Source: Candidatus Dadabacteria bacterium (GTDB taxonomy: Bacteria > Desulfobacterota_D > UBA1144 > Nemesobacterales > CSP1-2). From it: DNA of 27,876 bases. Below, in pieces: positions 1 through 27,876 of this stretch. The stretch's first letter is position 1; every line of letters begins with the position of its first letter. The notes beneath the pieces are model-generated. The model did not search any database. It saw nothing but the letters and a program-made list of their open reading frames with translations, and was not told where the DNA came from. Where the stretch lies: the NCBI GenBank assembly GCA_040289575.1, contig PSLL01000001.1, positions 1,173 to 29,048 of the forward strand. The letters are read 5' to 3'. The translations under genes and the position numbers were made by a program.

Positions 1-1
1 C

Positions 2-1105
2 ACCGCCGATATAGGATGGGTAACAGGGCACAGCTACATAGTCTATGGGCCGCTTTCAAACGGGGCGACATCGGTTATGTATGAGGGGGCACCCGACTTT
101 CCCGACAGAGACAGGTTTTGGGAGATAGTTGAGAAGTATGGAGTGACAATACTCTACACAGCCCCTACTGCGATAAGGACATTCATGAAATGGGGAGAGG
201 AGTATCCGAGGAGGCATAACCTGAGCACACTGAGGCTATTAGGGAGTGTAGGGGAGCCGATAAATCCGGAGGCGTGGATGTGGTATTACACAAACATAGG
301 GAATAAGAGATGCCCTATAGTGGACACATGGTGGCAGACGGAGACGGGAATGATAATGATTACCTCTCTTCCTGGGGTGACGACTCTGAAACCCGGGTCG
401 GCAACAAAGCCGTTTCCGGGCATAGAGGCGGATGTAGTGGATGAGAATGGTAGGAGCGTAAAGGTAGGCGCGGGATATCTGGTGCTCAAGAATCCATGGC
501 CTGCGATGCTGAGGACGATATACGGAGACCCGGAGCGATACATTGACCAGTATTGGAGGAGGTTTCCGGGGATGTATTTCACGGGGGATGGGGCGCGAAG
601 GGATAAGAACGGGTATTTTTGGTTATTGGGTAGGGTGGATGATGTGATGAATGTATCTGGTCACAGGGTGAGCACAATGGAGGTGGAAAGTGCATTGGTA
701 GACCATCCTGCTGTGGCGGAGGCGGCGGTTATAGGGAAGGCACATGACATAAAGGGACAGGCAGTGGTGGCATTTGTAACGCTTAAGGAGGGGATACAGC
801 CGAGATCAGGAGTAATGGATGATTGGACATTGGCTGAGGGTGAGACCAGACCCGATATTATGGCACGGTCAACCTCGGAGTTAATAGAGGAGCTTAAGAA
901 GCACGTAACAAATAAGATAGGGGCCATAGCAAGGCCGGATGACATAATATTTACTGCGGAGTTGCCCAAGACGAGGAGTGGAAAGATAATGCGGAGGCTC
1001 CTTAGGGACATTGCAGAGGGGAGGGTTTTGGGGGACACGACAACCCTTGCCGATCCTACGGTTGTAAGGCAACTAAAGGATAAATATGAGCAAAAAGAGG
1101 AATAG
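2..1105 (+). CDS. acs: Acetyl-CoA synthetase (AMP-forming), 5'-truncated by the window edge
   Basis: Frame is open from nt 2 ([18 protein letters not shown]). Motifs [29 protein letters not shown] and [11 protein letters not shown] (acetylatable Lys) are present. Confidence 0.97.
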
Positions 1106-1159
1106 GCTTTTTGTTGGACAATGTAATTTCAAGATCTGCTGTAGACTCGAAATTGGTTG

Positions 1160-2110
1160 CTACATGGTCACAAAGATCAATTTCGCCGGACTCATTAGAG
1201 AGACATCAATTATCAAGGATGCCATAAGAGTGAGTATGTAAAGTATGGACACGCCAAATGCCTTTCCATAGTCTGCGCTTTTACGCACACTCTGGAGCAT
1301 GACATACTCAAAATAGGCGCCGAGTACGACCGCCGCAATCGCATAGTATACGGAACAATATCCAAAGAACCAAAGAGATAGGGAAAGTGGGAGGAGCGAT
1401 AGCGAGTATATAAGCATGAGTATATTCGTGTATTTTGTTCCCATAATGACCGGCATTACGGGTATCCCGGCTCTCCTATATTCTTCTTTGTATTTCTGAG
1501 CAAGTGCCCAGAAGTGTGGGGGCTGCCAGAGCATCATAATAAGGAAGAGGATTATCCCATCAATTCCTATTTTGGGATTTACTGCGGAATACCCGATGAG
1601 AACCGGAAGGGCGCCGGGAATTCCTCCTGGAATCGTTCCATAAGGTGAGAAACGCTTGAGATAGAGCGTGTAGAGAAAGGTATAGCTTAAAATAGCCGCA
1701 ATAATGAGCACTCCATTTATGTAGTTTAGAAAGAGAAAGGAGATAAAGAGCGAAATTGATATAAAAAGAATTGAGATAAAAATCGCCTCTTTCTCACCGA
1801 TCACTCGGAGCGCTTCAACACGCCTGCTCAACCTCTCCATCATAATGTCGATCTGCTTGTCAAATATGTTGTTTAAAATTGCGGACCCTGATGCGCTCAG
1901 GAATAGGGATAGAATATCGAACAAGACGATGTCTCCGGATGGAATACCTCTGTTGGCAAGCACCATTCCGGCAAATCCGGTAAATGTAACACTCGCTATA
2001 ATCCCCGGTTTTATAAGGAGAATAAGTGAAACCAGAATGTTTTTTAGAGTCTTACCCGTTGTTTTTAATTTAGTTTCATGACCACTACTTGCTATTATAT
2101 CCAAGTGCAT
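1160..2110 (-). CDS. ctaB: Heme O synthase (protoheme IX farnesyltransferase)
   Basis: LIKPGI, NNIFDKQIDIMMER, YTLYLKR, GGIPGALPVLIG, WQPPHFWALA, EYRRAGIPVMP; purine-rich RBS before ATG 2110. Confidence 0.95.
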   Translation of the reverse strand: MHLDIIASSGHETKLKTTGKTLKNILVSLILLIKPGIIASVTFTGFAGMVLANRGIPSGDIVLFDILSLFLSASGSAILNNIFDKQIDIMMERLSRRVEALRVIGEKEAIFISILFISISLFISFLFLNYINGVLIIAAILSYTFLYTLYLKRFSPYGTIPGGIPGALPVLIGYSAVNPKIGIDGIILFLIMMLWQPPHFWALAQKYKEEYRRAGIPVMPVIMGTKYTNILMLIYSLSLLPLSLSLWFFGYCSVYYAIAAVVLGAYFEYVMLQSVRKSADYGKAFGVSILYILTLMASLIIDVSLMSPAKLIFVTM

Positions 2111-2138
2111 AACTTCCCCTATTTGCTATCACAACTAA

Positions 2139-2993
2139 TTATACACGGTTTTCTGTCATTTCCTGAAACCATGTGTGAAGTACAATGGAAAGTATTAAAA
2201 GGGCAACGGCGAGGTGAAGGGCTGTTGTGAGAAAGTAGAGCTTAGAGTGTATGACTCCCACACCTATCCCAATTTGAACAAATATAAGGCCGAGTAGAAT
2301 TAGAACCTTTGAGCGGTCTCGCCTGAGTGCTGAATTTAGGTATGTGCCGATAAAGATTGCAAGTACCGTAAGAAAAATGACATAGGCAAGTGTCCTGTGT
2401 GAGAAGTGAATAAGAACTATCCCCGAAAGCTCAGGAGGAATCCAATATCCCAGACACGTTGGAAAATCCGGACACGCAAGCCCGGCTTCGGAGTGCCTTA
2501 CATAAGCCCCTAAAACCGCCTGAGAGAAAACCATAAGCCCCAAAAGGAGGAATAAAGTACTGTATCTCTGGATTGAAAAAATCGGCTCATTTTTCTTACC
2601 ATCAAAAAACGCCATATAGAATGTGAGGGAATAGATAAAAATGGCATTCGCAAAATGAACCGTTGTGAGATTGACCGGAAGCTCTAATAGAACGACTATT
2701 CCTCCGAGTGCTATCTGAACCAGGAGAAGAACCACTGTAAGAATTGGAATGAGCTTAGATTTGCCCGTGTATTGGCGAAATCTCTGATATGAAAGTACTA
2801 TGAGAAAAACCGATGCTACAACCCCGAGTATGCGATGCGTAAACTCTGTGTATATATCCCACCTGAAAGGGGGAAGAACCCTGCCGTGGCAAAGAGGCCA
2901 GTCGGGACAGCCAAGCCCTGCCTTTAGTCCGGCGACAATATTACCCCATACAAGGAGGAGAAAGAGAAAAAAAACGGCAATCTTGCCTATCAT
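2139..2993 (-). CDS. ctaA: Heme A synthase, type 1 with two Cys pairs
   Basis: GLGCPDWPLCHG, EFTHR, GLACPDFPTCLG, HFSHR, HLAVA. Start moved to ATG 2993, just after the coxD stop. Confidence 0.93.
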   Translation of the reverse strand: MIGKIAVFFLFLLLVWGNIVAGLKAGLGCPDWPLCHGRVLPPFRWDIYTEFTHRILGVVASVFLIVLSYQRFRQYTGKSKLIPILTVVLLLVQIALGGIVVLLELPVNLTTVHFANAIFIYSLTFYMAFFDGKKNEPIFSIQRYSTLFLLLGLMVFSQAVLGAYVRHSEAGLACPDFPTCLGYWIPPELSGIVLIHFSHRTLAYVIFLTVLAIFIGTYLNSALRRDRSKVLILLGLIFVQIGIGVGVIHSKLYFLTTALHLAVALLILSIVLHTWFQEMTENRV

Positions 2994-2997
2994 AATG

Positions 2998-3306
2998 CTA
3001 AGGCGACACCGGGGTTCTAAAGAACACATCGCTCATACTTAGACTTATGAGTATAGCGAGGAGTGCCAGTGGGTAAAGGAAGAATACCCATGTGATCTTT
3101 TCTTCAAACTTAAGGTGCATAAAGTAGAGCGCAACAAGGGATGCCTTTAAAGAGGCGATTCCAAGCGCGATCACCAGATTAAACGTCCCAAAATGCACAT
3201 ACGAGGCGGCAACAGTAATTACGGTTAAGATTATGAGCGCTATCCATACCGCAACATAGGTTCCGCTTCCTGTAGCGTGATTCTCGATATGCGCTTTTGT
3301 CTCCAT
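2998..3306 (-). CDS. coxD: Cytochrome c oxidase subunit IV (CtaF/CyoD family)
   Basis: Three TM helices, KASLVALYFMHLKFE motif, operon position. Confidence 0.92.
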   Translation of the reverse strand: METKAHIENHATGSGTYVAVWIALIILTVITVAASYVHFGTFNLVIALGIASLKASLVALYFMHLKFEEKITWVFFLYPLALLAILISLSMSDVFFRTPVSP

Positions 3307-3368
3307 GTTTAAGTGCCTCCATCTTTTTTAGGTATTGGATTTTCCTGATGCCTGACACCCAATACCCA

Positions 3369-3971
3369 TTATCCTATTAGGTAAAGCAGGGGGAAAAGAT
3401 ATATCCATATAAGGTCTACAAGGTGCCAATAAATCCCACCAAGCTCTACCGGCGTGTTGTACTTATCGGAGAACCTCCCCGTAAAGGACAAGGCAAGCAT
3501 CACCGCGAGAACAAGAAGACCTGCAATGACATGTATCATGTGGAGTCCAGTCATCATAAAGTAGAGAGAGAAAAAGATACTGGTTCCCGGGTAGTTACCA
3601 TCTCTAAACTCATGTCCCCACTCAAAGTACTTATTAATCAAAAACATCATACCAAATAGTATCGTAAGCGATAAAAATAGCCTAAGGAGCTCCTGTTTCC
3701 CCCGTTTAATTGATGTGACCCCAAGTGCCATGGTCAGACTGCTGCAGATTAGAATCACAGTGTTTATAGCTCCAATGGGTTTATTAAGCTCAAGGTGCTG
3801 TTCATGAAACATCTCGGGATACTTTGCTCTGTAAATCGTATATGCTGTAAAAAGACCCCCAAAGAGCAGAAGCTCGGTGGCTATAAAAAGCCACATCCCG
3901 AATTTTGATGACTCATACCCAACTACCGGGTCTACGTGATGGGCATGGGCGCGTTCTACCATTTCTTCCAT
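3369..3971 (-). CDS. coxC: Cytochrome c oxidase subunit III (short form)
   Basis: GMWLFIATELLLFGGLF, NTVILICSS, TGLHMIHV, YWHLVDLIWIYLFPLLY. Confidence 0.96.
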   Translation of the reverse strand: MEEMVERAHAHHVDPVVGYESSKFGMWLFIATELLLFGGLFTAYTIYRAKYPEMFHEQHLELNKPIGAINTVILICSSLTMALGVTSIKRGKQELLRLFLSLTILFGMMFLINKYFEWGHEFRDGNYPGTSIFFSLYFMMTGLHMIHVIAGLLVLAVMLALSFTGRFSDKYNTPVELGGIYWHLVDLIWIYLFPLLYLIG

Positions 3972-3989
3972 AATCCCTGATTCCTCCTA

Positions 3990-5588
3990 TTATTTTTTCC
4001 CGTATCCATATGTCCAGTCGGTTACATAGGGTATTTCTTCAAAGTTCTCATGTGGCGGAGGCGATGGCACCTGCCACTCCAGTGACAGTGAGCCATAAGG
4101 GTTCTGTGGTGCCTTCTCCCCATTCGATAAACCCCTTATCAGGTTGATTGCCATCAAGAACAGGCCAGCTGCCAGGATCCAGGAACCAATCGTTGAAAGC
4201 TCATGCAGGGGTTGGTACTTTGGCATGTAGTCATAATACCTCCTGGGCATCCCTTCAGTACCTAAGATAAACTGAGGAAAGAATGTCACATTGAAGCCTA
4301 TAAATATAAGTGCCCATGCAATCTTTGCGACCTTTTCATTAAACATCTTTCCGGTTATTTTGGGATACCAGAAGTGGAGCGCTGCCAGAAATCCCATTAC
4401 CGTTCCGCCTATCATCACATAATGCATGTGCGCAACCACAAAATAGGTGTCGTGAATATGTACATCCACAGCAAGTGCGGCGAGGAAGACACCGGTAAGC
4501 CCTCCTATAGTGAAAAGGAATATAAAGGAGAGGGCATAAAGCATTGGGGATTTAAGGTCTATAGAACCTCTATACATCGTAGCCGTCCAGTTGAAGACCT
4601 TGATTGCCGTTGGAATTGCGACCAGAAAGGTCAGAAAAGAGAAGATCATCGCCGCCAGTTGCGATATGCCATTTGTAAACATATGGTGCGCCCAAACAAG
4701 AAAACTGATAAGCGCTATAGCGAGGCTTGAATATGCAATGGCTTTATAACCGAATATCGGTTTTCTGGAAAACACGGGAATTATCTCGGATATAACACCC
4801 ATAGCCGGAATGATCATAATATATACAGCCGGGTGAGAATAGAACCAGAAGAAGTGCTGGAATAAAACGGGGTCTCCCCCCTTTGCGGGGTCAAAGAATC
4901 CGATTCCAAAAACCCTCTCGGCGATAAGGAGGAGGAGCGAAATCCCGATAACGGGGGTGGCAAGAACCTGAAGTATAGCTGTTGCATACGATGCCCAGAT
5001 AAAGAGAGGAAGGCGATGCCATGTCATACCGGGGGCTCTCAGCTTCTGAATGGTTACAATGAAGTTGAGTCCGGTAAGAATCGAGGAAAAACCCGCCACA
5101 AAAATTCCAAATGTAAGTAGAATTACATCGGTACCGGTTCTTATACTATAGGGTGTGTAAAATGTCCATCCGGTATCCGCAGGCTGCAAGAGCGATGCGA
5201 TGATAATGATCGCGCCTGCTATATAGAGATACCAACTCATTAGATTAAGCCGCGGAAACGCCACGTCCCTTGCCCCTATCATAAGCGGGATAAGGAAGTT
5301 TCCAAAGCTTGCGGCAAGTCCGGGAACGATAAAAAGAAAAACCATTACAGTTCCATGGAACGTAAAGAGCGTATTGTATGTATGTGCATCCACTATGGTT
5401 TTTCCGGGGGTTAGAAGCTCAAGTCTCACAAGAAGTGCAGCGATGCCACCTACAATAAAAAATGTGGAAATGGACAAAAGATATAGAATGCTTATTCTCT
5501 TATGATCCGTAGATGTGAGCCAAGAGATTAACCCCTTTTCCTCTAGATAGGGCATTGGTATAGTCTCGGCAATAGTATGGTTTGCCAT
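3990..5588 (-). CDS. coxA: Cytochrome c oxidase subunit I, family A2
   Basis: [28 protein letters not shown] (A2 YS motif), [24 protein letters not shown]. Confidence 0.98.
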
Positions 5589-5622
5589 AAGAAATACCTC
5601 CTTGTATCTCTCGTTTTAAGTC

Positions 5623-6549
5623 TTATTTTAAAGTCTTCATATATGCAATAATTGCTGAAATATCCTCGTCGCTTACCACTCCTTTAAAAGACGGCATAAC
5701 CGGCGGGTATCCGTTTACTATCTTTGCCTGAGGCTCAAGTATGGACTCCCGGACGTAGTTTTCATCTACGGTGACCTTCTGACCGTCCTGCATAACCTCT
5801 TCTTTCCCCCATAGCCCTTTCCATGTAGGTCCCACTATACGGGTTCCGTCTACGCTATGGCAGGCGTTGCAGCCCCTTTGGACATATAGTTCCTTACCAC
5901 GTTCAGCCGAAGGCGCGCCCGTCGCAACCTGCTCCTCACTCTTTTCCCATTTTTCATAATCTTCCGGGCTCATAACTATAACCTTGCCAAGCATTGCAGA
6001 ATGGCCGGTTCCACAGTACTGGGTACAGAACAGATCATATGTCCCGATTTTAGTCGCCTTAAACCATAGCTGGGTATACATGCTGGCCATCAGGTCTTGC
6101 TTCGCACGGAAGGCGGGGACAAAAAAACCGTGGTTGACGTCCTCAGACTTCATAACGAGTCTTATCGGCTTACCTTCTGGAACGCGAAGCTCGTTTATAG
6201 TGGTTTTGCCATTATCGTATTTAAACTGCCAGAGCCACTGCCTTCCGGTAACATTTATTTCAAGGGTATTGCTCGGAGGCGTCTTTATCTCTCTAAAGAC
6301 TAAAAAGCCATAAGCGAATATGATGATAAGGAGGATTGAAGGTATTACTGTCCACAGTGTCTCAAGGATATGACTGCCCGTTATATAAGGGGTTTCTTCA
6401 TTCTCCTTTTTTCTCCTGTATTTTATTGCGAAATAGACTAAAAAAAACGAGACAAGAATAAAAAATATCAGTGAAATCACCGTAACAAACCAGATAATAT
6501 GGTCTACTTTGCCAGCAAAATCCGATGCTGCCTCAGGAAGCAAACTCAT
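5623..6549 (-). CDS. coxB: Cytochrome c oxidase subunit II with CuA and fused C-terminal cytochrome c (caa3 type)
   Basis: Two TM helices, QWLWQFKY, DVNHGF, CTQYCGTGHSAM, CNACH heme motif, YPPVMP. Confidence 0.97.
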   Translation of the reverse strand: MSLLPEAASDFAGKVDHIIWFVTVISLIFFILVSFFLVYFAIKYRRKKENEETPYITGSHILETLWTVIPSILLIIIFAYGFLVFREIKTPPSNTLEINVTGRQWLWQFKYDNGKTTINELRVPEGKPIRLVMKSEDVNHGFFVPAFRAKQDLMASMYTQLWFKATKIGTYDLFCTQYCGTGHSAMLGKVIVMSPEDYEKWEKSEEQVATGAPSAERGKELYVQRGCNACHSVDGTRIVGPTWKGLWGKEEVMQDGQKVTVDENYVRESILEPQAKIVNGYPPVMPSFKGVVSDEDISAIIAYMKTLK

Positions 6550-6551
6550 TT

Positions 6552-7394
6552 CTACGGTTTTAAACCTCCATTTGTTCTTTTTTTCTCATTTCTCCAGAGA
6601 TAGGTTAATAAACCCCCGACGCACAAAAGTGTCACTACCCCTCCGGCTTTCACAATATTAAGGGCTTGAAGTGCGTACTTTTTCCCAACTGGATCGAAGT
6701 GGTAGCAATAGAGCAAAATCTGGTTGAGTATTTTAGAAGAACCTATCTCGCCCTTTGATGCCTCAAGAAGCGCAAGCCAAAGGTCCTTTGGCTGATATTG
6801 AATTCCATAAAAATAACGCGATATCTCTCCTTGTGGGGTAAGGATGACTACAACCGAAGGATGTGCAAATTGATTCCCATCCTTTTTATATCTAAATCCC
6901 ACCGCCTGTGCAAGGGCACTTGTGTCTTCTTCATCCCCCGTAAGAAAATGCCAGTCTCTTTGAGAGGGTTGAGTGTTCTTTAGCTCCTTGAGGTAATTAG
7001 CTGCCTTTTTCCTCGCAAGCTCCGGCGTCTCCGAGGGATTAAAACTCACCGTTACTATCCTGAAATCTCGCCCTAAAGAAAGAGAATCTAGTTTATTTAC
7101 AACATCTAGTATCCCGTTTAAGACATATGTGCATAGCAGAGGGCATTCATAATAATTAAGGGTTAGGATTACGGGCTTTCCATCATGAAAGAAGCCATTG
7201 AGTTTCACCGGATTACCATGCTCATCACGGAAAGTAAGGTCGAGCGGAATGTAACTGCCTAGTTTTTCGTCAACCCCTATATCTTTTACATCTGCTGCAC
7301 TTGTAATGGCGTATGCAGGGGGGCAGCAAGTCAAAAAAACAAGAATTAGGAGGCTCCTTTTTATGATTTCTAAATTGGATAAATACCTGGACAT
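6552..7394 (-). CDS. SCO1/SenC-family copper chaperone
   Basis: YYECPLLC (CxxxC), distal His in FAHPS, signal peptide and C-terminal TM. Start uncertain: 7394 preferred over 7457. Confidence 0.9.
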   Translation of the reverse strand: MSRYLSNLEIIKRSLLILVFLTCCPPAYAITSAADVKDIGVDEKLGSYIPLDLTFRDEHGNPVKLNGFFHDGKPVILTLNYYECPLLCTYVLNGILDVVNKLDSLSLGRDFRIVTVSFNPSETPELARKKAANYLKELKNTQPSQRDWHFLTGDEEDTSALAQAVGFRYKKDGNQFAHPSVVVILTPQGEISRYFYGIQYQPKDLWLALLEASKGEIGSSKILNQILLYCYHFDPVGKKYALQALNIVKAGGVVTLLCVGGLLTYLWRNEKKRTNGGLKP

Positions 7395-7465
7395 CTCAGA
7401 GTTGATTGCTCCTTCTCCCCAAGATTCACCTCTATCATTGCACAAAACCCGCCGCATTCAGCCAT
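7370..7465 (-). CDS. Candidate 31-aa leader peptide or small protein MAECGGFCAMIEVNLGEKEQSTLRCPGIYPI
   Basis: AAGGAG (7480-7475) lies 9 nt before ATG 7465; stop TAG at 7372-7370. Too short for the ORF track. Confidence 0.35.
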   Translation of the reverse strand: MAECGGFCAMIEVNLGEKEQSTLRCPGIYPI

Positions 7466-7596
7466 GATTCGCCACTCCTTTATTTTGTTGATACGCTGGA
7501 GTTAAAAGCAGGCTATGCTATATTGAATCTTGAGGTTATCCCATATTTTGAGATTATCCTATCATAAAAGCACTAAGGAAATTTTAGTGCCTACTT

Positions 7597-7625
7597 AGTT
7601 TAAGCAGTTTCCTACATCCTGTCAA
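7597..7625 (-). promoter_or_regulatory. Sigma70-type promoter for the cox operon
   Basis: TTGACA (7625-7620), 17 nt, TAAACT (7602-7597). Confidence 0.65.
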
Positions 7626-7632
7626 GAATCTG

Positions 7633-7661
7633 TTGACTTTTCCATTGGCTTATTTTAAATT
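7633..7661 (+). promoter_or_regulatory. Sigma70-type promoter for lsrF
   Basis: TTGACT (7633-7638), 17 nt, TAAATT (7656-7661). Confidence 0.55.
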
Positions 7662-7706
7662 CTCTAAGAGTCTAAAATTAAAAACAAAAGTGAGGTGCAA
7701 TTCATA

Positions 7707-8522
7707 ATGGACTGGGGAATGAAAAACCGTATAGCGCGAATTATTAGGCCCGACACAGGCCGCGCCGTCATGCTTGCGGTAGACCATGGATATTTTCTTG
7801 GACCTACAACCAAATTGGAGGTTCCGCGTAAAACCATAGAGCCTTTGATTCCTTATGCCGACTCCCTAATGCTTACGCGAGGGGTTCTGCGGACATCCGT
7901 TGACCCCAATTCCAGAACAAATGTGGTTTTGCGCGTATCCGGCGGCGTAAGCATCATAGGCCCATCGCTTGCCAATGAGGGAATATCTACTTCTATTAAG
8001 GATGCCATCCGTCTAAATGTCGCCGGGGTCGGTTTATCAATCTTTGTGGGAACCGAATATGAGCGTCAGACGCTACTTGGCTTGGCGGAGCTTGTCAATC
8101 AGGGGGAGGAATACGGCATTCCCGTCTTAGCTATTACGGCTGTGGGCAGGGAGCTTGAAAAAAGGGATGCCCGATTTCTGTCTCTCTGCTGTCGAATCGC
8201 CGCTGAATTAGGGGCACATCTGGTCAAAACCTATTACTGTGAGGACTTCGAGAGGGTAACAGAGAGCTGTCCGGTGCCGATAGTCATAGCGGGGGGACCA
8301 AAGCTTGCAACGGAACTCGATGCCTTAGAGATGGCTTATAACGCCATTCAGCAGGGCGCTGTAGGGGTTGATATGGGTAGGAATATATGGCAATCGGATT
8401 ATCCCGTAGCCATGATTAGGGCTATTCGCGCTGTTGTCCATGAGAACTACACGCCTAGGGAGGCTCATGACCTCTTTAGGAGCCTTAAGGATGGAGAGGT
8501 TAAAAAGGCGGCTAGTGGGTAG
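7707..8522 (+). CDS. lsrF: LsrF-family thiolase/aldolase (DhnA-like class I aldolase fold)
   Basis: MDWGMKNRIARI, MLAVDHGYFLGPT, RIAAELGAHLVKTYY, PIVIAGG, GVDMGRNIWQ; GAGGTG RBS before ATG 7707. Confidence 0.88.
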   Translation: MDWGMKNRIARIIRPDTGRAVMLAVDHGYFLGPTTKLEVPRKTIEPLIPYADSLMLTRGVLRTSVDPNSRTNVVLRVSGGVSIIGPSLANEGISTSIKDAIRLNVAGVGLSIFVGTEYERQTLLGLAELVNQGEEYGIPVLAITAVGRELEKRDARFLSLCCRIAAELGAHLVKTYYCEDFERVTESCPVPIVIAGGPKLATELDALEMAYNAIQQGAVGVDMGRNIWQSDYPVAMIRAIRAVVHENYTPREAHDLFRSLKDGEVKKAASG

Positions 8523-8534
8523 TTTCAGATTTAA

Positions 8535-8617
8535 TTAGCCACGAATATAAGAAATCAGGATACATGGACTTAAGGTTTTTCCCCTGTATTCTTCTGCTCG
8601 TGTTCATTTGTGTCTAA
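8535..8617. repeat. Intergenic element bounded by imperfect inverted repeats
   Basis: TTAGCCACGAAT (8535-8546) and ATTTGTGTCTAA (8606-8617) are 10/12 complementary. Related half-sites occur at about 10249, 11628 and 25371. Confidence 0.55.
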
Positions 8618-8639
8618 ATCCAAATCGTTAACCAACAAC

Positions 8640-9665
8640 ATGCGCGTAGCCATGTATTACAACAACCGAGATGTGCGTCTTGAGGAGATGCCGACCCCAA
8701 GGGTTGGTCCCGGCGAGATTCTAATACGTGTTTGGGCAAGTGGGATATGCGGAAGCGATGTAATGGAATGGTATCGTATACGCAAAGCCCCCCTTGTGCT
8801 GGGGCATGAGATTGCAGGCGAGGTGGTAGAGGTAGGGGAGGGGGTCAAAAAATTCAAATTGGGAGACCGGGTTTTTGCCACACACCATGTTCCCTGTAAT
8901 ACGTGTTACTACTGCCTGAGGGGCAATCACTCCGCATGCGATACGCTACGAACCACCCACTTTGATCCGGGGGGATTCGCAGAATACATCCGTGTGCCTG
9001 CCATAAATGTTGATCGGGGGGTGTTTCTTCTCCCCGACGGGGTTTCTTTTGAGGAGGGGTCATTTATAGAGCCCCTCGGTTGCGCTATACGCGGACAGAG
9101 GTTGGCAAGGTTTCAAACAGGGAGTAGTGTGCTCATTATTGGAAGCGGTATGACAGGGCTACTTCATCTTCAGGTTGCAATTTCTCAAGGCGCGGGACGC
9201 ATCGTTGCAACGGATATAAATGAATACAGGCTTGAGGCGGCACTGAGGTTTGGAGCCGATGCTGCCTTTCATGCTAATGAGGATGTACCGAAGCGTCTGC
9301 GTGAGATCAACGATGGAAGACTTGCCGATCTTGTTATTGTCTGCACAGGTGCATTATCGGCCATTGAACAGGCCTTCGGTTCTGTGGATCGGGGCGGCAC
9401 TATCCTATTCTTTGCCCCAGTAAATCCGGGAACTAAAGTCTCCATACCGTTTGATGAACTCTGGTGGGCCGGGGTTACTATGACCAGCTCTTATGCCGCA
9501 AGCCCCGCAGATATTGCCGTAGCTATAGAGCTTATCCGGTCTCGACGCGTGAATGTAAAGGATATGGTTACGCATAGGCTCCCTTTAGCCGAAACGGCAA
9601 GGGGCTTTCAGATGGTTGCCGACGCGAGGGATTCTATCAAGGTTATTGTCGAGCCGCAGAGGTAG
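8640..9665 (+). CDS. Zn-dependent medium-chain dehydrogenase (sorbitol/threonine dehydrogenase-like)
   Basis: GICGSD, GHE, structural Zn site CNTCYYC...C, EPLGC, GSGMTG; probable start ATG 8640. Confidence 0.92.
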   Translation: MRVAMYYNNRDVRLEEMPTPRVGPGEILIRVWASGICGSDVMEWYRIRKAPLVLGHEIAGEVVEVGEGVKKFKLGDRVFATHHVPCNTCYYCLRGNHSACDTLRTTHFDPGGFAEYIRVPAINVDRGVFLLPDGVSFEEGSFIEPLGCAIRGQRLARFQTGSSVLIIGSGMTGLLHLQVAISQGAGRIVATDINEYRLEAALRFGADAAFHANEDVPKRLREINDGRLADLVIVCTGALSAIEQAFGSVDRGGTILFFAPVNPGTKVSIPFDELWWAGVTMTSSYAASPADIAVAIELIRSRRVNVKDMVTHRLPLAETARGFQMVADARDSIKVIVEPQR

Positions 9666-9669
9666 CAGA

Positions 9670-10224
9670 TTATTTAATCAGCTTTGAGATTTTTTTGAAT
9701 TCCTCTGTTCCTGCGCGCTCAAGCAGTTGAAACACAAACGTTTCGGTCGTGCCTACAACAGCTCCGGCCCTATCCATAAATTTTATTCCAGTCTCCCAAT
9801 CGATCTCCTTTCTTGATGTTACGGCGTCGGCAGGGATATAAACCTTGTATCCGTCTTTAATCAAGTCCAATACCGTCTGAAGGACACATACGTGGGTTTC
9901 TATGCCGCACATAAGCACCTCGTTTCTCTTTGTGTTTTTTAGAGCCGCCTTAAAGTCCGAAGACCTTGCACAACTGAAGACGAGCTTTTCAATGGGCTTT
10001 GTTCCATCCCCAATGGCCTCTTTAATCTCACTAATGGTTAATCCCAATCCCCTAGGGTATTGCTCTGTGACTGTAATTGGAATTCCCAGCGTCTTTGCAG
10101 TCTCTATTAAGATCTTGGAATTTCTTGTAACCGATTCTCTCCTATCTTCCGGGATTACATTCATGAGTTTTTCCTGCATATCAACGACAACAAGCGAAAT
10201 CTTATCCCTTTGAATAAAGTCCAT
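9670..10224 (-). CDS. Isochorismatase-family cysteine hydrolase (YcaC/ISOC-like)
   Basis: VVDMQEKL, TEQYPRGLG, EKLVFS, GIETHVCVLQT (Asp-Lys-Cys triad). Confidence 0.92.
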   Translation of the reverse strand: MDFIQRDKISLVVVDMQEKLMNVIPEDRRESVTRNSKILIETAKTLGIPITVTEQYPRGLGLTISEIKEAIGDGTKPIEKLVFSCARSSDFKAALKNTKRNEVLMCGIETHVCVLQTVLDLIKDGYKVYIPADAVTSRKEIDWETGIKFMDRAGAVVGTTETFVFQLLERAGTEEFKKISKLIK

Positions 10225-10277
10225 TTTCCACCTCCACTATTTTTTAAATTAGCTACGAATAATTCGCAACTCACTTC

Positions 10278-11603
10278 TTATCCACTCTCTTCTGCCTTTT
10301 CTGTAACCGCCTTGACAAGGAGTTCAGTAACCCACTTGTTAATGCGCTCCTGTGTGGCACGACCGAGGATCTTTCTTACCCTTTTTAGAGGAATAATGGC
10401 CTTTGCAGCAGACCTATGCCCGCCTGCACTCCCAATTTCCCCAAAGATACTCCTTAGAAGCCGTCCTGCCCCTTTTACATATCCCACATTTCTTACAGAA
10501 ATAACCAGATGGGAGTTGCCGACTATACCAAGGGCTACAGACCACTCGACCCCCTTTACTTGGATGCCGAAATCGGCCATCTTGGGGATTAGGTATTCTC
10601 TTTTTACCCTTCCTAGATTGCCAAAAAAAATCCCTTGCGATACCCAGTGATTGGCAAGGGCCTGACCAAATAGCCTTATTTCGGACGGAGGCATCTCAGC
10701 GCGCTCAATGCGCCTGAGAAGTCCCAGATTTGCAATTGGATAAAGAAAGGTAAAGGCCTCAATATCATCCGGATTCGCATCACGATTCAGTGATACCGTA
10801 TCGGTTTTTATTCCGTAAAGAAGAGCGGTAGCAAGTCTTTCTGATATTTCCATCTGTGCCGCGCGGAGAAATTCGGTAAGGATTGTGGAAGTTGCGCCCT
10901 CCTGGGCTCTTATCTCAGAGAAACGGGTTTTATAAGAGGCTATCTGAGGGTGATGGTCAATCACAGTATCAACCCCCTCAATGAGATTTCCAAAGTAAGG
11001 CGGTTGAACATCAACAAGCGCAATTGAATCAAACTCCTTTATATCCGCCGGAACGAGCTTCTCAAGGTCAATTTCAAGGAGCTCTATCATGGCAACATTT
11101 TCGGGGCGGGATATTTTCTCTCCTAGGTGTCCGATTATGGCAGTCTGGCGGTTTCTTTTAAGTAGGGTTCTAAGGGCCAAGGCACTTGCAATTGAGTCTG
11201 GGTCGGGATTGTCATGGAGGAGAATCAGCATCTTTTTTGCTTCATTGTGCAGACGCCTTAGCTCTTCAACCCTTAGCTCTACCCTTGCCAGCCTCTCTTC
11301 ATGTGCGATTTCCTCTGAGAGGATCTTGTGAAAGGAGACAAACCTAGTATAAGAAGGTGGGTCTTGTGGTCTTTCGCTATTAGTTACGATTATTGGGGTC
11401 TGGGGAAAATGTGTGGAAAGCTCCTTTGAAGCATTGGCTGGGAAGTGTTCTTTCTCAACTACTATGACTGTAAAGTCCCCTGTTTGGTGTAGGGCCTCTT
11501 CAAATGAATTTACCCAGACAACCTCTCCTCTATCTGAAAGTCCGAAGAGAGAGGGGTCAAAGTTTCCTATAAATAGATACCTCGTTGTTGCTTCTTCTTG
11601 CAT
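10278..11603 (-). CDS. DHH/DHHA1 phosphoesterase with an extra N-terminal domain
   Basis: HDNPDPDSIAS, LVD, IDHH, GIKTDT, AGGH. Confidence 0.9.
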   Translation of the reverse strand: MQEEATTRYLFIGNFDPSLFGLSDRGEVVWVNSFEEALHQTGDFTVIVVEKEHFPANASKELSTHFPQTPIIVTNSERPQDPPSYTRFVSFHKILSEEIAHEERLARVELRVEELRRLHNEAKKMLILLHDNPDPDSIASALALRTLLKRNRQTAIIGHLGEKISRPENVAMIELLEIDLEKLVPADIKEFDSIALVDVQPPYFGNLIEGVDTVIDHHPQIASYKTRFSEIRAQEGATSTILTEFLRAAQMEISERLATALLYGIKTDTVSLNRDANPDDIEAFTFLYPIANLGLLRRIERAEMPPSEIRLFGQALANHWVSQGIFFGNLGRVKREYLIPKMADFGIQVKGVEWSVALGIVGNSHLVISVRNVGYVKGAGRLLRSIFGEIGSAGGHRSAAKAIIPLKRVRKILGRATQERINKWVTELLVKAVTEKAEESG

Positions 11604-11672
11604 GTCTTATACTTAGACTGTGACTATTTAGCCACTAGTGAACATGAATAAATAATCAATTCGTATCCAAAT

Positions 11673-12491
11673 CTAGGCTTTAGACTCAGAGGTACGATAG
11701 CACGCCAGGCTTAGCCCCTTTACAAATCCTGAAATTTCTCTGAAGAGTCCTTTTCCATTACTGCCGTACTTTTCAATTATCCTGACAAGGGCACTTCCTA
11801 CAATCACAGCATCCGCAAATTTAGCAATCTTCCCTGCCTGATCCGGTGTTGATACCCCGAGCCCAATTCCCACAGGGAGTTTTGTGTATTTCTTGATTTC
11901 TCCGACAAGTGCTTCGAGTGAATAATCCATATTCGGCCTTTCTCCGGTAACCCCGGTTGTAGAGACTAAGTAGACAAATCCGGTTGCCCGCTCCCCAACG
12001 AGTCTCATCCTCTCAGCCGTACTTGTAGGGGCGAGAAGAAACACCATGTCGAGTCCCATTTTATCTGTGTGAATTTTAAACTCATCTGCCTCTTCGGGAG
12101 GAAGGTCTACTACAAGAACACCATCTGCACCTGCATCGCGCGCGTCTTTAGAGAATTTTTGAAGTCCATAAGAAAGAAAAGGATTGTAATAACCAAAAAG
12201 TATAATTGGAATCTCTGAATATTTCCTAATTTTGATTACAGCATCGAGCACGCCGTGGAGGGTTGTGCCGCTTCGGAGCGCTCTTTCAGATGCAAGCTGT
12301 ATTGCAGGACCATCGGCCATCGGGTCTGAAAACGGAATCCCTAATTCGATTATATCGGCACCGCTTTTTTCAAGATTAAGCGCTATGTCCGGCGTTAATT
12401 CCAGGGATGGGTCGCCTGCCGTAATATATGTAACTAGAGCCGCTCTTTTCCTTTCCCTGAGTTCTTTAAATTTATCCCGGATTCTCATCAT
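11673..12491 (-). CDS. trpA: Tryptophan synthase alpha chain
   Basis: YITAGDP, ELGIPFSDPMADGPAIQ, DLPPEE, GVTG, VIVGSA; start 12491 or 12488. Confidence 0.97.
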   Translation of the reverse strand: MMRIRDKFKELRERKRAALVTYITAGDPSLELTPDIALNLEKSGADIIELGIPFSDPMADGPAIQLASERALRSGTTLHGVLDAVIKIRKYSEIPIILFGYYNPFLSYGLQKFSKDARDAGADGVLVVDLPPEEADEFKIHTDKMGLDMVFLLAPTSTAERMRLVGERATGFVYLVSTTGVTGERPNMDYSLEALVGEIKKYTKLPVGIGLGVSTPDQAGKIAKFADAVIVGSALVRIIEKYGSNGKGLFREISGFVKGLSLACYRTSESKA

Positions 12492-12522
12492 ATTTTTGTG
12501 TGAGGACAACCGTTCGCCAAGT

Positions 12523-12548
12523 GTAGGGACACAGTATGCCGTGCCCTA
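12523..12548. repeat. Degenerate GTAG-type REP-like palindrome
   Basis: GTAGGGACACAGTATGCCGTGCCCTA in the trpB-trpA spacer. Confidence 0.5.
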
Positions 12549-12592
12549 TCAATCTTATTAAGTCTATCTTTAGGGTACGTAAACCTCAAGTT

Positions 12593-13795
12593 CTATAATT
12601 CTGCCTCTAGAGCCTTAGCCACGACCTGAATATCCTTATCGCCACGTCCTGAGAGGCAGATTATAATTACCGAATCCTTAGGCATATTAGGAGCTATTTT
12701 TATGGCATAAGCTATTGCATGAGCGGACTCAAGCGCGGGGATTATCCCCTCGGTTTGAGAGAGGAATTTAAATCCCTCCAGGGCCTCTTTGTCAGTCACG
12801 GTGGTATATGAAACTCGCCCTGAGTCTTTTAGATACGAGTGCTCAGGGCCTACTCCGGGGTAATCAAGCCCCGGGGCTATTGAATGGGTTCCCTTCACCT
12901 GGCCGTCTCTGTCTTGGAGCAGGTATGTTTTGCTGCCGTGGAGAACCCCAGGCCTTCCGGCGGCAAGGGTTGCTGCATGTTGTTCGGTCCTAAGTCCCGA
13001 TCCTGCAGCCTCTACCCCGGTCATTTTTACCTCTTCGTCTTCAAGAAATGGATAAAAAAGCCCCATAGCGTTTGACCCGCCTCCAACGCAGGCAATGAGA
13101 AGGTCTGGGAGCCTCTCTTCTTTTTCGAGAATCTGCCTTCTTGCCTCTTCCCCAATTATAGACTGGAAATCCCTTACCATCATAGGATATGGATGAGGTC
13201 CAGCTACGCTTCCGATTATATAGAATGTCGTTCTTACATTTGTTATCCAATCTCTCATAGCCTCATTCATCGCATCCTTGAGGGTTTGGGTTCCAGAGGC
13301 CACCTCTCTTACCATTGCTCCGAGCAGCTTCATACGAATTACGTTGAGAGTCTGTCTCTTTGTATCCTCAAGCCCCATAAATATCTCGCATTCCATCTTA
13401 AGAAGCGCGGCAACTGTAGCTGTAGCCACCCCATGTTGTCCTGCTCCGGTTTCCGCTATAATCCTCTTCTTTCCCATACGCAATGCAAGAAGTGCCTGAC
13501 CCATAGTATTATTAATCTTGTGGGCGCCTGTGTGTGCCAGGTCTTCGCGTTTTAGATAAACCTTTGCTCCGCCGAGCTCCTGTGTCATTCTCTCTGCAAA
13601 GTAAAGTGGTGTAGGGCGACCGACATATTCTCTGAGATAATAGTTTAGTTCCTCTTTGAATTTTGGGTCATCTTTTATCTCAAGATAAGCCCTTTCTAGA
13701 TTGATTAAGGCGGGAATAAGGGTTTCCGAAACGTATCTGCCGCCGTAGATTCCGAAATATCCCCTTTCATCGGGGAGTTTCAATTTAGGTTTCAT
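12593..13795 (-). CDS. trpB: Tryptophan synthase beta chain
   Basis: [15 protein letters not shown] (PLP Lys), [35 protein letters not shown]. Confidence 0.99.
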
Positions 13796-14399
13796 TTCTT
13801 ACCGCCTCTATGAATTTTTTTAACCTCTCGGGGTTTTTCTTTCCGGGATAATCCTCAACGCCTGAGCTAACATCAACCCCGTAGGGATTCACTATACGAA
13901 TTGCCCGAGACACATTCTCCGGGGAAAGCCCGCCTGAGAGGATTATCCTCTTTGATGCGTTTAAGCCCTTTAGAATCTCCCATCTGAAACTCTCCCCTGT
14001 TCCCCCATAGCCCTTTGTTGAGTATGTATCAAGGAGAATCACCGGGACGGGAAAGGATTCTATTTCTTCAGGGTTTATATCTTCTCTGACTCGGATTGTT
14101 TTTATCACTCCCCTTCCGAGTCTCTTACAGAGAACCGGTGATTCATCTCCGTGGAGCTGAAATAAATCAAATCCCGACTCTTCTTTTATATTTTTAATCT
14201 CGTCTAGATCCTGATTCACGAAGACTCCGACTGTCGTAATAAACGGAGGCAATTTTGAAATAATCTCGTGTGCCCTTTCAGGTCTAATATATCTCTTACT
14301 TTCCTTATAAAAAATAAACCCAATCGCATCGGCTCCTAATTCCACGGCCAAAAGGGCATCCTCTTCATTAGTAATTCCGCAGATTTTAATCTTAACCAC
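13785..14399 (-). CDS. trpF: Phosphoribosylanthranilate isomerase
   Basis: [39 protein letters not shown] start. Confidence 0.97.
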
Positions 14400-14408
14400 A
14401 GAAGGATA

Positions 14409-14437
14409 ATTATAAGAGTTGAAACAGTGTGTGTAAA
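14409..14437 (-). promoter_or_regulatory. Sigma70 promoter for trpFBA (near-leaderless transcript)
   Basis: TTTACA (14437-14432), 17 nt, TATAAT (14414-14409), 9 nt before GTG 14399. Confidence 0.65.
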
Positions 14438-14849
14438 CAGGAGAGGACTATATCCACCAACGTTTATGAACTATAACCTTTTCATATTCTATTTAGAGAT
14501 CTTAAACAAATGGCTTCCTTACTCTCGGGAATACAGGCATCCTTGACTTTTTCAGCCTTGCTTCCAAAGGCTGTTTTGACGTGTCCACTTACCAATGCAT
14601 GCATATGTTAATCAGATGGGTACAACCAACCCAACTTTTCTTTTTTACTCTAGCTTGTCCTATTGTTCCATTGTCAAAGTAGAGCAATACATACTCTATC
14701 TTTAGGATTGAAATATTTTTTATTAGAAACTCCAATGGATATTCTGACTTCCCTATTGTCATTGGGAGCTTATTTTTCATGGTTGCTTTACCGGAATTAA
14801 ACCACAGTGGACACACAAGCAATTTATCTTTCAATATCTTTCTTCTTAT

Positions 14850-15281
14850 TCATTCGTCTTCTATTTGTAGCCAATCAATTTCTTTGAAGTCCTTATCAAA
14901 AGTCGCTATTTCTTCTATTGTATTTTCTTTCATGGCAATACTCACTAAGGCATCGTGATAGTTTAATCTTCCATCAGTTTTTATCATGAGTTCGACTATG
15001 CTGTTATGGAGCTTACCAACAAGAGGATAAGCTCTTATTATCTCAAAGCTCTCTAACTCGCCTTTAATTTTACCTACTATTTTTGCAAACCTGGTTTTTC
15101 TTTCTGCACTTCTTCTTGCAAGGACTGTATAGACCTCGTTCAGGATACAGTCCATTAATGATAAATCTTTTTCTTCATTCTCTAACCTTTTTATAAGTTT
15201 TAAGGCGTTATTGTGATGAACGTCCTTGATGTCCAAAAGAGCAACTACAATGTTCGTATCTATAACAATCTTTTTATTCAT
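14850..15281 (-). CDS. vapC: VapC-like PIN-domain ribonuclease toxin
   Basis: IVIDTN, ILNEV, LNYHDAL, IATFDKDF; all four acidic PIN residues present. Confidence 0.92.
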   Translation of the reverse strand: MNKKIVIDTNIVVALLDIKDVHHNNALKLIKRLENEEKDLSLMDCILNEVYTVLARRSAERKTRFAKIVGKIKGELESFEIIRAYPLVGKLHNSIVELMIKTDGRLNYHDALVSIAMKENTIEEIATFDKDFKEIDWLQIEDE

Positions 15282-15636
15282 AATATGGTTCGGAGTCCTT
15301 TATACTATCTCCGCCAAGAGATAGAGTACCTGCAAGGCTAGATAATTTCTTTTTCTTCGGGGGCCTTTTTTTCTCCTCGCCTACTGTCTTGAACCCTAAT
15401 CTTCTGAGAATTCTTACAGCATCCATAGTAGTAAAATCCATTCTAGTAAAGGTTTCATTGCTATTTTTAAACTTCATTCTCAAGAGATTAAAGATTACCT
15501 CTTTCGGTGGATAGTAACGTCCTTCTATGTCCACTGCATACTTTCTACCCCAACCTTCCGAAATATCCTTTGTTGCTTTCTTTACCTCTTCTGGATTTAC
15601 TTTGAATTCCACACCCCTGAGTCTGGTTTTCATCAT
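15274..15636 (-). CDS. Putative antitoxin with a non-canonical N-terminal domain
   Basis: Overlaps the toxin start by 8 nt; GGAGG RBS; C-terminal tail LSSLAGTLSLGGDSIKDSEPYYE resembles VapB neutralising tails. Confidence 0.7.
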   Translation of the reverse strand: MMKTRLRGVEFKVNPEEVKKATKDISEGWGRKYAVDIEGRYYPPKEVIFNLLRMKFKNSNETFTRMDFTTMDAVRILRRLGFKTVGEEKKRPPKKKKLSSLAGTLSLGGDSIKDSEPYYE

Positions 15637-15649
15637 TAACCTCCAAAAA

Positions 15650-15689
15650 ATACTACTATCAGTTTAAAATAGATATAGTAGTATGTCAA
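15650..15689 (-). promoter_or_regulatory. Toxin-antitoxin operon promoter with overlapping inverted-repeat operator
   Basis: TTGACA (15689-15684), 17 nt, TAAACT (15666-15661). Perfect IR ATACTACTAT (15650-15659) / ATAGTAGTAT (15675-15684). Confidence 0.75.
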
Positions 15690-16730
15690 TTGGCTAATAA
15701 TATTAAATACATCCTTAATGGTCAGCCAACAAAGGCGTTTTCTTTTAAGCTGCTTGGGATGCTGGCTTCTATCGGTCACAAGAATGGAGTGGCTGAGATT
15801 CTGGGCTTTAAGCTGTCTGAATTTCCCGCCTGGTTCTTTTGGCGTGGGGTTTATCTGGCAAAACTCCCCACATTAGCGTGCAAGGTTGAGGTCGCAATTG
15901 ACTGGGCTTGGCAGATTTTCTTTCTGCCCAACATCGTGCAGTTACAAATGGCACGCACTGAACGGGCAAGACGGGCACACTACGCCGCGGGTGAGTTTAT
16001 TGTTCGAAATGGTGATCCGGGCGACCGATTCTTCGTGATCGAAAGTGGCAAGGCGGGTGTCTATATCGATGAGAACTCCCCGCCGATTGCAGTTCTCAAA
16101 GCCGGTGATTATTTCGGTGAGGGGGCGCTTCTGTCACCCGGTGGGAAGGGTGTGCCTATGGCTTCTGTGAAGGCGGAGACGGCCCTTAATCTAATTATGC
16201 TCGGTCGTAATGATTTCATTCAACTCTCGGAATCTTTAGGAGCGCTGCAAAAGGAATTCCACCGGTCTGTGTTGGTCTGAGGTGGCTATCAGAGATTTAT
16301 GGAAATGGTAAGGCACGAACCCTGGTTTTCGATTGCAAGGGTTTCAGAGGTCATGTCTCAGCCCGCTCAGGTTCTTCTAATCAGCCGTACTCTTGAGGAA
16401 GTCGTGGAACGGTTCCATGGGGGCAAACTGGGATACCCGGTGGTTGATGAAAATGGGATTCTACGCGGCTATTGCGGATGCTCTGAGCTGTATGAGGCCC
16501 TGAGTGGAGTTCTTTCAATTAGAACCCCTATATCCGACTTTATGCGGAAGGATACGCCTGCAATTGGTGAGAGTCAATCTCTGGTGGATGTGATACTCGT
16601 GCTTATGCGTGAGCAGATTGAAATACTTCCCGTTGTTTCTTCCGATGGCAGTGGAAGGATAGTGGGAGTTTTGAGTCCAATTGATGTCTTTCGAAAGGTG
16701 GTTGAGGTTTTAAAGACGCATCAGAATTGA
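15690..16730 (+). pseudogene. Remnant of a type II NADH dehydrogenase C-terminus + cNMP-binding + CBS-pair fusion
   Basis: FKLLGMLASIG...AWFFWRGVYLAKLP...DW is the NDH-2 C-terminus; GDPGDRFFVIESG and YFGEGAL mark the cNMP domain. The CBS ORF at 16299 is in the same frame after one TGA (16278-16280). No Rossmann motifs remain. Confidence 0.8.
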
Positions 16731-16769
16731 AGCCGATTATGTGCTTATATGTTTCCCTCGTGGTTCGAA

Positions 16770-18278
16770 TCAACTGTGAAAGGGCAAGCTTCTAAGGCCC
16801 TTTGTCTTTTTTCCAATTAAATGCAGGTAGTATTTGAATTTCTCCATAAGACCTATTTTTCTAAAGAGATATATGTTTCCTTCTCTTTCGACCTTTACCC
16901 TTTCACTCAGATGGTGTTTTCCTAGAAACATTGCACGGGCAAGAAGACGTCTTCCGCCCTCAACTTGGACAAAGCCGAGAATGAGAGGTGAATGGAACCC
17001 TTCGGGTGGGACATGAAGGACTGTAAATGTCTCAAGGATTCCTTCTACACTCTCAATCCTTATATCATCCGTCGTCCGTGGAATGTGAATTGGAAGTGTG
17101 TAGAAACTGGTTCTTTGGGTTGGTCTTATGTTTTCTTTACTCTTCTCCAAGATTATAACGGAATTGTTATTCCCAAGCCCTCCTATAGAATGCGTTAGGG
17201 CTATATCTGTTTTTCCTACCTGGCGCTTGGCATCAACCTCTCCTCTCATCTGTCGCACGGATTCAACGACCTGAGCAAGTCCCGATGCACCGACTGGGTG
17301 ACCCCTTGATTTAAGTCCACCCGATGGGTTTATTGGAAACTGTCCATCAATTTGTGTAATGCCGTCCTCGACGGCCTCCCATCCATTCCCTTCTTCAAAG
17401 AATCCCAGGTCCTCGCTGTTTATAATCTCAAAGCTCGTGAATGCATCATGTACCTCGGCGAAACATATGTCCTTTGGTCCAATTCCTGCCATATCATAGG
17501 CCTCTTTTGCCGCAATCCGTGTGGCCATAAAGGAGGAGAGTGAGCTTCTATGGCTTACACTGAGTGTATCTGTTCCCTGACCTATTCCTAAAACACGAAT
17601 ATCTGTTTTTTCACTTGTAAGAACTAAAGCGGCTGCGCCGTCTGTAATCGGAGAGCAGTCATAGAGCCTTAGAGGCTCAGAGACAAATCTACTCTCCTTA
17701 TAATCTTCAAATGTGATTCTTTTCTGGAACTGCGCAAGAGGGTTCAGGGAGCCGTTAAAGTGGTTCTTTATAGCTACGGATGATAGGATTTTTTCCATTC
17801 TTCTTTGGGGGATTTTAAACCGTCCCATATAGACTTGGGTTATCATTGCAGCAAGCGCGGGCATTGTACCTCCCGTCTCTCTTTCCCTTTGCTCTATTAC
17901 CTCGGCAAGGATTCGTGTGGTTTTTGCGGTCGGAAGATGGGTCATCTTTTCTCCGGCAATGACAAGAACGTTTTTAAACCTGCCCGAAGCTACGGCTGCA
18001 TATGCAACTGAAAAAACCGCTGCGCCGGAGGAAGATGCGGTCTCTACACGGATTGAAGGAATCCCTAAAAGGCCAAGCGCATCGGCTGTAAGCACCCCAA
18101 TATTGCCCGTTCCAGTGAATTCTTCGGGGTTCATAGTACCGATAAATATTGCCTGAGGCTCCGGATACTTAGATACGCTAAGTGCTTCTCTTCCGGCTTT
18201 GACGAGAAGGGATTTTAAATTCAAATCCGATTTCTCGAATTTAGTCATCCCAATTCCATCTATATAGACGGAACCCAT
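16770..18278 (-). CDS. SCP2/archaeal-type thiolase-fold protein fused to a C-terminal DUF35-like OB fold
   Basis: GIGMTKF, GEKM, KNHFNG...NPLAQFQ, DCSPITDGAAA, EVHDAF, NPSGGLKSRGHPVGASG; C-terminal GILETFTVLHVPPEGF. AGGAG RBS before ATG 18278. Confidence 0.88.
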   Translation of the reverse strand: MGSVYIDGIGMTKFEKSDLNLKSLLVKAGREALSVSKYPEPQAIFIGTMNPEEFTGTGNIGVLTADALGLLGIPSIRVETASSSGAAVFSVAYAAVASGRFKNVLVIAGEKMTHLPTAKTTRILAEVIEQRERETGGTMPALAAMITQVYMGRFKIPQRRMEKILSSVAIKNHFNGSLNPLAQFQKRITFEDYKESRFVSEPLRLYDCSPITDGAAALVLTSEKTDIRVLGIGQGTDTLSVSHRSSLSSFMATRIAAKEAYDMAGIGPKDICFAEVHDAFTSFEIINSEDLGFFEEGNGWEAVEDGITQIDGQFPINPSGGLKSRGHPVGASGLAQVVESVRQMRGEVDAKRQVGKTDIALTHSIGGLGNNNSVIILEKSKENIRPTQRTSFYTLPIHIPRTTDDIRIESVEGILETFTVLHVPPEGFHSPLILGFVQVEGGRRLLARAMFLGKHHLSERVKVEREGNIYLFRKIGLMEKFKYYLHLIGKKTKGLRSLPFHS

Positions 18279-18444
18279 AATTAAAACTCCTGGTGGATTC
18301 GGATATACAGACTCTACATATAATTTTACCCTCATATTTCTTCGGCTAATAGTTTAATATTTAGATGTATAGCCGATAATTGCCGTTACAATTGTGAGAG
18401 TCGAACGGTGGCAATGACAGCCTATAGGCTGCATCGTTTTTCCC

Positions 18445-18472
18445 TTGACATCATTCGGCTCTAATATATCCT
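18445..18472 (+). promoter_or_regulatory. Possible sigma70 promoter for degP
   Basis: TTGACA (18445-18450), 16 nt, TATCCT (18467-18472). Confidence 0.4.
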
Positions 18473-18498
18473 TTTTTATAATTGGAGGTTCTCAAAAC

Positions 18499-19920
18499 AT
18501 GAGAAAATCGTTAGAAGCGGTTGTGCTAATTTTCGTTGTTGTGTCACTTGTTATTTCAACATTCCCGGCTTGGAAAACCCATGCGGCTGAGCTTCCATCA
18601 TTAGCCGACCTAGTTAAGAGATTGAAGCCGTCTGTGGTAAATATCAGCACTACGAGCGTTGTAAAAGGGGGTGGAAGCCTATTTGAATCGCCTTTTGGGG
18701 GTGGCAAGCAGGACCCCTTTGAAGAGTTTTTCAAAAAGTTCTTTGGGGATGTTCCTCAAAGGGAGTTCAGGCAGAGGGGGCTTGGCTCCGGTTTCATTCT
18801 AAGCGAGGATGGCTATATTGTAACGAATAATCATGTTGTAGAAAAGGCAAACGATATAGAAGTAGTCCTGGAAGACGGAGAAAGATACAAAGCCAGGGTT
18901 ATAGGAAAAGACCCGAAAACCGACGTGGCGCTCCTTAAGATCGGGCCTAAACATAGACTCCCGGCTGCTGTGCTTGGGGACTCGGATAAGCTTGAGATCG
19001 GGGATTGGGTCATTGCGGTAGGGAATCCATTTGGACTGGGTCATACTGTTACGGCTGGAATAGTTAGTGCAAAGGGTAGGTCTCTGGGGCTTGGCACATA
19101 CGATGATTTTATTCAAACTGATGCGGCTATAAATCCCGGAAATAGCGGAGGGCCTCTTTTTAATCTCCAGGGACAGGTTGTCGGCGTCAACACAGCAATT
19201 GTCGCGGGAGGGCAAGGGATAGGGTTTGCAATACCAATCAATCTGGCAAAGAGTGTAATAACCCAGCTAAAGAGCACAGGAAGGGTGGTACGCGGATGGC
19301 TAGGGGTTTTGGTACAACAGATAACACCGGATATAGCAGAGGGCTTAGGGCTCACTGAGCCTAGGGGTGCACTGGTTTCGGATGTAACTCCGGGTAGCCC
19401 TGCGGATAAGGCTGGCATAAAGAGGCAGGATATTATCACTGAATTTAACGGACAGAAGATCAACGATATGCAGGAGCTCCCGAGATTGGTTGCCGCAACC
19501 CCTCCGGGGACGGAGGTGACGTTAAAATTCCTAAGAAATGGAAAAGAGCAAACTGCGAGATTAAAACTCGGAGAACTTCCCGAGGAGATCGCCAAATCCG
19601 GCACAGGGGGACAGCAGGTTGAACAGGACCTCGGTCTTGTCGTTCAGGAAATCAACCCTCAAATGCAGAGGCGTCTTGGGATTCAGGACTCTCAAGGGGT
19701 CATTATAACGAGTGTGGAATCCGGGAGTATTGCCGAAGAGGCCGGGCTTCGTCCTGGAGATATAATCCTTGAGATAAACAAAAAGCAGGTCAAGAACCTA
19801 GATGATTACAGAAAGGGGATAGACTCTATTAAATCGGGTCAGACCGTGCTTTTGCTTGTAAAGAGGGATAAGAATACCCTCTACGTTGCCCTCAAGGTTG
19901 AAGGAAATGCCAAGGGTTGA
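18499..19920 (+). CDS. degP: DegP/DegQ (HtrA/Do) periplasmic serine protease with two PDZ domains
   Basis: Signal peptide, GSGFI, TNNHVV, DVALLK, INPGNSGGPL; GGAGG RBS before ATG 18499. Confidence 0.95.
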   Translation: MRKSLEAVVLIFVVVSLVISTFPAWKTHAAELPSLADLVKRLKPSVVNISTTSVVKGGGSLFESPFGGGKQDPFEEFFKKFFGDVPQREFRQRGLGSGFILSEDGYIVTNNHVVEKANDIEVVLEDGERYKARVIGKDPKTDVALLKIGPKHRLPAAVLGDSDKLEIGDWVIAVGNPFGLGHTVTAGIVSAKGRSLGLGTYDDFIQTDAAINPGNSGGPLFNLQGQVVGVNTAIVAGGQGIGFAIPINLAKSVITQLKSTGRVVRGWLGVLVQQITPDIAEGLGLTEPRGALVSDVTPGSPADKAGIKRQDIITEFNGQKINDMQELPRLVAATPPGTEVTLKFLRNGKEQTARLKLGELPEEIAKSGTGGQQVEQDLGLVVQEINPQMQRRLGIQDSQGVIITSVESGSIAEEAGLRPGDIILEINKKQVKNLDDYRKGIDSIKSGQTVLLLVKRDKNTLYVALKVEGNAKG

Positions 19921-20368
19921 AGAGAGACTAAGAGAGATCGGGGTTGAAATCCCCCTACCTCCGATAACACAGGGGGCTTATCAGCCAGCTGTTATTTCAG
20001 GGAATTTAATATTTGTCTCTGGTCAACTTCCCATAAAGGGAGGAGGGCTTTTATATAGGGGTAAGGTTGGATCTGAGGTATCGATTGAAGAGGGAATGGA
20101 GGCGGCAAGGCTTGCCGCAATAAATTCCATCTCTGTAATGAAGAGGGAGCTTGGCGACCTCGACAGAATTAAGAGAATTGTAAAGCTGACTGGATATGTC
20201 AGCGGCGCCCCTGGGTTTGATATGCAGGCAAAGGTCGTAAACAGTGCATCCCAATTCTTCTACGATGTTTTTGGAGATATGGGCAGACATGCCCGCGCTA
20301 CAGTAGGCGTTTATGAGCTTCCCCTTGGTGCTCCTGTAGAGATAGAGGTCATAGCGGAGATTTATTAG
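19907..20368 (+). CDS. RidA/YjgF-family protein (Rid1-like)
   Basis: FVSGQLP, KLTGYV, GRHARATVGV..LPLGAPVEIE; ATG 19907 overlaps the degP 3' end. Confidence 0.92.
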   Translation: MPRVEERLREIGVEIPLPPITQGAYQPAVISGNLIFVSGQLPIKGGGLLYRGKVGSEVSIEEGMEAARLAAINSISVMKRELGDLDRIKRIVKLTGYVSGAPGFDMQAKVVNSASQFFYDVFGDMGRHARATVGVYELPLGAPVEIEVIAEIY

Positions 20369-20434
20369 AAATATCTAATTGTCCTTGCTGGTGGGGTTTA
20401 TCATTTCCACACATTTCAAATCAATTCTAAACTT

Positions 20435-21232
20435 ATGCCCAAGATCAAAGGGATTTTCATTTATTCTGACTATCCGTCAAAGGCGTTGTCAATTGAGAAA
20501 ATAATTGATTATCTAAGGGGTTGCGGGCTCTTTGCCCAATATCGAGGGAATATCTTTGAATTCTTAGGCCCAAATTTGGAGGAAGCAATAGAGTTGAGCG
20601 GTAGAATCGCAGGGGCAAGGATTCTGGACATATCCGCGCCGATTGATGAAATCCGTGAGCCGATTCATGGGGAAATTGACGTTGAGCTAAAGAGGCTCAG
20701 AGGCAACGAAAGCCTTCTCGGAGTGCTCTACGACGGGCTTTGGCTTCAGAGGATTTTTTATAAAATCATGTCTGAGAGAATCCCTGAGTTTAAAAGCGGA
20801 TATATTCATATAATCTTTACAAGCAGGCTTTTTGGAACCTATGAGACAGGAAGGTATCATGCGAGGGTCATACTTACAGGACTTCCGTCTTTAATCTCTA
20901 CCTCAGGAATAGTTGAGGCTCCTGCAAAGCCGAAGGACTACTACTGGCTAAAAGCCGGATTTATAAGGGCAGGAAAAGACATTCAAGAGCTTGATCTACT
21001 CTATAGAGGGAGATTTATTGAATATGACGATTCAAGGATTACCAAGGCCTTAAGTCCTTATGTACTTCAATCTGTTTTTTATGAGATTACCGGGAATCCC
21101 TTTTGTGATAATCCTGACTGCTGTCTTTATAACTCACACTGGCAGGAGGAGGTCTTAAAGGCTCAGATTGGGGGAGAACTATGCGGGGAGCATAGAGATA
21201 TTATAAAAAGGCTTGAGCTATCTGAGGAATAA
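20435..21232 (+). CDS. Archaemetzincin-like / DUF6775-type putative metalloprotein
   Basis: YDG, HIIFTSRLFGT...RYHARV, ISTSGIVEAPAKP, FCDNPDCCLYNSHWQ...LCGEH. Confidence 0.65.
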   Translation: MPKIKGIFIYSDYPSKALSIEKIIDYLRGCGLFAQYRGNIFEFLGPNLEEAIELSGRIAGARILDISAPIDEIREPIHGEIDVELKRLRGNESLLGVLYDGLWLQRIFYKIMSERIPEFKSGYIHIIFTSRLFGTYETGRYHARVILTGLPSLISTSGIVEAPAKPKDYYWLKAGFIRAGKDIQELDLLYRGRFIEYDDSRITKALSPYVLQSVFYEITGNPFCDNPDCCLYNSHWQEEVLKAQIGGELCGEHRDIIKRLELSEE

Positions 21233-21252
21233 CACCTGATTAAAGATTTAGA

Positions 21253-22861
21253 CTAATAATAGGCTAAGAGAAAGGCCATTCTAAGCTGTTGCGCCAACAG
21301 TTCTTTTCCCCTTTCGTCATTGAGGGCTAAAACAAATTCTGAACCGAATATTCGCCCTTTTTTCCCCTTAGTAGCTGTCAGTAATGAGTAAGGCCGCAAA
21401 TGGATTTTACGCTTTGCCAATAGCCTCTCTTTCCGGCCGGTTCTCGGTTTATTACTTATTCTTTGTATTTTCTGCTTTGAAGAAATCAGATTTTCCTCAA
21501 AAAATGTGTCATCTTTGCTTTTGGCACCAAGAGGTGGGGTCTCAATTAAAGCTAATCCAATTTGATTAGAGCCATTATCGGGTGTTGATATACCATGAAT
21601 CGGGAAGGTGTTTTTATACCCTTTCCCATAATAAAAGGCAAAGAGAATGATTATAGGTAAAACTACACCTAAGATCAGTAGCGCAAAGGAGTTGTTTTTG
21701 TATAAATGCAATGAGAGGGTCTTCCAAGGCTCAACTGACTTAGTTTGAAGATATGGTTCAAGCCTTATTTCCCCCCTTTGTATTATCTCATATCCGCTCC
21801 CCGTATAGATTACTAAACAGTTCTTACTGTATTGTCTTTTACCTTCGTAAAGAGCCATATCCGCCTGGTGAAGCAACTCCTTTGGTTCTCTTATGTTTAC
21901 GGGTGAATAGGTTGATATGCCAAATGTAGCTGTCACCTGTATTCCTTTCTCATCATGGGGGAAAATAAGGTTTAAAATATTGCGGTGTATACGCTCTGCA
22001 ATTATCGCCGCATCCTCCAGGGTTGTATGTGTAAATAGTATAGTAAATTCCTCTCCGCCGTATCTTGCGGCTATATCCACGTGCCTGACTGCCCCTGATA
22101 TAAGCCTTCCTATTTGTCTTAACACCTGGTCTCCGAAAATGTGTCCGTATGTGTCATTAATGAGTTTGAAGTTATCTATATCAAAGATACAAAGTGATAG
22201 AGGGATACCATAGCGCTTAGCCCTCTCATACTCTTCACTTAGACGATTCATGAAGTAACGCCTGTTAAAAAGCCCTGTAAGCTCATCCCTGATCAATGCG
22301 GCTTTCAACTCTTCTTGAGCAAAGACCCTTTCTAGAGTTGTTCCCACCGTTTCAGAGAAGAGGTCTAGAATTTCTTTATCCCGAGGGGTTATTCTTCCGC
22401 CGCTTGTCATTCTGTCTACTTCAAAAACGACCCGGACAAGCCCCTTTACCTTAACTGGAATTACAGCAAAGGAGTGTGTGTGCTTCCTTCTGTATTCTGT
22501 CATACTGAGATAGCGATCTCAGTTCAGGCGAAATCTCCTCTTCATCAAATATGAACATCCCTTCCCCTCTAAGAGTGGCTTTTCCCATAGCCCCTATTTC
22601 CTCAGATAAAGGGAGTTTAAGTGTGGGCACTTCTGTGAATCCAACATAACACACGAGAGAAAGCGTATTTTCCTCCCAATTTACCTTTCTAACTGTTGCG
22701 CGATTAAAACTGAGATGGTTAACTAGGGTTTCTGCAAGGTATCTGTAAACCTCTGGCTCAGTCGTAGCTTTTGCCACTTCATTAATGGCTAATTTTACTC
22801 TGGTCAGATAATCTGAAAACACATCTTTAATTATACTCCCATTTATAAATTGGGGAAACAC
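21253..22861 (-). pseudogene. GAF-GGDEF diguanylate cyclase split by a frameshift, with a C-terminal TM helix
   Basis: ORF 22861-22451 is the first part of a GAF domain. ORF 22503-21253 carries the rest plus DELTGLFNRR, DIDNFK, RHVD (I-site) and RYGGEEF. The frames meet at or near a (CA)n run at 22474-22482. Confidence 0.8.
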
Positions 22862-22929
22862 ATTGGCGTCACTTAAATATTTTGTATGAATGGTATTAGA
22901 GGGAGACTATCTATAAAATTCGTTTAATA

Positions 22930-22957
22930 AGGGGCAGGAGGAAATCCCCGCCCCTAT
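22930..22957 (-). terminator. GC-rich hairpin after thi4 (terminator or REP-like)
   Basis: Minus strand reads AGGGGCGGGGA-TTTC-CTCCTGCCCCT followed by TATT. Confidence 0.55.
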
Positions 22958-22971
22958 AATTATAAGCAGGT

Positions 22972-23781
22972 TTAAGCCCTGGCCTGTTCTTGGAGCCTAT
23001 TTATGGCAACCTCGGCGGCCTTCTTTCCTGAAAGAAGCATTCCGCCGAATGTGGGCCCCATTCTTGGGAGTCCGTATGTGCTGTTTACCGCCATTCCGCA
23101 TGCAATCAAACCCGGAGCGACTTCGCCCGTATATTCAACGAGCGCATCCTCAGACCTTTCCACCCACATGGAGCCGTGCCCGGGAAGCTTCTTAAAGAGT
23201 CCCTGCTTTGCTAATCTTGAAACCAGATAGGCGTCGTGTCCTGTCGCGTCTATTACCAGCTTTGCCTCAAGAGCAATCGGGTCAAGGCATGTGATTTCCT
23301 TAGGCATGTTTGATATAGGAGACCAGTTTACAACCACCCCCGCCACACGACCGTTTTCTCTGTATACAAGGTCATCGAACATTGTCATGTTTGCAACCTT
23401 TACCCCTGCCTCGCACATTGCGGCGATGAGTTTTGAACAGGCATAGGGGCCATCTGCGACATAGAGCCCATCTGAAATCTCTTTATAAGGTACCTCTATT
23501 TCATCAAGTACCTTTTGTCCTGGATCCCTTACCGTGATTTTATTCATGAGATATCCGCCTATCCAGAATCCGCCGCCCAGGTAATTCATTCTTTCTACCA
23601 GGAGAACCTTATATTTCTTTTTTGCAATGTCTTTAGCTGCCACAAGGCCGCTGGGGCCCCCGCCTACAACTATCACATCACTTGCCACATAATCGGAAAA
23701 TTCCCTTGAAAACTCATCCACTATAGCTCTTGTAATCTCCTTCTCACTTACAGGTGCAAAAAGCCCTTGCCTTTCAGCCAT
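22972..23781 (-). CDS. thi4: Thi4 thiazole synthase, Cys-containing type
   Basis: [43 protein letters not shown]. Confidence 0.95.
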
Positions 23782-23827
23782 GATAGATATACCTCCCCTT
23801 AAATAGAATCTCAGTTGCCAAAATTTA

Positions 23828-23895
23828 AGCCTATCACAACTACGGGAGTCGTCAAGTTATTGAAATGTTGACAAAACTGTAGTCGGCTATAGATT
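23828..23895. promoter_or_regulatory. Back-to-back sigma70 promoters for thi4 and the DUF4412-like gene
   Basis: Minus: TTGACG (23855-23850), 16 nt, TAGGCT (23833-23828) with a TGn extension. Plus: TTGACA (23868-23873), 16 nt, TAGATT (23890-23895). Confidence 0.55.
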
Positions 23896-23958
23896 TATAG
23901 TTCAAAAGGAATACTGGCGCGGTGGAGCCAATTAAATACACCAGGAGGTAAATTAAGA

Positions 23959-24804
23959 ATGGGTAACTCTATCATTAGGGTGTGTTTTTATTTAGTTGTA
24001 TCAGTGTTTGTTGCAGGTGGCTTGGCAATAGGGGCTTTTGGAGGGATTATAATAGAGCAGGTCGGTTATGAAAAGGGCAGTTCTCAGAAGAATAAGGAGA
24101 CGCTCTATGTCTCTAAGAATAAAGTCAAGTCTTTCTCGGAAGACAGACATGAGATGACAATATTCGATTTAAATACCGGTGAGATGATCCTTACGAACAA
24201 CGAAAAGAAAACATATGTTATCGCAAAGCCGGAGGAGCTTTTTCAGTCTGCTCAGGATGCAATGGCTAAGGCAAAAGCCCAGATGGAGGAACAGATGTCC
24301 AAGCTCCCACCTGAGCAGAGAGCCAAGATAGAAGAGATGATGAAATCTCACGGAATGAAACAGTCGGGGGGTTCAAAACCTGAGAACCTGACGTTGAAAG
24401 CCACTGGAACAACCGAAGACATTGCGGGATATAAGTCTCAGAAATTTGAGATTTATAAAAACGGCAAGCTTGACCGGGAGATATGGACAAGCAAGGATGT
24501 TATTTCCAGTAGCGAACTCGATCCAAAGAAGATGGCGGACTACATGAAAGAGATGCAACAGATGGCCGCTAAACTTAACCCGGGGAAGGAGAATACAAAC
24601 CCCGATTTAAGTGAAGAGACAAGGGTTTTCAACCAGATTTTCGAGACCGGATTTCCCATGAAGTCCGTGGATCATTTCTCTGATAGTAATGCCTATATCG
24701 AAGAGGTAGTGAGTGTAACCAAAGCTGATATATCGGATAAAGAGTTTCAGCCTCCGGCAGGGTTTAAAAAGGTTATGCTTCAGCAGATGATGTCAGGGGA
24801 ATAG
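23959..24804 (+). CDS. Secreted DUF4412-like protein
   Basis: Signal peptide, helical insert QMSKLPPEQRAKIEEMM, TGTTEDIAGYKSQKF, EIWT, FQPPAGFKK; AGGAGG RBS. Confidence 0.75.
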   Translation: MGNSIIRVCFYLVVSVFVAGGLAIGAFGGIIIEQVGYEKGSSQKNKETLYVSKNKVKSFSEDRHEMTIFDLNTGEMILTNNEKKTYVIAKPEELFQSAQDAMAKAKAQMEEQMSKLPPEQRAKIEEMMKSHGMKQSGGSKPENLTLKATGTTEDIAGYKSQKFEIYKNGKLDREIWTSKDVISSSELDPKKMADYMKEMQQMAAKLNPGKENTNPDLSEETRVFNQIFETGFPMKSVDHFSDSNAYIEEVVSVTKADISDKEFQPPAGFKKVMLQQMMSGE

Positions 24805-24812
24805 AGAAAGTC

Positions 24813-24837
24813 AGGGCGGGTTTCAAACCTGCCCCTA
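24813..24837. repeat. REP-like palindrome between convergent genes (may also act as a terminator)
   Basis: AGGGCGGGTTTCAAACCTGCCCCTA. Confidence 0.6.
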
Positions 24838-24840
24838 GTG

Positions 24841-25290
24841 TTATTCCTCTTCCCTTACCACTTCAACCTTAATGTTTACTGTTACATTATGGTGAAGCCT
24901 TACCGGAATCTCGTGGACTCCCAGGGCCTTAATCGGTGCGTCAAGCTCAATGTCCTTTTTGGAGATATCGAACCCCAATCTGGAGAGAGCATCGGATATG
25001 TTTTGGGATGTTACCGAACCGAAGAGTTTATCCTCTTCCCCGACCTTTACAGGAATGACACAGGAAACCCTCTCAAGGATACTCGCCAAACCCTCGGCCT
25101 CGGCCCTTGCCTTATCCTCTTTTTTCTTTAGAGCCTGCCTTCTCTGCTCCCATTCTTTTAGATTCGCAGGCGTTGCCTCAACCGCAAGCCTTCTTGGAAA
25201 TAGATAATTCCTTGCAAAACCTTCTTTTACCTCTTTTGTTTCTCCCCTTTTTCCAACAGATTCTACATCAGATATGAGAATCACCTTCAT
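24841..25290 (-). CDS. rplI: 50S ribosomal protein L9
   Basis: [41 protein letters not shown] before ATG 25290. Confidence 0.97.
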
Positions 25291-25392
25291 TTCTGATACC
25301 TCCTGTAAAGGACAAAAAGAATATGACACAATGCACTAAGAAAAGAGTTTAAATTTGCCTCTTAGTGTTTTGTTGGCTAAATCATCACCGAG

Positions 25393-25635
25393 TTAGTGAA
25401 GCACTGTAAATGGAAGAAGAGCCATAACACGCGCCCGCTTTATCGCCGAGCTAAGCTCCCTCTGGTGGTATGCACAAAGCCCGGAGCTTCTTCTGGGCAC
25501 TATTTTCTTTCTCTCATTTATGAACTGCGAGAGAATGTCAACCTTTTTATAATCAATTTCTGTCGCCTCGGCACAGAATCTGCAGACCTTTTTTCTTATA
25601 AAGAATTTTTTTTCCTTTGTATTTTCCCTTTCCAT
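25393..25635 (-). CDS. rpsR: 30S ribosomal protein S18 (Zn-ribbon form)
   Basis: [40 protein letters not shown]. Confidence 0.97.
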
Positions 25636-25994
25636 TACTGCACACCTCCCTCTTGAGCGTCCGTTCCCGATGTTGCTCTCTCTCTTAGAGCTGACTCTTC
25701 TTTTATTCTTACAGTCATAAATCTCAGCACATCACCGCTGAAGAATCTCAGATTCCTCTCTATCTCGGATACGGCGCTTCTGAGGGATTTATAGACCAGT
25801 ATGTGGTAGGTTCCTTTATTGTACTTTCCAATCCTGTATGCGAGATTTCTGTCAGCCCACTTCTGGGACTTAAAAATCTCACCTTCATGGTTTGATATTG
25901 TCTCTTTGAGTCTCCCCTGCACCTTATTTAGTTCATCATCAGTCAGATCGGGGCGCGTGAGATAGAGAGTCTCATAATAGCCTATATCGGTCAT
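25635..25994 (-). CDS. rpsF: 30S ribosomal protein S6
   Basis: [26 protein letters not shown]; located immediately upstream of rpsR. Confidence 0.95.
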
Positions 25995-26066
25995 TAAATA
26001 TACCTCCCATTTTGGACTTACCGACCCCGGACTCAGACACTGTGGACTAATCCCGGAGTAACGGGT
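25995..26066 (-). ncRNA. Probable S6:S18 autoregulatory leader RNA
   Basis: Minus strand reads CCCGTTACTCCGGGATTAG-loop-CTGAGTCCGGGGTCGG...GTCCAAAATGGGAGGT: a stem-loop preceded by CCC and followed by the rpsF SD. Confidence 0.6.
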
Positions 26067-27155
26067 TTAAGTTTTAAACCTGAAGTATACCATATCTCCA
26101 TCCTGAATTTCATAGTCCTTACCCTCTATTCTTAAAACTCCCGATTCCCTTGCTGCCGCATCCGAGCCAGACCTTACATAATCCTCATAAGACACCACCT
26201 CAGCCTTAATAAATCCCCTCTCGAAATCGGTGTGGATTCTCCCCGCCGCTTTTGGAGCCTTGGTTCCCCGCTTTATAGTCCATGCACGAACCTCAACGCC
26301 GTTTGTCGTGTAAAAGGTTATGAGATCAAGCAAATCATACGCCGCTTTCACAAGCCTTCTGAGACCCGACTCGCTTAGGTTCATATCATTTAAAAGGGTC
26401 TTGCTTTCTTCTTCTGAAAATTCTGATAGCTCAGATTCGAGCTTGCCAAAGATTGTGACGAATTGTGCCTTTTCCTCTTCTGCTATCCTCTTTAGGGTTT
26501 CAATGTGTTTTTCTTTTCCGTCTTTCTCTTCGAGATTCGCCACATAAAGAACGGGTTTAGCCGTAAGCAGGTTTAACCCGCCGAGGATATTCTCCTCAGC
26601 CACTCCTTTGAGTGAAAAGAGCCTCGCTGCTCTCTCACTAGAGATGTGGCTTTTTAATCTCTCTAAAAGGTTGAGTTCTGCTTGCACTTTCTTGCTCCCC
26701 GATTTAGCCACTTTTTCTATCTTTCCTATCCTTTTTTCTACCGTCTCGAGGTCTGCAAGGAGGAGTTCGAGGTTTATTATCTCTACATCCCGTTTGGGGT
26801 CAATACACTCAGAGACATTCGATGAGTACAGATCAAAGAGTCTCACAACGTGGATCAGGGCATCAGTCTCTCGAATATGCGCAAGGAACCTGTTTCCAAG
26901 TCCCTCGCCCTGACTTGCCCCTTTTACGAGTCCGGCAATATCAATGAATTTGAGTGTGGCCGGAACAATCTTTTCGGGCTTTATAATCTCCGCAAGCCTT
27001 TGCAATCTCTCATCAGGGACATTGACGATTCCGACATTCGGATCAATTGTGGTAAACGGATAATCCGCCACAACTGCCTTGGCGGATGTTAAAGCATTAA
27101 ATATAGTTGATTTCCCGGCGTTTGGAAGTCCTACAATTCCACAGCTAAGACCCAT
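26067..27155 (-). CDS. ychF: Redox-regulated ATPase YchF
   Basis: GIVGLPNAGKST, YPFTTIDPN, DIAGLVKGASQGEGLGNRFL, AAGRIHTDFERGFIKAE; true start ATG 27155. Confidence 0.97.
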   Translation of the reverse strand: MGLSCGIVGLPNAGKSTIFNALTSAKAVVADYPFTTIDPNVGIVNVPDERLQRLAEIIKPEKIVPATLKFIDIAGLVKGASQGEGLGNRFLAHIRETDALIHVVRLFDLYSSNVSECIDPKRDVEIINLELLLADLETVEKRIGKIEKVAKSGSKKVQAELNLLERLKSHISSERAARLFSLKGVAEENILGGLNLLTAKPVLYVANLEEKDGKEKHIETLKRIAEEEKAQFVTIFGKLESELSEFSEEESKTLLNDMNLSESGLRRLVKAAYDLLDLITFYTTNGVEVRAWTIKRGTKAPKAAGRIHTDFERGFIKAEVVSYEDYVRSGSDAAARESGVLRIEGKDYEIQDGDMVYFRFKT

Positions 27156-27173
27156 GATTTTTAGAGATAAAAA

Positions 27174-27244
27174 ATATAGGATACAAGATGCATGATACAG
27201 GATAAAGTACATCATACATCTTGTGTCGTGCATCCCGTATCTTT
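27174..27244. repeat. Inverted pair of degenerate heptamer tandem arrays
   Basis: ATATAGG ATACAAG ATGCATG ATACAGG, then CATCATA CATCTTG TGTCGTG CATCCCG TATCTTT. Confidence 0.7.
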
Positions 27245-27802
27245 TCTATTGAATTTATTCATCGCGCTCTCTAATCCCCGGAGTATGATTTCCGAAACCG
27301 CATCCGCGGCTCTATCTACCATATCTTCCATTATTTTTTTCTCCCCTCCTTCAAATCCTGAGAGCACATGACCAATGACTCCTGACTTTTGTATGGGTTT
27401 TCCTATTCCTACCCTTACCCTCACAAAACCGCTGTCCCCGAGGCAACTTATTATAGATTGAATTCCTTTGTGTCCTGCGCTTCCGCCTCCGGTTTTTATT
27501 TTCATACTTCCGAGGGGCAGGTCAATTTCATCGTGCACTACAATTACATCTTTCAGGGGAATTTTAAAAAATTCTACAACGTCCGAGATGGCTTCACCAC
27601 TTAGATTCATATATGTCTGGGGTTTGAGGAGTAAGAGTTTTTTTTCTTCTAAGGGTGCTTTGGCAAAGAGGCTTCTAAAACCCCTTTTCTTAAGACTGAT
27701 CCCCAGTCTCCTTGCAATCTCATCTACTACCATAAACCCGATGTTATGCCTTGATGAGGAGTATTCTTTTCCTGGATTTCCCAATCCGGCAACTAGAATC
27801 AT
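27212..27802 (-). CDS. pth: Peptidyl-tRNA hydrolase
   Basis: GLGNPG, RHNIGF, KPQTYMNLSG, HDEIDLP, GGSAGHKG, RVRVGIG. Confidence 0.98.
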   Translation of the reverse strand: MILVAGLGNPGKEYSSSRHNIGFMVVDEIARRLGISLKKRGFRSLFAKAPLEEKKLLLLKPQTYMNLSGEAISDVVEFFKIPLKDVIVVHDEIDLPLGSMKIKTGGGSAGHKGIQSIISCLGDSGFVRVRVGIGKPIQKSGVIGHVLSGFEGGEKKIMEDMVDRAADAVSEIILRGLESAMNKFNRKDTGCTTQDV

Positions 27803-27810
27803 TATTCAGA

Positions 27811-27876
27811 CTATTTCTCACCGCCCTCCTCCTCGGCTTCAGGCTTAGCCTCTGCCACCGCACCCTCAGTCGGAGC
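27811..27876 (-). CDS. rplY: 3' end of probable 50S ribosomal protein L25/CTC (acidic tail)
   Basis: APTEGAVAEAKPEAEEEGGEK* directly upstream of pth, matching the conserved rplY-pth order. Confidence 0.65.
   Translation of the reverse strand, partial: APTEGAVAEAKPEAEEEGGEK

Follow-up and report, generated by a model that had tools for sequence, protein, structure and literature searches.

Archaeal thiolases, which serve the mevalonate pathway, carry a nucleophilic cysteine in the motif CASG, and the DUF35 that accompanies them is a separate protein with a zinc ribbon. Two examples are the acetoacetyl-CoA thiolase of the thiolase/HMGCS/DUF35 complex of M. thermolithotrophicus (PDB 6esq/6et9), in which the second motif is HDCF, and PFC_04095 of P. 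furiosus (7yvy), in which it is HDAF. A 2026 paper gives the motif of archaeal thiolases as HDxF (PMC12960953). The same paper describes the C-acyltransferases PhlABC and MucABC (5m3k, 9vbo), where a thiolase-fold subunit, PhlC or MucB, works with a DUF35 partner and carries out acyl transfer, not thiolysis.

In two further systems, Ltp2-ChsH2 (6ok1) and Sal-Shy (9myr), a thiolase-fold protein without the nucleophilic cysteine works with a DUF35 domain, and Ltp2 and Sal are non-covalent retro-aldolases that act on steroid side chains (PMC12329534). Their catalytic tyrosine belongs to the motif YDHF in Ltp2 and YDCY in Sal; the second catalytic residue is Tyr344 in Ltp2 and Cys304, of YDCY, in Sal. 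At the nucleophile position of Sal, the main-chain amide makes contact with the substrate hydroxyl, and for TbSLP a slow decarboxylation of malonyl-CoA has been described (PMC12329534).

A further protein of this fold, ST0096 of Sulfolobus tokodaii (PDB 4yzo), goes by the names 'thiolase-like protein' and 'putative acyl-CoA acyltransferase'. Its nucleophile position is occupied by serine (RVDNTSGSG), and its HDxx motif contains no cysteine. In the literature found it appears in structural comparison only. Full-text searches returned no functional study of ST0096 or of 7yvy, and no paper on a serine-type or fused thiolase-DUF35 family.

The gene described here (Table 1) lies on the minus strand of the window, the whole stretch of 27,876 nucleotides that was analysed, and encodes a single chain in which a thiolase-like part with serine at the nucleophile position is followed by an OB fold. 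The frame runs from ATG at 18278-18276 to TGA at 16772-16770 with zero in-frame stops between, which agrees with a preliminary description of this DNA as holding an uninterrupted frame with a good ribosome binding site. An alternative, longer ATG start exists at 18335, and homologues begin at the position of 18278. A scan of 16650-18500 for promoters and terminators gave nothing beyond the shuffled expectation.

Table 1. Features of the fusion gene and its product (positions in the window)
Feature	Position	Strand	Extent or basis
CDS, Ser-type thiolase-like/OB-fold fusion protein	16770..18278	-	502 aa + stop; open frame, family and structure matches
Shine-Dalgarno-like AGGAG	18287..18291	-	8 nt 5' of the ATG at 18278; read off the sequence
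Thiolase N-terminal half, residues 1-232	17583..18278	-	PF00108 over 8-223, E 3.2e-17
Thiolase C-terminal half, residues 233-380	17139..17582	-	PF22691 over 233-379, E 1.4e-46
Ser82 codon TCT, thiolase nucleophile position, motif E79-T-A-S-S-S-G85	18033..18035	-	sequence and alignment
Cys208 codon TGC, only Cys column conserved in the family	17655..17657	-	120/120 homologues
H277-D-A-F280 (cat gat gca ttc), HDxF motif	17439..17450	-	sequence and alignment
G326-H-P-V-G-A-S-G333, GHP motif with His327	17280..17303	-	sequence
N370-N371-N372, last active-site loop (GGLGNNN)	17163..17171	-	specific to the fused Ser family
Cys-free linker, residues 381-409, in place of the lost DUF35 zinc ribbon	17052..17138	-	model, alignment
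DUF35-type OB fold, residues 410-474, five strands	16857..17051	-	PF01796 and Foldseek
C-terminal basic helix and tail, residues 475-502	16773..16856	-	helix 477-496 in the model

The full-length AF2 model is confident (pLDDT 90.7, pTM 0.90). The five-layer thiolase fold (Thiolase_N and Thiolase_C_1) is recognised by PF22691 and PF00108 and by TM scores of 0.91-0.94 to 4yzo, 7yvy and 6esq. ST0096 is the best match both in sequence (E 1.3e-73) and in fold (E 5.8e-40, TM 0.94, 37% identity) and, like the fusion protein, has a serine in place of the nucleophile. It differs in being unfused and 373 aa long, and in having HDMA for HDAF and tyrosine in place of Cys208; ST0096-like sequences form a clade of 7 of their own in the tree (serine in 4, proline in 3). 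The archaeal thiolases have the same fold and loops (7yvy, E 1.9e-71; 6esq, E 4.7e-52; TM 0.91-0.93). Motifs common to both of them and the fusion protein are GxEKM, HDxF, NPSGGLK.(R/K)GHP and DG(A/S)A, and 6esq also has the equivalent of Cys208. PhlC/MucB are found as fold matches. Sal-Shy and Ltp2-ChsH2 rank 32 and 38 by fold, and in sequence 6ok1 is distant (E 1.4e-21, residues 164-347 only).

Pairwise alignments to the solved structures place Ser82 at the nucleophilic cysteine of 7yvy (KIEAACASG) and 6esq (RVEAACASG), and Ala279 at the cysteine of HDCF in 6esq, a position where SCP2/archaeal thiolases often carry an acid/base cysteine. Both thiolase cysteines are missing from the fusion protein and, because the nucleophilic one is absent, it lacks the defining feature of a thiolase. 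RVETASSSG in place of ENACASG, HDAF in place of HDCF and an intact GHPVGASG had all been read in the preliminary description, and all three stand. HDAF is not diagnostic of lost function, however, since it is also found alongside a nucleophilic cysteine: in 7yvy, in 15 of 69 Cys-bearing representatives and in paralogues of the same lineage. The earlier proposal of a single-chain catalyst other than a thiolase thus loses HDAF as a sign of lost function and keeps the conserved single chain, the want of a nucleophilic cysteine, scores under the thiolase cut-offs and the fused, ribbonless DUF35. We infer that the fusion protein is no thiolase but a catalytically active enzyme that acts on a CoA thioester.

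It is very improbable that this is a working thiolase after all, with a slow Ser82 or the conserved Cys208 as its nucleophile. The databases do name the family acetyl-CoA acetyltransferase, and HDAF is compatible with Cys-bearing thiolases. Cys208, the sole conserved cysteine, is invariant in 120/120 homologues and, by homology to the Z. ramigera enzyme, would lie beside the serine that binds the pantetheine arm. But cysteine stands in this column in most Cys-type thiolases too (60 of 69 representatives), and the canonical paralogue in the same genome, with ENACASG and HDCF, has it as well. A residue so widespread in Cys-type thiolases is ancestral, an old structural or pantetheine-tunnel residue, and not a new substitute nucleophile. 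The protein also falls short of the curated NCBIfam thiolase cut-offs (NF004720, 373.9 against 420 bits; NF053570, 294.8 against 600), and the same genomes already hold classical and Cys-type thiolases.

A homologue search gave hundreds of matches of ~500 aa, and 120 close ones, with identity down to about 52%, were scored for conservation. Ser82, HDAF and GHP are each invariant in 120/120, a pattern far beyond chance. The codon for Ser82 varies across relatives (TCT 26, TCC 19, TCA 9, TCG 4, AGC 1), and this turnover of synonymous codons indicates purifying selection. Metagenome relatives, 63 of which were scorable, have serine in 50, threonine or proline in the other 13 and cysteine in none, with serine in 50/50 of the full fused ones. 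A private mutation or sequencing error, for which cysteine should have turned up in close homologues, was rejected on these counts.

The wider family was placed in an unrooted tree of 130 cluster representatives, 69 of them Cys-bearing. A Cys-free clade of 35 representatives (support 0.97) holds the fusion protein, and the Cys-bearing thiolases lie outside it. Position 82 varies in this clade (S23 P8 F2 V1 T1) while HDAF is kept in 33/35, so that its members share the oxyanion-hole histidines and not a nucleophile. Serine is strict in the subclade that holds the fusion protein (20/20 representatives) and in the core fused clade (7/7, support 0.89). Four features occur together in the fused Ser-type clade (~500 aa): ETASS[STA]G, HDAF, GGLGNNN and a ribbonless OB tail, all of which are present here. 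The Thr and Pro relatives are unfused, with a separate zinc-ribbon DUF35 gene. Source labels of the family include Thermodesulfobacteriota, Nitrospinota, Binatota, Myxococcota, Aminicenantota and Spirochaetota, and one orthologue carries the label of a cultured species, Thermosulfidibacter takaii. In the explanation that we prefer, the gene belongs to a Cys-free clade that is old and sister to the archaeal/SCP2-type thiolases, with DUF35 fused C-terminally; taken as a whole, that explanation is held with rather less than even confidence.

The strict conservation of serine, in the 20 subclade representatives and the 120 homologues, is at least as compatible with a catalytic nucleophile as with a hydrogen-bond donor. 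A Ser-His acyl-enzyme is therefore possible, if doubtful: Ser82 would be activated by His327 and accept an acyl group from an acyl-CoA, and the resulting O-acyl enzyme would deliver it to water or to an acceptor that is a hydroxyl, an amine or a carbon, which would make the protein an acyltransferase or thioesterase on the thiolase fold. His327 and the GG loop of G366 and G367, the second oxyanion hole, are likewise invariant. An O-acetyl enzyme is still formed by the C89S variant of the Z. ramigera thiolase, and DpsC, an acyltransferase resembling KAS III, works with Ser-His-Asp. The relatives PhlC and MucB count on both sides, as they transfer acyl groups with DUF35 partners but do so with a cysteine and without HDxF, the reverse of the serine and the retained HDAF seen here (PMC12960953). 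Sister lineages that have HDAF and GHP carry the non-nucleophilic Pro, Phe or Val at position 82, and no acidic triad partner for the acyl-enzyme was identified. In Sal, replacement of Cys304, which is not at the nucleophile position, by serine abolished activity (PMC12329534). The Ser-nucleophile acyltransferase suggested at the outset is thus weakened by the Pro, Phe, Val and Thr of the wider clade, and it retains the strict serine of the subclade in its favour.

The active-site loops of the fold, ETASS, GxEKM, HDAF, NPSGGLKxRGHPVGASG and GGLGNNN, are all retained and invariant. Within them are invariant residues specific to this family: T80, S83, H114, M139 (not F), A143 (not F/Y), Y193 and N370-372. 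Of 120 fused members, 115 have N370 and all 120 have N371 and N372; in 67 Cys-type representatives these columns most often hold A, T and C. Judged from the alignments, the new invariant residues look like those of a rebuilt site and not of a decaying one, as decaying sites normally drift. This argues against a non-catalytic thiolase-like protein, that is, a scaffold, regulatory partner or acyl-CoA-binding module like the PhlA/MucA-type subunits. Such a role is improbable, although both thiolase cysteines are gone, the wider clade has Pro, Phe and Val at the nucleophile position, and DUF35 proteins are known as complex organisers (bioRxiv 10.1101/2024.07.05.601840).

The gene neighbourhoods contribute to both sides of that question. 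Within the window's phylum the gene lies among housekeeping genes, with HtrA divergent in 9/11 loci and also fmt, ThiG, SMC and CofD. The fusion gene has no hydratase gene beside it, and none was annotated among the neighbours checked with Pfam; the context of Ltp2 and Sal, in contrast, is a steroid catabolic cluster. Recurrent neighbours are subclade-specific in the 80 metagenome loci compared. These loci are mutually related and do not count as independent observations; a simple ORF caller found no clean ORF in 8 of them, which stayed unclassified. The 50 Ser-type loci have a GntR/FCD regulator in 17, Peptidase_Mx in 13 and enoyl-CoA hydratase in 3, and RodZ is also recurrent. In 17/50 the fusion gene and the regulator gene have an overlapping start, and this translational coupling would suit a non-catalytic protein, as would the lack of a conserved metabolic partner gene. 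On the other hand, the gene usually stands alone, with no adjoining catalytic thiolase or HMGCS-like gene, and it is kept in genomes of about 1 Mb that have only three thiolase-fold genes.

PhlC and MucB need an HMGS-like third subunit, but none was found near the fusion gene, and the host genome (95% complete) gave no HMG_CoA_synt_C match. A link to the mevalonate pathway, served by the archaeal thiolases, was rejected on the same missing match and on the occurrence of HMG-CoA reductase in 0/5 genomes (the host and 4 relatives).

Neighbourhoods in the window's phylum and in the 80 metagenome loci point to no named pathway. In unfused Thr-type operons a family III CoA-transferase lies directly downstream in 4 of 10 loci, likewise in 4 of the 8 unclassified loci, and a Dpp/Opp-type ABC importer is present in 5 of the 10 Thr-type loci. 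This arrangement is consistent with uptake of an acid, its conversion to a CoA ester and subsequent cleavage. Family III CoA-transferase occurs in 0/50 fused Ser-type loci. In one subclade, from soil, the fusion gene is the sole enzyme gene, heading a string with a GntR/FCD regulator and a Dpp/Opp-type importer with an SBP_bac_5 binding protein, in which there is no CoA-activating gene; such a string could suit the Ser-His acyl-enzyme if an imported compound were acylated with a common acyl-CoA.

The C-terminal domain is a DUF35 homologue that has been fused and has lost the zinc ribbon, in line with the DUF35-like OB fold without a ribbon of the preliminary description. PF01796, the family of the ChsH2_C-type OB fold, scores 19.8 bits on the fusion protein, over residues 412-448 and below the cut-off of 27.1, and is matched at E<=1e-3 by 48/55 family members; PF12172, the family of the N-terminal four-ligand zinc ribbon, is matched by 0/55. 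A model of the tail only (pLDDT 80) has DUF35 subunits at all of Foldseek ranks 1-9 in the PDB, namely BbsA (7pxp/7pyt), ChsH2 (6ok1) and the archaeal 6esq chains E-G. The tail also aligns with the separate DUF35 genes of the unfused relatives, in which the segment CxxC...CxxH/C corresponds to linker 381-409 of the fusion protein. This linker has no secondary structure in the model. CxxC occurs in the tail of 0/120 homologues, and residues 381-502 of the fusion protein contain no cysteine. The DUF35 of Ltp2 and Sal is part of a MaoC-type hydratase subunit and keeps its zinc finger, whereas here the domain is on the thiolase-like chain itself. The last 40 residues have a median net charge of +6 in the 120 homologues. 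A membrane-binding amphipathic helix at the C-terminus was considered and rejected, the hydrophobic moment being not above that of shuffles (median z 1.0; z>2 in 23/120).

As to the reaction, an acyl-CoA retro-aldolase, the other option of the preliminary description, would not have the Ltp2/Sal signature here: the catalytic tyrosine of Ltp2 and Sal is His277 in the fusion protein (120/120), and Cys304 of Sal is Ala279. Our best guess, a tentative one, is a non-covalent C-C cleavage through a thioester enolate. By analogy, it is favoured by the fact that both characterised Cys-free thiolase-fold/DUF35 systems considered, Ltp2 and Sal, are non-covalent retro-aldolases. Counting against it, no substitute acid/base for the absent aldolase Tyr/Cys was identified in the alignments, and hydratase, dehydrogenase and CoA-activating genes are not among the conserved neighbours of the fused Ser type. 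The retained oxyanion hole of His277 and His327 would most likely stabilise the thioester enolate, and the backbone NH and hydroxyl of Ser82 might hydrogen bond to the β-oxygen or carboxylate of the substrate. The C-C bond would then be cut without a covalent acyl-enzyme, in a retro-aldol, retro-Claisen-like or decarboxylation reaction. Closure of the substrate cleft, which separate DUF35 proteins bring about in trans, may here be achieved in cis by the fused OB domain and linker. The Pro-type relatives, which have no backbone NH at this position, may work differently or not at all, and with that difference what is deduced from the wider clade may not hold for the subclade of the fusion protein.

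A bolder reading takes the fused Ser-type proteins for a widespread class of enzymes with a chemistry new to the thiolase fold, used on a small, common CoA ester across many uncultured bacterial phyla and retained even in streamlined genomes of about 1 Mb. This is rather unlikely; it could involve either a serine acyl-enzyme or, with a new set of acid/base residues, a C-C lyase or decarboxylase that needs no cofactor. For the lyase/decarboxylase option, one possibility is that H114, Y193 and N370-372 are the new acid/base residues.

The known thiolase-fold proteins that work with DUF35 are thiolases, retro-aldolases and Friedel-Crafts acyltransferases, and the Ser/HDAF clade is a further branch, well delimited and strongly conserved. 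As the family is routinely annotated as acetyl-CoA acetyltransferase, a thiolase that is absent at this locus is probably attributed to many uncultured lineages when their metabolism is reconstructed. If the chemistry is indeed new, thousands of database entries for 'acetyl-CoA acetyltransferase' name the wrong reaction. The fusion protein could show what DUF35 does where the zinc ribbon is dispensable. As a natural single chain it should be soluble without a partner, and this would make it a convenient entry to the chemistry of the whole Cys-free clade.

The thiolase-like/OB fusion is encoded by an uninterrupted reading frame with a good ribosome-binding site, as the preliminary description had it, and the codon and motif positions given there are all exact on the sequence. 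An alternative ATG lies upstream at 18335; the starts of homologues coincide with 18278. Both thiolase halves are recognized by Pfam (PF22691, 1.4e-46; PF00108, 3.2e-17), and PF01796 (the DUF35 OB fold) stays below threshold (19.8 bits vs 27.1). The best NCBIfam models are archaeal-type thiolases, with scores under the curated cut-offs (373.9 vs 420 and 294.8 vs 600). In HMMER alignments with solved structures Ser82 falls on the nucleophile Cys (CASG) of the thiolases 7yvy (P. furiosus) and 6esq (M. thermolithotrophicus), and the HDCF Cys of 6esq is matched by Ala279.

Coordinates of features in the window and, where named, in other loci
Feature	Position	Strand	Remark
Thiolase-like/OB fusion ORF	16770-18278	minus	intact
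AGGAG	18291-18287	minus	eight bases 5' of ATG
Ser82 codon TCT, inside RVETASSSG	18035-18033	minus	read from sequence
HDAF	17450-17439	minus	read from sequence
GHPVGASG	17303-17280	minus	read from sequence
Basic C-terminal stretch	16773-16856	minus	
PIN-domain gene and 120-aa ORF	14850-15636	minus	120-aa ORF without Pfam match
Truncated NDH-2-like/cNMP/CBS gene	15687-16724	plus	
NDH2_C and cNMP-binding ORF	15690-16280		adjoins the fusion gene
CBS-pair ORF	16299-16730		adjoins the fusion gene
In-frame TGA	16278-16280		splits the truncated gene
DUF6775/DUF7001 gene	20435-21232	plus	265 aa
Tandem thiolase-fold genes L011/L012	about 86.3-91.7 kb		contig C116, window's genome
Broken match L026	1487-2884		genome G011, contig C332
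Operon of L105	9992-12760		
Operon of L109	7362-10094		
Pro-type locus L095	1-6368		

The two ORFs adjoining the fusion are one truncated gene, corresponding in a single frame, at 81.5% identity, to residues 329-674 of a 674-aa NDH-2-like/cNMP/CBS protein that is intact in a genome of the same genus. The N-terminal 328 flavoprotein residues are absent, and the PIN-domain gene and 120-aa ORF occupy their place. The 'probable metallopeptidase' gene (DUF6775/DUF7001) stands beside RidA and HtrA also in a same-genus locus, L028.

Serine at position 82 is a constant feature of close homologues. In the best 120 matches from a set of 5.8 billion proteins (all about 480-545 aa; the protein of the window is one of them), E-T-A-S at 79-82, HDAF and GHP are found in 120/120. 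When 80 metagenome loci were fetched with the family alignment, 73 ORFs matched at E<=1e-30. All 73 have HDAF. At position 82, 50 carry Ser, 10 Thr and 3 Pro, none carries Cys, and 10 partial ORFs lack the residue. Over distinct DNA contexts the Ser82 codon is TCT (26), TCC (19), TCA (9), TCG (4) or AGC (1), a variation that is synonymous turnover under selection. A private mutation, the doubt attached to this serine in the preliminary description, is thus ruled out.

A HMMER search of the full set of 1.84 billion cluster representatives yielded 8937 matches at E<=1e-3, of which 775 reach E<=1e-30. In the query plus the best 150 representatives, position 82 is Cys in 69, Ser in 36, Pro in 11, Asp in 5, Thr and Gly in 3 each, Asn, Phe and Glu in 2 each, Val in 1 and a gap in 17; the motif pairs include Cys with HDCF (46), Ser with HDAF (27), Cys with HDAF (15) and Pro with HDAF (10). 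A quick FastTree (LG) build of 130 of these 151 sequences, rooted by midpoint only and omitting 21 for a length under 340 aa or for gaps at the motifs, shows three groups. The window's protein lies in a clade of 35 without Cys (support 0.97; S23 P8 F2 V1 T1; HDAF in 33), an ST0096-like clade has 7 members (S4 P3; 0.98), and a clade of 88 (0.996) contains all 69 Cys sequences. All 12 fused representatives (>=450 aa) fall in a Ser-only group of 20 nested in this Cys-free clade, at a weak support of 0.30; a core fused clade of 7 has 0.89.

The replacement of HDCF by HDAF, read earlier as part of the loss of catalytic cysteines, is real. HDAF also accompanies a nucleophile Cys in 7yvy, 15 representatives, a paralogue in the window's genome (C23) and its orthologue in a 1-Mb relative, so that HDAF alone is no mark of lost function. 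The archaeal thiolase motif is written as HDxF in a 2026 paper (PMC12960953). The sole conserved Cys column of the fused family is Cys208 (120/120). By homology to the Z. ramigera enzyme this residue presumably adjoins the pantetheine-binding serine. Because an equivalent is present in 60/69 Cys-type representatives, as well as in the window genome's canonical paralogue (ENACASG/HDCF), Cys208 is ancestral and no new substitute nucleophile. Residual thiolase activity is very improbable.

When 120 fused members were compared with 67 Cys-type representatives, 28 positions stood out, each with a residue that 95% or more of the family share but that is rare among thiolases. Examples are T80, S82, S83, A108, G109, H114, Y193 and F283, M139 (for thiolase Phe), A143 (for Phe/Tyr) and, from the last catalytic loop, N370-N372. 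The invariant blocks coincide with the thiolase active-site loops, signs of an active site rebuilt, not decayed; a non-catalytic role is considered improbable.

The C-terminus was described as a DUF35-like OB fold lacking the zinc ribbon, and this holds across the family. PF01796 matches 48/55 members and PF12172 (the zinc ribbon) none of the 55; no tail among the 120 homologues has CxxC, and residues 381-502 of the window's protein contain no Cys. Thr- and Pro-type relatives, about 375 aa, are unfused, and a separate DUF35 ORF (CxxC...CxxH/C, OB fold, basic C-terminal helix) overlaps or abuts their stop codon. Fused tails align with these ORFs over the OB fold, the zinc ribbon facing a Cys-free linker. 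The full-length AF2 model is confident (pLDDT 90.7, pTM 0.90), and that of the tail alone reaches pLDDT 80. DUF35 subunits (7pxp, 7pyt, 6ok1, 6esq) make up the tail model's nine best PDB matches (E 8e-5 to 4e-4, TM 0.41-0.48), followed by ribosomal S12-like OB folds. From the domain matches, linker, split-gene alignment and tail model, the fusion thus derives from a thiolase-like/DUF35 gene pair, with loss of the zinc ribbon. The last 40 residues are basic in fused and split forms alike, with net charges from -3 to +14 and a median of +6.

The window's genome (95% complete) has six further thiolase-fold genes, three of them followed by a separate DUF35 gene; neither an HMGCS C-domain nor HMG-CoA reductase was found in it. 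Its tandem genes L011 and L012 lack Cys and the GHP His (HTGGTTGG/YAPF and SDG-G/SDVT) and precede a DUF35 gene. At E<=1e-80 the fusion is present in 14/120 phylum genomes: 5/14 in family f1, 8/19 in f9, 0/86 in seven other families, plus the window's own. The f9 carriers are only about 1 Mb, and in one of them the thiolase-fold genes number only three, namely a classical gene, a Cys/HDAF gene with DUF35, and the Ser-type gene. One genome of roughly 1 Mb (G109) has two copies with near-identical neighbourhoods on contigs C13 and C24 (L033, L034), which may reflect either a true duplication or a mixed assembly (stated contamination 5%). A match in a same-family genome (L026), 39% identical to the protein, is broken by one TGA and two TAA; it may be a copy in decay or represent two genes.

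In the phylum the gene is surrounded by housekeeping genes, HtrA being divergent at 9/11 loci; metagenome neighbourhoods are subclade-specific. Among 50 Ser-type and 10 Thr-type metagenome loci, mutually related so that counts are not independent, a GntR/FCD regulator whose gene overlaps the stop occurs at 17 Ser-type loci, in some cases with a Dpp/Opp-type ABC importer after it, and a divergent Peptidase_Mx at 13, neither being seen at Thr-type loci; Dpp/Opp ABC ATPases occur at 5/50 and 5/10, enoyl-CoA hydratase at 3/50 and 1/10, and family III CoA-transferase at 0/50 and 4/10. The transferase, directly downstream of DUF35 in Thr-type relatives, also appears at 4/8 loci of unclassified type. 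L105, L109, L117 and L118 have operons of unfused Thr type, with thiolase-like (ETATSSG), zinc-ribbon DUF35 and family III CoA-transferase genes in that order, the DUF35 gene overlapping or abutting the thiolase-like stop. Upstream of them are genes of a Dpp/Opp-type ABC transporter; L109 also has a LeuA/HMGL-like gene downstream. In L095, genes for a propionyl-CoA carboxylase-type carboxyltransferase, a methylmalonyl-CoA mutase and an acyl-CoA dehydrogenase surround a relative of Pro type (DNAPASG) and its small CxC...CxxC DUF35.

A full-text literature search found no paper on the fused Ser-type family. The nearest folds are archaeal thiolases and ST0096 (4yzo), which likewise has Ser at the nucleophile position; the known Cys-free aldolases Sal and Ltp2 rank 32 and 38. 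According to PMC12329534, Ltp2 works with Tyr294 of YDHF and Tyr344, and Sal with Tyr302 and Cys304 of YDCY; the nucleophile position of Sal is Gly, whose backbone amide touches the substrate hydroxyl, and TbSLP (YDCF) decarboxylates malonyl-CoA very slowly. By contrast, the window's protein has His for the motif Tyr and Ala for the Cys of YDCY, and so falls outside the Ltp2/Sal kind, although a similar non-covalent mode of working may still apply to it.

Precedents for acyl-enzyme and decarboxylase chemistry are the C89S thiolase, DpsC and decarboxylating Cys-to-Gln ketosynthases. A Ser-His acyl-enzyme, argued for mainly by how strictly the fused subclade keeps its Ser, is possible if rather unlikely. 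What the Cys-free clade shares without variation is the pair of histidines that form the thioester oxyanion hole, rather than a nucleophile; for this reason non-covalent enolate chemistry, of C-C lyase or decarboxylase type, is tentatively favoured for the window's protein.
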